Below, piece after piece: positions 1-64,000 of a stretch of 64,000 nucleotides of DNA. Under the pieces are notes generated by a model. It had not been told where the DNA came from, did not search any database, and saw only the letters and a program-made list of their open reading frames with translations. The stretch's first letter is position 1. Every line of letters starts with the position of its first letter. This DNA comes from Basidiobolus meristosporus CBS 931.73 (taxonomy: Eukaryota > Fungi > Basidiobolomycota): the NCBI GenBank assembly GCA_002104905.1, contig MCFE01000400.1, positions 1 through 64,000 of the forward strand, read 5' to 3'. The position numbers and the translations under genes were made by a program.

Positions 1-378
1 CTGATGTTTTAGCAAAATTATTGTTGGTAAATCCCTACTAGGAATGTAGTCAGTATTCACCAACAACTATAGAATTTTATTCAAGTGACTAAGTTAGGTG
101 AATATTTAGGCGGAATTACAAATCTTACAACTCATCTACTGTACTCTGAGTTTGTGCTGATTAGACCTAACTGTGACCTAAGATATTTGTATTTGTTTCT
201 TATTCAAGATCAGGTAAATAATACTGCAATTATTACAACTGAGGACAGCAAGCTAAGATAGCTAAGTTATTCTGTTTAGCTTCACAAAAAAAATGATGCC
301 TAATATCTATGTGCTTAGTTCTAGCATAAAAAGCTAGATTGCTATCTAATTGTAAGTGTCCTTGTTTATCTTGAAACA
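1..378 (-). mobile_element. Ty1/copia relic: end of RNase H plus start of 3' LTR (LTR part ~1-132, cut by window edge)
   Basis: Minus-strand translation QDKQGHLQLDSNLAFYARTKHIDIRHHFF matches the copia RNase H C-terminal motif. The reverse complement of 1-130 aligns with the solo LTR at 23301-23649. Confidence 0.8.
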
Positions 379-923
379 TTACCTTTGAAATGTTATTGTG
401 ATGATACCATAAAAAAGCTGTCACCATTTTAAAGTACTGTGACTTAGAGGTACTTATCTCATCAGAACACCATGTAAATACCATTGCAAAATAATGCATC
501 CTAGATTCCACAAAAAACTTGATCAAAATTTCTCATCATTACAACACATAAGTAGTTTTCAAGTGGCTCACTTGTAATACTCTTGCTTTCTGATCCCAGA
601 CCTACAACTTTATACCATTTTTAACTCACTGGTGCACATACATCCTGGTATTCAGCTGCCACAGCAAGGTCTAGCTCCTTATCAGCCAGTCTTTGCAATA
701 AATCCTTGCTATATTGAAGTGAATTTTCTTGAGCACTACTCTTGAAGTAATGCTTCAACCTCTTGGTGTGCCTATTGATGTTCTAAAATACCACCATAGG
801 CATTATGATAACCTTTTGAGTTCCTGACATTGCTACTTTGTCTGCCAGTGGGATCTCTACTCTGTCAACAATGGAGGACATGGAGGCTGTGGTAGACAAA
901 TTGCCTTTTCCTGCAAACTCATC

Positions 924-1295
924 TGTGAGTACTAAATGTAGTGCCCCCTCCTTACCCAAGAGTTCTCCCCAGAGTCCTACCCAAAGTCCTCCAGTATCCT
1001 CTCTATGGTTCCCCCATGCATCATCCCTCCTATTCCTGCCCTTATCTAGTTAGAAGACTTACCATAACAGGAAGGTGTTCACACCCCTATTTCACAACAT
1101 GTTGTCTATTATCTAAGCCCCTCCAAGTGATAAATATATCCACTGAACCAAGTGAGGGAACAACAAGATTTGGACAGAATAAACACAAGTCTTTATTTCC
1201 TTGCTACCTTCTATTGGAAGCTATTTAGAGCTAAGTGGTACTGACTTGAACTACAAGCTCTCCCACTCACCAAGTACAGTCAGTAATAACCCACA
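924..1295 (+). repeat. 5' LTR of old gypsy element
   Basis: Aligns with 4588-4965; starts TGTGAG, ends CCACA, followed by the PBS-like sequence. Confidence 0.88.
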
Positions 1296-1399
1296 TATTT
1301 GGTGCTGTCTGTGCAGAAATAAGCACAAGTTAGGTACTGACTACCATAATGAAACTATAAACATACAAGGGAAAGAGAGAGAAAGCCCCTGTGTGGCTT

Positions 1400-3250
1400 G
1401 ATAAGTTTGAGAGTTGCGGTTGATGCAGGATGGGACAGCAATAAGAAAGTAAGGGAGTTTGCAAGACATATGGAAGGGTCAGCATGGCAATGGCATTGCG
1501 GGTGGAAAGATGAAGTCAAAGACAACTGGGATACACTAGAAGAAGCCTACAAGATAAGCTTTCTATATGCCAAGGGATATCACTACAAAGCCCTTCTACT
1601 GTCCTCACAGAAGAAAGGCAGTGAGAGCTATGAAGCCTACACTGAACTATTTCTCCAACAGGTTCAATGTCTCCCAGAGGTCAAAATCACTGAGCAACAG
1701 CTCATGAGGTGCTACATCATGGGCTTAGACAACAAAGTAAGAAGTAGGGCACCCAAAGAACAACATGGATAAAAAATGTTGCAAGAGTTGGTTACACAAG
1801 CACAATGGGTCATCTTGCTATGGGGACTACCCTATAGTGATACAAGTGATTAAAGGACAGGGATCCCCCATAAGAAAGGAAAAAATACCTCCCTGAAAGA
1901 CTGTAAGTTATACAAATTACAGCAAAATGTCTAAGAACTCTTAATCAACAATGTCCAAGAAGTAGCCCTGGAGGATTGACCCAAAACCATTTTTATAACA
2001 TAGTTTGATTTATACAAATGGACCCAACTACCCTTTGGCTTGTGTAATGCTCCTGCTATGCTCCAAAGGATGATTGACAAGGTGGAAGGAAATTCACAAT
2101 GGGAATGTGCGCTTGTATATCTAGACAACATCATGATATATTCCCCCAATGTAGAAGAGCATATACACAATGTTCAACGTATCCTGACAGCCCTCCTCAA
2201 GAACCAACTAAAACTACATCCCAAGAAGTGCCATTTTTGGTATACAAAATTGTTGTTCCTGGGCCACAAGATCTCAGCAGATGGGATATACCCATCCACT
2301 TCACTCCTAAAAGCTGTTAAAGATACACCTGCACCAAAGGATATCAATGCAGCTACTATTGCCGCTTTATCAAAAACTTTGTGGCAATAGCAGCCCCCCG
2401 TACAAATTGATGCAAAAAGGCCAGTTTTGTGTGTGGTTGGAGCCTCAAAATGAGCATTGAATCAGCTGAAACATTCCATGATGTCACTACCAGTGGTACA
2501 TTTTCCTTATTGGGATGCAAGATTCTTTATCAACTGTGATGGAAGTCTCATTGGTATAGGCACCTCAAAACATATAGATGTTCAGAAAGACATTTTATTT
2601 GAAAAAAATGATGACCAATGTCACAAATATGTTGCAAAGATGCTCCACCTGCAAGAGATTTAACCAAGGTCAGAAGATAGGGACAACCACACCAATACCA
2701 GATGACCTACCCTTCCACCAGGTAGAGATTGACTTTGTTGGCGCCTTTATCAAAACAAAGAAATGAGTACTCTACAGAGTAATTGCTACTGATTATTTCT
2801 CAAAGCGGGTTGAAGCCCAAGACGTTCAAAATAAAGATCAGAAGACAACCACTCACCTCATCCTAGAGCACCTCATTGGTTGGCATGGATGTCCTCAGGT
2901 ACTCCTGTCCAACAATGGTGGTTCCTTCCTGAACAACACTGTGGCCCATGTGTGCAAAATGATGGGCATGAAACAGATCTTCACAGCTGCATATCACCCC
3001 CAGACCAATGGATTAACCAAGGGGATGAACCGGATGTGTCACTGCATACTGGAGAAGCTTCACTGGGAGCTTCCCCAGTCATGGACCAAGCTGCTTCCAC
3101 TGGCACTCCTAGCAATGTGTACAATACCAAATAAAACAACAGGTTTCTTCCTGTACAAAGTTCTGTAGGGACAAAGGCCCAAGTGGCATGAAGAAGCTAG
3201 ATTGTCAATTAAAGGTGTCCCCTTGACAACACATAATGTCTATGTAGAGA
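1400..3250 (+). pseudogene. Frameshifted, internally deleted gag-pol of the old gypsy element
   Basis: ORF fragments 1398-1772 (gag-like), 2040-2390 (RT), 2457-2663, 2578-2766 and 2941-3168 (integrase core). Confidence 0.85.
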
Positions 3251-4587
3251 GGTTGATACACCGTATTGCCCACCTATACATAAAAGTTTTCAAAAATGCC
3301 AACAAGCACCTTCCCCCCCCACCTAAAAATGAGAAACTAATGGGACAAGTTCACCCAAAAGGTAGAACAAAAGAATGCATATAGAAAGCACTAAAGGAAA
3401 CAGTTCACCCAAAACTGGTCATACCCCTCCCACTAGCAAGAATCAAGATGATATCAAAAACAAGACCAACCTGCAAGTGTTGAGAGATATGGCACAAGTG
3501 TTATGTGCAACAAGAGCCACCTATGAAGAGTTGTTTGCCAAAGCAGTAACATTGATACAAGACACAATCAGAGAGGGACAAGCAAGTTAACCATGCCAAT
3601 ACAAGGTATGGAGATACTACCCAAGAAGATCATATACCACCTGAGGGGAGGTTCCTTGATTATTAAGGAGAAGGACACCACACTGACTCCCATATCCATA
3701 CTGGACACAGTCAGACAGAAGACACAAGGAATCAACTGTTGCACCCTCACAAGGCCTTGAGAGCCCCCCTGTTTTGTTGCATACTTGCCATGCATAGGTA
3801 CCATGGTTGTTGAGGTATATGCAGACTTGGTACAAGCCACAAGAGCACCAGAAATAGAAATCCCAATTAAAGGACTCCTCCAAGAAGTTTGCAAGCATCT
3901 CAAACCGCATTTCCAAGAAGGAACCATCCTAGAGAAGACAGGCAAATGAATTAAATATACCAGCCAGTTAACCCATGCAATCCACCAAGTCGCTGTGTTA
4001 CAACTATTACAGTGGTTTACCATGGGACAACCCAGGAACCAGTACAAAGTCCAACTCCAAGAAGCCAAAGAAACCACCACCAACTCTGTAGAAACCATGA
4101 GGCAAGTGCAAAAGCACCTCAATTGCACCACAGTTGCTACAGAAGACCTACAATGCGTCTCAGAAGAAGCAAAAACTTGTCATCAGCAACAGGTAACTGC
4201 CAACCAAGTGTATGCCCTCTTCAAAAGGGCCCCTGCTGCCATATTGAACACAACAAGGATAAGCCCCAACAGCATTTGCAAGTTAAAGAAGCAAGACTTT
4301 ATTGCATTATTTATCTCTTTTTATTCCCCAACCCTGCCAAGGAACTTACCCAGAGCCCTATGGTTTGCCAATTGTTTGGCTCTGTGGAAAACATCCCTTG
4401 AGCAATGCAAGCTGCACCCCACTTTGCTGCCAAATGGTATCAGGTACTTGACTGCAACCCCCTTGCAAGTGACAACCAGCAATGGTACTATGGTGACTCC
4501 CCCATGCTCCATAAACAAAATTGACCCTGGAGAAGCAAGTTAGTCAAAGAACTTCAACGACAAAGCTCCCTCTTAGCCCCTGAGATA

Positions 4588-4965
4588 TGCAAGTACTAAG
4601 TGTAGTACTCACTCTTTGCCCAGGAGCTTCCCCATGTCCTACCCAAAGTCCCCAGTGTCCTCCTTATGATGCCCACATGTGTCCTCCCTCCTATTCCTGC
4701 CCTTATCTAGTTAGAGCACTTACCGTAACAGGAAGATGTTCACACCCCTATTTCATAACACATTGTCTATTATCTAAGCCCCTCTAAGTGATATATATAT
4801 ATATATATCCAATCAAACCAAGTGAGGGAACAACAAGATTTGGACAGAATAAACACAAGTCTTTATTTCCTAGCTACCTTCTATTGGAAGCTATTTGGAG
4901 CTAAGTGGCACTGACTTGACCTACAAGGTCTCCCACTCACCAAGTACAGTCAGTAATAGCCCACA
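4588..4965 (+). repeat. 3' LTR of old gypsy element, with an expanded (AT)n tract at ~4791-4808
   Basis: Aligns with 924-1295. Several differences are reciprocal CpG decay (TGTGAG/TGCAAG, ATGCAT/ATGTGT). Confidence 0.88.
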
Positions 4966-5036
4966 TCATCTACCTCGCTGGAGTGTAGCCCAACTGGATA
5001 AGCTTCTGTCTCTTGTGAAAACAGCTGTTTTCTTGT

Positions 5037-6556
5037 TTATAATTCTTCTTGGCTATGAAGGAATTCCATTTGTTCTGGGCTTACAGTGTTAATTGGCAAG
5101 AACTGCAGCTTTTTTCTTATGCTTCCCTGTCTCTGGCTTGGGTAGACCTTTTCCACTTTACCTTTTTGTTTATCACTGCCAGGTCTTTTGCCACTACTTT
5201 GTCTGAGTGCTTCTTGCATTAAACCATATTTTCTCCTTGATAAATGCTGCTCTGCTGCATCAGCTTTGGCTTGCTTGTCCCTTGCTGCCACTCTGCAGGT
5301 AACCTGACTATTCTTTCCTGCTTGTTTTGAGCTCTCAGCCCATGCTGTAACAGGCTCCTGCAGTAACTACTTGTTTTTATTGCTGTCAGGTCCTTCACTA
5401 CTACTTTGACCAAGTGCTTCTTGAGTAGAAATGCGCTTTTTCCTTGGTAAGAGTTGTGCTGGTGCATATGTGTCTGCCTGCTTTTCCCTTATCAGCACTA
5501 TTCAAGCTACCAGATGCCTCTTTGATGCTTTTTTGGAGCTTTTGCCCCTGCTTATAACAGGCCCTTAAAGAAGCTGCTGGTGTTTAGCTATTGCACCTTT
5601 GCTCTTCTGCCATTGACAATATCTGCTATTCTTGAGATATTTTCTTAGCATTCCAATGCTGGCCTAAAAACCATTTGCTAGTTTGAATCCCGGATAATGC
5701 TCATGAAGCAAGTTAAGCACTTTCTGCTTGCAGTTGAGCTCCTGATGGTCCCATAATATGTAAGACCTGCAGTGTTGGCATGCCAGACTTCTGACAGCCT
5801 CTTGAAAATTAGCCTACTCTTCATCAATGCACTCAATGGCCTCACAAATCTTCAATGTCTCTTGATTTTTAGACTTTGGTATAAACACTACATTTTCTCC
5901 CTCCCATGCTATGATAGGTTTTTCTGTGGGCTTTATCTTTGGGCACTGTTGTGGTGCTTCAAAGATTGAATAGTGTTCCTCTGCTGTTACATCAGGAAAT
6001 GGCTCAATTCTTGGCTATGACATTGAACTCCTTGAGTTCCTCCTTGCAGCAAAGATACTGCTTTCTTTACTTGGTGTACTGATTACTCTACACATCTTGT
6101 TTGCTCATCTTGTTTCATGACTATTTCCTAATTTCTCTGGGCCATTGCATCTATCCTGTTAGCCACTGCACAAAGCTGCCTCCTTAATGCTTTGATATCA
6201 GCAGGTAACATACTTGCTAATACATGTGGTTGTGATGTTATGACAACCACTTGCTGGTCTTCAGCGGAAGGTACTGCTTTTGCTACATTCTCATCTGCCT
6301 CAGCAATATGGTCAGCTTGTGGCTCTGCAGAGATTCCCAATTGCCCACTAGACTGAGAGCCTGAGGAGTCTGCATTATTCCCTTCAGTGGGCACACTGTC
6401 CACAGGGCCTTTTTTGGCTGTAGCACTGCTTATTGCACTGAATGTAAGCTGTTGTCCAGCTGTTCTTCTGCTACTGTCAGTGGTGGGGTTTGGTTGGGAA
6501 CCAGACAACTTTGCTTTATTTTTTGGTGGCATATATATGGAAGTGAGTAAAGCCAA
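5037..6556 (-). pseudogene. Accessory ORF1 relic of CACTA-type copy I (low-complexity N-terminus, coiled coil, K/R/S-rich repeats)
   Basis: ORF fragments MPPKNKAK...RIDAMAQRN and QQHLSRRKY... are homologous to 21129-22372 (+) and 26400-28040 (-). Confidence 0.7.
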
Positions 6557-7497
6557 AGGGGAAATGATATTAGATATACATGTATATGTGGAGCCACAAC
6601 TTTATTTATAATGCTTTCTGTGGCGGGTCATCACTGAATCTTACATTCATATAGCTGCAATGTCTCAAATACAAGACTGTCTTAAGCTCACACCAGTATT
6701 GACAAAAAAATGATATAAAAGCATTACATTGTTGAGTGTCAAACTGTTTGCCCCATGGACAAGAGTACTACAATTCATTGCTGTAAGAGAAGAGAAAAAA
6801 GACCAAATAGCTATTGCAGAAAGCCTCACATTCACAAAGCATGCATACAGCATAGGAAGTATCACAAGAATCATAGCCAGTGTTTTGCCAGACAAGTTAT
6901 ATTTGACCATTCACTAGTCACTACTGTACCAATAATATCTTGCCAGCCACTTAATATATCTATAACAGCATCTGGCTGTACTTATCACCTTGCTCAAGCT
7001 GAGTCAGGAGAGTTTGTGACACCTTTAGGCTCACCACAGCCTTGTATTGTGAGTCTATCTTCCCTAACAAAGCACCCAGCATGAGCCTAGCAAAGTCCCA
7101 TTATGTAATGTGACAACACCTGTGCAAAAATGCTAAGGATACTTTATAGAATCAAGTGAGCCCAGTAATCCATCTACTGGAGAATGATATGATGTTGTGG
7201 CTAGAGAAGTGCATGTAAATGCTATAAATGGAAAACTGTCATGTGACAGGAAACATAAGACCCAAAGAGTGTCCTGACTCCATCATGTTAACAATTGCAT
7301 GGCAGTCACATCAGAAATTGCCTCCATTGCAAGGTGTCCAACTTGTCAGGAATTCACCACCATTGGGGGAAAACATTGTTCACACTCCAGATATAATCTG
7401 GTAATACCATGTATACAGAAGCTCTTACAGTACAACAAATATTGTAAAGCTATAAAGGATGGCACTCAGTATCAATCAAGCGCAAACATATTAGATA

Positions 7498-8821
7498 GAC
7501 TTGTTCCGTTGGATAGTGCCACATAGTGCCAGCCTGTTTATGGTGCCAGATTGATCTGGCACTCTACGGCACTATCTGGCACTATAGTTTCTACCATGAT
7601 GCCAGTGGTATGATACAGTTACTGGCAATTGTACTCAATCTTAATTATGTTGCTCAGAATAGTGCTTTCCTTGCTTTATTTACTCTTCATAATGCTCCAG
7701 ACACATTTCTCTCAGTGGATGTCTTCTTGTATGAACATACTGTGCATTAATAAGTATCTTAAGTATTTTACCTATTCTGCTGTTTTCTCCTATATATGAC
7801 TTTCCTCTGTATTTACCTGCCAATATGCTGAATCTCTTCAGCTATCCAAATGTGTGCTCTACCCTCACTCTGAAATGATTAAATATCTCATTGTAGAGCT
7901 TCTGCTTCCTGCGAAGCACACCATTCCTTGGCTTCCTATAAGCTGTAATACATCCTAATCTCTGACAATCCTCTCCTATATAGGCTAAGTCTGTCATACA
8001 TTTCTCCCCTCTACTGAATTCAGGATGATTCTCTACCCAGAGTGCTTTGTCATGCCTACTTCCAGCAAATGGCCCACTAAACCAGATGATGTTACCCTCA
8101 ATGCCAGAAAGTGCTTGAAACTTCACACAGTGTGCCTTGTACTTGCCAGAATAAAAGTGCCTCTGCCCTCTAGAAGGTCTGTTAATCCTTGCTGAGAAGG
8201 TATCCAGAATACTCCTGATATGGAACCTGTTGCAAGCACTCTGGGATATGGAAGTCTATTGGAGCTTCTGAACCTAGTATTCCAAGCTTGCTCTAAGTCA
8301 TTCATACCCTCTGCAAGGTGGTTCTCCATTGCTGTCAGCTGGGAATGAAAGCTTCTAGGACTTTTGTTGCCATGGATGGTGGGATGAAACCTTGTAGGGC
8401 AATAGTTCTTGTAATAGCAGAGAAGCTTAACAAGGGATCTCCTTGAGTAGATTGGGGTTGATGGTCCACAGTACTTGGAATATATCTCCTCTAGTGTGTC
8501 AAAAGGAAATCCAGTAGTAGTGATGGGATTGATGGGAAAAGACCATTCAGATGAGTAAGTCATATTAAAATTGATGGATGAATGTATGGGGGCGGTTTGA
8601 ATTGACCCGGCATGATCTGCGTTATTTATCTGATTTTTAATACATTATGGTTAAATCTCCATCAATTGCCACGTATCTCATCATTATGTTGCAAAATCAT
8701 CCGCAAACAATGCCTTGGTACTTTTATTGATGCTTTAATCATAGGTCTATGATCAAATAGGAAATCTGCAATTGATGTGATCTAATCCGCGTCAACGCAA
8801 TCCAAGATGCATCATGCATAA
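7498..8821 (-). mobile_element. PIF/Harbinger-like (IS5/ISL2-type DDE_Tnp_4) transposon relic; transposase ~7790-8563
   Basis: Minus strand reads FYSGKYKAHCVKFQA...WFSGPFAGSRHD...TDLAYIG...RVRVEHTFG. TIR GACTTGTTCCGTTGGATAGTGCCACA starts at 7498, preceded by TA. Confidence 0.8.
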
Positions 8822-8823
8822 TA

Positions 8824-9566
8824 GACTTGTTCCGTCGGATAGTGCCACATTGAGCCATGAGTGCCAAATGATGCCATAGTGTGCCAGACAGGCCAAGTGA
8901 GCCTATACTTGGCCACAGAGTGTGAAACATAGATCTGCATCTTCATGCAAAGCAGCCTCTGTGTTTCACCTATGATGCAGGAGAAAATCCATTTATTGAC
9001 ATTTTTTGACATTTTTTTGTGGATCAATATTGTGCAGGATATGTAAGAGCACTAAAGGATTGAAGATATACATCTGGTACTAAGTACCCATGGCACTCGG
9101 AATCAAGCTCCTGTGGCTTGTAACATGTCACAAAAATGCATGGCACTATCTTGGTCCACTGTTACTATCCAGCACTATATTTAGATATTAACCCTAAAGT
9201 AAGATCAATTCAAAGCACTTATAGTGCCAGATTGTACCAGTGGACCAAGATAGTGCCATGCATTTTTGTGACATGTTACAAGCCACGGGAGCGAGATTCA
9301 GAGTGCCATGGGTATTGAGTACCAGATGCATATCTTTAATTCTTTTGTTCACTTGCACATCCTGTACAACATTTACCTAAAAATAAAAGGTCAAAAAATG
9401 GATTTTCTCCATCACAATGAGTGAAACACAGGGGCTGCTTTGCATGAAGATACAGAGCTGTGCTGCACAGTCTCTGGCCAAGTGTAGGCTCACTTGGCCT
9501 CCCTTGTACAATATGGCATCATTTGGCACTCATGACTCAATGTGGCACTATCCAATGGAACAAGTC
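8824..9566. mobile_element. 743-bp foldback (palindromic) non-autonomous element
   Basis: Arms ~8824-9178 and ~9222-9566 are reverse complements along their whole length, with scattered mismatches. Ends are TA|GACTTG...CAAGTC|TA, the same TIR as at 7498. Confidence 0.88.
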
Positions 9567-11251
9567 TAGTATCTACTGGAGCAAAAGCTTTCTACTGGGA
9601 GCAGTGCATTTCCTTTTCAACAATATCCCTATACAGAGGATCAAGTTGTGCATGGGGCATTTCAAGCCAAATGAGCCCTTTGAGATACTGGAGAAATTTG
9701 AAAGAATTGGCAAGATATTACAGAGTATCTGCTAACCTAAGTACTTCTCATGCACTTCAATCAACATTCATATATGTCTGCAACAATATAAGTGCAAGGA
9801 TTGGATGAACTTAATGTGAGTTTTTAAAGTGGCACTTCTACCAAGAGTACATTGGAATTATTGGGAGTCATATGTGGACATTATGGGAATATTTATCCAG
9901 AAGCAGATGACCAATGTCAACTTGAGGCTTCTACAGCATTTATACAAAGAGTTGGTGGTGAAGTTTGAGCAGCTTTACTACAAACATAAAGGTGAACTTG
10001 TAGATCTTTGCTGCTACTGTATCCATTTGCTATTCCATCTTGCTTGGTGTGTTGAGAACATTGGACCTTGCATCACCTTTTGGGAGTTTCTGATGCAGTG
10101 GATGTGTGGGGAGATAGGAAGACAAGTCTAGCTGTAGGTACTACCATATCCCAATCTCATCAAGAATATTACCTTCAAGTCCATCTTGGATATGATGAGT
10201 TGGCACATGGAGGACATCCAGGAAGAGTTGGAAAAGACTGAGGACAGCTGTGCATATGAAGACACCTATGCCTATGGCATTATAAAGCTAAGTACCCCCA
10301 GTGTGTGTGTAATCAGTAAAGTAAAGCAAAGTTGGGTTGAGTGCAACAAGCAACTAACTTTGATTTGGAACACTCTCCCAAGGTATGCTGAATTTCTCTT
10401 GGTCACAAGCCAAATTCCACACCATTCAATAAACAATTAACACAAACAAGAGCTGGAATGCACCTATAAGGGGGACTAGAATTCAGCAGGGAGAAGGGAT
10501 ATATTGGCTAAATAGCAAATGGTACTTTGCAGATATTCAGGAGGTATTCATAGCAGAAGCAGTGGCAACTAAGCATATGTTTGAAAGATATATATGTTAC
10601 CAGCAATATAAGATATATGGCAACTTTGCAAACATCACACTAAAAAGCCGTAAAGTTGAGGTGATAGAAGCTTGTTAATTGTGGCAGGTGTGCATGTTTG
10701 TAGAGGTTAGTAAGCAGGAGGCTATAGTTTTCTTGAGTCAAACTATATGTGGAATACCCAAGGTAGTGGTGGGTAGGCTGATAATGAGTGGTGATTCTAC
10801 AGTGGAACATATGAATTATGCAAGCAGAGGTAAAAATCAAAAGTTCCATACGGTAAACTGGTACAGTAGCATGATACAAACTAGCTGTAGGCCACCATAC
10901 TGCCATGATAATGCCATCAAAGGTTTGCAAAGGGGCCATCAAAAGCTGTTGGTTATTTGCCATATAAGGCAATTGGATATAATGGCTGGTTAGATCCACT
11001 CAAATAGGTGTAAAGCACACTACAACTGCAACAATGCTATGCCACCCTTGGCAAAATGCAGTACAAACACCATCATATTTTATCAACATAATTTTGTTGT
11101 AAAATTAGCAAAGCACTGTTGTGATCCTGTCACAAGATTGAGTAGATGGTCATTATTTCCAAGCTGTTGGTATTATTACAGTCTCCTGATGGGATCTTGA
11201 TGGCTGATCCAGATTGCATCCACCTGAAGGGCCAAGTTATGTTTCATAGGG

Positions 11252-12190
11252 TCACTGCTGCCTTAACTTCCAATCCCAGACTGCTAGGCATTCCCAGGAA
11301 ACTGCACTGATAGCCAACTGAGTATATCTTTCTTTAGTTTTCATTCTTTCCCAAGTTTGTACTTCTTCAGGCAAAGATACTTTCATGTCAATGTAACTGT
11401 TGACTACAGTTGCATTCTTATCAAGTCCCTGCTGGTGGAGTTTATCATTGCTTTGACTTTAGAACCGTTAGTGCATTGTCATCACAAAGGATGCTGAACC
11501 CAGCACATACTCTTTTAAGATGCCAATTAATCTGGGGATTGTAGCTTGATAGGGCTACTCAAACAAATGTAGTGCTCATTACAACTCCCTGAAAGCCATG
11601 CAGTTCTTCTCAAAAGACTGCCAAAACACCATCAAGTTTTGTACTATATTTAGCAATAAAATCCACAAAATGTTGCTAGAATCCTGTCATAAGATTGCGT
11701 TGTGGTGGTGTATAGGTCCAAGGGAGAGATATGTCCAACACTTGTGTGGGGTGCTCACTGGGTGCAATAACCTCTGGCAAAAGCTTGCTAGGAATACTTG
11801 GGTTTTGTCTCTAATCTAATGTGAAGGGGAATAAAGCCACAAGCTTGTCAAGGGAAAACTATTGAGCTACAATCCCCAACTTAGTTGGTGTCTTAACAAA
11901 AGTATGTGCTGGGTTCAGCTTCCTTTGAGATGACAATGTACTAAAGCTTCCAAAGTCAAAACAACTGTAAACTCCACCAGCAGGGACTTAATAAGAATGC
12001 AGCTGTGGTCATAGTTACAGAGACAGAAAAATATCTTTGTCTGTACAAGAACAAACTTGGGAAAGAATCAAACATAATCAAAGATACCTTCTCTGAGTAT
12101 TCCTCACAAGTAGTGACTCCAAGGTCAGTTGGCTGTTGCGTGGTTTCCTGGGAGTGTCCTGTGGTCTAGGGTTGGAAGTTCAGGTAGCAG
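11252..12190. repeat. Inverted repeat pair (~11252-11560 vs ~11862-12190) of an unidentified decayed repeat
   Basis: The reverse complement of 11380-11520 matches 11900-12040 (AGTATGTGCTGGGTTCAGC...AACTCCACCAGCAGGGACTT). Confidence 0.75.
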
Positions 12191-12759
12191 CAGGTAGCAG
12201 TGTTCACACTAATCAACAGGTTGGTATATTGATAAATGGATGATGATTTGTTGTTGAGGGATAGCCTCCGTTATATACTTTCTTACTGGCTAAGTGATTA
12301 CTAATCATGGTGTTCCAGAAGGTTCTGGATATCAATAGAAGTCTTATTGACATCAGAATGACCTAAGAATGTTCTAAGTAGGTGCTGGAAGGTTCAAAGA
12401 GGCACAGCACATCCAATCAATCAGGAATCAGTATTCTAAAACCTGTGTAACATAGGGATACCATATATGGTATGGAAATGGTAGGGATATGGGTTGAGCA
12501 TGTGTCACAGGTACTGGTGTGGATACTTGCCTATATAAGAGCACCTATAGCTAGTAATCTTACATAAAGTGAGGGGCAACTTACGCAATAAGGTAAGCAG
12601 GTGTGATAGTCAACCAGCTTGTGGGATAGTACTGATCAGGTAAGACAAATGGGATAAAACTAAAATAAGTGTAGCAGAGATATAGGGAAGTAAAAAAATA
12701 TGGGAATTAGCACATCTCTCAGTGAGTGTCGCTGTCACCCACTACAGCATAGAGGGCAA

Positions 12760-12857
12760 ATAATTCCAAGCTGCTAGCTTTATGATAGACAAATTGCAGG
12801 ATCCTGATGGCTGATCCAGATTAGATCCACCTGCAGGACCAAATTGTGTTCATAGGG
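12760..12857 (+). repeat. Isolated right terminus of the CACTA-type family
   Basis: GATGGCTGATCCAGATTAGATCCACCTGCAGGACCAAATTGTGTTCATAGGG matches the ends at 11200-11251 and 31360-31411. Confidence 0.75.
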
Positions 12858-12959
12858 GGTAGAGCAAGTAATATCCTAGGTAATGAGCACAGTACATTTG
12901 TGGCAAAGAAGAACTGAAGTAGCACAATGTCAAAACCAGGAATTAAACTATCTCCCAAG

Positions 12960-14070
12960 CAACAATAGAGGAATAGCATAAAGTGTTTGATGCACTACCA
13001 CAGTGCTTATAGATAATATCCACAAAAAACTTTCACCACATAGGAGGGAGAGACTGAGATACTTACACCAGAGCCTAAAAGCCAAAGCATTACAAAGACT
13101 TGTGAAGTAATTGGGTATAATGATCAAGAATGGGTCAAGATTTCAAAGGCTGATGGAAGTCTAGCATGCCATCACAGAGGGCCAGCTTACCATGGCACCA
13201 TCAGCACCTCAGGCCAGCAGAATGAGAATGATTGATTCTATGAGCTCTCTCATGAGTTCTAAAAAGCAAGCAAGTTTTGAGCCATCTTAAGTTTGCTGCA
13301 AAAGTACTACAAGCATAGCTGAAGCTACCAGAGGCCAAAGTACAAGTATGCCATTGATAAAATTCAGTGGCTTTGGCAAGAGCCCAATACAAGCAGAGCT
13401 AAAACCTCTAAATAAGTGGCAGTGAAACATCATGCAGCTGGAAGAGTGCCAGGAAGGCACAAGCAGGCCAAAATGGATGCTCTAGTGTCATATCTATTAA
13501 GGAAACAGGTAAGTCCATTCAAGAGGCTTTCAGCCAAAGTGGCAGTGAAAGGTCTGGCAGTGAAGAAAAACTGCAACTTACTCAGGATCCTGTCACAAGC
13601 AGGGCTGAAAGCTCAAAGCAAGTGGCAAAGTAACAGCAGGAAGCTGGAAGAGTGCTGGCAAGGGACAAGAACGCAGAGGTATACACATCAGTACAGTATT
13701 AATCAAGGAGAAAATGTATTAGAGTGCAAGAAGATCTCAGTCAAAGTAGTGGTGATAGACCTGGCATTTATAAAGGCAAAGGAGAAGTGAAAAATTTCTA
13801 GCCAAGCTAGAGACAGGGTAGTGCAAGAAACAAGCTGTAGCTCTCACTAACTACAACTGTCAGCCCAGAACATGCTGATTCCATAGTAACCATTAAGAAT
13901 TGTCAACAAGACAATAGCCATTTTCTCTAGAATTGGATGCAATGCCAGTTGAGCTATACTCCAGTGAAGCAGATCAGCTGGCAGAGAAAGGCAATTTGTC
14001 TACCACTGCCATATCACATCAGATCCCTGACCTTTAACAATCTGGCCAAATCTAGGTAGTGAATAAATCA
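12960..14070 (+). pseudogene. Fragment of CACTA-type accessory ORF1
   Basis: Homologous to 21690-22370 and 24650-25810; K/Q/S-rich repeat ORF 13416-13790. Confidence 0.65.
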
Positions 14071-14079
14071 CAATTTCTT

Positions 14080-14540
14080 CCAAAACACTCTACCACATTC
14101 CTGTTACTTCCTAAAGACTCTAAAACAATGTTTATTTATTCCTGTTTATACATTACATAAAGGCTACCTATTTAAGCTTATGTAGGTTCATGCTAAATAT
14201 GGTAAAGACATGTTGCAAGACTTAATTGCATGATCAGCTGACACCATGTGTATCCACATTGGGTACTCTAGTCTAATTTTTATTGCATCACTATCTTTGC
14301 TTGCATACTGTGTCTCATCCCAGAACCCCATCAGCATTAGCCAATATCTCTTGGCATCAATATTGCAACACAGTATTTGTAGTCCTATAACCATTAAATA
14401 TTCCTTGGTCCAACAAATACAGGTCTTGAATAAGCAGCCTTATTTTGGATTGCATTCTGCTTTGCTGAACCACACCTAAGTCCTTTCCTTGCCATACCTG
14501 GCCTAGCTCCACTCTCTTGCCTGGTGTCTATTCATAATGA
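14080..14540 (+). repeat. Decayed LTR related to the solo LTR at 22373-22891
   Basis: AACCCCATCAGCATTAGCCAATATCTCTTGGCATC...CACACCTAAGTCC...GTGTCTATTCATAA matches 22680-22890. Confidence 0.7.
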
Positions 14541-14559
14541 CCACAGCTTCCCCAGCCTC

Positions 14560-15330
14560 CACATCCTCCTTTGTAGACTGAGTTTAAGATTCCACTGATA
14601 GACTAAGCAGCAGCATCAGGAAAACACAGGACTATTACACTGCCTACAGTCAAATTTTGGGGCAATAACAGGCACAGCCAATGGTTGGAGCTCTTCTTCA
14701 GGTGCAGTGCTCAAAAAAACACACTTGAATATTACAAGGATTTGTTGTAAAGACTGGCAGCTGTTGAGCTGGATGTTGCATTGCTAGCTGGAGGCTGGAT
14801 TCACGGAAATCAATGCATGAACAAAACCACAAAGCTGCAAAATTCCTGCTGAAATTATGGAAAAAGGGTATTATAATAGAAGAGCACATATAATGAAGGA
14901 TTTCAGTGGAGTCACTTGTTGAGTGGGTGATTGAGCTCATTGTTAGGGTTGTGCATAGGGACTTGTATAGGTTGAGTTTTTTTAATGGTTATTGCATGGT
15001 GTCCTTATGACACCAATACCACTAAGTCAGAGGATTAAAACTCATTTTGGGACAATCACAGTTACCTTTCATAAGGTTCTTGTCTCCAAACTATCTCCTG
15101 ATTTCTCTGGATTGTTGCATCTATACTATTATCCACTTTATTTAATTGTCTCTTTAATGCTTTGGTAGGAGCAACAGCATACCTACTAATACTGGTAGTG
15201 GTTATGTTACAATGATCATTTGCTGGTTTTCTACTGTAGGTACTGCATTTGCTTTATTCCTGTCTGCCTGAGCATTATGGTCAGCTTACAACTCCACAGA
15301 GATTTTCAATCACCTACTGAAGTAAGAGCC
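14560..15330 (-). repeat. Fragment of the left region of the CACTA-type family
   Basis: 14690-14790 matches 23990-24090 and the reverse complement of 26380-26460. Confidence 0.55.
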
Positions 15331-15339
15331 TGAAGTCTC

Positions 15340-18300
15340 TGTTGTCAGAGTCTTAGATATATTGCAAGTGTTTGGGAGAATATGTAAATTATTTGGCTCT
15401 ACTTAACCATTTATTGAAAGTTAAAATAGTATCTGTACTTTTACATGGTTCTGGCAAAGCAAAAAAAAAAGAATAGATTTAGGAAGATCCCAAGTGCATG
15501 AATGCCAAGCTTGGGACTGTTTGGACAACTTTGAGAACTTTTATGTTCTGGGAATGTGATATTTTGGTAAAAATAGTCCAAGATATTGCCAACAAGGATT
15601 TTGACAGAATACTCCAATACTTATAGACTATAATTCAAGTGACCTAGCTGCCTCTTTAAAAGCCTTGCAGGCTGCCATTTATTCTGCCTCTGTGGTGGTA
15701 GGTGCTACAGCTGGTTGCTTTCTTGAATTCCATGATATTGCTCCTGTGCTGGTAAAGAAATGTTAATCTTGTAATAGATCTTCTGACATGTAAGTTTCAT
15801 CCCAATCAGCATCAGATTATCCTACAAGGCCTTGTTCTGAATCCTCAAGGGTCTAGTTTGAGCAATTATCAGCAGTACTTTTTAGGTATCTAATAATCTG
15901 CTCAATTGCTGCAATATGATCAGATTCATAATTCTGATTGTGCCGGCTGACAACTCACAATGAATATGAGATATCTGGACATGGTCCAAGCATGACATAC
16001 TTCCAATTGCTAACCATAGAATGATACGGAAGGGTAGGTCTTTCAGATTGCACCAGGCTCACTTGAACTGGTGGAGTTTTGACCAAGTTAACATTTGTCT
16101 CCATTGGGGTAGCTGCCAGGTTAGTGTCTTTTGCCTGATACTTCCTTAGCATATCTTAAATATGTTTGGATTGTATTAAGGTGGTAGTCTGGGTACTTCT
16201 GTCTATGGAGAACTTTATCCCCAAGTGGCAACTAGGTATTCCTTGATTGGACATCTTGAACTGAACAGATATGCTGAATTTAGTCTCTTCCAATGTTTCA
16301 CAGTTATTGGTAGCTATAATCAGATTATCCACATAAAGAGCTAATAAGACAGGACTTGCTCTATGTGGCTTAAAATACATACCTTGGTCAGCAGTACTCC
16401 TTTTGAAACTAAAGGATTCCAAATACGAATTTATCCTGCAATTCTAGGCACTTGGTGAATGAGCAAGTTCATATGGAGACTTTTTGTGCATGCAGACAAA
16501 GTAGGGGCTACCTTAGTCAATAAGCACATCAGAATGATCCACTTTTATGTCCTCATCAGGTTATTCATTCAAAAATGCAGTTTCTACATCAATTTGATGT
16601 ATAAAAAAGCCTATATTTGGCAGCAATAGCCAATATTAATCTGATGGAATTAAACTTGGCTACTTGTGCAATGGTCCCAGGATAGTCAAGTCCTTTTGTT
16701 TGAGATTATCCTTTGGCCATAAATCTTGCTATGTACTTTTCAATATTGTACAATCAGCCTTATATTTTGCCTGGAAGACCATCAGTGTCTAACTAATTTT
16801 GGTTGATAGGTTATTTGACTAAGTCCCAAGTTTGTTTTTCCATCAGGGCTATACTCCTCAGTCATTGCAGATCTCTCAAACCTTACCTGATGGCTATCTA
16901 TGGCCTCTTTTATAGTCTAGGGCTCATCCATGTGGACTGAATAGGTCAAGGCTAAATTTGTACCCTCATTGAAATAGTTGTTTGGGCTATTTTGGATCTG
17001 GTAGGATCTCCTGGCTTTTGATACTGCAATGATCACTTCTGTGATATTCCTGGACACTGATTTGGGCTGAAATACAGCTTAGAGTCTTCAGGAGTAAAAA
17101 AACTTTCATTTGTTTGCTCTGATTCAATTATGCGTGCTGGTGGACTTGAACTCAAATTTTTGTCATTATCTGAAGCCTTTTTTAGGCCTAATCTTGAGTT
17201 TTCATCAAACATTGCATCCCAGGACTTGATCAGCTTCATTGCTTTAGTATTGTAGCATTTGCAAGCTTTATTCCTATTGCAGTAGCCCAAAAATATGTTT
17301 TTACACTCTTTGGCACAAATTTGACTGATATCCAGGCAGTTTCTGGGCATGGGCAGCACAACCAGGTATTTATAGATGCTCTGCACTTGGTGTAATCCAT
17401 ACCATGTCTCAATAAAGTAGAGCCACAGAGTATTCTACTATAACTCCTACTACTAGGGTATGCAGCTGTGGCAACTGATTCCACCTAAAATTATAGGATG
17501 ACTTTTGATCATGGATCATAAATCTGGTCATATCAGTCATTGATCTGTTTGCATGTGCTGCTACTCCATTTTGCTATGGAACTTATGATATAGTAGTATC
17601 CTGCTCTATCCAATAAATCTTGCATAAGTGGATGAAGAGCTTTGAGGTATATTCTGCACCACTGTCAGAGTGTATTTTCTTGATTTTTTCTCCAATTTCT
17701 CTCTCTAACATCCCTTTAAGCTCCCTGGACTTAGACAGAGCTTCTTTCTTTCTTTCCATGATGTAGACCTACCGGTATCTTGTATGTTCATCAAAAGGCC
17801 TGATTAAATACTTGGTCCAGCCTAAGAAAAATTTTTCATAGGTCACACAGATCTGAGCAAGTAAAATTTAAATTTTTTGTTTTGACTTACCAAGAGCTCT
17901 TGGGCAGTTGTCTGGACTGTTCCCCATAGATGCCAGTGTTGCAGTGCTTCAAATTAGCTGGGGGATCAATTTTTACCCAGTGAATTGTTGTGTTGTATTA
18001 TGATTAGTTTGGGGCTTGTTCTACAATGTAGAGGCTAATCAACAATTTACAACAACTTTAAGTATGCTAATGCTGAAATAGCTTATTGGGAGTTTGATAT
18101 ACCAATAGAAGATATAACTTTCACTAGTATCCTCAATCTTAGGCTCAAAATATACTATAGGCAGTGATTCTCACTTCTATGGCAGTGTTCTGATCTTCTG
18201 CTGACTATAAGGCTTATTTACTATTATGGTAACTTTTCCTTATTTGGAAATCACTTTCCTTTCTGTGAAGATATCTCCTAACATGGAAACTCTGAACTCT

Positions 18301-18850
18301 CCTTTAACCTAAAGGGGTGTGTTGTAGAAGTCTTGAAAGGGGTCTTTAGACCTAAAGGGGTGTTTTTAGAGCAAAGGGGCATCTTGTAGTGGTTTCTAAA
18401 GTGAGCTTAACACTAAAAGGGTGCCTAAAGAGGCTTCTTTGGAGTATTGGGGTTTCTTAAAGGGGTCTTGAAAGGGGTCTTTAGACTAAAGGGGTGTCTT
18501 TATAGTAAAGGGGCTTCTTAGAGGGGACTTTTCCAACAGAAAAGTGGTAGTTTCTTGTAGAACTTAGATTGGATTCTTGTGAGCTTTGCAGTCTCTTTAC
18601 TGATGTAGTACCAATCAAAGTCAGAATACTCAACAGTGCAAGTGATGCAGGGGAAGTCTTACAACCTTTAAACTTGTAATCATAGTGTGGAGATTCTGCA
18701 AAGAGAGGCTCTCCTTTATTTTTCAGCTGGGAAGTCATATATATGGAATTTCTGAAGGATCAGAGTTTTTGGGCAATTGTGCAAGCAATACACGTGACAC
18801 AAAGCTAAAATCTTGCAATTGCTCAGATTGGACATAGGTGCACCACCTGT
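15340..18850 (-). mobile_element. Degenerate Ty1/copia retrotransposon (integrase-RT-RNase H order, partial 3' LTR ~15340-15640)
   Basis: Minus strand: integrase KIHSDSGAEY...P*QNGVA (~17560-17700), RT LLALYVDNLII (~16320), RNase H GAISWNSRKQPAVAPTTTEAE*MAA (~15660-15750). The LTR part matches 23301-23649. The left (3') end is firm; the 5' limit is uncertain. Confidence 0.85.
18300..18530. repeat. Degenerate short tandem repeats (AAAGGGGTCTT/CTAAAGGGGTG-like) in the copia 5' region
   Basis: Repeated AAAGGGG motifs are visible directly in the sequence. Confidence 0.55.
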
Positions 18851-21800
18851 TAAAATTTACGTGATTTGATTGGCTGGTTCAAAAGCCAAATGCAATCAAA
18901 GTCACCATAGTAATCCTAACAATAGTGGCCTAGTATTTATAATAATTGGACTCTTGGTCATTACTACTGCTTCAAAAGAGCTGTAAATTGAAGCTTGTGT
19001 TTGCTACTGCGTGTTCTGTATGATATAATATTCTTGGGTGGATTGCCTGCCAGGGTCTGGAGTATTTGTTCTTCAAAGTTGGAATTTCTTTATCTTTCAC
19101 TTGTGTGTTACAATAGCAAAAAGCAAAATAAGGAAATGAGTTCAATATTGGTTTTGAGATATTGTAGTAATGGAATACTTTCCATTACCACATATCCAGT
19201 TCATCCAGTCTTTGCATTTGTATTGTTGCCTATGCATATGAATATTAATTGAAGCCTGTAAGAAGTACTTAGAGTAGCAAATACTCTATGCCAATTTGTT
19301 CAAATTTCTCCAGTATCTCAAAGGGCTCATTCAGCTTGAAATGCCCTATGTACAACTTGGTCATCAGTAAAGGGATATTGTTGAAAAGCATATACATTGC
19401 TCCCAGTGGAAAGCTTTTGCTCCAACAGATACCCTCTATCTTAAGTATCTCTGATCTCCAATTGATTCCATATTCTGGCCAATGGCTTATAGCATGCAAC
19501 CTTTGCTGCAATTGCATGCTGACATCTGTACATTTGCTCTGTGGAAAGATGTTGTTCTTATGCTGGTGTTTGTGTAATAATAATATGCTTGAGTTATGGA
19601 GTAAATCCCCTGGATCTCACACATTCAATAGCAATACTATCCATTGTGCCTGGGATAACCTGCTATTATGCAGATGGCTGGGGTATCTCCAATGCGGATA
19701 ACAATAAGCACTTTTACATGACAACCATTTACTGTTATCCTGCTGGAAAGCATACAAAATTCATGCAGCAATGGATACAGGTAGCTATCCAGGTTGGACG
19801 GTAATATAGGCCCAGATACCAGTGAGACTAGCATCAGATTATTGCTATGATACTGCAAGATGGGCAGCAGATTCAGATTGATAAGTACCAGTGGCCAGTA
19901 AGATTTGCTAATAGAGTACTTGTTTAATGAGAAGCTATCATGTGCTTAAGCAAAGGCATGGTCATACATACCTTTGAAGTAACCCTTGCTTCTGTAGCTG
20001 TTTGTAATATTTGCCATCAAATATATTGAATATGTTTGTGCTTGAGTCATACTGAGTGCAGTGCTGTATAGCTTTGCAATCATTTATTGGACTGTATTAG
20101 CTTCCTCAGATGGGGTATGACTGGAATATATCCAGAGTGTGAACAATGATTTCCTTCAATAGTGGTGGATTCCCAATAATTTGGAAATGTTGCAATGGTA
20201 GTATTTTTGGATGTGAATGCCATGCAACTGTTAACACATGCAGGAATCAGGACAGTCTCTGGATCATATGTTGCCAGTGCATGATGATTGTCCACCTGTA
20301 CCATGTACATGGTAAGTTGCATCCTGGTATGATTTTGGCAAGATGTAGTATTAAATCCTCAAAGCCCCTATTACTAATATTAGTGGATCTGCCCCACTTC
20401 TCTAGCCACAACATTACCTCATTCACCAATAGATGGATCACTGGGCTCACTTGGCTCTAAGAAGTATTCTTAGCATTTGTTTTGGCGGGTGTTGTCTCAA
20501 TGCATATTGGGACTTGACTGGGCTCATACATGGTACTGTTGTTAGGGGAGATAGGCTCAAAATCCATCAGTGAACCTTCTTTGTCAGAGCTATCACTCTG
20601 TGTGCCATATTCAGAAGGCTGAGGTGAGCCTAAAGGTGTCACAAACTCACCTGACTCAGTTTGCTACAAGATGACACAGTACAGCCAGGTTGCAATATGA
20701 AGTATCAACTGGCCAGCAAGATAATGCTGGTACAGTAGTGACAAATGAATGGTCAAATATGACTTGGGTGGCAATACAGTCAGCTGTGATCCTTATAATA
20801 CTTCCTATGCTGTCTGCGTGCTTCATGGCTGAGAGGCTTGCCACAATTGCCACATGGTGTTTTTTCTCTTCTTTTGCAATATTGAGTCAAAGTAGTCTTC
20901 TCTATGGGGCAAACAGTTTGACCTTCAACAACGTAATGCTATTGTATCACTTTATGGATCAATACTCATGTGAACCTAAGACAGTCTTATATTTGAGACA
21001 TTGCACCTACATAAATGTAAGATTCAATGATGACCCACCATAGTAAGCATTGTAAATAAAGTTGTGGCACCACATACACATCCATATGTAACACTATTTC
21101 CCCTTTGGTTTGACTCACTTCCATATATATGCTGCCAAAAAAAAGCAAAGCCATCTGGTTCCCATCCAAACCCCCTGCTAACAGCCACAGAAGAACAGTT
21201 GGACAACAGCTTGCTTTGGCATTCAGTGCAACAAGCAGTGGGATACATCCTACAAAAGGCCCTGTACACAGTGTGCCATTGAAGATGATAATGCAGACTC
21301 CTCAGGCTCTCAGTCAAGTGAGCAATTGAGAACCTCTGTGGAGCCACAAGCTTACCATTATGCTTAGGTAGATGAGAATGTAGCAAATGCAGTACCCACA
21401 GCTGAAGACCAGCAAGTGGCCATGATAACATTGCCACCATCCATATTAGTAAGTATGTTGGCAGCTCATACCAAAGCATTAATAGAGCAATTAGGTGCAG
21501 TGACTGATAGGATAGATGCAATGGCCCAGAGAAATCAGAAAATAGTCCAGAAACAGGATGAGCAGATAATATGTGTAGTGCAATCAATATCTCCAGTAGA
21601 GAAGGCAGTATCTTTGCATGCAAAGAAGGAACTCAAGTAGCTCAATGTCACAGCTAAGAATTGAGCCATTTCCCAATGTAACAGCAGAGGAACATCATAC
21701 AGTCTTTGAAGCACAACAACAGTGCCCAAAGATAAAGCCCACAGAAAAACTATCACAGAGGGAAGGGAGATAATGTGGTGTCTATACCAAAGCCTAAAAA

Positions 21801-22372
21801 TCAAAAGACATTGAAGATCTGTGAAGCTGCTGAGAGCAATAAGAAGAGTGGGCTAATATATCAGAGGTATCAGAAGTCTGGCATGCCATCACCTTAAGGC
21901 TGGCATACCATGGGACCATCAGGAACTCCAGGCCAAGCAGAATGCACATGACTTGTTCCATGAGCATTATCCTGGATTCAAATGGGCAAATGAATTTTGG
22001 GCCAGCATTGGTATGTTAAGAAAGTATCTTAGGTATAGCAGAAGCTATCAAAAGCAGAAGAACAAGGGCATCATGGCTGAAAATCTGCAGCTTCCTCAAG
22101 AGCCGGTTACAAGCAGGGCCAAAAGCTCCAGACAAGAGTCAAAGAGATGTCAGGCAGCTGGAGGAGTGCCAATTAGGAAGAAGCAGGCAGACACAGATGC
22201 ACCAGTACAACATTTATCAAGGAAAAAGTGTAGTACCACTCAAGAAGCACGCAGTCAAAGTAGTAGTGAAGGACCTGGCAGTAATAAAACCAGCAGCTTT
22301 TACCGGAGCCCTTCACAGTTATGGATGAGAGCTCAAAACAAGCGGAAAAGAAACGTCAGGCTGCCAGGATAG

Positions 22373-22891
22373 TGTCATGATCACATGACAACCATGAACA
22401 CCCATGCCAAGTTTCAGCTTCCTAGCTCAATTTCTAAGAGATTCCTTCTGGAACCTTCTACCACCTTCCAGAAAGTTCTTGACCATCCAAACCATTGTTA
22501 CACAATGGAACATTCCATGGAAGCTTTCCAGTGTATTTTTATAGTCCAGTACCATATATGGAAATACCAGGTCACATGACTTAGTCACATGATCAGGTGA
22601 CCCAATCCATTTCCCCATCCTGTCTCAGTGCCGTGTCATCTATGTCATTATCCCCAGCACCATTGCTGTGCCTCACCCCACAACCCCATTAGTATTAGCT
22701 AATATCTCTTGGCATCAGTATAACCAAAAAGTATATATAGTCCTATCCCCCCTTAAGTATTCCTCAGTCTGATAAACACAGGTCTTGAATAAATAGCCTT
22801 GCCTTGAATCCTGCCTTGCCTTGATGGTCCACACCTAAGTCCTTCCCTGCCATGCCTAGCTTTTCCTCCTGCCTTGTGTCTATTCATAACA
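22373..22891 (+). mobile_element. Solo LTR (519 bp) with 5-bp TSD GATAG
   Basis: TGTCATGA...TCATAACA termini. GATAG at 22368-22372 and 22892-22896. The interrupted ORF1 sequence resumes on the other side. Orientation is not certain. Confidence 0.88.
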
Positions 22892-23096
22892 GATAGTGCC
22901 AGCAAGGGACAAGCAGGCCATAACAAATGTGTTAGAGCAAAATGTATCCAGGAGAAAATGTAGTTCTTCACAAGAAGTGCTCAGAAAAAGTAGCAGTGAA
23001 AGACCTGGTAGTGATAAAGGAAAAGGTAAAGGGGAAAATGTCTACTCAAGCCTGAGACAGGGAGTCATGCAAAAAAAATTGCAGTTCTTGCCAATT

Positions 23097-23689
23097 GACT
23101 TGTTTGATTGTGCCATTGATCATAGTGCCAGAGAGTGCCGTATATTTTGCTATTAATTTGATATTTTAGGGCCATATGCATGTCAATTTTGATCCCAAAT
23201 AGTCACTGTATGGCACCATCTGGCACTCAGTGGCAAGATCAGACACCATCTGGCACTCTGTGGCAAGATCAGGCACCATCTGGCATGCTATGGCACTATT
23301 TGTTGTAAAAACTTGTAATTCCACCTAAATATTTACCTAACTTAGTCACTTAGATCATTACCCTCAAATCCTAGAGAATACTGACCAAATTCCTTGTTGG
23401 GATTTACTTAGAATATTTTCACCAAAATACCAGGTACCCAGAACATGAAAATTCTCAAAGTTGTCTAAACAGCCCCAAACTTTGCAAACATGTTCTTGGG
23501 ACCTTCCATAATCAATTCTACGTGTTTGTAATGCCAAGACCAGGTAAAAGTATAAATACTACTTTTACATTCAATAAATCATTAAGTGAAAACCACATAA
23601 TCTACTTGTTCTCCCAATCACTTCCAGTATCTCCAAGACTCTTACAACACTATTTGGCACTATGATCAGCTGGAATGATGGAACAAGTC
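23097..23689. mobile_element. MITE (~240 bp without its insert) of the GACTTG-TIR family, with 30-bp subterminal tandem repeats
   Basis: GACTTG at 23097 and GGAACAAGTC|TA at 23689. GGCACCATCTGGCACTC(A/T)GTGGCAAGATCA repeats at 23211-23285. The CACTA host sequence resumes after it. Confidence 0.72.
23301..23649 (+). mobile_element. Copia solo LTR (349 bp) with 5-bp TSD CTATT
   Basis: TGTTGTAA...TTACAACA termini. CTATT at 23296-23300 and 23650-23654. Homologous to the copia LTR parts at 1-132 and 15340-15640. Confidence 0.88.
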
Positions 23690-24649
23690 TAATCAACACT
23701 GCAAGCCCAGAACTTACTGAATTCCATCATAGCCAAGAAGAATTAACAATAAGAAAACAGCAGTGTTAACATGAGTTGGATGCACAGTCAGGTGAGCTAC
23801 ACTCCAGCAAGGTAGATGAGTTTGCTGAAAAAGGCAATTTGTCTACCACAGCCTCCCTATCCTCCACAGTTGACAGAGTGGAGATCCCACTGTGAGAGAA
23901 GGCTACAACATCAAGAGCTCAAAAGACTATCACAATGCCTTCAGTGGAATTTTGGAACATCAATAGGCACACCAAGAGGTTGCAGCACTTCTTCATGAGC
24001 AGTCCTCAAGAAAACACACTTATATTTTGCAAGGATTTATTACAAAAACTGGCAGACAAGGTGATAGACCTTGCAGTGCCAGCTGAAGACCAGGACATGT
24101 GGGAACTAGTGAATGTACAGTGGCATAAAGCCATTGGGTTCCCACCAAAGTTGTGGAACCAGCATGTTACAGCAGAGATACTTATTGAGCGGTGGATCTT
24201 AATGGAGTTACTTGTTGAGTGTAGGGTTGTCTTAAGGATAGTATAGGGTACAGGGACTTGTATAGGTCAATACAATTGGCAATTGAGGTACAACTGAAGT
24301 TCCAACGGAAATAAATCATTTTGTAAACATGAAAATCAAGAGAAACAGTAGAGTCGGGAAGTAGGAGTGTATAAAGAAAGGGAATAGCCAATCAAAGCAT
24401 GCAAATGTAGTAGGTAATTGAGTGTCCAGGATCAGAAAGTAAGCGAGTTGGCAGGGAACCAATCAAGTGCAACTTATACATTGTTGTGATGAAAATTTTG
24501 AATAAGTTTTTTGATAAATCTGTGGTGCAATTATTTCCCAACTGTCCCTGGATGGTGTCCTGGTGGGATCAGTACCTCTTAGTTTCAGGACTTTAAGTTT
24601 GTGATGGCCTTTTAGCAGGATCTTCTCAATAATTTTTCTTAGGGAATAT

Positions 24650-25810
24650 AACAGCAGAGGAACACCATAGAGTCTTTGAAGAACAACAACAGCACCTAAA
24701 GATAAAGCGCTCAGAAAAATGTATCACAGCATGGGAGGGAGAGACTTGTGTTTTTATACCCAAGCCTAAAAATCAAATGATGTTGAAGATCTATGAAGCC
24801 ATTGAGTGCAAAAATGAAGTGTGGGCTAATATCCAAGATCTGTTGGATGTCTAGCATGGCATCATCTTAAGGACAGCATACCATGGGCCATCAGGAACTC
24901 AAGGCCAAGCAGAATGTGCTTCACCTATTCCATGGGCAATATCCTGGATTCAGGCAAGCAAACAACTTTTGGGCCAGCATTGGAATGCTAAGAGAGTATC
25001 TCAAGATTAGCAGAAACTATCAAAGGCAGAAGAACAAGCAAGCCATGGCTAAAAACCAGCAGCTTCCTCAAGAGCTTATCATAAGCAAGGCTAAAAGCTC
25101 CAAGCATGTGGCAAAGAAATGTTGGGTGGCCATAAGAGTATCAGCAAGGGACAGGCAGGCAGAAGTAGATGTAACAGTGCAGTATGTATCAAGGATAAAA
25201 TATATATCAATACAAGTAGCACTTGGTCACAGTATCAGTGAAGAACTTGACAGTTATAATAAATATGGCTTTCTCAGGAACCTGTCACAAGCAAGGCTGG
25301 AAGCTCTGAACAAGCAGGAAAGAAATGTCAGGTTCTTGGGAGAGTGCTGGCAAGGGACAAGCAGGCAAAAACAAATGCAGCATTCATCAAGGAGAAAGCA
25401 AAGTACAATACAAGAAGCACTTGATCACAGTAGCAGTGAAGAACTTAACAGTGATAAAAACCTGTGGCTTTCTCAGGAGCCTGTTGCAAACTGGGCTGAT
25501 AGTCTCAAGCAAGTGGCTAAGAAATGTCAGGTTACCAGGAGAGTGCTGGCAAGGGATAACCAGGCAAAAATGAATGCACCAGTGCAGCATTGATTATGGA
25601 GAAAACAGAGTACCACACAAGAGCACTCAGTCAAATTAGCAGTGAAAGACTTGGCAGTGATAAAGGTTAAGGTAAAGAGAGAAAGGTCTACCAAAGCCAG
25701 AGGGAGGAAAACATCAGAAAAAGGCAGCAGTTCTCACCAATTAACACTATCAGCCCAGAGCAGGCTGAATCCCAGCATAGCTAAGAAAAATTACCAACTA
25801 GACAACAGCT
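24650..25810 (+). pseudogene. Fragment of CACTA-type accessory ORF1 with internal repeats
   Basis: ORF 24883-25593 (MGHQELKAKQNVLHLFHGQYPGF...WASIGMLREYL) matches 21953-22372. Confidence 0.7.
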
Positions 25811-26399
25811 GTTTTCTCAACCTATGAAAAATTATTGAGATGATCCCATCAAAACGCTGTCACAGAGTTAAAGTCCTGTGACTAAGAGGTACTAATACCA
25901 TCAGGACACTGTCCAGAGACCATTGAAAAATAATTGCACCCCAGATCTCACAAAAAACGTAGTTAAAATTCTTCATCACAATAATGTATAGGTGGCTTCT
26001 GATTGGTTCCTGGCCAATTTGCTCACTTTCTGATCCTGGACACTCTATTACCTCCTACATTTGTGTACATTGGATTGGCTATTGCCTCTTTTTCACACTA
26101 TTTACTTCCTAACTCAACATTTTCTGTTACTTTTCTTGTGTACAAATTGATTTATTTCTGTTAAAACCTTAGTTTTACCTCAATTGCCAATTGTATTGGC
26201 CTATGCAATCCCAATATCCTACACTAACCTTAAGCCCAACCCCACACTCAATAAGTATTTCTGCTGTAGAGCTCTGATTCCACAACTTTGGCAGGAACCC
26301 AATGACTTTATACCACTGTTCTTTTCATTGGTTCCCAAATCTCCTAGTCTTCAGCCAGCACTGCAAGGTCTAGCACCTCATCTGCCAGTCTTTGCAATA

Positions 26400-28040
26400 A
26401 ATCCTTGCAAAATATAAGCATGTTTTCTTGAGGACCGCTCATGAAGAAGTGCTGCAAACACATCTACCTTGCTAGAGTGTATCTCAACTGGCTCTGCTTC
26501 CAACTCTTGTGAAAACAGCTGCTTTCTTGTTGGTAATTCTTCTTGGCTATGTAGGGATTCAGTCTGCTCCAGGCTTGTGGCATTAATTGGCAACAACTGC
26601 AGTTTTTTTGCATGCCTCCCTGTCTCAGGTTTGGGTAGACACTTTTCCCTTTATTTGTTCCTTTATCACTGCCAGGTCTTTCACTGCTACTTTGTCTGAG
26701 TGCTTCTTGTAATAAGCTATGTTTTCTCCTTGATAAATTCTGTTCTGATGCATCTGTCTTGGCCTGCTTGTCCCTTGCTGGCACTCTTCTGGCAACCTGA
26801 AGTTTCTTTTCTGCTTGTTTTGAGCTCTCAACCATAGTTGTGACAGACTCCTGTAAAAGCTGCTGGTTTTTATCACTGCCAGGTCCTTCACTGCTACTTT
26901 GACTGAGTGCTTCTTGAGTGGTACTATGCTTTTCCTTGATCAATGTTGTGCTGGTGAATATGTGTCTGCCTGCTTGTCCCTAATTGGCACTCTTCCAGCT
27001 CCCTGATGTCTCTTTGACACTTGCCTGACGCTTTTGGCCCTGCTTGTAACAAGTGCTTGAGGAAGCCACTGATTTTTAGCCATGGCACCCTTGTTCTTCT
27101 GCCTTTGGTAGCTTCTGCTATTCTTATGATACTTTCTTAGCGTACCAATGCTGGCCTAAAATCTGTTTGCCTTTTTGAATCCAGGATAACGCTCATGGAA
27201 CAAGTCAAGTGCATCCTGCTTGGCCTTGAGTTCCTGATGGCCCCATGGTATGCTGGCCTTAAGGTGATGGCATGCTGGACTTCTGACAGCCTCTTGAATA
27301 TTTGCCTACTCCTCATTACTGCACTCAACAGCTTCATGGATCTTCAATGTCTTTTGATTTTTAGGCTTTAGTATAGACACTACATTGTCTCCCTCCCATG
27401 ATGTGATAGGTTTTTCTGAGGGCTTTATCTTTGGGCACTGTTGTTGTGCTTCAAAGACTGTATGGTATTCCTGTGCTGTTACATTGGGAAATGGCTCAAT
27501 TCTTGGCAGTGACATTGAACTACTTGAGTTCCTTCTTTGCAGCAAAGATACTTCCTTCTCTACCTGGGATATTGATTGCTCTACACATATTATCTGCTCA
27601 TCCTGTTTCTGGACTATTTCCTGATTTCCCTGGGCCATTGCATCTATCCTATCAGCCACTGCATCTAATTGTTTCATTAATGCTTTGGTATGAGCTGCCA
27701 ACATGCTTGCTAATATGAGTGGTGGTGTTGTTATTGTGGCCACTTGCTGGTCCTCAACTGAGGGTAATGCACTTGCTACATTCTCATCTACCTGAGTGTA
27801 ATGGTCAGCTTGTGGCTCCACAGAGGTTATCAATTGCCTACTTGACTGAGAGCCTTAGGAGTCTGCATTATCATCTTCAATGGCACACTGTGTACAGAAC
27901 CATTTTTTAGATGTAGCCCTGCTTGTTGCATTGAATGTTGAAGCAAGCTGCTGTCCAACCATTCTTCTGTTGCCATCAGCAGTGGGGTTGGGATGGGAGC
28001 CAGACAACTTTGCTTTATTATTTGGCAGCATATATATGGA
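26400..28040 (-). pseudogene. Accessory ORF1 of CACTA-type copy III
   Basis: ORF fragments 27306-27833 (coiled coil KALMKQLDAVADRIDAMAQGNQEIVQK), 27137-27337, 26464-26943 and 26625-26891. Confidence 0.7.
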
Positions 28041-28509
28041 AGTGAGTCAAGCCAAAGGAGAAATAGTGTTATATATATGTGTATGTGGTGCAACAGCTGT
28101 ATTTATAATGCTTAATATGGTGGGTCATCATTTAATCTTACATTTATGTAGGTGCAATGTCTCAAATACAGGACTGTCTTAAGTTCACATGAGTATTGAC
28201 CATAAAGTGATATAATAGTGTTATGTTGTTGAAGGTCAAACTGTTTGCCCCATAGAGAAGACTACTTTGACTCAATATTGCAAAAGAAGAGAAAAAAGAC
28301 CATGTGGCAATTGTGGCAAGCCTCTCAGCCATGAAGCATGCAAATAGCATAGAAAGTATTATAAGGATCACAGCCACTGTATTGCTACCCAAGTCATATT
28401 TGACCATTCATTGGTCACTACTGTACCAACATTATCTTGCTGGCCAGTTGATACTTCTGTATTGGCACCTGGCTGTCTTTGTCACCTAGTGTAAACTGAG
28501 TTAGGTGAG

Positions 28510-30900
28510 CTTGTGGCACCTTTAGGCTCACCTCAGCCATCTGAATGTGGCACACAGAATGATAGTTCTGACAAAGAAGGTTCACTGATGGATTTTGAGC
28601 CTATCTCCCCTAATAACAGTACCATATATGAGCCTGGTCAAATCCAATATGCAATGAGACAACACTCACTGAAACAAGTGCCAAAGATACTTTATGGAGC
28701 CAAGTGGGCCCAGTAATCCATCTACTAGTGAATGATGTAATGTTGTGGCTAGAGAAGTGGCATGTTTCCACTAATTACAGTAATGGGGGCTTTGAGGATT
28801 TATTACAACATCTTGCCAAGATCATACCAGGATGCAACTTACAAAGTACATGGTACAAGTGGACAACCATCATGCGGCTGGCAACATATGATCCAGAGAC
28901 TGTCCTGATTCCAGCATGTGTTAACAGTTGCATGGCATTCACATCTGAAAATGCCACCACTGCAATGTGGCCAAATTGTCAGGAATCCACCACCATTGAG
29001 GGAAAATATTGTTCACACTCTGGATATATTCCGGTAATATTCCATCTGAGGAAGCTGATGCAGTCCACCAAATATCACAAAGCTATAAAGTACCACACAC
29101 AGTATCAATCAAGCGCAAGCATATCCAATATATTTGATGGCAAATATTACAAACAGCTAAGAAGCAAGGGCTACTTCAAAGGTAAGTATGACCATGGCTT
29201 TGCTTTAGCACTTGATGGCTTCCCATTAAACAAGTACTCTACCAGCAAATCCTGCTGGCCACTGATTCTCATCAATCTGAGTCTGCTGTGCATCTTACAG
29301 TATCAGAGTAATAATATGATGGTAGTCTCACTCTGTATCTGGGCCTAAATCACCATCTTACCTGGATAGCTACCTGTATCCATTGCTGGATGAATTATGT
29401 ATGCTTTCCAGGAGGATAACAGTAAAGGGCTGTCATGTCAAAGTGCTGATTGTTATCTGCATTGGAGATACCCCAGCCATCTGCATAATAGCAGGTTATC
29501 CCAAGCACAATGGACGGTATTGCTGCTGAATGTTTGAGATCTAGGGGATTTACTCCCTAACTCATGCACATTATTATTACCCAAACACCAGCACTACGAA
29601 CAACATCTTTCCACAGGGAGAACATACAGAAGTCAGCATACAATTGCAGCAAAGTTGGCAAGCTATAAGCCATTGGCTGGAATATGGAATCAATTGGAAA
29701 CCAGAGATACTTAAGATAAAGGGTATCTGTTGGGGAAAAAGCTTTCCACTGGGAGGAATGCATTTGCTTTTCAACAATATCCCAACACTGATGACCAAGT
29801 TGTACATGGGGCATTTCAAGCTAAATGAGCCCTTTGAGATACCAGAGGAATTTGAAAGAATTGGCAAGATATTACAGAGTATTTACTACCCCAAGTACTT
29901 CTTGCAGGCTCCAATCAATATTCATATGCATATGCAACAATACAAATGCAAAGACTGGATGAATTGGATATGTATTTATTCAAGTAATGTTCAGAAACCA
30001 TTCCTACAAGGAGTACCTTGGAAGCATTGGGAGTCATATGTGGACATTGTAGGAATATTTATCCATAAGTGGATCACCAATGCCAACTTGACACATCTAC
30101 AGTTGTTGTGCAAGCAGTTTGCAATGGGATTTGAGTGGCTATACTACAAACATAATGCTGAACAAGTAGATCTCAGCTGTTACTGTATACATTCACTACT
30201 CCATCTTGCACAGTGTGTGGAGTATATTGGGCCTTGCTTTGCCTTTTGGGAGTGTCCTATGGAGCAGATGCATGGGAAGATAGGAAGACAAGTCAAGTTG
30301 CAAGTACTACCCTATCCCAATCTCATCAAGAATATTACCATCAAGTCTGTCATGGATGTGATGAGTTGGCACATGGAGGAAGAGTTAGAAAGTACTGAGG
30401 ACAAATGTGCACATGGAGACACCTATGTATATAGCATTAAGAAGCTAAGCAGCCCCAATGCATGTGTAATCAGTTAAGTAATGCAAAGTTGGGTTGGGTG
30501 CAACAAGCAACTAATTTTTTTTAGGAAAACTCTACCAAGGTATGCTGGATTTCTCTTGGTCACAAGCCAACATCTACACCATTCAATACAGAACTCACAC
30601 AAACAAGAGCTAGAGCACACCTATAAGGGGGACTAGAATCCAGCAGGGAGAAGGAATGTATTGGCTAAATACCAAGAAGTTCTTTGCAGATATTCATGGG
30701 GTATTCATGGCAGAAGTGGCAACAACCAAGCATATGTTTGCAAGATGTATATGTTACCAGCAGTACAAGCTATATGGCAACTTGGCAGGTATCACACTAG
30801 AAAGCCGTAAAGTTGAGGTGATAGAAGTGTGTCAATTGTGATAGGTGTGCATGTTTGTAGAGGTTAGTAAGCAGGAGGCCATAGTTTTTTTTGATTCAAA
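28510..30900 (+). pseudogene. EnSpm/CACTA transposase (Transposase_21 plus DUF4218-like), broken by stops and frameshifts
   Basis: LALDGFPLNKYSTSKSCWPLILINL; GDTPA; MHLLFNNI; FEWLYY...IHSLLHLAQCVEYIGP...WECPME. The start and end coordinates are approximate. Confidence 0.85.
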
Positions 30901-32622
30901 CTATATGTGGAATACCCAAGGTAGTAGTGGGTAAGCAAATAAAGAGAGGTGACTCTACAGTGGAATATATGAATTGCGCAAGGGGAGGTGGAAAAAGGAA
31001 ATACCATTTGGTAAATTGGTATGGTAGCATTATACAAAACCAGCTGTTGGCTGCCATATAGCCAATATAATGCCATCAGAGTCTTGCTCAGGGCTTGTTA
31101 AAATACCGTCAAGTTTCTTGCCATATAAGGCAATTAGATGTCCTGGCTGGTTGAATCCATTTACAGTAGTTGTAGAGCACAAAAAGACCACAACAATACC
31201 ATGCAATTATTGTCACAGCATCAATCAAGCACCATCAAGCTTCATCATCTTATTTGGTAGTAAAACTAGCAAAATTCCATTGTGATCCTGTCATAGATTG
31301 TTAAGGGGGTCACTAATTCCAAGCTGCTGGTTTTATGATGCTCTCTTAACAGGATCTTGATGGCTGATCTGGATTGGATCCACCTGCAGGACCAAATTAT
31401 TTTTCATAGGGTCACTATAGTGGGTCATCATTGAATCTTACATTCATATAGGTGCATATAGGCCTTCATGCAATAGGTCACACACTTGTCTGGCCAGAAA
31501 TATGTTAGATATCAGCAGAACTCTGGTGAGAGGAGTCCTTAATAGACTGCTGAAGGAAGGAGTATGCTAGCAATATTCAGGGACATAGTTGAAAGCTAGA
31601 AATTATTAACAATATTGGCCCAAGCAGCAATTTTTTTTTGCTAATATGAATGCCTCTACTGGGCATATAGTACCTCTATATCTATCTTATATAGCTTGAG
31701 TACTACTGATGGTATGATGGATATGCAACTACTGAGTTAATCTATATACTATACTGGTTCAATATAAGATATAAACTTATGTTAACTCCTATTAAAAAAT
31801 AACTAAAGACTAGCAGAACACCAGTATGCTAACAGTGGTGGTCCCATTGTCCTTAGTAGCAGCTTTTAATATATGATGTTCTGGCAATATTGAGGACAAT
31901 TCTATAGATGCTTGAGTGTGCTTTATCGGAGTAATCCTGATACAAAATGTGATAACAGTCAGCTCACTAGCTCTAGGAGTATATACCTTTGAAAATAGGG
32001 CCAAAATGCCAGTGGTGCACTAGCATAATACTGTGTGAAATCCAGGTTTGTTATTTTTCAAGGGGTGTGCTTATGCTATTGCTTTGACTTTTATATGGAC
32101 ACACCAAGTTAATTTGCTGTTGACATAGGGGGACTTTGTTCTATGAGTACTTGGCAAAACCTTCATACCTTGAAGTTACTACTTTATCTTGAGCATGCTG
32201 AGTTTAATAGTGCAGCAAAATTACAAAGTTTACTTTACGGTCTGTTGAGCCATTCAAATCATCATTATAGGTATGATTTCCAAAAATCCCCAGGAATTGT
32301 TGCACTCATTTAATTAAAGTAGGTCAAGTGATGTTGAAGGAGCACCATATCCCAAACACTTTCCTATATTAACCCCAATACTTCACCTTTGATAAAATAT
32401 CAACTTGGCTATCCTTTCTTCCCTTTGAACCAATCCTTCAATTTCATTAGGCACCTCTCTGGTTGCTTCTAGTCCACTTCTTCCCAAGGAGCCCACCAAG
32501 CCACCATAGGAGTCCAACAACCCGTCCGGGAAAACCACCAAACTTCCGAAGAATCCACCAAGGCCCCAAAGGAACATCAAATTTTTGATTTTTGAACAAC
32601 ACGCTCTTTTAGTTCTCCGATC

Positions 32623-32907
32623 ATGACTTCACATATTGTGTTAGATGCTACCGACTTGAAATGCGCAATTGGTGATATGCTTGATTGGATTGAGGATGAG
32701 GATGAGGAATTTGATATGGAAGTGAAGGAAGCAGGGAAAGATAGTTGCGAACTAGTAACAGCGAGGAAAGCTAAAGGAACTTTGCACTTGAAGGCCAGTG
32801 AAATCGACCCAAGTTGTTCGGACGACAAACTACAGTATGTATTTCTAACTCAGGTGGTTGTGCAGTCCGTCAAATTCACAGTGTGGAGAAGGTCAAGGCT
32901 TGTTTAA
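32623..32907 (+). CDS. Possible small acidic hypothetical protein or gene relic in a CpG-retaining island
   Basis: ATG-initiated 94-aa ORF with protein-like composition, in DNA that is not CpG-depleted. No recognisable family. Confidence 0.25.
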   Translation: MTSHIVLDATDLKCAIGDMLDWIEDEDEEFDMEVKEAGKDSCELVTARKAKGTLHLKASEIDPSCSDDKLQYVFLTQVVVQSVKFTVWRRSRLV

Positions 32908-33089
32908 ATAAAAGTTGGTTCGGACCGTTCCCAGTAATGTAGTGCAAGCTTCTGAAAGGAGTGCCCGTGATGTATTAAATAGCTGTGTGTATATGGTGAC
33001 TGATCGGCAGTGTACGATTCTGAAATGTTTGATCAGTAGTATTTGAAGCGATCAAAAATGAAGAGTTATGATGTATATTATAACCAACC

Positions 33090-33399
33090 TGTTATGATTT
33101 AAATCCTAACTAGTCACTACCAATCACTTGAACACTACTGATCGAACACCTGGAATTCCACACAGACGATCAATTGCACTCAGTGATACACACGTTATTT
33201 AATACATCTTGAACCCTCCTTTTGGAAGCTTGCCCTACGTTATCGGAAGCTCTCCCTCCAAGGCTATCTCTATATAAACTCCTTTGAACACTATCAATAA
33301 AGCATCAACCTTTTACCGGTTCATCAACTATTCAGATAACCTCTCTGATTCGTATTGGACATCCTCTGGTCCTCCTCCGCTTGCCCTCGATTCATAACA
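33090..33399 (+). repeat. 5' LTR
   Basis: Identical to 38182-38491 except at 33122, 33260 and 33367. Contains TATATAAA and AATAAA motifs. Confidence 0.98.
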
Positions 33400-33400
33400 T

Positions 33401-33411
33401 TGGTAGCAGCG
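33401..33411 (+). promoter_or_regulatory. Primer binding site, probably for tRNA-iMet
   Basis: TGGTAGCAGCG begins 1 nt after the LTR. Its complement CGCTGCTACCA fits the initiator Met acceptor (A1:U72, G2:C71, C3:G70, A73). Confidence 0.75.
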
Positions 33412-33450
33412 AACCTCCGATCTCCAAAAAACAAAAACCTCCGTACCTCC

Positions 33451-33715
33451 CAGAAACTTTTCCAATCTCTCAGAAACTCTTCCGATCTCCCAGAAACTTT
33501 TCCAATCTCTCAGAAACTCTTCCGATCTCCCAGAAACTCTTCCGATCTCCCAGAAATCCTTCCAATCCCCCAAAGAAACCCTCCAAACCTCCCAGAAACA
33601 TTCCCTGACCTCCCAGAGAAACTCTTCCAATCTCCCAGATATTCTTCCAATTGTCCAGAGATACCCTCCGTACCTGCCCGAAGCCCTCCCAACCTCCCAG
33701 AGAAACCCTCCGTTT
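33451..33715 (+). repeat. 20-bp tandem repeat in the retrotransposon 5' leader
   Basis: Consensus CAGAAACTYTTCCRATCTCY: six clear units at 33451-33570, then degenerate copies, then an A14 run at 33721-33734. Confidence 0.92.
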
Positions 33716-33820
33716 CACTCAAAAAAAAAAAAAAACAGTACCCAGTCAATTCTGCCAGAGAACCAGCCCCCTTGGTAAACACACCCGCCTACCGCAAATC
33801 AAACAATACCCAAAAACAAA

Positions 33821-36800
33821 ATGAGTGAAGAAAAGCCAAAATTTAGCTCTTCAGAAGAAATGTTGGCCTATATTGAGAGTCTTGAACAACAAGTTGCTGA
33901 GTTAGCCGGTCAAGGACAGTCCCACACAACTGAGCCTGCGGCCCTCCCTAGTCTGGACCCAAGAATGGGTAGGCAGACAGACTTGGACTCTTTACATTTT
34001 GTGAACACCCAGAGATCATGGTTTACTGGTCAAGGTATACAGAGAGAGGGTGAAGCCTCATCTGTAAGACCTGCAGTGCCTCCCAATTCCTTGAATCTTG
34101 GAGAAGATGGGCAAGGCTCTCTGGACTTCACAAAACAATATAGAGCAACAAATCTGAAACTTCAGAAACCCAACATCTTTGAAGGCAAAAGACACACTGC
34201 CACTCTAGAGACTTGGATATTTGAAGTAGAGCAGTACCTATACTTCTCAGATGACTCTGAAGAAGTCAAAGTACATTATGCCTGTTCACTTTTCAGAAAG
34301 GAAGCAACCATGTGGTGGAAACTTCACATTCAAGGAATGAATAGGGGCATCTTTCCACCCATAGCCTCCTGGGCTGACTTTGTTAAAGCATTGAGAAAGA
34401 GGTTTACACCTATCAATGCTGATAGAATGGCAAGAGAAAAACTGTCCAAACTCTTTCAAGCCAAGTCTGTTCAAGAGTACAATGAGCAGTTTAACTTGCT
34501 TAGTATGGAAATTCAAAACATGCCTGATACTGAACTACTTGAGCAATACCTAAGAGGCCTGAAATCCAACACTAGATGGGAAATTGAATACAAAGACCCC
34601 AAAACCCTAATAGAGGCTATGGAACTGGCAGAAAGATATGATGCCATACACTTCAGAAGGGCTGTCAACCACAGAATTGGTCACTCAAGAACTACTACAG
34701 GCTTCAAAGCCAATAACCACATACCTATTGGTAGTCAACCAATCACTGAACAAGGTGCACACTACTCCCAAACACTGGAGCCTATGGACCTAGATGTTAT
34801 GCAGAGCACACCAAGACCTTCTAAAGAGGAATGCTTCAAGCTTGGACTATGCTTTTACTGCAAGGAACAGGGTCATAAAGTCAATGAATGCCCAAAGAGG
34901 CCATTACAAAGAGTATTCCAACTCTCCACTAAGGAGGAGGAGCACACAATCAGCCTTGTTAAGGAATATCAGAGGACTCAGAGCTTATATACTACCCCAA
35001 AGATACTGAAACTCCCAGGGATTCTCAACAACAACCAATGTGTCTCTGTACTCATTGACAGTGGAGCAACTGATGTCTACATTGCAAAAGATGTAGCTGA
35101 TCAGATGAAGCTACAAACAATCCCTTGCCCCCCAATTCACATCCTCTGTGCCACCAAGGAATCAATTATAGTGAACAGCAGGACTGAACCCTTGACTTTA
35201 CAAATCAGGGACTTCCAAGACACCATTTCCCCAATTATCATACCCCAAGCCAACTTTGAAATCAATGTGGGACAAACTTGGCTAAGAAAGCACAATCCTG
35301 ACATAAACTGGCAGACTCAGGAAGTTGTAATCAACAAGGATGATGCAAAATATCATCTGTCACCCAAACCAACCCTGGACAAAGGCAATGCACCAGAACA
35401 CACCATATCAAAGAAACAGCTTGCCCACTCTATCAGACAGAATCCCAAACTGTTGCACATGATAGCCTTTGCCAAAATCCAAGAGACCACAGAAGTGACA
35501 AATGACAGGCTCAAGACCTTGTTAGCAGAGTTTCAAGAGGTTTTTCCCAAGGAAATCCCTGCACTACCCCCAAGCAGAGAGATTGACCATGCCATAGAAG
35601 TAACAGATGATAAACCAAGAAACAGAGCCCCATATAAGTTCTCCCCAAAGGAAATGGAGACTTTGAAGGAAACATTGAAGGACTACCTGGCCAAAGGCTG
35701 GATAAAACCCAGTAAATCACCATGGGGAGCTCCAGTACTCTTTGCTCCAAAGAAGGATGGGAAGCTACGGTTCTGTGTGGACTACAGGGCCCTAAATGCA
35801 ATCACTGTCAGAAATTCCTACCCATTACCAAGAATTGATGCCCTCTTTGACCAACTGGGGAAGGCAAAGATATTCTCTAAAATAGACCTGGCATCTGGAT
35901 ATCACCAAATCAGAATTAAGCCTGAAGACACCTCTAAGACAGCATTCAACACAAGATATGGTCATTATGAGTTTGTTGTGATGAGCTTTGGCCTGACTAA
36001 TGCCCCAGCAACATTTCAGACACTCATGAATAGCATCCTGGAACCATATTTAGAGAAATTTGTCCTGGTCTACTTAGATGACATTCTGATCTATAGTACC
36101 AGCATGGATGACCACATGAAGCACTTGAAGACAGTACTGGCTATACTAAAAAAGCACAAGCTATATGCACAACTTCCTAAGTGTGAATTCCTCACCAGAT
36201 CAGTTGAATACCTTGGTCACATAATCTCAGATAAAGGACTACACATGGATCCAGCCAAGATAGATGCTATCCAGAAATGGGAAGCCCCAAAGTCACTCAC
36301 TGAAATGAGATCCTTCCTGGGACTTGCATCATATTACAGAAGATTCATCAGGGACTTTGCAACTATTGCAGCCCCCCTTACAGACTTGACCAAAAAAGAG
36401 AAAGACTATATATGGACCCCAAACTGTGAGACAGCTTTCCTAACTCTGAAAGAAAAGCTATGCCAAACTCCTGTGCTTCAGTTGCCTGATTTCTCAGAAC
36501 CTTTCTGTGTATACACTGATGCTTCAGATCTAGCTGTTGGAGGGGTACTGACTCAAAAAGAACACCCAGTTGCTTATGAGTCCAAAAAGCTATCAGTAAC
36601 TGAACAAAACTACCCAGTCCATGAAAAAGAACTCTATGCCATACTACATTGTCTGAGAGTGTGGAGATGCTACTTGGAGGGCAAACACTTTGTGGTATAT
36701 ACAGATCATGCATCCCTAAGATACATTCACACCCAGAAGCTATTATCCAGAAGAATAACTAGATGGATTGAAGAACTACAACAATTTGATTTTAAAATCC

Positions 36801-38170
36801 ACTACCTCCCTGGGCCAAAGAATACAGTTGCTGATGCACTCTCAAGGCAACATATATCAATGGTAGATCATGAGTTGGACTGGCCAGAATACATGCCAGA
36901 GTACTTGGCAAGTCAGACAATGCCAGAAGATTTATCACAGGAAGTAAGAGTCAAGATTAAGAAAGAAGCAGAGAATTTCTCATATGGTGAAGACGAGGTA
37001 CTTTACAGACACATGGAAGAAATAGGGCCTGTACCATATATTCCATTTGTATACAGAGGTGACATGATAATCAAGAATCATAAAGCCTTTGGACATCTGG
37101 GCATCCAAGGAACTTATGAAATAACTAAAAGGAGAGCCTGGTGGCCTAAACTCAAACAATTTATAGCTGAGACCCTCAAGACCTGCCCTGAGTGCCAGCT
37201 GGCTAGACCATACAACAAGGAACATGCCCCATTAGAACCACTGACTCCAGTTCCAGCATTCTACAGATGGGGAATTGACTTCATTGGAATCTTGCCTGAA
37301 ACTTCAAGAGGGAACAAGTGGATCATAACTGCAATTGACCATACCACTAAGTGGTGTATAGCAAAAGCCATGCCAGCAGCTACTGCAAAAAATGTTGCAA
37401 AATTCCTTTACCTGGAAATCTTTATGCAGTTTGGATGCCCAGGTGAAATTCTGTCTGACAGAGGAGCAAACTTTTTGGAACAAACCTTGAAAGAATACCT
37501 TCAGATAATGGGGGTTAGACATTTGAAGACATCAGCATACCACCCTAGAACAAATGGGGTTACAGAGAGGTTCAATGGACTCTTTGGGAAGATGCTGACT
37601 ACTTATGTCAAAGGAGCCAAACATAAGTGGGATGAATTTGTACATCAAGCACTCTTTGCCTGTCGTATTAGAGTCCATTCAGCAACACAAAAGTCCCCCT
37701 TCTACCTAGTGTATGGTACACATCCAAGAATCCCAGGTGATACCTTACCACCATACATCTGGGACTTAAAGAACCAAAAAGACTTGGCAGAATTCAGAAC
37801 AAGGGAACTGGAAGAATTAGGACATGCAAGACATGATGCCATCAAGAATTTAAAACGACAAGCAGAGAAGATGAAAGAACAGTACAACAAAACAGTGGTA
37901 ACAAAACCCTTAACTTTGGGAAAACTTGTATTAGTCCGAAATGAAAGTAGGCTAAAACTAGAACCACATTGGGTTGGACCCTTTATTATCACAAGAGAAA
38001 TGCCCTTCAACACATTTCAACTCGCAGACATGTCAGGTAAAGTAAAGGAGGACCTAGTGCATAGAGACCGACTAAAGGAAGCACAGCTAAAAAACCCAAT
38101 GACACCACCAACCAAATACTGGTATTACAAGTCCGATAGACAGGACTCTTCAGGAGAAGAACCTCTTTAA
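33821..38170 (+). CDS. Gag-Pol polyprotein, single ORF, 1449 aa (gag, CCHC knuckle, protease, RT, RNase H, integrase; no chromodomain seen)
   Basis: [14 protein letters not shown]; LIDSGAT; YLDDILIYS; YTDASD; H-x4-H...CPEC; GIDFIG / SDRG / TERFNG; GPF motif. Confidence 0.98.
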
Positions 38171-38181
38171 GTGTGGGAGTA
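38171..38181 (+). promoter_or_regulatory. Polypurine tract-like sequence before the 3' LTR
   Basis: GTGTGGGAGTA immediately precedes TGTT. Confidence 0.6.
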
Positions 38182-38491
38182 TGTTATGATTTAAATCCTA
38201 ACTAGTCACTACCGATCACTTGAACACTACTGATCGAACACCTGGAATTCCACACAGACGATCAATTGCACTCAGTGATACACACGTTATTTAATACATC
38301 TTGAACCCTCCTTTTGGAAGCTTGCCCTACGTTATCGGAAGCTCTCCCTCCGAGGCTATCTCTATATAAACTCCTTTGAACACTATCAATAAAGCATCAA
38401 CCTTTTACCGGTTCATCAACTATTCAGATAACCTCTCTGATTCGTATTGGACATCCTCCGGTCCTCCTCCGCTTGCCCTCGATTCATAACA
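38182..38491 (+). repeat. 3' LTR
   Basis: Matches 33090-33399 and retains 12 CpGs (counted by eye). Confidence 0.98.
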
Positions 38492-38502
38492 AACCCAAGT
38501 TC

Positions 38503-38574
38503 GCCTGCTTAGCGCAGTGGTAGCGCGTCAGTCTCGTAAACTGAAGGTCGCCAGTTCAATCCTGGCAGTAGGCA
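38503..38574 (+). tRNA. tRNA-Thr(CGT), intronless, 72 nt
   Basis: Acceptor GCCTGCT/AGTAGGC+A, D stem GCGC/GCGC, anticodon stem TCAGT/ACTGA with loop CT-CGT-AA, T stem GCCAG/CTGGC with TTCAATC. A T-rich terminator (TTTATTTT) follows. Confidence 0.95.
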
Positions 38575-39460
38575 TTTATTTTAATATTGAATAAATCAAG
38601 ATGGTCACCAACTCAACTCACCCACCACAAGGATGGAAATGGTCGACCATGTCAAGATTGAGGCGACCCCAGTGTCACCTCCTTCGGGATCCCCTGACAC
38701 CGGAGAAAACCCAAAGGTTACAGGGAAGGTAGGCCTCACACATGAGTCAACCCGAACGCCCTGCTGGAGGTGGGGGTGGGAGTGTGTGATGATATGATAT
38801 CAGTGAATTTCAAACCATCAATGGCATGGTTTCGTCCGAAAAGGGCCAAACATATGCACGACAATAAGCCTCATATTCTGGACTGGCCCCTAATTCTGAT
38901 TTTGTGCATAGCTGCAAGTGGAGCCTATATCGGATGTTGGTAGTTTCTGGGAAGGAGTTCTGATGCACTACCTGGGGTATTAGATTGTTCACCCAGAGTT
39001 GAGGAGCCGATGGTACATCAAGAGTCCATTCCTTGTCCATCGATGATGATAGGAGTTTCTTGAAGATGAATGCCAGAAGGATGTATATCTGCAAACCCAA
39101 TTGTGATTCTTTTAATTTCTTTGCAGGTGAGTTCAAGTTCACTACCGCTAATGTAGGTAAGAAAGAAAAGGATGTAGGCAGGAATCCCATTGGGTTATTT
39201 GACCGGGCTGTGATGAATCAATTTACTGACGCCCTAGCCCATTGAGTTCACAACGCCAAGTGGGCTGGATTTCACCCCCAGTATGCGTGTCGATCAGGTT
39301 CTTCCTCCCCAGCCAAGCTCTCGCTCAGATTATGTGGTTTGAATGGATTGGTATTCTTGGCAGGTAGATATGTCACTTGGCAACTCTTCTTATAAATGTC
39401 GAACCTCGCTGATCCTCCGAACACAACATCCCATTACCACTGATTCATACCAACGCAGCC

Positions 39461-39769
39461 ATGCAACTCACAAAGCTAACCTTGATCACTGCCCTCTTCG
39501 CTGTCATCATGGCCCAGTCTCCCACCCCGACCGTGGTCACAACCACCAGTCCTGGCTCTACCGCCACCACACCTGCTACTACCACTGCCAACAACGGAGG
39601 GGTCTTCCCAAGCATCTGGAACAAGGTCACCTCGGGGATCGCATCTGTCCCATCACACGTTCGCAACGCCACCGAGGATGTGTTTGGGAACTCTGGGGAG
39701 CGAGTGAACCTTTCACTCGGCAGTGTGATGCTCACGGGCGGGGCACTATGGTATCAAATGAGGGCCTGA
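39461..39769 (+). CDS. Small secreted, putatively GPI-anchored protein, family copy 1 (102 aa)
   Basis: Signal peptide MQLTKLTLITALFAVIMA, T/S/P stalk, conserved VFPSIWNKVTSGIASVPSHVRNATEDVFGNSG, hydrophobic tail. TATAAA at 39391. Four paralogs nearby. Confidence 0.88.
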   Translation: MQLTKLTLITALFAVIMAQSPTPTVVTTTSPGSTATTPATTTANNGGVFPSIWNKVTSGIASVPSHVRNATEDVFGNSGERVNLSLGSVMLTGGALWYQMRA

Positions 39770-40263
39770 TTGAGAGTGATCGAAAGGAACTAGCATTTGA
39801 ACCAACACAATTCTATACAGCCCATGCATTCTGTCCCACCATCCTTGCTCCATGATATGTAACATACCTAAGTCAGTTAATAAATGCCTACAGTGATCTC
39901 ACCACCTGATTGTTGAGATATCCCTCCATCCAACCAATTGGTGGTAGTCGATGAACCCCGATGGAAAACACACTCTCTGTATCACCTTTTATGCTACATT
40001 CGGAACTGGTTGACAATGATCAGGATTGGCATTGAACCGCATTACCCTCGACAGTGGTGTTCGTGTACACCATTCGGAGTTTCCTCGCATTGAACATAAT
40101 TAGCACAAAAGAATAACCACCAGTCGGTGCACCCATTCTGTCACCTTACAACAACGACCTTGGGTCCTTGACTCATCGCTGGCCCTCTGGTGGAGTATAA
40201 AACGCTCCCCCGCCTCTTCCTCTGCCACCCACTCGAGTTCCTTACCCCCCCCCTCCGTCCATA

Positions 40264-40509
40264 ATGAAGTTCTCCATCCTTTTGTCCGCTGTTGCCGCCC
40301 TCTACATCACCGGAGCGGATGCCGCCTGCTACTGCCTCTCCGCCACCGGAAAAGGGACATTCTGCGGATTCCAACTGACCGGTGACTCGTGCGTGACCGA
40401 TCATCTCTACCAATGCAATGGCTACCGCCAGCCGGTATTCCAAGACCTAGGAAAGTGCGCCAACGGATGTCAAGGAACCTACCCATCCCAGAGCGACCAC
40501 TGCAAATGA
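40264..40509 (+). CDS. Secreted cysteine-rich peptide, copy 1 (81 aa, 8 Cys)
   Basis: Signal peptide MKFSILLSAVAALYITGADA. Mature spacing CxC-x9-C-x8-C-x7-C-x13-C-x3-C-x10-C. TATAAAA ~65 bp upstream. Confidence 0.9.
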   Translation: MKFSILLSAVAALYITGADAACYCLSATGKGTFCGFQLTGDSCVTDHLYQCNGYRQPVFQDLGKCANGCQGTYPSQSDHCK

Positions 40510-40660
40510 AGGCATAACGCACGCAGTAGGTTATTCCCTCAAAACAGCCTAGATCTAATTGGCAGCAATGCTGCATCTTTGACAAGGAATTAATAAAAGT
40601 CGAGGTGATACGGATGAGTTCTTGAGAATAATCGACTGAAACTGGTGGGGATAGGGAGAA

Positions 40661-40691
40661 TGGTACTGGTACTGGTACTGGTACTGGTACT
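40661..40691. repeat. (TGGTAC)5 microsatellite
   Basis: Read directly from the sequence. Confidence 0.95.
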
Positions 40692-41343
40692 ATGACTGAT
40701 AGATAAGAATTAGGAGGTTGAACTTAGAGGCCAAACCATAGCGAACGAGCTCACTTGACCAGAAGTAGAAACGCGGTCAAACACATTTCCCCGTGACCAA
40801 GGTGAGCAATCTCTCTGCATCACGCACAGGTTTGGATCTTCAATACATGCCCGAACCTCTCACTCCCCCACCCCCACAATGCACCGATGAAATAGGCATT
40901 GCATCACCCAATTCGTAATCGATGATATTTCACCAGATCACCCAAACCCGACATATAGACACACGAATCAGTTCCAATTCAGACAAAATGTCCCCCAGGT
41001 ATTACCCAACCAACCAATGAATAGCAGCCTACGAACCTCGATAGAAAGCCTGCCTGCTGTACCACCCATCATGCTACGTTCGGAACTGGTTGACAATGAT
41101 CAGGATTGGCATTGAACCGCATTACCCTCGACAGTGGTGCTCGTGTACACCATTCGGAGTTTCCTCGCATTGAACATAATTAGCACAAAAGAATAACCAC
41201 CAGTCGGTGCACCCATCCTGTCACCTTACAACAACGACCTTGAGTCCTTGACTCATCGCTGGCCCTCTGGTGGAGTATAAAACGCTCCCCCGCCTCTTCC
41301 TCTGCCACCCACTCGAGTTCCTTACCCCCCCCCTCCGTCCATA

Positions 41344-41589
41344 ATGAAGTTCTCCATCCTTTTGTCCGCTGTTGCCGCCCTCTACATCACCGGAGCGGAT
41401 GCCGCCTGCTACTGCCTCTCCGCCACCGGAAAAGGGACATTCTGCGGATTCCAACTGACCGGTGACTCGTGCGTGACCGATCATCTCTACCAATGCAATG
41501 GCTACCGCCAGCCGGTGTTCCAAGACCTAGGAAAGTGCGCCAACGGATGTCAAGGAACCTACCCATCCCAGAGCGACCACTGCAAATGA
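41344..41589 (+). CDS. Secreted cysteine-rich peptide, copy 2 (protein identical to copy 1)
   Basis: Same 81-aa sequence; one synonymous GTA/GTG difference seen. Confidence 0.9.
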   Translation: MKFSILLSAVAALYITGADAACYCLSATGKGTFCGFQLTGDSCVTDHLYQCNGYRQPVFQDLGKCANGCQGTYPSQSDHCK

Positions 41590-41988
41590 AGGCACAACCC
41601 TCGCCGTAGGTAATGATCGTAATGGGCCCTCCCCTCCAAAATAGCCAAGTTGCACGACACATTAATTTCCCATCCACGCTGCGGCCCATACAAGGAATGA
41701 ATAAAGTGGAAGTGATCAAGACGTCATATGGGATACGACATGCTTCATTATAGACGGTGTGCCCCGGTTGTAGTACCAGCATTCCGACGATAAAACGCAA
41801 CGTCGTCTGCGCGGTTGAGATGAGCGATGACTACATATTGGTATGGGATCGATCGGAGGTTCGCTTTGGGGAGGTTTATTGGCTGATTGTGGTATGTTAC
41901 ATATCATGGAGCAAGGATGGTGTGAGGAATGGTTTGGCTAGTGTACAATATTGGAAGTGTGGACACGAAATAGATCACCTCACCCCAA

Positions 41989-42297
41989 CTACGCATTCAT
42001 TTGGTACAGGAGCACTCCACCTGTGAGCATCACACTGCCGAGTGAAAGGTTCACTCGCTCCCCAGAGTTCCCAAACACATCCTCGGTGGCATTGCGAACG
42101 TGTGATGGGACAGATGCGATTCCCGAGGTGACCTTGTTCCAGATGCTTGGGAAGACCCCTCCGTTGTTGGCAGTGGTAGTAGCAGGAGTGGTGGCGGTAG
42201 AGCCAGGGCTGGTGGTTGTGACCACGGTCGGGGTGGGAGACTGGGCCATGATACCTGCGATGAGAGCAGTGATCAAGGTTAGCTTTGTGAGTTGCAT
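41989..42297 (-). CDS. Small secreted, putatively GPI-anchored protein, copy 2 (102 aa)
   Basis: Start at the internal MQLTK ATG, by comparison with copy 1. Shares the promoter and TATA box. Confidence 0.88.
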   Translation of the reverse strand: MQLTKLTLITALIAGIMAQSPTPTVVTTTSPGSTATTPATTTANNGGVFPSIWNKVTSGIASVPSHVRNATEDVFGNSGERVNLSLGSVMLTGGVLLYQMNA

Positions 42298-43017
42298 GGC
42301 TGCGTTGGTATGAATCAGTGGTAATGGGATGTTGTGCTTCGGAGGATCAGCGAGGTTCGACATTTATAAGAAGAGTTGCCAAGTGACATATCTATCTGCC
42401 AAGAATACCAATCCATTCAAACCGCATTATCTGAGCCAGAGCTCGGCTGGGGAGGCAGAGCCCGATCGACACGGATGCAAACTGAGAGATCCAGCCGGCT
42501 TGGCATGACCGAGTAAATCGGGGATTCGATGGGCTTGGGCGTCAGGTAGATAGATTGATCACAGCCCGGATAAATCTGGAATTACGCGTCGTTCCTGGCT
42601 TGGTTAGAACAGGTTGAGGTGTGAGAGATGAGCTCAAGTGACCATGAGGTTCCAGTTGCTCCATTTGCCCTTTCGTACAGCTACGCCAGCACGCCTCAAA
42701 TAGACTTCTGTTGCTCGATGTCTTTTTGCTCGCATTAGGCTTGCTGCCAGTCAATGCGTAAGAGTGGTACGGTTATTTCACAAGGACTTGAGGGAATCCA
42801 GCGTGTTATTTATTTCGCATTTGAGGATGATCATCCAGGGTGCATCACCGACACTCCGATCAAGAAATACCGGTCCAAGGGAGGCTAGGATCTATTCTTA
42901 AGAGACGAGCTCAATGAGTGTTTATTGACTGGCTTGGGTATGTTACATATCAGAGGGCAATGGTGTGAGCTAGTGTACAACATAGAAAGCGCGAATGCGA
43001 ATTAAACTCCACCCCAG

Positions 43018-43326
43018 TTACGCATTCATTTGGTATAGGAGCACTCCACCGGTGAGCATCACACTGCCGAGTGAAAGGTTCACTCGCTCCCCAGAGTTCC
43101 CAAACACATCCTCGGTGGCGTTGCGAACGTGTGATGGGACAGATGCGATTCCCGAGGTGACCTTGTTCCAGATGCTTGGGAAGACCCCTCCGTTGTTGGC
43201 AGTGGTAGTAGCAGGGGTGGTGGCGGTAGAGCCAGGGCTGGTGGTTGTGACCACGGTCGGGGTGGGAGACTGGGCCATGATACCTGCGATGAGAGCAGTG
43301 ATCAAGGTTAGCTTTGTGAGTTGCAT
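43018..43326 (-). CDS. Small secreted, putatively GPI-anchored protein, copy 3 (protein identical to copy 2)
   Basis: Tandem duplicate of copy 2 at offset 1029 bp; only synonymous differences were seen. Confidence 0.88.
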   Translation of the reverse strand: MQLTKLTLITALIAGIMAQSPTPTVVTTTSPGSTATTPATTTANNGGVFPSIWNKVTSGIASVPSHVRNATEDVFGNSGERVNLSLGSVMLTGGVLLYQMNA

Positions 43327-43999
43327 GGCTGCGTTGGTATGAATCAGTGGTAATGGGATGTTGTGTTCGGAGGATCAGCGAGGTTCGACATTTATAAGAA
43401 AAGAGGTGCCAAGTGGCATATCTACATGCCAAGAATACCAATTCATTCAGATCACGAGTTAAGGGATCAAATGTTGGCCGGCTTGGCGAGAGCTAGTGGA
43501 TTAGGTATTCGATGGGCTTAGGATATGTGGAAGGCTGATTGAAATTCGATTCAAGATTCATCATAGCCCGGCCTAAAATGGAAGCCCAATTCCCTACTAT
43601 TGGCCACTCACTCAACATGATGCAACTAGTGGAGGGTTGGATGTACAATGACTTGCGGCAAACCAGACAAGCTCTTCGCCGCGACCGATCTATCATTCAT
43701 GCGCCTGTGGGGAAGGGCTGGATCACCGCCAAGTCTACCAGGTAGAATGGAACGAGCACAGATACGTATTGGGAACACTCTGGGGTATATGTAGATACAT
43801 TAGGAATTTGCATCAGCAGGTGTAACAATTGTTTTTTATTCACATCTGGGCAATGCAATTGAAAGTCCCATTGTGGCTCGGGATCTACATGGATATGGCA
43901 CAGAGACAGGTGCCCCTGATGGTGGACGCAAATGCTGGCAAGTTGAGACAACGCGATGTGAGTGTGGATGCGGATGCGCTCAGAGATCCTCTTCCTTAC

Positions 44000-44317
44000 T
44001 TAGACGCCCATCTGGTATAGAATCGCTCCACTGCCAAGCACCAAACCGCCAAGCGAAAGGTCGATTCGGGCCCCAGAGTTGCCGAACACACTGTGAGTCG
44101 TGTTCCGGATGTTTGACGGTGCAGCGGCAATACCGGAGGTGATCTTATTCCAAATACTCGGGAACACTCTTGATTTACCCGCAGTGGTGCGAGCAGTGGT
44201 GCTAATGGGGCTGGCGAGGCTTGTTGAGGTAGCTGTCGGAGCTGGAGTTGGAGTTGAAGACTGGGCCATAGTGTTAGTGAGGAGAGCGGCAATCAATATT
44301 TGCTGGATGAGATGCAT
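44000..44317 (-). CDS. Small secreted, putatively GPI-anchored protein, copy 4 (105 aa, diverged)
   Basis: MHLIQQILIAALLTNTMAQS...VFPSIWNKITSGIAAAPSNIRNTTHSVFGNSG...LSLGGLVLGSGAILYQMGV; start inferred from paralogs. Confidence 0.87.
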   Translation of the reverse strand: MHLIQQILIAALLTNTMAQSSTPTPAPTATSTSLASPISTTARTTAGKSRVFPSIWNKITSGIAAAPSNIRNTTHSVFGNSGARIDLSLGGLVLGSGAILYQMGV

Positions 44318-44642
44318 GGTATGGTGAAACACGATAGAAGTTACGTTGAATGAATGGAACCATTGCTTGTATTTATAATGGTGGATGCACCAAGATTCCC
44401 TTTCTACGGGCTGGATACGAGGGATAGACGGCCACTTGTTGGTCGAAGGAAAGACCTTGATGGGAGGATGAAAGTATGATAGACACACCAGGATCCAACG
44501 TAGATAGATTACTGATGGAGGTACGATGCAACCAATACTCATGGTCAGGTTAAAATGAAGCATTTATTAAAGTCGGTATGCAGATACATATCCTTTGCTG
44601 TATACATTATGCATATATGATGAGATAGATAAGATCAACGAA

Positions 44643-44951
44643 CTAAGCCCTCATTTGAAGCAGAAGCACTCCGCTGGTGAGCATCACGCCCCCCAGCGAA
44701 AGGTAGACGCGCGCCCCAGAGTTGTTGCCGAATACATCGTTCGTGGCATTACGAATGTTCGACGGTGCCGCAGCAATACCGGAGGTGATCTTGTTCCATA
44801 CGCTCGGAAACACCCCCGCCTCACTGGTGGTAGTGGCAGGAGTAGCGGTGATAGCGCTGGAGACACTTGACGAGGCAGAAGTCGGAGCCGGCGACTGAGC
44901 CGTAACGCTAGCGAGGAGAGCGGCAATGAAAGTGGCTTTGAAGAAGTGCAT
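44643..44951 (-). CDS. Small secreted, putatively GPI-anchored protein, copy 5 (102 aa, diverged)
   Basis: MHFFKATFIAALLASVTAQS...VFPSVWNKITSGIAAAPSNIRNATNDVFGNNSG...; TATAAA upstream at ~45000. Confidence 0.87.
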   Translation of the reverse strand: MHFFKATFIAALLASVTAQSPAPTSASSSVSSAITATPATTTSEAGVFPSVWNKITSGIAAAPSNIRNATNDVFGNNSGARVYLSLGGVMLTSGVLLLQMRA

Positions 44952-45060
44952 GGTGATGGGTTGTATGGTGACGGTAGTGGGAACTCGCCTGCGTAGTCTT
45001 TATAGAAACGAACCGCTTGGGCTTGGTTGGGCTGGAGCAAAGGCTAAGTCAGATGGTATA

Positions 45061-45100
45061 GGGTATGGGTAAGGGTAAGGGTAAGGGTAAGGGTAAGGGT
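45061..45100 (+). repeat. (GGGTAA)n hexamer tract with seven GGG runs; potential G-quadruplex
   Basis: GGGTATGGGTAAGGGTAAGGGTAAGGGTAAGGGTAAGGGT is read directly. Confidence 0.9.
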
Positions 45101-45461
45101 ACGGTAACATAGGGAGATGTCTTAACGAATGCTAATGCGATGACCGAATTTAGAAGCAACAAGGTTCCAAAAAACCGGAGTGCTGAGCATCTCTTGATGC
45201 AGGGACAGCAGCAATGAGGAACCATTGCGATCAGGGAAATCCATTGTAAATTGGATTTCATAAAACCATGATGCAGTCGTGCATACCATTCAAGGTGAAT
45301 CCACCCTATTGTTCCGCACAATAGATCGACAATAGACCATCTCCCTGCTCTCGACATGCACCCCTTATTGCACGCAACATCCGTGGATAAATACCCAACG
45401 GCTCTCCACCGGAATCGTCAGTTCATCTCATCTCCATCCACATCTTCCCAACCAAGTCAAC

Positions 45462-45584
45462 ATGCGCTTCAACGTTGCCCTCTGCACTTTCATCGCCCTC
45501 CTCGTCTTCACATCCGTGGTCGTGGACGCGCAAGGAGCGAAAGGTCAGCCCGCCGCCAAGGGGAAGAAGGGCTCCAAACAGTAA
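45462..45584 (+). CDS. 40-aa secreted cationic micropeptide (not in the ORF track)
   Basis: MRFNVALCTFIALLVFTSVVVDA|QGAKGQPAAKGKKGSKQ*. Good start context (CAACATGC), GATAAATA ~75 bp upstream, AATAAA downstream at ~45737. Confidence 0.65.
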   Translation: MRFNVALCTFIALLVFTSVVVDAQGAKGQPAAKGKKGSKQ

Positions 45585-45858
45585 TCCCCAACCCCGCGCA
45601 GCCCAGCCTCCACCAAGGAAAAACCACACTCGGATTGAATTTACATGTGGCGTGAACCACAGGAACCATTTCTTGAATTTATATACATTTCAAATGTTTG
45701 GGATCGGCATCGATGGATTCGATGCACTCAAAATACAATAAAAGTGTGGGGGGAGGGGTGGTCTCTACTATTCACATACATTGCACTTTCTCTAGATTCA
45801 TGTCGGGTGGATGGGATGGGATGGGATGGGGTACACGTTGGAGTCGGCGGGTGGCTCA

Positions 45859-46632
45859 TTATTTAGCAATGCCGAGGTTGGAATTCAGATCCAACGACTC
45901 CTCCAACTCGACCAGCTGGCAAATCAAGCTCATGTTCGGGCAAATCGAATCACTACGCGATTTCACGTAGTCGTAGGCTTCGTTGACATTCATTCGTAAA
46001 GCACGCATAACGTACGCGATCATAAGACTTGCTGAGCGTGACACGCCAAGCTGACAGTGCACAAGTATACCCAGCTGCTTGGAACGCGCCTCGTCGATGA
46101 ATCGGAAGGCGTCCTGGAAGGATTTGAAAATGTTCTCCTCGTTGTGTCCCCAAGCCAGGCTTTTGTATCTCAGGATACGGGTGGGATCAGCGAGACAATC
46201 CCCATCCAGCTGAAGGGTGTACGATACGATGGATGGTGTGGTCGGGGACACCACCCCCTCAAAATACGGGGGATCTACCTCTTTGGCAACATTCAAGATG
46301 TAATGGATATCGTTTGTGACCAGCATCTCCTGATCACGAGCGTTCTTCTCGCAACCTAGGAATAGAAAGGGCAGAATGCATATTGGGCCAGCGTTGTATG
46401 AATCTTGCTGTCCAGGGCTGGTCTCCCCAGCGATCTGAAGCTGGTTGACCTGTTGTGTGATGGAGGTTGTGGGTGTCTCGACGACTTTTCCGCTGGTTTC
46501 AGTCGCCCCGCACCCCTTTGGAACGATTAACGACAGATTCTTCGAGTTGCGCCGTTTGTTCCTCAGAGGAGGCTTTTTCGCGAGAGAGGGGAATGGGGAG
46601 GTGGAGATGGGTTTGGAGAAGGCAAGGGTCAT
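45859..46632 (-). CDS. Dual-specificity (MAP kinase) phosphatase, Msg5/Pmp1-like
   Basis: Catalytic VHCQLGVSRS; LFLG, ILNVA and CPN motifs; N-terminal KRRNSKNLSL resembles the Msg5 docking segment. Start placed at MTLAFS, since the upstream ORF extension translates a microsatellite. Confidence 0.92.
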   Translation of the reverse strand: MTLAFSKPISTSPFPSLAKKPPLRNKRRNSKNLSLIVPKGCGATETSGKVVETPTTSITQQVNQLQIAGETSPGQQDSYNAGPICILPFLFLGCEKNARDQEMLVTNDIHYILNVAKEVDPPYFEGVVSPTTPSIVSYTLQLDGDCLADPTRILRYKSLAWGHNEENIFKSFQDAFRFIDEARSKQLGILVHCQLGVSRSASLMIAYVMRALRMNVNEAYDYVKSRSDSICPNMSLICQLVELEESLDLNSNLGIAK

Positions 46633-46633
46633 G

Positions 46634-46658
46634 GTTTCGTTTCGTTTCGTTTCGTTTC
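46634..46658. repeat. (GTTTC)5 microsatellite just upstream of the phosphatase ATG
   Basis: Read directly from the sequence. Confidence 0.9.
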
Positions 46659-47247
46659 GGACGGGGGGAAGGGGACGAATTCTGGCGAAAGGATCAAATA
46701 AGACAGGGAGCAGCGTCGGCTCTTTCCACATTATATGCGATGACACGGGATGATCAAATAATTCCATCAGGCAAGATTAGAGGCTAATTTTGGACACTGG
46801 GAAAATTCATTGCCACCCTCTATTAGACGGGATTAACAACAGGCCAGATGATTGGCAGGTGTCGTTTCAGGTCGAGCATCATTGAGCTTCTTCGGCCCAT
46901 GTGATATGGATGCTTATTGAAGTGCCAATATGCTTCGGCCATATACGAGGTTAATACCCTTCGTTTTGGTCAATATACGTCCAGATTTGCTATTCTAGGC
47001 GGCATGCGAGGCCCAAATAAGCTAGATACCACCAAGTTGTGCTTAATATCCATATATATGGCCCAATGAGTCCAGCCACAAAAGTCGGTGAACCGTGTAC
47101 TGGAGATGGACAGGACCACCACTGTTTCCTTGATTAGCCCTCATGTGACAAGCAGCGGTGGGTTCGATCGTACCACCGCGCTTCCATGGATCGATTCTGG
47201 ATTGATTAGGGACTGGATGCGATGGTTGATTCTGGATTTATTCAGGA

Positions 47248-47320
47248 TTATTCTGGTGATTTTCATCTCCGCCACTTCCATCAATTATTCTGGTGGTTTT
47301 CATCTCCGCCACTTCCATCA
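47248..47320. repeat. 37-bp tandem duplication downstream of myotubularin
   Basis: TTATTCTGGTG(A/G)TTTTCATCTCCGCCACTTCCATCA occurs twice. Confidence 0.85.
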
Positions 47321-47415
47321 TCAACGGCGACAAGAATAGGGTCATAGGGGGTGGGGATATGGTGGGTCGGCGGGTTCGATTTGGTAAACATACAAATATG
47401 TGGAGATGTATGGCC

Positions 47416-49647
47416 CTAGTGGACCCGAAGATTGCTGAGATTGGTGGACATCTCGATCATCCCCTCCTCCGAGGATTCGTTGATGTCTTCGTCCCGGCGG
47501 CTGAAGAGACCGCTCCAGTACTTGAGGTACTGAGTGTCGGGTGCGATGACCGGGTCTCGCTCATCTTGCGCTGGCTCGTACACCTGGTTGCGGAACTCCT
47601 CGATGTTCGAGTTGAAGTAGGACCAGACGGAGAAGGTCTTCTTCTCCGACTGCGCCTCGACCTTCTCCTTCTCGCAGTTGAACAGGAACGTGCCGAACTG
47701 GCAGGAGTACACGTGATAGTGCAGCTGGATCAAGAAGCGCTCGTTGAATTCGAATCGGGTGGGGTTTTGCGTCCAGATCTGATAGACGCAATCCAGGAAT
47801 TGGTGGAACACTGGGGAGGAGTAGCGTCCTTGGTTCTGCTTGAAATACCGGTGGTGGACATTGTTGAAGGTGCTGGCGGCCGCGTTCGTGGTCGTGTTCA
47901 CCAGGAAGTTTTTCTCGCTCGATAGATGGCCGCAACGCTCGGTGAATTTGTGCCCGAAAGACACCCACTCTTTCTCGATAAGAATCTCGAAGCCTCGGAT
48001 CGTCCTGTAGAACGGATCCAGACAAAGCTCGGCTAGAGCAGTCAGCTGGGAAGTTCTGTCCCATCCATCGGAGCAATGGACAAGCACGTGAGAGTTGTTC
48101 TGTGAGACGTTGTTCACTATCACCGCCGCCCCCTCCAGGATGGACCCCAGGTGTTTGAGCCAGTTCGTCTTGGACAGCAGCAGTTTGTTGACCACCCCGG
48201 AAGGGTCGGTGGATTGCATGGCTAGCAAATGGATTAACATGCGGGATGGGATGGTGAGAGGTCGTCTCTTTGGCCTTACCTTCGACCACCTTGTTCAGGC
48301 TGTCGCGCATCACGTGGATGTTGTCGATGCCGAGATACAACTTCTTGCAGTTTTTGTAATTCTCCATGTTCTCGGAGCCGGCGCCAATGGCAACGTTGGC
48401 CATGGCGTTGGCGGTGGGCCGTGCATCCACAATCAAGTTGGACATGCTTGGGGAGATGGAGTTCGGCGTTTTCGGGACGTTGCTGGCGAAGATGGCCTCC
48501 ACAAGCTTCTCATCCTGCACCGATCGAGCCTGCTTCAATCCGACCATTGGCTGGCTTGATCTGGAGATGGTGGCCTAATGGTATGGAGCAAAGGTTGGTT
48601 GATCAGTTCACTCAAATGAACGCTCAGTCTATTGTAAATAACAACCATATTGGGGCCGTGGATGTAGCTCAGCACGGGTATCCGATTTTTGCTGCGGTAC
48701 TTGGCAGCGTAGTTAATGACGGTGTCGCTGATCTTCCCGGGAACGGCGAGCACTCGAGGGTATGTCGAGCAAAGCTGGCCGGGGACGTTAGACTCAATGA
48801 GAGCGTAAGGGTTATGGGGATGCTGCATACCTGGAAATCCTGGTTGAGCTGTGTGAATCTCCAACTGCTACTTTTGGTTCCAACTCCCAGTCTTTCATAC
48901 TCCTCGATTGGATTGTAGATGGTCCAACCGTTGTCGACGGTGAACTTTGGAAATGGCTGATAAAAGAAAGCATAGAGCCGACTGATGGAATCTAAAAAAT
49001 CCGCCCAAATGTGGTTCTTAGCCATAGATGCCAGTACTTCTTGCCAACCCTGGCTGTGGTAAAACCTGCAAGGAAGACTATGCTATGCTGTCATTGAATA
49101 TCTTACCAACACATATCAGCTTCTGTATACTCTCAAAGACATCGATGGCGTCTCTCTCTCTCTCAATTAGAAGCGACACAAACAAGAAGTTGTGGCACTT
49201 GATGTTTAATGGATGGTAGCCGTTTGGGGTTAGCGCCTTTCGTTCCACCGTATGGACAATTGGGTAGGAGATCTACATGCAAGCCCAATGGAACCAACCG
49301 TTGGCGTTAGAGATGAACTGGAGATAGAAATACTGCTACTGGCTTTTGATAAGAAAAAGGATGTCCGACCCATAATTCCTGCTCAGGATGATTGAATATA
49401 AGTTGGTGTGCGGTTAAATGAAGTGTGCCTATGAATGCACGACGATCTTTCTCCAGCCGGACGTTATCGACCTGTTGGGGTGAAGCAATAGAAGTTAGTA
49501 AGCTGGTCTAGTTATGCTAGGGAGAGACCTGATTGTAGCGGATCTTGGCAAGAATCGTCTATTACTCAAGGTAGAGCCATCCCCTCCTTGCTCATACATA
49601 TGCTTGTTGTGAAGATGACTGACCTTCGCAATCTTGATGAAATCCAT
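47416..49647 (-). CDS. YMR1: Myotubularin-family PI3P phosphatase, 7 exons: 49647-49624, 49471-49370, 49272-49107, 48991-48831, 48774-48646, 48574-48280, 48221-47416 (560 aa)
   Basis: N-terminus MDFIKIAK|VDNV resembles yeast Ymr1. Catalytic VHCSDGWDRT; SSQPMVG, WVSFGHKF and PVFHQFLD motifs. All six introns are GT-AG and the exon lengths sum to 1683 nt, in frame. Confidence 0.95.
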
Positions 49648-50361
49648 GGCTTTTTATTCTGTATTCCAGTCAGTTGTCGGTACTACACCTCTAAAATTAT
49701 CGTGCTGTTCTAAAAGGGTTCGCTGAGAGCACTGCTAACTGGCAACCAGAAAAAAGGATAAGCAGTTGGAAGTCACAACTGAAAGCGACCTAAACAGATG
49801 GATAGCTATGTTGTGGTGGAATTGGTTAGCTAATTGGTGTCATCAAGATGGATTTTTGAGGGACATGGATTGCATAACTACTATCCCTACTAATAGGTTG
49901 CCATCAACGTAGACTATATGTTATGCCACTTTCCTAACACTCGCATAGGATAAGCCACCAGGCTATTCCAAATCACCTAGATCCCGTGGGATGAGTGGGA
50001 TGGGTGGGATGCGTTGTTTAAATCATCCAAATTCACTCAAATTCACCCAAATCTCATGGAACACAAGCGCAGAAAATTTTTCATTCCCTGGATGGTTCAG
50101 TTCTTGGGTTGGGACTTGTGGTGATTCCATGGTCAATCCCCAAACTAATTCCACTCCCCGCATTTTTTTGTATCCAGTCGACCATCCCATATTGTATTCC
50201 CTCCGTTCTGCTCACGTGACAAGGGCGGATTGCTCGAAATATTTTTTGCCCGCATACAGGATAAGCGGGAATCAGTAAAGCACATACTATTTCGCAGTTA
50301 GAATTGTGCGGCTTCGTTTCCCGCCAGTTCATGTTTGACTTGTTGCCTCTTAAACGCTTAA

Positions 50362-52836
50362 ATGGCTCACCCAAGGCTGTCTAAAGCGTCAAGTATATTA
50401 CGTGCTTGTTTACTTGTCAAAAGAGAAAAGCCAACCCTCAATAGCCTGCACATCCACCTCGGCCGCTACCAAGCAAACCACTCTTTCTCCACCACCCACA
50501 GTAACAACACGTTGTCGTCGAGCGCCGAATGCTCTTACACACTCAGCGACCCTTCCGACTCCGACAAAGACCTCCCCCCCTTCAACACGGCCAAGAAAAA
50601 CCCCATCCTTGCGCTTAGAGAGGCAGGGAAAAACAGCGCAGAGCGGGCGTACGATGTGTACATGGCGGCTCTACGGGACGGATTCACTCCGGACCTCAGG
50701 TTTTACACCCAACTGCTGAAGATTTGTAGAATTTATGGAAAGATAAACTTCGTATCCAAGGTATACTCGGATATGAAACTCACACGCACCTCTCCTGACA
50801 CTGTAGTATACAATATATTAATCGACGCATATACCAAAAGCTCCCAAGTGGACGTGGCTTCCTCGCTCTACCAAGAGATGCTCCGACAGAGCTGCCAGCC
50901 TACCGTAGTAACGTTTAGCACCCTAATCCATGGATACAGTAAGCAAGCCGACATGGCCCGGGCGATGCAACTGCTACAGGAGATGGCCAACAGAGATATC
51001 CAGCCCAACGTAGTAACATACACCACTCTCATCGACGGGTTCATGAAAAAATCCGATTGGAAGAGCGCTGTTTCGCTATATCAACAGATGCAGACCAAGA
51101 GAATCCACCCGAACCTGAAGACCTTCACAGTACTCATCGACGGCCTTCTCCACCACTCGCAAATCGACACTGCCAAGGGAGTATACGAACATATGTCGCG
51201 AATGAAAATCACCCCAAACGTAGTGACCTATTCCAGGCTCTTGACCGCTTTCATCAAGGCCGATCGGTGCCAAGAAATCGAACGTCTCAGGGCGGATATG
51301 GTACGAAACAGGGTTGCTCAGAACCGGCTAACCTACTCCTCCTTGGTCCACGGGTACGCGAAGATGTCGGAAGCAGAGAAGACATTGGACGTCTTTCAAG
51401 AGATGGTGCGGCACAAAGTCGATCCAGATCTAGGGATCTTCTCGGCCCTCATTCCATTTCTCGTTCGGGAATCTCGAGTGGAGCAGGCCATGTCGGTCTT
51501 CAGCAAGATGGCGGAGTATCAGATTCGTCCGACCGCGTTGATCTACTCTAGCCTGATCAACGGCTTTACCAAGCAACGGAGTATGCACCGGGCGCTTCAG
51601 GTGTACTACGAGATGCTGGGAAACAACGTGGCTCCAGACACCCAGACCTACACCATACTGATCGACGGCTACGCCAGAGTCCCGGATATGCAATCCGCGT
51701 CCAAAATCTATCAAGAGATGTTGACTAGCGGATGTGAACCTGACATTATCACATACAACACGCTTGTGAGCGGCTATTCCCGAGCGATGGAGATGACCAA
51801 GATCATGGAGATATGCGGCGATATGGTTTCCCGAGGGGTCATCCCCGACCGTAACTTCTACACCACCCTCATCGATGCATCCTCGAAGAACGGGAAACTT
51901 GAGGACTCCCTGAAATTCTTTCACCACATGCTCAAGCACGACATCCGCCCCGACTGCGTAACATACACGGCACTAATAGAGGCGTACGCTTCGAGGTCGC
52001 TGATGAAGGAGGCTACGCACACTTACAAGGACATGCTTAGTCTTGGCATTTGTCCCGACTCGGTTACCTTCCGGACACTAGTGGACGCGCATCTGAAAAC
52101 TTCCGACATTCATAGTGCTCACGAGATATACAATCAGGCATTGGAACACGGCATCTCCATCGACGTAACCGTTCCAAACAAACTGATCATTGAATATGTC
52201 AGGGGTTCGAACTTGGACGGTGCGATGAAGGTGTTCGAGGGCATGAAGCACTCCGGCATTGCCCCAGATAGTAACACCTACCTACCGCTGATACGAGCGA
52301 ACATAAGAACCAAGGATATACCCCGAATGTTCGGGCTGTACGCTGAGCTGGTAGAGATGGCAACCCCCAATCTTTCCGTGCATGCTGCCATGGTGGATTT
52401 TATCCAGGGGCGATACCAGACATATGGAGTCCCGACCGTCTTGAGGGAGCTCTCCAGGCTGCTTTCACCGCATCTGCTCTCCTGCTCAGTCCCGGTTCTG
52501 TTGGAGTCCAGCAGTATACATAAGACCAACTACACCATCCATCGCTACGCCAACACCCGGGGCGATTCACAGAAGCTAGCCAACACGGTATGGATGTGGC
52601 TAAAAGGCCAAAAGATTCCGCTGGGCTCCAGGGCGTACGAATCCTACATCGAACAGTTGTGTCGGCTCGGGGACTTCACCACCGCGCGCAAGGTGTTCCT
52701 GGAGGAGATGCCCCGAAAAGGTATCCGAGCCACACTCAACAGCTGCAAGGTCATGGTGAGACATCTACAACAAATTGGCTCGCACGAAGACATCAGGCGA
52801 GTGTACCACCTCTTCAAGGATATCAGCAGCCAGTGA
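50362..52836 (+). CDS. Pentatricopeptide repeat (PPR) protein, probably mitochondrial, 824 aa
   Basis: Long run of 35-aa repeats (PDTVVYNILIDAY, PNVVTYTTLIDGF...) and an R/S/L-rich N-terminus; no intron is needed. Confidence 0.96.
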   Translation: MAHPRLSKASSILRACLLVKREKPTLNSLHIHLGRYQANHSFSTTHSNNTLSSSAECSYTLSDPSDSDKDLPPFNTAKKNPILALREAGKNSAERAYDVYMAALRDGFTPDLRFYTQLLKICRIYGKINFVSKVYSDMKLTRTSPDTVVYNILIDAYTKSSQVDVASSLYQEMLRQSCQPTVVTFSTLIHGYSKQADMARAMQLLQEMANRDIQPNVVTYTTLIDGFMKKSDWKSAVSLYQQMQTKRIHPNLKTFTVLIDGLLHHSQIDTAKGVYEHMSRMKITPNVVTYSRLLTAFIKADRCQEIERLRADMVRNRVAQNRLTYSSLVHGYAKMSEAEKTLDVFQEMVRHKVDPDLGIFSALIPFLVRESRVEQAMSVFSKMAEYQIRPTALIYSSLINGFTKQRSMHRALQVYYEMLGNNVAPDTQTYTILIDGYARVPDMQSASKIYQEMLTSGCEPDIITYNTLVSGYSRAMEMTKIMEICGDMVSRGVIPDRNFYTTLIDASSKNGKLEDSLKFFHHMLKHDIRPDCVTYTALIEAYASRSLMKEATHTYKDMLSLGICPDSVTFRTLVDAHLKTSDIHSAHEIYNQALEHGISIDVTVPNKLIIEYVRGSNLDGAMKVFEGMKHSGIAPDSNTYLPLIRANIRTKDIPRMFGLYAELVEMATPNLSVHAAMVDFIQGRYQTYGVPTVLRELSRLLSPHLLSCSVPVLLESSSIHKTNYTIHRYANTRGDSQKLANTVWMWLKGQKIPLGSRAYESYIEQLCRLGDFTTARKVFLEEMPRKGIRATLNSCKVMVRHLQQIGSHEDIRRVYHLFKDISSQ

Positions 52837-53283
52837 ACTCCCGCCAGCACCGCATCCAAGTCACCTTTTCATCTTCTGGTAGATAGAATTCCCATCACAC
52901 ACATTCCTCCATCGCATTTCACACGACAGATTTTCCCCCACATCTGGCCCTCCTTTCCAGCATAGCACGTTCCTTCATGTATTATACACAAACCCCAATC
53001 TAATTCAAGTCGGCATCTTTCTAGATTAAACAACTGCAACACCACCACCACTACTCTTCAACGTTTCATCAATAAACTCGTGCTCTGTATGTATAGTACT
53101 TTGGCATCCATCTATCCGCTTCGATCGCCGTACCACAGACTGGATATGGGAAATCTACACATGCGCAGGTGGATGTACATGGAGTTTTATTGGTGGTTAG
53201 CGGGGACCCAAAATTCATTATAGACATAAATACATTAGAGATGGGTGAGGTGGGTGGTGTGTGATGGGATGAATGGTAAATGA

Positions 53284-54399
53284 TTACAGCAGGAAAGATA
53301 ATCGATGTGGCTCCCCATGAGTCCGGTATGTTTGGGAGGGATGGGTGAGCGGCTCCTCAGAGGTGGACCGCTTTTGGCCGGAGTCGATTTGCTCCTGGAT
53401 TATCGTCGCCTTGTATTGGGCCACCTCTTCGAGAGGAATCTCTATCAAGTAATCTTCCCAAGGTTCCGCTTTGTCGTTCTTGGGCTTGCCGAGAGTGGTT
53501 GCGGTGACCGTCTTTGGGAAAAGACCTGCTGGCGGCCCCTCTAGTTCTGGGGGGACGGAGAGGCTGTGAGAGAAGTTCGACTGCCCCTGACGGAACTTGG
53601 ATGAATGGCTAAGCTGGAGCGTAATGAGAACACATTGTATGGCCCCTAGTAGAAGAACAGTTAGCGCGGGAGGTCGGAAACGAACTTGCGTGGTGGCATA
53701 CTTACAGTCAACGTCGAAGAGGATCGAAGAGTTCTCTCCGAGCACCCCTCTAATAACCAAGCTCGGGGTGATGATGTTGGATACGGTGATCAGCAAGAAA
53801 AACCACATGCCGTCTTTCAGGAAGGATTTGTACACGGGGGACTTCTTCCTGCGATGGTGTTTGTAGATCACGGTGAGGAAGCAGCCGCTGAGGAAGGCGT
53901 TCAAGGTCCACAGGCAGGAGAACCACAGGATGGCTATCAAGGGGTCGGGAACATTTCCGCAAGCGCCGAAGACCGACCTCGTGTATACGGCGGTTATTGC
54001 GTGCCACGAGTGCAAGGCAATCGACGCTGCCAAGCAAACACCACCTACAGCGTAGATGACTACGTGGTGCTGGTTGCTCACGGTGGCTTTTATCAGCAGG
54101 ATGATCATGATACAGTCGAGGGAGAATTCGTGGGCATAGTTGGTGACAAAGGCAACTATCTGGCAGTTGGCCTGCACGTGCAATAACGGAAGCAGAAACG
54201 CCAACTCCCTCACTGGCCCAAGAAGGTTTGCCAGCAAACATAGCCAATAAATGAGCTGTCGATTGTGGTAAAGCATTTGGGCCGACTGGGCGATACACCA
54301 AATGAAGCAGTACATGACCATGGACAAAATACATATGGATGTCTTTTCCGAAAGGATCGTGTCCACCAATGCGGGACTTAGGTTCGTCGAGGCGTCCAT
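53284..54399 (-). CDS. Seven-transmembrane, GPCR-like protein; exons 54399-53706 and 53645-53284 (351 aa)
   Basis: Seven hydrophobic segments, Cys in two predicted extracellular loops, and a long polar C-tail. A 60-nt in-frame intron (GTAAGT...GCTAAC...TAG) gives DVDW|AIQ once removed. Confidence 0.8.
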   Translation of the reverse strand: MDASTNLSPALVDTILSEKTSICILSMVMYCFIWCIAQSAQMLYHNRQLIYWLCLLANLLGPVRELAFLLPLLHVQANCQIVAFVTNYAHEFSLDCIMIILLIKATVSNQHHVVIYAVGGVCLAASIALHSWHAITAVYTRSVFGACGNVPDPLIAILWFSCLWTLNAFLSGCFLTVIYKHHRRKKSPVYKSFLKDGMWFFLLITVSNIITPSLVIRGVLGENSSILFDVDCKYATTQVRFRPPALTVLLLGAIQCVLITLQLSHSSKFRQGQSNFSHSLSVPPELEGPPAGLFPKTVTATTLGKPKNDKAEPWEDYLIEIPLEEVAQYKATIIQEQIDSGQKRSTSEEPLTHPSQTYRTHGEPHRLSFLL

Positions 54400-54915
54400 A
54401 TTAACGACCACTATACATCAACGGGTGCGAGCTTGTCTATGGACAGCTTAATGGGCGAAGTCGAGTGAGAGAGACATCCGTTGAGCAATATATAAGGCCG
54501 GGTTTTCAGAGGCCCAATGAAAATGTTTTTACCATGTTACACCCCCGACGTGGACTTGGAGTGATAAAGGAAAACAACAAGCATGTTCACGCGAAAATCC
54601 GTCCCAAAACCTGTCCAGTCATGGCCGCTGAATCTGCGTGATACAGGGACAACTAGCAGCGGGAGGATTCATTTTTCGGCATGTTGCAGGGCCTAGTGCT
54701 TTGTGCCACATCGGTTACTAGATTCCATGCGAAGAGGTAGAATCTACATCGGATCACTGTTTCTATTGACCGGGTATGACCGTCCCACCATCAAATAGAT
54801 TGCGATTGCGTTTTTGGGGCCGGTTGCTCGGCTTATATATGGCTTGCAAGCACTGCTGCCACTCATACTCATTTGCAATCCGTCTTCAATATTGCTGTGA
54901 TTAACGCGATCCAAA

Positions 54916-56542
54916 ATGAATAGGAAGTTCTCTCTGCTTCTGATCGCTGCGTTCGCTGGGGCCGCGGTCTCCCACAATCTTCCTGTTGAGGCTACCAGTT
55001 ACGCCAGATGTCCTACAACCTACGTGTCGGACGGTTTCTTACGAAGCCTCAGCCGCACTGTTTCTTCTCAAACCAAGATCGTGCTCCCCAACTCTGAGGA
55101 ATACCCACAGGCTCTACACCATTGGTCCGAGACAGCCGAAGTTCACTCAGCAGCCGTTGTCCGACCAAAAACCTCTCAGGATCTTTCCAACATCGTAATG
55201 ATTCAGCCTCTATCCATTTGTTTCCTAAGCTAACTGCATTTTCAGATCAAGCTGGCTTCCAGCTACGGGATCGACTTCGCGGTCGTTTCTGGCGGTCACA
55301 ACAACGATGGAGCGTCTAGCACCAAGGGCTTGCTCATCGACCTTTCACAGTTCAACCAAGTCCAGCTTTCCGGCGACAAGAAGACCGTCACCGTGGGAGC
55401 TGGTCTTCGATGGGGCGCGGTGTACAAGCAACTCACTCCCCACAACATCTCCTTGGTGGGCGGACGCGTTAGCTCAGTTGGAGTAGGTGGGTTCACCTTG
55501 GGCGGTGGGTACGGCTGGAAATCCGGAGAGTACGGCCTTGCGGCTGACAACATCATCTCTGCTGAGATGGTCCTTGCCAATGGTAAGGTCGTGACTGTTT
55601 CACCCACGGAAAACGCAAACTTGTATTTCGGCATTCGTGGGGGCGGTGGCCAATTCGGCGTGGTTACGAAGTTCGTGTTCAGGGCATTGGAGCAGGAAAA
55701 CCAGATCTTCTCCGGATTCTACTCCTATAACAAGGACCAAGTGAAAGACGTCGCCGTGGCCATGGAGAAATGGGTGGCTGACAACAACGATCCCAAAGCA
55801 GGAGTGATGCTGATTTTCGCTAGACCACCACCCAGCTTTGATGTAATAATTGATAGCATTGAACCATTCTCTTGATTCCTATGGGAAGCTAACCAAATTT
55901 CCCCAGGCGGTTCCCGTGGTTCTGGTATGGTACGATGGCCCCGCTTCGGTCGGCAAGCCCGCCTTCAAAGCTTTCCAAGATCTCAAGCCAGACTCCGACT
56001 CCACTGCCGAGGTGTCTTTCGAAGTTGGAAACACTCTGCAAGACGATCTGGTAACCGATGGAGACCGCAAAACCATGTCCTCTGTCGCCTGGAAGACCAT
56101 CACCAGCGAAATGATCCTCAAGGCCCACGAGTTTTATGTTAACTTCACCTCCAGCGTTCCCGATACCGCCCAATCCTCCATTCTCATCGAGCCAGTATTC
56201 CGCAGCTCCTTTGAAGGCATCAAGGACACCGACTCGGCATATCCCCACGCTGAGGCGCTTCATGTTATTGGCTTGGTCCCACGCTGGCCTCAATCCACTC
56301 AGGACGCAACAGTTAAATCCTGGATCGCCCAGGGAACTAAGCTGCTTCGCTCCCTAGAAAAGGACAATATCGTGTATCCCAACTACTCCATCTACAGCGA
56401 GCCTTTGAAAAACATGTTCGGGGCCAACCTAGAGAAACTCACTGCCTTGAAGGCCACATACGACCCGCAGTGCATCTTCCGTCACGGGTTCGTCTTCCCC
56501 ACACAGAACTGCCGTCGCTGCCCTGCTCCGGCATCCTGGTAG
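54916..56542 (+). CDS. Secreted FAD-binding oxidoreductase (berberine bridge enzyme-like); exons 54916-55194, 55246-55842, 55907-56542 (503 aa)
   Basis: Signal peptide; SGGH flavinylation motif; VGVGGFTLGGGYG; GGGGQFGVVTKF; C-terminal YPNY...LKATYDP. Two GT-AG introns with GCTAAC branch points. Confidence 0.93.
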
Positions 56543-56839
56543 CAATTTTGCAATAGTAGCGTTATAAAATAATTATTTCCACCTAATCTGGATCTTCATT
56601 AAATTCAATGATTTGTTCCTATATATGGCTCCATCGTTTAAGCTTATATTCCCCTAGAGGCTTTTGGTGTTGATCAAATCGTGATTGGCTTGCCATACAT
56701 TAGTTCGCTGTTGTGTGCGCCTTTCCATGTTCCACCTCGTCCCCATTCATATCCCCAGCATCCTGATTAGAAACAACTTGTCTATATTCAGTAATACATA
56801 TCGAATCTGCTGCTTTCGTCTCAAAATCTTGTCCGTCTG

Positions 56840-57651
56840 ATGAAGTGCGCAGTCTTCAACGGACCAGGCAGTGACTTGGAAGTGACCGAACCAGGGCCAC
56901 ATGAAATTTTACTAAAGGTCAGGACGTGGGGGGGGGGGTCTGTCATAGGTAGTGGAACCTCTACAGCCCTTGTCGATGTCACGTAAGCAATTGCGAATGA
57001 TTATATTCTTCAACACAAAGCCATTCTGGGATTGAGCTGTCCCCGGACCCCTGGCCACGAAGTGGTTTGCAGACTCCATCACCTGGGCGAAAATGCATAT
57101 GGACCGTACTATGCTGCCTTGGGATTGGTGCTAATTGCGAGCTGTCCTTGAAGGTATCTTCGCTGTATCATGTAGGCATGTGCATAGGTGTTGGTCGGAG
57201 TGGTGGCTATTGTGGAACCTGCGAAGCATGCCGTCGAGGTGCTTTCGTGGATTGTGATAAATATTGGGCTACTGGGGTGAAGCAGGATGGAGGATATGCG
57301 GAGTATATGGTTGCTAGACAAAGCGCTTGTTGCAGAATACCGGAAGGACTAACTTCCACTGTGGCCATCTCGAGTTAAGCAAGCAAAAGTCAAGAGTTGG
57401 GAGTTCATAACTATATCAACCAGTCCGGACAAGATGCTGTGGAAGAGCTGCAGAAATCGATCACTGTTACGGCACCTGGTGGTCAAGTGTCCAGATTAAT
57501 TGATGGTCTAGCATTTGAAGGAACTCTACTGGTTGTCTCGATGCTTCCTGAACCACTAAAAATCGACACAAACACTCTAATATCAAAGAGAGCGCATGGC
57601 CAAGTGGTATGCGCATACTCACGATTTCGAGCTGTCCTCGTCTTTGATTAG
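56840..57651 (+). pseudogene. Zinc-dependent alcohol dehydrogenase (MDR family) pseudogene
   Basis: MKCAVFNGPG...; PGHEVV; CGTCEACRRG...C; DGGYAEYM. Frameshifts and stops are present, and the GxGGxG Rossmann segment is missing. Confidence 0.82.
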
Positions 57652-57811
57652 ATACTATAATACAACATATAATACAATAAATGGATTAATTGAATTTCTG
57701 TTGCCTCGAAAACCGTAGCACTATTGCGGACCTGATCACGTGACCCGGGGTTTACTCCATTATAAGGCGGTCCCTCGCTAATTCCCACACTAGCATTATT
57801 AGCTAATCGAC

Positions 57812-58435
57812 ATGACTAGAATCGAGACAAATAGGCTTCGTTTAGTCCCGATTATCGAAGAAGATATTCCGGCTGTAGCGGAGTTCTTTCTGCAGCTGAA
57901 CTTGGACAAAAAGTTCACCAAAATGGCCTGGGGCCAGGAAGAGCCGATTCACGCCACTCTGGAAGAGGTGACCAACCGGGCCGTGCAATGGAAGGAGGCC
58001 TTCGAGAAGTTTGGCATGGGGTGGTATTTTGTCCGTCTACGCGAAACGCAGGAGCCCATAGGGTACGTCTTCATACGTCCTGTTTTGGAAAGTCAACTTC
58101 AATACACGCGGGATTCCCATCCAGAAGTGGATCCTGCCACATTTCAGGCTCGTCCGGGGGAGATTGAACTTGGCTATGGGTTTGCCACTGTCGCTTGGGG
58201 AAAAGGCTACGCCACAGAGGCGGTCCGGCGGATACTTGACCACGGCTTCCAAAACCTCAATGTTCCTTTTATCTCTGGAGCTGCCCTTACCGACAATGTT
58301 GGAAGCCAAAAGGTGATGGAAAAAGCTGGTATGACCGAAATCAAGTCCGGAGGCCCTTCCTACTACGGCGTCGAGGATAAATATTATGAAATGACCCGCA
58401 AACAATGGGAGCAAAAAGAGGCACATTCCCTGTAG
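57812..58435 (+). CDS. GNAT N-acetyltransferase, RimJ/RimL family (207 aa)
   Basis: IETNRLRL; ELGYGFATVAWGKGYATEA; NVGSQKVMEKAGM; intronless. Confidence 0.93.
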   Translation: MTRIETNRLRLVPIIEEDIPAVAEFFLQLNLDKKFTKMAWGQEEPIHATLEEVTNRAVQWKEAFEKFGMGWYFVRLRETQEPIGYVFIRPVLESQLQYTRDSHPEVDPATFQARPGEIELGYGFATVAWGKGYATEAVRRILDHGFQNLNVPFISGAALTDNVGSQKVMEKAGMTEIKSGGPSYYGVEDKYYEMTRKQWEQKEAHSL

Positions 58436-59662
58436 TATGCTTCAAGCGTTGTATTAGCATTCATTATTTGTTCGTCTTTGGCATTTTTGCATTGGCCACG
58501 ACCGCTCAATAAAGCCTGGCCAACTGACTACACTTGTGCACCTTTATATTCAACTCAACGATCTCTTTCATTGTCCGAATGAGTGATTGTATTTTGAGTT
58601 AATTCTGTGCATTGGCCATCCTCCAGAGTGTGGCCAGGGTCGCAGTGCAAATCCCTGACCATCTTGAGATGGTTCCCACCTGGCGTGCCATGTCTCAGTC
58701 ACCCTCAGATCTCACGTACTTTTACGCTTTGTTGTCCAGTAATGCTGATCCATAATAGCAGGTAAGGTGCCAGGCAGGAAGAAAAGGTAGTCATTCCATT
58801 TTCTTGCGCAAACAGGGAACAACCAGTATTATTACTTGGCACACGAGGTAGTGCAGCAGTACGCTCTCTGCACACACATGACGGGCAGATGTGTAACGTA
58901 TCCGCCGGTGTGGCGTAGCGACTTCTTACCTGGGTTTCCATCGAATATTCCTAGGCCCACTGAAGATGAAAAACCAATCAAACATTGAATTCTCTTCTCT
59001 TGGTCACTCTAGGCTTATTTAGCCAATGCTCACCTTATAGGTGAGTAACACATTCCAAATCCGACCTGATGCCACCTACATCCCTGGACATCATAACCAT
59101 ACCATCAGGCAACCACCTATTGGGGAACAGAAACTGAACGATTCCCAACCCTTATTCTCACTTATCCACCAGATTCCAACACCACGTTTCGCCAAACCGA
59201 TTCGGAAGCTATGTCTATCCGAAGTCCCCACCTCCACTCGACAGAAAATGAATTGAAAAGCAAAGGACCTCACAAGAGATGCAGACGACCCTAGTAAGTT
59301 AGACATAGGACAGGTTCTCCCTTCTCACCATTCACCAGCAATCATTTCTCACTACTTACCGGGTGCGGACCTCCAGCGTCTCTCTAAAAAACGTTAGCAA
59401 TGGTGAAACTGGCTCAGAAGAGAAGGGAGGGTTTGTCAACTATTATTGTACCATAGGCATCATCACGTCGCAGGCATTATCCTGATCCGTTTATAAGGGT
59501 CTGATCTCAGCCGCGCACTAGAATCACAAGTCATCTAGGGCAGCACCCCTCGAGAGGCCTTTTAGGTACAATGGAATAGGTGAAACCAACCAGGAACCCC
59601 CGTGTATGGCGGTGGGGGTTCGCTTGGATTTATTACGTGGCGGAATGGGTGTTGTTGATGCA

Positions 59663-61135
59663 TCACTTGGAGGAGTTGAACATCCGATCAATCTCCTCCA
59701 GAGTGCGCCCTTTCGTTTCCGGCAGGAAGCAAGAGCCTATCAGCAGCAGCGCGCAACAACTACCGAAGAAGTAGTATCCTCCGTAGATGGTGTTGTTCAT
59801 GAAGATCGGCATCACAAACGTCATGAAAATGCTGATGGCCCAGTTAAGCCCGTACGCCAGCGCAAGTCCCTTCGCCCGCGTACGCATGTTCAGCACCTCG
59901 GCTGGATACACATATGCCACAGGTCCCCAGCTGTAGGCATAGGCGGCTTGGAAGATGAACACAAGGGCAATGACGGCGTTACGAGCATGAGTATTATCAA
60001 TGCCTGTAACCACGCCTTCGTTGATAACGGTGTACGACTGGAAGATTGCCCCGCAGATGAACATGGAAGCACCCATGATGAAGGCGCCGGAAACAAATGT
60101 GGGTCGACGTCCCACTTTGTCGATGAATAGCAAAGCAAACATGTTGAAGGCAAAAGAAACAATGTTGCTTCCGCCGCTGGTTGCAAGAGCAACTGAGGTA
60201 TTGGAGAGACCGGCTTGTTGGAAGATTTGCGGAGCAAAGTAGGAAATGGCGGAGGTTCCGGAGAAAGCAGCACCGTTACCGGTGAAGAGGGCTAATAGTG
60301 TGCGCTTGAGGTTGCTTCCTCGGAAGAGTTCGATGTATGTGCGGTTCCCGAATGCGCGCTCGCTTTCAATTTCCTCACGGATAACACGGTACTCGGCCAT
60401 GACATTAGGGCTGTCGATAGGAGCCGAATGTAATTTCGCCAAAACCAGCAAGGCTTCTTCGCTACGGCCCTTGTCCATCAACCAACGGGGAGAGAAGGGA
60501 AGGAAAATGGTGAAGGACAGGGAAAAGCAGAGCAGCATCTCCAACAGGAACGGAGCGCGCCACGACCAAGTAGTCGAGAGGTAACTGGTGCCGAAATTTA
60601 CGAAGTAGCCCACAATGGTTCCAATAGAGCACATGGCACTGAAGAAACTGATCAGACGGCCACGAATATCGGGCGGTGCGATCTCAGAATGATAGAGCGG
60701 AATGGCATTGGTCAGGAAACCTTCACCAAAGCCGACAAAGAGACGGCCGGTGATCAATAGGCCAAAGTTGTAGCCTATGGTTTGGAATAACGCTCCAATA
60801 CCGAAGACAAAAGCACCCAACAAGATGGTGTATTTACGGCCAATCCAATCACAAATGTTGCCCGACATAAGGCCACCAATAGTAGCAGTCAAAAGCATCA
60901 GTGCGGTCAAGAGTCCTTCACGATAAGCTGCGTTCTCGTTCAAGAACCGACTGGAGAAAGAATCCAGCGCCATGATGCCAGAGATGGCGCCCGTATCGAA
61001 GCCAACCACAAAACCGCCAGCGGCGGCTACTGTAGCAGCCATATAGAGGGAGACACGGGATTCTCTGGTGCCGGGTACTTTCTCCTGTACAATGGTATCT
61101 TTGTCGTCGAGACCGGACTCAAACTTGGAAGCCAT
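59663..61135 (-). CDS. MFS sugar porter (hexose/quinate-type transporter), 490 aa
   Basis: GFDTGAISG, DWIGRK, YHSEIAPPDIRG, PFSPRWL, DKVGRR, WGPVAYVYPAE and PETKGRTLEE motifs. Start placed at MASKF. Confidence 0.96.
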   Translation of the reverse strand: MASKFESGLDDKDTIVQEKVPGTRESRVSLYMAATVAAAGGFVVGFDTGAISGIMALDSFSSRFLNENAAYREGLLTALMLLTATIGGLMSGNICDWIGRKYTILLGAFVFGIGALFQTIGYNFGLLITGRLFVGFGEGFLTNAIPLYHSEIAPPDIRGRLISFFSAMCSIGTIVGYFVNFGTSYLSTTWSWRAPFLLEMLLCFSLSFTIFLPFSPRWLMDKGRSEEALLVLAKLHSAPIDSPNVMAEYRVIREEIESERAFGNRTYIELFRGSNLKRTLLALFTGNGAAFSGTSAISYFAPQIFQQAGLSNTSVALATSGGSNIVSFAFNMFALLFIDKVGRRPTFVSGAFIMGASMFICGAIFQSYTVINEGVVTGIDNTHARNAVIALVFIFQAAYAYSWGPVAYVYPAEVLNMRTRAKGLALAYGLNWAISIFMTFVMPIFMNNTIYGGYYFFGSCCALLLIGSCFLPETKGRTLEEIDRMFNSSK

Positions 61136-64000
61136 GAATGCAGTTGTGAAATCGAGAAAATTGAATGAGGGACTGTGTAGTTGCTGGTTCTCTTTATATA
61201 TATATATGCAATTTCCAATCGTAGCATATCGGATAGCATGGAATCTGGAGCGTTTGCCCCATTTCACATTGATTCTTCCACGTATTAGGTTGCGACGATC
61301 AACGATTTCTTCGTAAAATCCCGGAATCCAGCACCTAACCGAAGTGTTATCTTGGGATTGATAAGGTATTGGTAGATGATCAAGAGGTTTGGTAATTTCT
61401 CACATGCTTCATAATTGCCTTTTCCGTCTTATCAATTTCCTATTTATATCGACCATCCAAGCTATACAACATAATACTGAGTCAAGGGTCCATATAGAGT
61501 GACAGCTCTGGCGGACCTTCGCTTTATACTAAAGATACTGTGATGGTGTGCGACTCTGGTCGTTGGAAGTATTGGGTTAAGCCAACTGCAAAAAAGCAGG
61601 AATAGAGAGCAAAACGTGTCAGTAAATTGGCGGAAGTATCCACCGAAAAAAGGTTGTTTTGGGTGTTTGGAGGCTAATAGGATTCTATTCATAGAGTCGA
61701 GTCTTTTTAGATTTTCTTGAGTGTCTTTGCCCGTATACGGTCTATGGGTATACACCGCCACAACCATGTCTATACTACGCTGTATCCAGTTCTAAGGCTA
61801 AGAACGCAAGTAGAATAGGGATGTGCAACGATCCCGCACACTTGAGATCTTCATAGTATTGGTCCTTGTCTATTTCTATGGTGATGGAGTCCGAGCTGAG
61901 GACAGAAGCCAATCTTCTACTTTTGTGGTTGAACGCTTACCCGTACAAGAGTTTTTGGATAACAATAGTCAGCACAGCATCTATAAGCCTAAAAGAGTCA
62001 GGAGCAGCATCTGTAAGCCTAAATTACCTCTTTTCATGAGTTGGATCATTCTTTGGAATCTTCACGTTCAGAATGGTTTTGTGATTTAATTATGTTTGTC
62101 AATTCTCTGTCTTCATATGGTGTTACTAATCACCAATTTATACACAAAATGATAAACATCTTGCCTAAAATGTAATACATGCTTGACTGTGGAGTAATGA
62201 CTAGATTATAGTCTTTGCACGTGATTCCAGCGAAGCGATAAACAGGCCGATCTATATCGCATTATTCGGCCCTGTAACCACATCTACATCATAGACCCGG
62301 TGGTCAAGTCATGCAGGGTGGATTAAATCTCATCAGCCACATAAACTCGGAATTCTTGTTTCGAATCTACCTGTGTACATATCAAATACTTGTTTGGAAG
62401 TCAAGAGGAATACGGCCGTGTACTTGGATAGCACAAAGACAAGCCTATACCTTTAAGGTGATTAAATTACACGAGAATTACTAGACAACAATGGGTGCTG
62501 AGAGACGAATATCCAAATGAAAATTATAAAACGTACCGTTCTTGAGCATGATGTTTATCAGTCTAGCTTTAACTCCGTCAGCATTCTATTTCCACTACCA
62601 AATGCCTCCTCTCTTTATAATTGTCGGTATACTGGCTCTTATGGGGTTTGTCGGAATAGTAGTAGGTATGCATCTTCATAATTTGATCTCATATCATTGA
62701 CTACAAGTCGTACTGAAACTTCACCTAAGGACTTGACAAAGAAAGTAAGAACCATGCCGCTATTCCTATCGCTACCCCTGCCCCGAGGTCCCAGCGAAAT
62801 ATTGTATTTACTCACAGGATATGCCGAAACAACCAGCAGGCGGGTATACCTTTGGTTGTTATGACCCGCCATAGAAATGAGGAAGCCATAGGAGGCAACA
62901 ACGAGATAGTCATGCCTCCTCCTCCATACGCTGAAGCTATTAGCATTCCTCCTACTGCATATTGTGCATCCAATGCTGAGGCTCCACCTAGCTATCTCCA
63001 TCTGATGGAGTAGGCCTTGATTCACATTCATTAGTCTATATTTATGCATGCTTCCTAGATGCCGTCCCTAATATGTATATCTCCATCAATTAATGTAACC
63101 AGACTGGATAAACTCAATAACATTCTTATATAAGCGGAGTTGGATGTTGTGCAATAGAAGTATACGTTGAATGATTCGATATCTATCATCAGAAACTGAG
63201 GCAAAGAGGAGGTAGACGGAAATATAGAGAAAGACAAGGCTTTGGTGGATATGTTGCGTATATTCCATACTAGGATTCATTGTGGTATGTTGCAAACCAG
63301 TCTTGAATGCATGGCTTTTGTAGTGCTAGTATCTACTGCTGTCACAATATGTATAGCCATTAAGCATGATAGATGTCCAGCCCTAATTTATTCCAGTGTG
63401 GCGCCGGCGTGGAAGTTCCTGTGAAACCGGCATGTCACACGGAGAGCAGAATGACTATCGCATAGTTGTTCTCTACACACAAGAATGAAACTTAATAACT
63501 GCTTAAGGCCTGCAAGGTACGCAAACATTGAGTGAACATTCGAAGTGTTGCACACGTTAGTCACCTGAACTTAAATTTCAGCATTGAAGACAGAAAAGTC
63601 CCCAATAATAATATAGGAAAGACTGGGAAGAATTTCTACCTGTGTTCTTTAGCAGAATGACATCTCTTCCGTAGTAAACAATGGAAAGGAGCGAACGACA
63701 AATATAAAATGACCCTCCCCTCTGGAAGGTATTTTCAGTTAACGTAAGTACCTAGTAGCCTAGCGCATGGTCAGACCCAAACTCAACGAAGTGTTTAGGT
63801 TTTCTACTTTTGATGCCCAATTGCACACCCACATCATTTCTGGCTTCGCTAGTAACTTGCTTCCTTATCGCTGTTATAACCATTATTCAGGTGGATAGTA
63901 AGTATTTTCATTGAAATACTTGCATTGTTTTCTTTGATTGATAATGTAACCTTATTATACAAGAAAGGTAAAGGGCTCCTACCTCAATCTGTATTAGAGG

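What the first reader, a model, noticed from the sequence alone, without database searches (positions are those of the whole stretch)
39461..44951. Five-member micro-protein family with a conserved amphipathic helix next to a putative GPI anchor
Seen: signal peptide, mature N-terminal Gln, a variable T/S/P stalk, then a conserved core VFPS(I/V)WNK(V/I)TSGIA(S/A)(V/A)PS(H/N)(V/I)RN(A/T)TxxVFGN(N)SG, a short spacer and a hydrophobic tail. Hydrophobic residues in the core recur every 3-4 positions (F2, I5/W6, V9, I13, V16, V20, V27/F28) with a Pro kink, and an N-x-T sequon is kept in all five. Copies 1-3 have identical predicted mature regions and differ only in the signal and tail or at synonymous sites, which suggests purifying selection or gene conversion. 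The order is unusual: GPI proteins normally carry the functional domain distal and the stalk proximal, but here the conserved helix is membrane-proximal. Inference: it lies on or bends the membrane or binds lipid, or it is released as a membrane-active peptide.
Basis: partly seen in the sequence, partly recalled or inferred. Interest (0 to 1): 0.76.

Follow-up and report, generated by a model that had tools for sequence, protein, structure and literature searches.

The report
Basidiobolus-only small GPI-type surface glycoprotein family
Five tiny neighbouring genes in the fungus Basidiobolus meristosporus encode a genus-restricted family of secreted, sugar-coated proteins that are probably lipid-anchored; a 30-residue segment next to the anchor site is under very strong selection, and public annotation has mostly missed or mis-framed the genes.

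Summary
Five intact ORFs of 102-105 codons lie at the stated coordinates. All have a signal peptide, an Ala|Gln cleavage site, a 28-32 aa Ser/Thr/Pro stalk, a conserved ~30-aa core, an invariant N-S-G triad and a weakly hydrophobic tail.

They are real genes.
- Between diverged copies and three B. ranarum homologues, synonymous sites are saturated while the core has dN 0.04-0.15 (omega about 0.03-0.07).
- Each has a TATA box and a downstream AATAAA.
- The locus is syntenic in B. ranarum, next to a dual-specificity phosphatase gene and a myotubularin gene.

Copies 1-3 are alike because of recent duplication or gene conversion. Their noncoding -100 bp is 96-99% identical too, and identity drops at the core/tail junction.

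No relative was found outside Basidiobolus, in Pfam, PDB, 1.84 billion protein representatives, prokaryote genomes or metagenomes.

The amphipathic periodicity is real (moment 0.51-0.58, top 0.2-2.4% of shuffles). AlphaFold gives helix-kink-helix only at low confidence. Rule-based GPI features are met loosely; no GPI predictor or RNA data could be run.

The released membrane-active peptide reading is not supported.

Verdict: a new orphan family within a known kind, mucin-like GPI microproteins. First readers noted the same stretch twice more as a secreted-gene cluster.

The parts
39461..39769 (+). Copy 1 (102 aa): signal 1-18, stalk 19-47, core 48-76, omega triad N77-S78-G79, tail 80-102
   Evidence: ORF and alignment. 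Core DNA is 39596-39697. TATAAAT at 39391-39397 and AATAAA at 39879-39884. The public annotation instead calls an overlapping 157-aa model in another frame.
41989..42297 (-). Copy 2 (102 aa), protein identical to copy 3
   Evidence: Core is 42061-42162. TATA at 42362-42368 and AATAAA at 41875-41880. The public 124-aa model (P0001) starts at the ATG that lies inside the TATA box at 42363. The matching ATG in c1 runs into a stop, so the extension is probably wrong.
43018..43326 (-). Copy 3 (102 aa), tandem duplicate of copy 2 (1029-bp unit)
   Evidence: Four synonymous and no non-synonymous differences from c2. Core is 43090-43191. TATA at 43390-43396 and AATAAA at 42921-42926. The public annotation calls a 150-aa model in the wrong frame.
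44000..44317 (-). Copy 4 (105 aa), diverged: 55% identical to c1, sequon NTT
   Evidence: Core is 44072-44173. TATA at 44371-44377 and AATAAA at 43835-43840. Not annotated publicly; an antisense multi-exon model covers it.
44643..44951 (-). Copy 5 (102 aa), diverged: 60% identical to c1, one extra Asn before the triad (G-N-N-S-G)
   Evidence: Core is 44715-44819. TATAAAG at 44998-45004 and AATAAA at 44563-44568. Not annotated publicly. It is the copy closest to the syntenic DSPc gene at 45859-46767.

Best explanation
These are five intronless paralogous genes of a Basidiobolus-restricted family of surface microproteins.

Inferred pathway, from rules:
- The precursor enters the ER through an 18-residue signal peptide cut at Ala18|Gln19.
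- The 28-32 residue stalk, about half Ser/Thr, is O-mannosylated, and the single N-x-T in the core is N-glycosylated.
- The C-terminal 25 or so residues are removed, and a GPI anchor is added at the invariant Asn of the G-N-S-G motif.

The mature product is a glycopeptide of about 59 residues. Its only sequence-constrained part is a 30-residue helix / Pro-kink / helix module joined directly to the anchor.

Proposed working, inferred and favoured but unproven: the module sits at the outer face of the plasma membrane, or at the membrane/wall junction. F49, W53, V56 and I60 of helix 1 and V67, V74 and F75 of helix 2 face the lipid or a specific partner. The N-glycan (N69, on the polar face) and the mucin-like stalk project outward as a coat.

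The cluster grew by local tandem and inverted duplication with gene conversion, at a locus shared with B. ranarum.
For: Real, constrained genes:
- Core dN is 0.04-0.15, with synonymous sites saturated, in c1/c4/c5/r1/r2 comparisons. Omega is 0.03-0.07 where computable. Stalk and tail have dN 0.19-1.08 but keep their composition.
- All 8 ORFs are intact. All have a TATA-like box, at -53 to -71 in seven and -134 in r3. All have a purine at -3 and AATAAA 54-164 nt after the stop.
- B. ranarum annotators independently called the three homologues in this frame.
- Synteny: the myotubularin - DSPc - family gene order is found in L001, L002 and the window.

Secretion and GPI:
- The signal hydrophobic core scores KD 2.0-2.6, and A18 and Q19 are invariant.
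- The N-S-[G/A] triad is invariant in 8 of 8. After it come a 2-6 residue polar spacer, a 15-17 residue run, and only 3-5 terminal residues.
- The fungal omega pattern quoted in PMC12387857 is matched in 8 of 8 when its C-terminal end anchor is relaxed.
- The tail is too weakly hydrophobic for a stable TM helix. The best 15-mer scores KD 1.35-2.27, and a crude Hessa-scale sum for the best 19-mer is +3.0 to +6.9 (scale values from memory).
- Conservation stops abruptly at the triad, as expected if the tail is a discarded targeting signal.
- About 10% of zygomycete secretomes are predicted GPI-anchored (PMC9391592).

Helix:
- The 18-mer moment is 0.51-0.58, and the 12-mer moment about 0.6.
- On the helical wheel, F49, W53, V56 and I60 fall on one face and N69 on the opposite face of helix 2.
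- AF2 on the core gives helix-kink-helix.

Orphan status.
Against: - No GPI predictor could be run.
- The strict form of the fungal pattern, which as I recall the original requires the last 10 residues all to be from the allowed set, fails in 8 of 8. A Gln, Arg or Asn sits within the last 3-5 residues.
- A Y-Q-[M/L] motif near the C-terminus is kept in 6 of 8 members. This is odd for a discarded signal.
- AF2 confidence is low: pLDDT 50.8 for the full length, with only two short helices, and 64.7 for the core alone.
- The core is rich in Gly, Ser, Thr and Pro, which disfavour a helix in water.
- Both faces of the putative helix are conserved, so amphipathicity may reflect packing within a small fold or oligomer rather than membrane contact.
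- Whether the protein stays on the membrane or is transferred to wall glucan is unknown.
Confidence: 0.6

Rival explanations
1. GPI-dependent cell-wall protein. After anchoring, the GPI remnant is transglycosylated to wall glucan. The conserved core is then a wall-side module, for example a recognition or cross-linking site for the transfer enzymes or for a wall polymer, and not a membrane-lying helix.
For: - It has the same targeting features as the best explanation.
- No dibasic residues lie just upstream of the omega site. In yeast such residues retain proteins in the membrane (from memory: Caro 1997, Hamada 1999).
- The polar residues of the core are invariant, which suggests specific recognition.
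- The nearest language-model look-alikes are small fungal S/T-rich wall proteins such as KRE1 and CFEM clusters. Scores are only 0.77-0.87, so these are leads only.
Against: - The yeast wall-targeting rule (V/I/L at omega-4/-5, Y/N at omega-2) is not met if the omega site is N77.
- The yeast rules are untested in Zoopagomycota.
- No PIR repeat or other known wall-linkage motif is present, and Pfam gives nothing.
- The strong helical periodicity would be left unexplained.
Confidence: 0.2
2. Single-pass type I membrane microprotein. The C-terminal hydrophobic stretch is kept as a transmembrane anchor with a 3-5 residue cytosolic end, and the core is a juxtamembrane helix.
For: - A hydrophobic C-terminal segment is present in all members.
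- [G/S]G..L.YQ[M/L] is partly conserved in 7 of 8 tails, more than a discarded signal needs.
- The strict GPI end pattern is not met.
Against: - The segment is short (15-17 residues) and rich in Gly, Ser and Thr. The best 15-mer KD is 1.35-2.27, and the crude insertion-energy sum is +3 to +6.9.
- It is preceded by a textbook small-residue triad that is the most conserved spot in the protein.
- Tail dN between species is 0.45-1.08.
Confidence: 0.12
3. Precursor of a freely released peptide, either membrane-active or antimicrobial or a signal.
For: - The products are small and secreted.
- The core is amphipathic.
- The genes sit in a cluster with other tiny secreted-protein genes near a chromosome end.
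Against: - No conserved Kex2-type or other processing site lies on either side of the core.
- Core net charge is 0 to +2, so it is not cationic.
- Omega of about 0.05 is the opposite of the fast evolution usual for antimicrobial peptides.
- A C-terminal hydrophobic tail would be unnecessary.
Confidence: 0.05
4. Receptor or self-protection partner for the neighbouring 81-aa Cys-rich secreted proteins, in the way GPI-anchored Kre1p serves as a killer-toxin receptor.
For: - Two Cys-rich genes are interleaved between c1 and c2.
- A KRE1 cluster appears among the weak look-alikes, at 0.81.
Against: - In B. ranarum the family genes occur without a Cys-rich neighbour, and the Cys-rich homologue lies on another contig.
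- There is no KRE1 Pfam match.
- Nothing shows that the Cys-rich protein is a toxin.
Confidence: 0.03

Closest known systems
Small yeast GPI cell-wall mannoproteins (Cwp2, Ccw12; from memory)
   Same: The precursor is about 90-130 aa, with a signal peptide, a Ser/Thr-rich O-mannosylated region, a C-terminal GPI signal, no Cys-rich domain, and multiple copies in the genome.
   Different: There is no sequence similarity and no PIR or Ccw12 repeat (Pfam blank). In this family the conserved module abuts the omega site and the stalk is distal, the reverse of the usual fungal layout.
Mucin-like GPI glycopeptides of other eukaryotes (mammalian CD24/CD52, plant arabinogalactan peptides, trypanosomatid mucins; from memory)
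   Same: A very short, heavily glycosylated mature peptide is held on the outer leaflet by GPI. The genes form lineage-specific, locally amplified families.
   Different: Those are analogues only. They lack a strongly conserved amphipathic anchor-proximal segment, and no homology was detectable.
[quoted passage not shown]
   Same: Both are fungal S/T-rich GPI surface proteins. PF10342 is the commonest GPI family in zygomycete secretomes (PMC9391592).
   Different: Neither profile matches at E <= 1. KRE1 appears only as a weak embedding neighbour at 0.81.
ALPS-type amphipathic lipid-packing sensor helices (from memory)
   Same: Bulky hydrophobic residues (F, W, I, V) recur every 3-4 positions, and the polar face is made almost only of Ser, Thr, Gly and Asn with few charges.
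   Different: ALPS motifs are cytosolic, longer (20-40 residues), and poorly conserved in sequence. This segment is extracytoplasmic, interrupted by a Pro, carries an N-glycan site, and is nearly invariant.

Membership tests
GPI-anchored proteins (class) | N-terminal ER signal peptide | tested here: met
   The hydrophobic 12-mer scores KD 2.0-2.6. A18|Q19 is invariant, with Ala at -1 and a small or aliphatic residue at -3, in 8 of 8. This is rule-based; no SignalP was available.
GPI-anchored proteins (class) | Omega triad of small residues (omega, omega+1, omega+2) | tested here: met
   N-S-G in seven members and N-S-A in one, invariant across both species.
GPI-anchored proteins (class) | Polar spacer, then a hydrophobic stretch reaching the C-terminus (fungal pattern quoted in PMC12387857) | tested here: inconclusive
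   The pattern without the end anchor is matched in 8 of 8. The strict version, with the last 10 residues all from the allowed set, fails in 8 of 8 because of a Q, R or N in the last 3-5 residues.
GPI-anchored proteins (class) | Positive call by a trained predictor (NetGPI, PredGPI, big-PI), or PI-PLC release | not testable with these tools
Pfam PF10342 / PF17056 KRE1 / PIR-repeat wall proteins | Match to the family profile | tested here: not met
   hmmscan against Pfam-A at E <= 1 gave no family for c4 or c5. For c1 it gave only a sub-threshold low-complexity hit (New_glue, 12.4 bits against a cut-off of 31).
Cationic amphipathic antimicrobial peptides | Net positive charge, a processing site that releases the peptide, and rapid evolution | tested here: not met
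   Core net charge is 0 to +2. No conserved dibasic site is present. Omega is about 0.05.
Amphipathic in-plane membrane helices (functional class) | High helical hydrophobic moment with a coherent hydrophobic face | tested here: met
   The 18-mer moment is 0.51-0.58, against a shuffle mean of about 0.30. Helix 1 has a moment of 0.635, with F49, W53, V56 and I60 within 35 degrees of the moment direction.
Amphipathic in-plane membrane helices (functional class) | Demonstrated or confidently predicted helicity and lipid binding | tested here: inconclusive
   AF2 gives helix-kink-helix, but at pLDDT 64.7 for the core alone and below 50 in the full-length model. Lipid binding is not testable here.

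The most novel reading that the evidence does not exclude
The family may be a previously undescribed kind of outer-leaflet protein. In this reading a GPI anchor holds an ALPS-like, Ser/Thr/Gly-faced amphipathic helix-kink-helix flat on the extracellular membrane surface. There it would sense or shape lipid packing, or organise the membrane/wall interface, beneath a mucin-like brush. The near-invariance of the 30-residue module over saturated synonymous divergence would then reflect a specific lipid or protein partner unique to Basidiobolus.
Probability: 0.12. Interest if true: 0.65.

Novelty: new member of a known kind. Interest (0 to 1): 0.36.

Why it matters
- It adds a well-supported, genus-restricted gene family to a poorly studied early-diverging fungus, a gut symbiont of amphibians and reptiles and an occasional human pathogen.
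- It shows that short intronless secreted-protein genes are systematically mis-modelled in the public annotation. Of the five copies, one has an over-extended N-terminus that hides the signal peptide, two are called in a wrong overlapping frame, and two are missing under an antisense model. Secretome surveys of zygomycetes would therefore not have seen the family.
- The 30-residue anchor-proximal module is small enough for direct biophysical tests. If it does bind the outer leaflet, it would be an unusual use of an amphipathic helix on the extracellular side.

Tried and rejected
Searches that found nothing:
- Pfam scan of c1, c4 and c5: nothing above threshold.
- PDB sequence search with the core profile at E <= 10: 0 hits.
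- Exhaustive HMMER profile search of 1.84 billion representatives: only Basidiobolus proteins, plus one spurious repeat protein, P0005.
- Pattern plus tblastn scans of prokaryote genomes and JGI metagenomes: none confirmed. The genome collection holds only bacteria and archaea, so it says nothing about fungi.
- ESM Atlas feature search: best score 0.87, below the 0.9 line.
- Literature searches: no description of the family or a close analogue.
- The search of earlier findings by sequence: blank, which means nothing here.

Tools not used or not available:
- Fold search was not run, because both models are of low confidence and a 34-residue helix pair would match anything.

Readings rejected:
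- A possible sixth copy at window 2019-2144 lies in a retroelement RT remnant.
- The overlapping alternative-frame ORFs (39343-39855 + and 42950-43441 -), which the public annotation uses, are not the coding frame. They are absent from c2, c4, c5 and B. ranarum, and the family frame shows omega far below 1 with saturated dS.
- The in-frame upstream extensions of c2 (to 42363) and c4 (to 44563) are not the start. They begin at or upstream of the TATA box and are not shared by the other copies.

Full report
**What is there**

The window is from Basidiobolus meristosporus CBS 931.73, contig MCFE01000400.1, 81,339 bp.

The left 38 kb is AT-richer (38-43% GC) and carries retroelement sequence. This includes an intact Ty3/gypsy ORF at 33821-38170. 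From about 38 kb the GC content rises to 47-51% and ordinary genes appear: a dual-specificity phosphatase (DSPc), a myotubularin-like gene, a PPR protein and a sugar transporter.

The five ORFs of the finding lie at this boundary:

| Copy | Coordinates | Strand |
|---|---|---|
| c1 | 39461-39769 | + |
| c2 | 41989-42297 | - |
| c3 | 43018-43326 | - |
| c4 | 44000-44317 | - |
| c5 | 44643-44951 | - |

c1-c3 are 95% identical as proteins, and c2 equals c3. c4 and c5 are 55-60% identical to c1. tblastn finds exactly these five in the window and no fragments. The one weak extra hit, at 2019-2144, is in a reverse-transcriptase remnant.

**Are they genes?**

Yes, on four independent grounds.

1. Selection. 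Nei-Gojobori counts on a codon alignment show saturated synonymous sites (dS above 1, or not computable) between c1, c4, c5 and the B. ranarum homologues r1 and r2. The core meanwhile has dN 0.04-0.15, so omega is 0.03-0.07 where it can be computed. The signal, stalk and tail change much faster (dN 0.19-1.08) but keep their character. This pattern fixes the reading frame and rules out DNA-level constraint.
2. Gene signals. All eight genes have a TATA-like box. It lies at -53 to -71 from the ATG in seven, and at -134 in r3. All have a purine at -3 and an AATAAA 54-164 nt after the stop.
3. Independent annotation. The annotators of B. ranarum called three homologues in this frame: P0002 (96 aa), P0003 (99 aa) and P0004 (91 aa).
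4. Synteny. In both B. ranarum loci the genes follow a myotubularin gene and a DSPc gene in the same orientation, as in the window. The copy number there is 1 in L001 and 2 in L002, against 5 here.

**How the cluster arose**

- c2 and c3 are a 1029-bp tandem duplication.
- c1 is an inverted copy.
- Two identical 81-codon Cys-rich genes, a 1080-bp tandem, lie between c1 and c2.

Along c1 versus c2 and c3, identity varies by segment:

| Segment | Identity |
|---|---|
| Noncoding -100..-1 | 97-99% |
| Signal | 91% |
| Stalk and core | 98-99% |
| Tail | 81% |
| Downstream | about 60% |

Synonymous differences are 7.5 of 17 sites in the tail against 4 of 50 in stalk plus core (Fisher p = 0.001). 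So the identity of the mature parts of c1-c3 comes from recent duplication or a gene-conversion tract that ends near the omega site. It is not due to selection. Selection is what keeps the core constant among the older copies. A small tree groups c1-3, c4+c5 and r1+r2 separately, with moderate support. This suggests expansion or homogenisation within each species.

**Relatives**

None was found outside the genus.

- Pfam gives nothing.
- The word search finds only B. ranarum proteins.
- An exhaustive profile search of 1.84 billion representatives gives only P0003, P0004 and a spurious repeat protein.
- PDB sequences give none.
- Prokaryote genomes and metagenomes give none.
- Embedding neighbours all score below 0.9. 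They are small fungal hypothetical proteins, KRE1 and CFEM clusters, that is, S/T-rich surface proteins. This is a lead only.

**Anatomy and likely working**

Signal peptide: the hydrophobic core scores KD 2.0-2.6, with an invariant Ala18|Gln19.

Stalk: 24-32 residues in the seven close members and 15 in r3. About half are Ser/Thr, the rest largely Pro and Ala, with no Cys.

Core: V-F-P-S-[IV]-W-N-[KR]-[VI]-T-S-G-I-A-[SA]-[VA]-P-S-x-[VI]-R-N-[AT]-T-x-x-V-F-G.

Triad and tail: the invariant N-S-[G/A] follows the core. After it come 22-26 residues, made of a short polar spacer, a 15-17 residue Gly/Ser/Thr-rich hydrophobic run and 3-5 end residues.

The case for a GPI attachment signal with omega at Asn77 rests on four points.

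- The triad fits the omega, omega+1, omega+2 rule.
- The fungal pattern quoted in PMC12387857 is met in 8 of 8 without its end anchor. The strict form fails because of a Gln, Arg or Asn near the end.
- The run is too short and too weak for a stable transmembrane helix. The best 15-mer scores KD 1.35-2.27, and a crude Hessa-scale sum is +3 to +6.9 (scale from memory).
- Sequence conservation stops exactly at the triad.

This is rule-based inference; no GPI predictor was available.

**The amphipathic helix**

- The best 18-mer helical moment is 0.51-0.58 in all eight members, against about 0.30 for shuffles, and 0.2-2.4% of shuffles reach it. The beta moment is low.
- On a helical wheel, F49, W53, V56 and I60 lie within 35 degrees of the moment of helix 1 (moment 0.635). 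In helix 2, V67 and V74 face one way and the sequon Asn69 faces the opposite way.
- AF2 on the whole protein is uninformative: pLDDT 50.8, with short helices at 53-58 and 67-74. On the core alone it gives helix 49-61, a break around Pro64, then helix 65-76, at pLDDT 64.7.

The periodicity is therefore real, and helicity is plausible but not established.

Two features argue against a generic membrane-active peptide.

- The polar and small residues (N54, T57, S58, G59, S65, R68, N69, T71) are as invariant as the hydrophobic ones.
- Net charge is 0 to +2, and no processing site is present.

I therefore favour a tethered, specific anchor-proximal module. It would lie on the outer leaflet or at the membrane/wall junction under a glycan brush. 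A wall-linked variant of the same idea is the main rival.

**Public annotation**

In GCA_002104905.1 the five copies are treated as follows:

| Copy | Public model |
|---|---|
| c2 | Right frame, but started at an ATG inside the TATA box (124 aa), which buries the signal peptide |
| c1 | Overlapping wrong-frame model of 157 aa |
| c3 | Overlapping wrong-frame model of 150 aa |
| c4, c5 | Not called; they lie under an antisense multi-exon model of 153 aa |

The two Cys-rich genes are fused into one 136-aa two-exon model.

**Limits**

- There is no trained GPI or signal-peptide predictor here.
- The rest of the B. meristosporus genome could not be searched for further copies.

Noticed in passing
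window 40264-40509 (+) and 41344-41589 (+): Two identical 81-codon genes for a signal-peptide, 8-Cys secreted protein form a 1080-bp tandem. They have no Pfam match, and the only relative found is a B. ranarum hypothetical protein (P0007, 74% identical, on another contig). The public annotation fuses the two copies into one 136-aa two-exon model (P0006).
   Followed up: partly
window 45462-45584 (+); L001 7369-7473 (-): The 40-codon signal-plus-Lys/Gly-rich ORF between c5 and the DSPc gene has a counterpart at the syntenic place in B. ranarum (tblastn 50% over 40 aa, E 5.5e-6). It may therefore be a real conserved micro-gene.
   Followed up: partly
window 39382-39855 (+), 42950-43402 (-), 43889-45584 (+): Three public gene models of GCA_002104905.1 look wrong here. 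Two are wrong-frame ORFs over c1 and c3. One is an antisense multi-exon model over c4 and c5 that ends in the 40-codon ORF.
   Followed up: yes
window 45055-45101: A hexanucleotide microsatellite, (GGTAAG) x 7.7, lies just upstream of c5's TATA box. It resembles the usual TTAGGG telomere unit but is not identical to it.
   Followed up: no
L001 and L002 (B. ranarum JASJQH010000302.1, JASJQH010000497.1): B. ranarum carries two paralogous segments with the order myotubularin - DSPc - family gene. r1 and r2 differ at saturated synonymous sites, so this is an old segmental duplication and not two haplotypes. B. meristosporus may hold a second such locus that could not be searched.
   Followed up: partly
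L002 7278-7553 (+): The divergent family member r3 (P0004, 91 aa) keeps W-[ND]-K-[IV]-T-S-G, A-S-V-P-S and V-F-G-N-S. It lacks the F-P-S start and the N-x-T sequon, and it has the most hydrophobic tail. It marks the minimal conserved set of the family.
   Followed up: partly
window 38000-39400 vs L002 9337-10790: In B. ranarum a tyrosinase gene follows the family genes. In the window the corresponding side is occupied by the duplicated copies, and then by a Ty3/gypsy element and AT-rich retroelement debris. The GC content steps from about 41% to about 50% at about 38 kb.
   Followed up: no

Follow-up and report, generated by a model that had tools for sequence, protein, structure and literature searches.

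A probable birth-and-death cluster of small secretory-pathway genes bordering a transposon-rich block in Basidiobolus meristosporus

Within a 64,000-nucleotide stretch of the Basidiobolus meristosporus CBS 931.73 genome, analysed at its full length and referred to here as the window, positions 39461-45584 contain eight intronless open reading frames (ORFs), 40-105 aa long, which fall into three unrelated families. The public protein P0001, a 100% identical match, bears the name of the same strain. The families, designated G (102-105 aa), Cys (81 aa), and M (40 aa), exhibit no similarity to one another and have no further copies in the window, and no Pfam-bearing ORF was found to interrupt the cluster. 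The layout proposed in an initial annotation of this DNA, namely eight ORFs from three unrelated families, all intronless and under 110 aa and with no other gene between them, was borne out in every coordinate and strand:

39461-39769, plus strand: G1, 102-aa ORF with signal-peptide, Ser/Thr-rich, and GPI-like tail regions
40264-40509, plus strand: C1, ORF for an 81-aa precursor that would give a 61-aa eight-cysteine miniprotein
41344-41589, plus strand: C2, second Cys copy, protein identical to C1
41989-42297, minus strand: G2, 102-aa G-family ORF
43018-43326, minus strand: G3, 102-aa G-family ORF, protein identical to G2
44000-44317, minus strand: G4, 105-aa divergent G-family ORF
44643-44951, minus strand: G5, 102-aa divergent G-family ORF
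45462-45584, plus strand: M, ORF of 40 codons whose start resembles a signal peptide and whose last 17 residues are rich in Lys and Gly; counted as a candidate gene only

A canonical TATAAA in the right orientation lies 53-71 nt upstream of seven ORFs (G1, C1, C2, G2, G3, G4, and G5), and an AATAAA follows 75-160 nt past the stop codon in all eight, as exemplified by G1 (TATAAA at -70, AATAAA at +110), C1 (-68 and +83), and G5 (-53 and +75), with the G4 TATAAA at -60. Seven of the eight TATAAA hexamers present in the 7.3 kb from 38600 to 45900 are located at promoters of the cluster ORFs. The earlier assignment of a TATA-like box to every gene is thus sustained in canonical form for seven, but M has only GATAAATA at -75 (its AATAAA is at +153), and the one canonical TATAAA in its vicinity, at 45678, belongs to the other strand. 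Every cluster ORF has its best codon-usage score in its own frame. Furthermore, each of the eight N-termini has a hydrophobic stretch (h-region) whose Kyte-Doolittle 9-residue maximum is 2.2-2.9, with an AXA-type (-3,-1) site after it, in agreement with the proposal of a signal peptide in every gene, with the h-region and the site together constituting a heuristic call.

Seven of the ORFs (G1-G5, C1, and C2) behave as genes: they are under purifying selection, carry TATA and poly(A) signals, and have counterparts in Basidiobolus ranarum or Mortierellomycota. The cluster comprises seven real genes and one possible gene, M. The existence of M as a gene is plausible but unproven; its product may be a secreted Lys/Gly-rich 17-mer. 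It is extremely unlikely that the ORFs include chance ORFs or dead copies rather than genes, with M the foremost suspect, a reading that draws on the lack of a homologue, the TATA-like box, and the opposite-strand TATAAA of M, and on the absence of five G and M ORFs from public protein sets. Selection, cross-species homologues, and the exact placement of the TATA and poly(A) signals argue strongly for genes in the G and Cys families, and M itself has a GC3 of 0.80 and the best codon-usage score among its six frames. The public gene list omits or mis-draws most of the cluster genes. One public model fuses C1 and C2, while the public G2 model, P0003, bears 22 extra residues by starting at an ATG within the TATAAATG box, which is the gene's own TATA box; in G1 and G3 this ATG is not in frame. 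The remaining cluster ORFs have no public model. For G3, a query that included the stop codon found no exact match in the public collection, and a profile search found no separate cluster.

The position and internal organization of the cluster are defined by the following elements:

33821-38170, plus strand: intact Ty3/gypsy polyprotein ORF with Pfam gag, protease, RT, RNase H, and integrase
38503-38574, plus strand: tRNA-Thr(CGU) (ARAGORN; Rfam 69.9 bits), at the junction of the transposon-rich block with the cluster
39197-39884, no strand assigned: G1 duplication unit, inverted repeat of 41875-42575 (85%) and 43046-43455 (95.6%), from self-blastn and a repeat search
39926-40534, plus strand: Cys duplication unit, direct repeat of 41006-41614, 94.7% overall
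41874-42419, minus strand: G2 unit, direct repeat of the G3 unit at 42920-43449, 90.7% identical by self-blastn

The upstream 38 kb is ORF-poor, with 38-43% GC, one intact Ty3/gypsy ORF, which is the last element of this low-GC block before the cluster, and a single tRNA; the other neighbours of the cluster are ordinary genes. The cluster had been described as lying beyond a 38-kb transposon/tRNA block, of which the edge of a transposon-rich block holds; the single tRNA, Thr-CGU, does not make a tRNA block.

Both recent and old duplications, as originally noted, are real. The two Cys units, spaced 1080 nt apart with non-homologous spacers, are approximately 99% identical from 40000 to 40509; the C1 and C2 coding sequences match at 245 of 246 nt, with a single synonymous difference, and the 264 nt upstream of each are 98.9% identical. 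This Cys pair is bracketed by the G1 and G2 units as inverted repeats. G2 and G3 differ by four synonymous and zero non-synonymous changes (dS 0.05), and G1 is 95% identical to both (dS 0.2, dN/dS 0.14). At the other extreme, dS is saturated (above 1) for G4, which is 56-58% identical to the other copies (dN/dS 0.19-0.27), and for G5, which is 58-61% identical (dN/dS 0.15-0.27). Across the G family, a dN/dS of 0.14-0.27 indicates purifying selection, with a dN of 0.07-0.17 in the core. The G tree splits into species-specific clades (support 97/95), and the expansion of the family is, by this phylogeny, species-specific. A word-based search and one metagenome pattern scan turned up relatives of G in B. 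ranarum alone; more distant ones could exist.

The G proteins share an architecture of signal peptide, Ser/Thr-rich stretch, invariant 32-residue core, and GPI-type tail, with 31 invariant columns across seven sequences (the five here and two from B. ranarum). In all seven, the heuristic signal-peptide site is a conserved A|Q(S/T) preceded by an h-region with a Kyte-Doolittle value of 2.2-2.9; cleavage probably occurs after the invariant Ala, directly before Gln. The next approximately 27 residues, rich in Ser, Thr, and Pro, are probably O-mannosylated. The core that follows would combine a moderately amphipathic stretch (helical hydrophobic moment 0.46-0.49 at residues 48-63) with an N-glycosylation sequon, and ends in an FGNSG motif, in which the GPI anchor would most likely be attached at the Asn. 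Cleavage there would remove the hydrophobic tail, and the mature product, a putative micro-mucin, would be a glycopeptide of approximately 59 residues that is held at the plasma membrane or handed to the cell wall.

The GPI assignment combines heuristics with one published regular expression, the C-terminal fungal consensus [NSGDAC]-[GASVIETKDLF]-[GASV]-X(4,19)-[FILMVAGPSTCYWNQ](10), as quoted in PMC5555451. Five of the seven G sequences match it strictly (G2, G3, G4, P0004, and P0005), their common omega candidate being the NSG Asn, and no match is obtained with the controls C1, M, and P0002. By this measure, the family appears to carry the fungal GPI-attachment consensus. G1 and G5 depart from the strict pattern, solely by an Arg at the penultimate residue (-2), and this departure, together with a conserved Tyr-Gln within the tail, a moderate tail hydrophobicity (Kyte-Doolittle maximum 1.6-2.6), and an omega region far more conserved than is usual for GPI sites, would favor proteins that retain the C-terminal stretch as a membrane anchor or are simply secreted. 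We consider this quite unlikely, given a tail of only about 15 hydrophobic residues that ends 3-4 residues short of the C-terminus, and the small residues N-S-G at the canonical distance before the tail in all seven sequences. In having a signal peptide, a short Ser/Thr-rich segment, a GPI consensus, and a length of about 100 aa, the putatively anchored G proteins resemble mucin-type GPI glycopeptides and the small Ser/Thr-rich GPI-anchored wall proteins of fungi, of which yeast Cwp2 and Ccw12 are examples. However, they share no sequence similarity with the Cwp2/Ccw12 type, and the usual head-stalk-anchor order is reversed, with the Ser/Thr-rich part N-terminal and the conserved 32-residue core abutting the attachment site.

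The Cys product is predicted to be a secreted, beta-rich miniprotein of 61 residues with probably four disulfide bonds. C1 is 74% identical to B. ranarum P0002, and a full HMMER scan with a profile word search retrieved approximately 15 distant relatives of 77-105 aa, all with eight invariant cysteines, from Mortierellomycota (Lobosporangium and Podila) and environmental data. The initial annotation had recognized none of the families. None of G, Cys, and M is indeed in Pfam, but Cys is no orphan and belongs to an unnamed eight-cysteine family common to Lobosporangium and Podila, one of early-diverging fungi. In the mature peptide, the cysteines are at 2, 4, 14, 23, 31, 45, 49, and 60, and Tyr 29 is an invariant aromatic residue of the family. 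With four Lys and Arg against four Asp and Glu, the mature B. meristosporus peptide has a net charge of 0, unlike typical cationic antifungal miniproteins, although a strong positive charge occurs in some relatives, P0013 among them. The AlphaFold (AF2) model is confident (pLDDT 89.8, pTM 0.73). Its best fold matches, PAFC (Z 3.4), bubble protein (BP; Z 3.3), and Der p 23 (Z 3.3), are all weak and, like the rest, lie below the meaningful levels of the tools (Foldseek E of at least 2.2, Z of at most 3.4); therefore, the function they suggest is a lead rather than a result. The likeliest function of the miniprotein is binding to a polymer of the cell wall, for instance chitin, or antimicrobial action.

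Each half of this lead can be cast in a more specific form. A peritrophin/Avr4-type chitin-binding lectin, coating the fungus's own wall, for example, against gut chitinases, is a possible though doubtful identity for Cys. It is suggested by recurring weak fold matches (Der p 23 as above, Blo t 12 at Z 2.5, the CHIT1 chitin-binding domain at Z 2.4, and Avr4 at Z 2.1), a viral Foldseek list in which more than half of the entries are VP91 or chitin-binding type-2 proteins (E at least 2.2), the invariant Tyr 29, and one Lobosporangium relative named in UniRef as a CBM1 domain protein. These proteins and the predicted Cys domain are alike small, disulfide-stabilized, and built of beta structure, and the resemblance recurs in both PDB and viral libraries. 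All the chitin-binding matches are nevertheless insignificant, none of the 18 Cys members matches Pfam CBM_14 or CBM_1 at an E of 10 or less, and the eight cysteines and their spacing do not fit the pattern of six cysteines that is characteristic of peritrophin-A and the chitin-binding type-2/CBM14 group. Distant membership of Cys in the bubble-protein (BP/PAFC) antifungal family, with a role in inhibiting the growth of competing fungi, is unlikely, even though BP and PAFC are the top PDB Foldseek matches to the model (TM 0.35-0.42, 27-28% identity, E 2.3-3.4) and are also top by VIA-align (Z 3.3-3.4, rmsd 3.1-3.2 over 49 residues), and the protein atlas includes a Bubble cluster, scored 0.82. 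The predicted Cys product and BP/PAFC are alike beta-rich miniproteins secreted by fungi, about 60-64 aa long, and contain eight cysteines, and 16 of 18 aligned Cys members contain the gamma-core G-x-C-x3-C, a short and weakly specific form of the GXCX3-9C motif (as quoted in PMC7865535). On the other hand, the BP/PAFC Z-scores are tied with those of unrelated chains, Pfam PF09227 gives no hit with E up to 10 to any of the 18 members, sequence searches turned up no match to the PDB entries 1uoy and 6trm of bubble protein/PAFC, and the neutral charge of Cys also speaks against this relationship. The PAFC cysteines, at 3, 18, 28, 30, 38, 49, 54, and 64 with abcabdcd pairing (PMC7865535), are spaced differently from those of Cys. 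The ranges differ as well, with BP relatives reported from Ascomycetes and Basidiomycetes (Dikarya) alone (PMC13525654) and Cys occurring in Zoopagomycota and Mortierellomycota.

The initial annotation saw in the cluster a co-regulated module for host or microbe interaction, and such interaction may be its role. A co-regulated functional module in the stricter sense, in which secreted Cys is a toxin or lectin and the GPI-anchored G proteins are partners in self-protection, reception, or display, is highly unlikely. The genes are tightly packed with no intervening gene and have one compact arrangement of TATA and poly(A) signals in common, the Cys pair is flanked by the G1/G2 inverted repeats, and the protein-atlas features of G5 weakly resemble those of GPI-anchored KRE1 (score 0.81), a killer-toxin receptor. 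That score, however, is under the tool's lead threshold, the independent promoters share no k-mer beyond TATAAA, the three B. ranarum homologues of G and Cys are on three different contigs of 9-18 kb, and Cys occurs in Mortierellomycota, where a word-based search found no G relative. We see no evidence for a single functional machine. As a long shot, Cys could have split off early from the bubble-protein type, or could represent a separate fold, with the bracketing G micro-mucins serving as the producer's surface protection or receptor in a toxin-plus-immunity cassette; if so, the bubble-protein class, so far of Ascomycetes and Basidiomycetes, would extend to Zoopagomycota and Mortierellomycota.

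We favor, with some reservation, a birth-and-death cluster of small secretory-pathway genes, which would have arisen through local duplications where a transposon-rich, low-GC block meets ordinary genes. Lineage-specific clusters of secreted-protein genes at transposon boundaries are a kind already known in fungi, and small secreted proteins (SSPs) without Pfam domains are very common in zygomycete fungi (PMC9391592). Here, as in fungal SSP/effector clusters beside repeat-rich DNA, several tiny, Pfam-less, signal-peptide-bearing genes have been locally duplicated where transposon-rich DNA adjoins genes. In contrast to those clusters, this one comes from an early-diverging animal-gut fungus and has no known link to infection or host contact, and five of its eight genes appear to encode surface-anchored rather than soluble products.

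Eight short open reading frames occupy the interval 39461-45584, and the coordinates and strands proposed for them in the initial annotation hold for all eight. Tblastn searches of every product against the window detected no cross-similarity among the three families, which are thus unrelated as proposed, and no extra copies of any of the eight products.

Features of the cluster and its left flank
33821-38170, intact Ty3/gypsy polyprotein ORF of 1449 aa, with gag, protease, RT, RNase H and integrase domains all present
38503-38574, tRNA-Thr(CGU), sole tRNA gene of the whole window
39461-39769, plus strand, G1, Ser/Thr-rich GPI-like family
40264-40509, plus strand, C1, Cys family, 81-aa precursor
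41344-41589, plus strand, C2, Cys family, precursor identical to that of C1
41989-42297, minus strand, G2, Ser/Thr-rich GPI-like family
43018-43326, minus strand, G3, same family
44000-44317, minus strand, G4, same family
44643-44951, minus strand, G5, same family
45462-45584, plus strand, M, 40-codon candidate ORF

The region 38600-45900 contains eight TATAAA hexamers, both strands summed, and seven of these, in matching orientation, precede the start codons of G1, C1, C2, G2, G3, G4, and G5 by 53-71 nt. A TATA-like box had been described for every gene; this is borne out in canonical form for seven of the ORFs, while M has only GATAAATA at -75. All eight ORFs are followed by AATAAA 75-160 nt past the stop codon. 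None of them was assigned to a Pfam family, the G family included, the only sub-threshold rows being New_glue for G1 (E 0.13) and DUF7472 for M (E 0.093). Likewise, no ORF between the genes has a credible Pfam match, in agreement with the view that no other gene interrupts the cluster. A KH-domain hit was rejected as sub-threshold (E 0.0086; 16.4 bits, the cut-off being 30); its target, a 99-aa ORF at 45356-45655, overlaps M in a different reading frame. Two microsatellites lie within this layout, (TGGTAC)x5 at 40661-40691 downstream of C1 and (GGTAAG)x7.7 at 45055-45101 in the divergent G5/M promoter region, where the opposite strand reads CTTACC.

The cluster adjoins a marked compositional boundary, with a GC content of 38-43% across the first 38 kb of the window as opposed to 47-51% beyond. 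The upstream DNA, initially termed a transposon/tRNA block, is indeed a low-GC repeat block with an intact Ty3/gypsy ORF, but it is poor in ORFs, with only two of at least 250 aa in the first 38.6 kb, the Ty3/gypsy ORF included, and its single tRNA gene stands at its edge. About 330 nt separate the end of the Ty3/gypsy ORF from this tRNA gene. On the far side of the cluster the genes are ordinary, namely, a dual-specificity phosphatase, a myotubularin-like phosphatase, a PPR protein, a BBE-type FAD oxidase, a GNAT acetyltransferase, and a sugar transporter. The two phosphatase genes adjoin on the minus strand at 45859-48547; the dual-specificity phosphatase is a 302-aa ORF, and the myotubularin-like phosphatase is spread across two overlapping ORFs, a split that suggests an intron or a frameshift.

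In the public gene list, these eight units are represented by one model that fuses two genes and another that starts inside its own TATA box, the others being absent. The first, P0001 (136 aa), proved on scripted comparison of the translated pieces to consist of C1 residues 1-57 joined to C2 residues 3-81 through a false intron of 915 nt, running from a GT at 40435 to an AG at 41349; it was rejected as a genuine gene model, being a chimera of two Cys genes with a signal peptide in mid-protein. The second, P0003, extends G2 by 22 residues at the N-terminus, within the interval 42298-42368, and its start ATG belongs to the TATAAATG box. Because a 1-nt indel shifts the corresponding ATG out of frame in both G1 and G3, the added residues are an artefact of annotation. 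Exact searches of a 15-billion-protein collection returned none of G1, G3, G4, G5, the 81-aa Cys protein, or M (three of the queries included the stop codon), and profile searches likewise found no separate clusters for the missing proteins. Short genes are therefore badly under-annotated in the B. meristosporus reference genome, and secretome surveys that use the public gene list will miss these genes.

Self-comparison of the cluster distinguishes three kinds of duplication.

Duplicated units
39197-39884, G1 unit, inverted copy of the G2 unit at 41875-42575 (85%) and of the G3 unit at 43046-43455 (95.6%)
39926-40534, Cys unit, with a second copy at 41006-41614

Since the G1 unit is inverted relative to the G2 unit, G1 and G2 bracket both Cys genes as inverted repeats. 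These repeats, about 700 nt long at 85% identity, form the two ends of 39197-42575, and inversion of the 2-kb segment between them could conceivably take place. G2 and G3 are direct repeats of 90.7% identity, and G4 and G5 resemble the other G copies within the coding region only, at about 70% nucleotide identity. The Cys copies lie 1080 nt apart, their homology stops abruptly at both ends, and between position 40000 and the stop codon they show four differences in 510 nt, of which one is coding and synonymous; the pattern suggests that the gene, together with its promoter, was either recently duplicated or gene-converted. Nei-Gojobori estimates for the G copies give a dS of 0.05 for G2/G3 (four synonymous and zero replacement changes), 0.2 for G1 versus G2/G3, and above 1 for G4 and G5. 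Together with the near-identical Cys copies, these values uphold the earlier proposal that both recent and old duplications shaped the cluster.

The five G copies share 56-100% protein identity, and dN/dS is 0.14-0.27 in all comparisons, with a dN of 0.07-0.17 in a 34-column core versus 0.5-0.8 in the Ser/Thr-rich part. Judged from sequence, the G genes appear to be expressed and constrained. A profile word search retrieved as relatives only P0003 from the window itself and the B. ranarum proteins P0004 and P0005, at 51-58% identity, and a pattern scan of metagenome contigs yielded no confirmed G locus. In the tree, the two B. ranarum proteins split from the five B. meristosporus copies (support 97/95), a topology that would arise either from expansion within each species or from homogenisation of the copies. 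The seven sequences have 31 invariant columns, including the cleavage-site Ala-Gln, VFPS-x-WN, TSGIA, an Asn-x-Thr sequon, and VFGNSG. Five of the seven strictly match the fungal GPI consensus cited in PMC5555451, and these five share the Asn of the NSG motif as omega candidate; in G1 and G5 the sole departure is an Arg two residues from the C-terminus, and neither the Cys proteins nor M match the consensus. The helical hydrophobic moment reaches 0.46-0.49 over residues 48-63, lending moderate support to a putative amphipathic helix there. Protein-atlas neighbours of the family score below 0.9, and the KRE1- and CFEM-type GPI proteins among the weaker ones serve as leads only. The G design is new among surface proteins, a Basidiobolus-only micro-mucin whose conserved part adjoins the putative GPI site; this layout is unusual, and whether it plays a part in life in the gut could be investigated.

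The Cys family extends further. While a word search recovered only P0001 and the B. ranarum homologue P0002 (74% identity), an exhaustive HMMER scan with a two-sequence profile brought in nine more (77-105 aa), and a profile word search another four. Those with a named source belong to the Mortierellomycota Lobosporangium transversale (three members) and Podila epigama, and the remainder derive from metagenomes or read-archive assemblies. Another product of the HMMER scan, P0008 (2337 aa), is a laminin-G repeat protein and was discarded as a false positive; a pattern scan of metagenome contigs with a Cys sub-clade gave no confirmed locus. Every member has a signal peptide, and the eight cysteines are invariant throughout, as are a Gly after the third and a Tyr before the fifth. 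This is a newly defined, unnamed eight-cysteine family with a confidently predicted fold, common to two early-diverging fungal phyla. Two of the three L. transversale members, P0011 and P0026, share one 401,939-bp contig, and the family may be locally duplicated in Lobosporangium too.

Its kinship was sought by sequence and by predicted fold. Among the 18 members, a Pfam search at E <=10 returned nothing credible (five single-member chance matches, E >=0.051), and searches against PDB sequences, run with the profile and with single sequences, retrieved neither of the antifungal miniproteins bubble protein (BP) and PAFC, only chance rows (E 0.77 and 1.3). An AlphaFold model from two sequences was discarded (pLDDT 38.8); with the 18-sequence alignment and the 61-residue mature peptide as target, pLDDT reached 89.8 and pTM 0.73, and the model has three main strands. 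Fold searches with this model gave no significant match, and two weak themes recur. One is the antifungal miniproteins: BP (1uoy) and PAFC (6trm) head the Foldseek PDB list, weakly (E 2.3-3.4, TM 0.35-0.42), PAFC ranks first among 48,161 chains in VIA-align at a similarly weak Z of 3.4, with 1uoy at Z 3.3 in a second-look run, and the protein atlas places the Cys protein near a Bubble cluster at 0.82. The other, also weak, is the chitin-binding type-2 domain, represented by Der p 23 (Z 3.3), Blo t 12 (Z 2.5), the CHIT1 binding domain (Z 2.4), and Avr4 (Z 2.1), and VP91 or chitin-binding type-2 proteins account for over half of the entries in the viral Foldseek list. Sequence tests support membership in neither group: the Cys protein has no HMM match to either, and its cysteine spacing differs from the PAFC/BP pattern (PMC7865535). 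A recent survey reports bubble-type proteins from Ascomycetes and Basidiomycetes only (PMC13525654). The mature B. meristosporus peptide has a net charge of 0; some relatives are strongly cationic. In our reading, the Cys product would be a cell-wall-directed binder or an antimicrobial, with about equal likelihood, and the family could be assayed cheaply for antifungal activity or chitin binding.

The cluster had been interpreted as a co-regulated module of surface or secreted proteins. That the products are surface-exposed or secreted is well supported by their sequence features; co-regulation is not, as the promoters have no word in common beyond TATAAA in a k-mer search. The 6-mer CATACC equalled the TATAAA count but was dismissed, two such words being close to the shuffle expectation of 0.89. 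Further against a module, the B. ranarum homologues lie on three different contigs (9.3, 17.6, and 13.2 kb), and the Cys family extends to a phylum that yielded no G relative. Small secreted proteins without Pfam domains form a large share of zygomycete secretomes (PMC9391592), and the cluster is a further example of a familiar theme, that of lineage-specific secreted-protein clusters near transposons. Current views are not overturned by these findings, and the two undescribed families merit simple bench tests.

The status of the 40-codon ORF M is finely balanced. In its favour are a good h-region with a VDA|Q site, a codon-usage score that is the best among its six frames, a GC3 of 0.80, a pyrimidine-rich leader, and the AATAAA downstream; against it stand the lack of homology evidence and of a canonical TATA box, and a canonical TATAAA on the opposite strand. 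The chances that M is a real gene are about even. The eighth TATAAA, the sole canonical one without an assigned gene, lies just downstream of M on the minus strand (45678-45683) and points leftward over it, which hints at a possible antisense or alternative transcript across M. A microsatellite, (GGATG)x4.4, follows M at 45809-45830.
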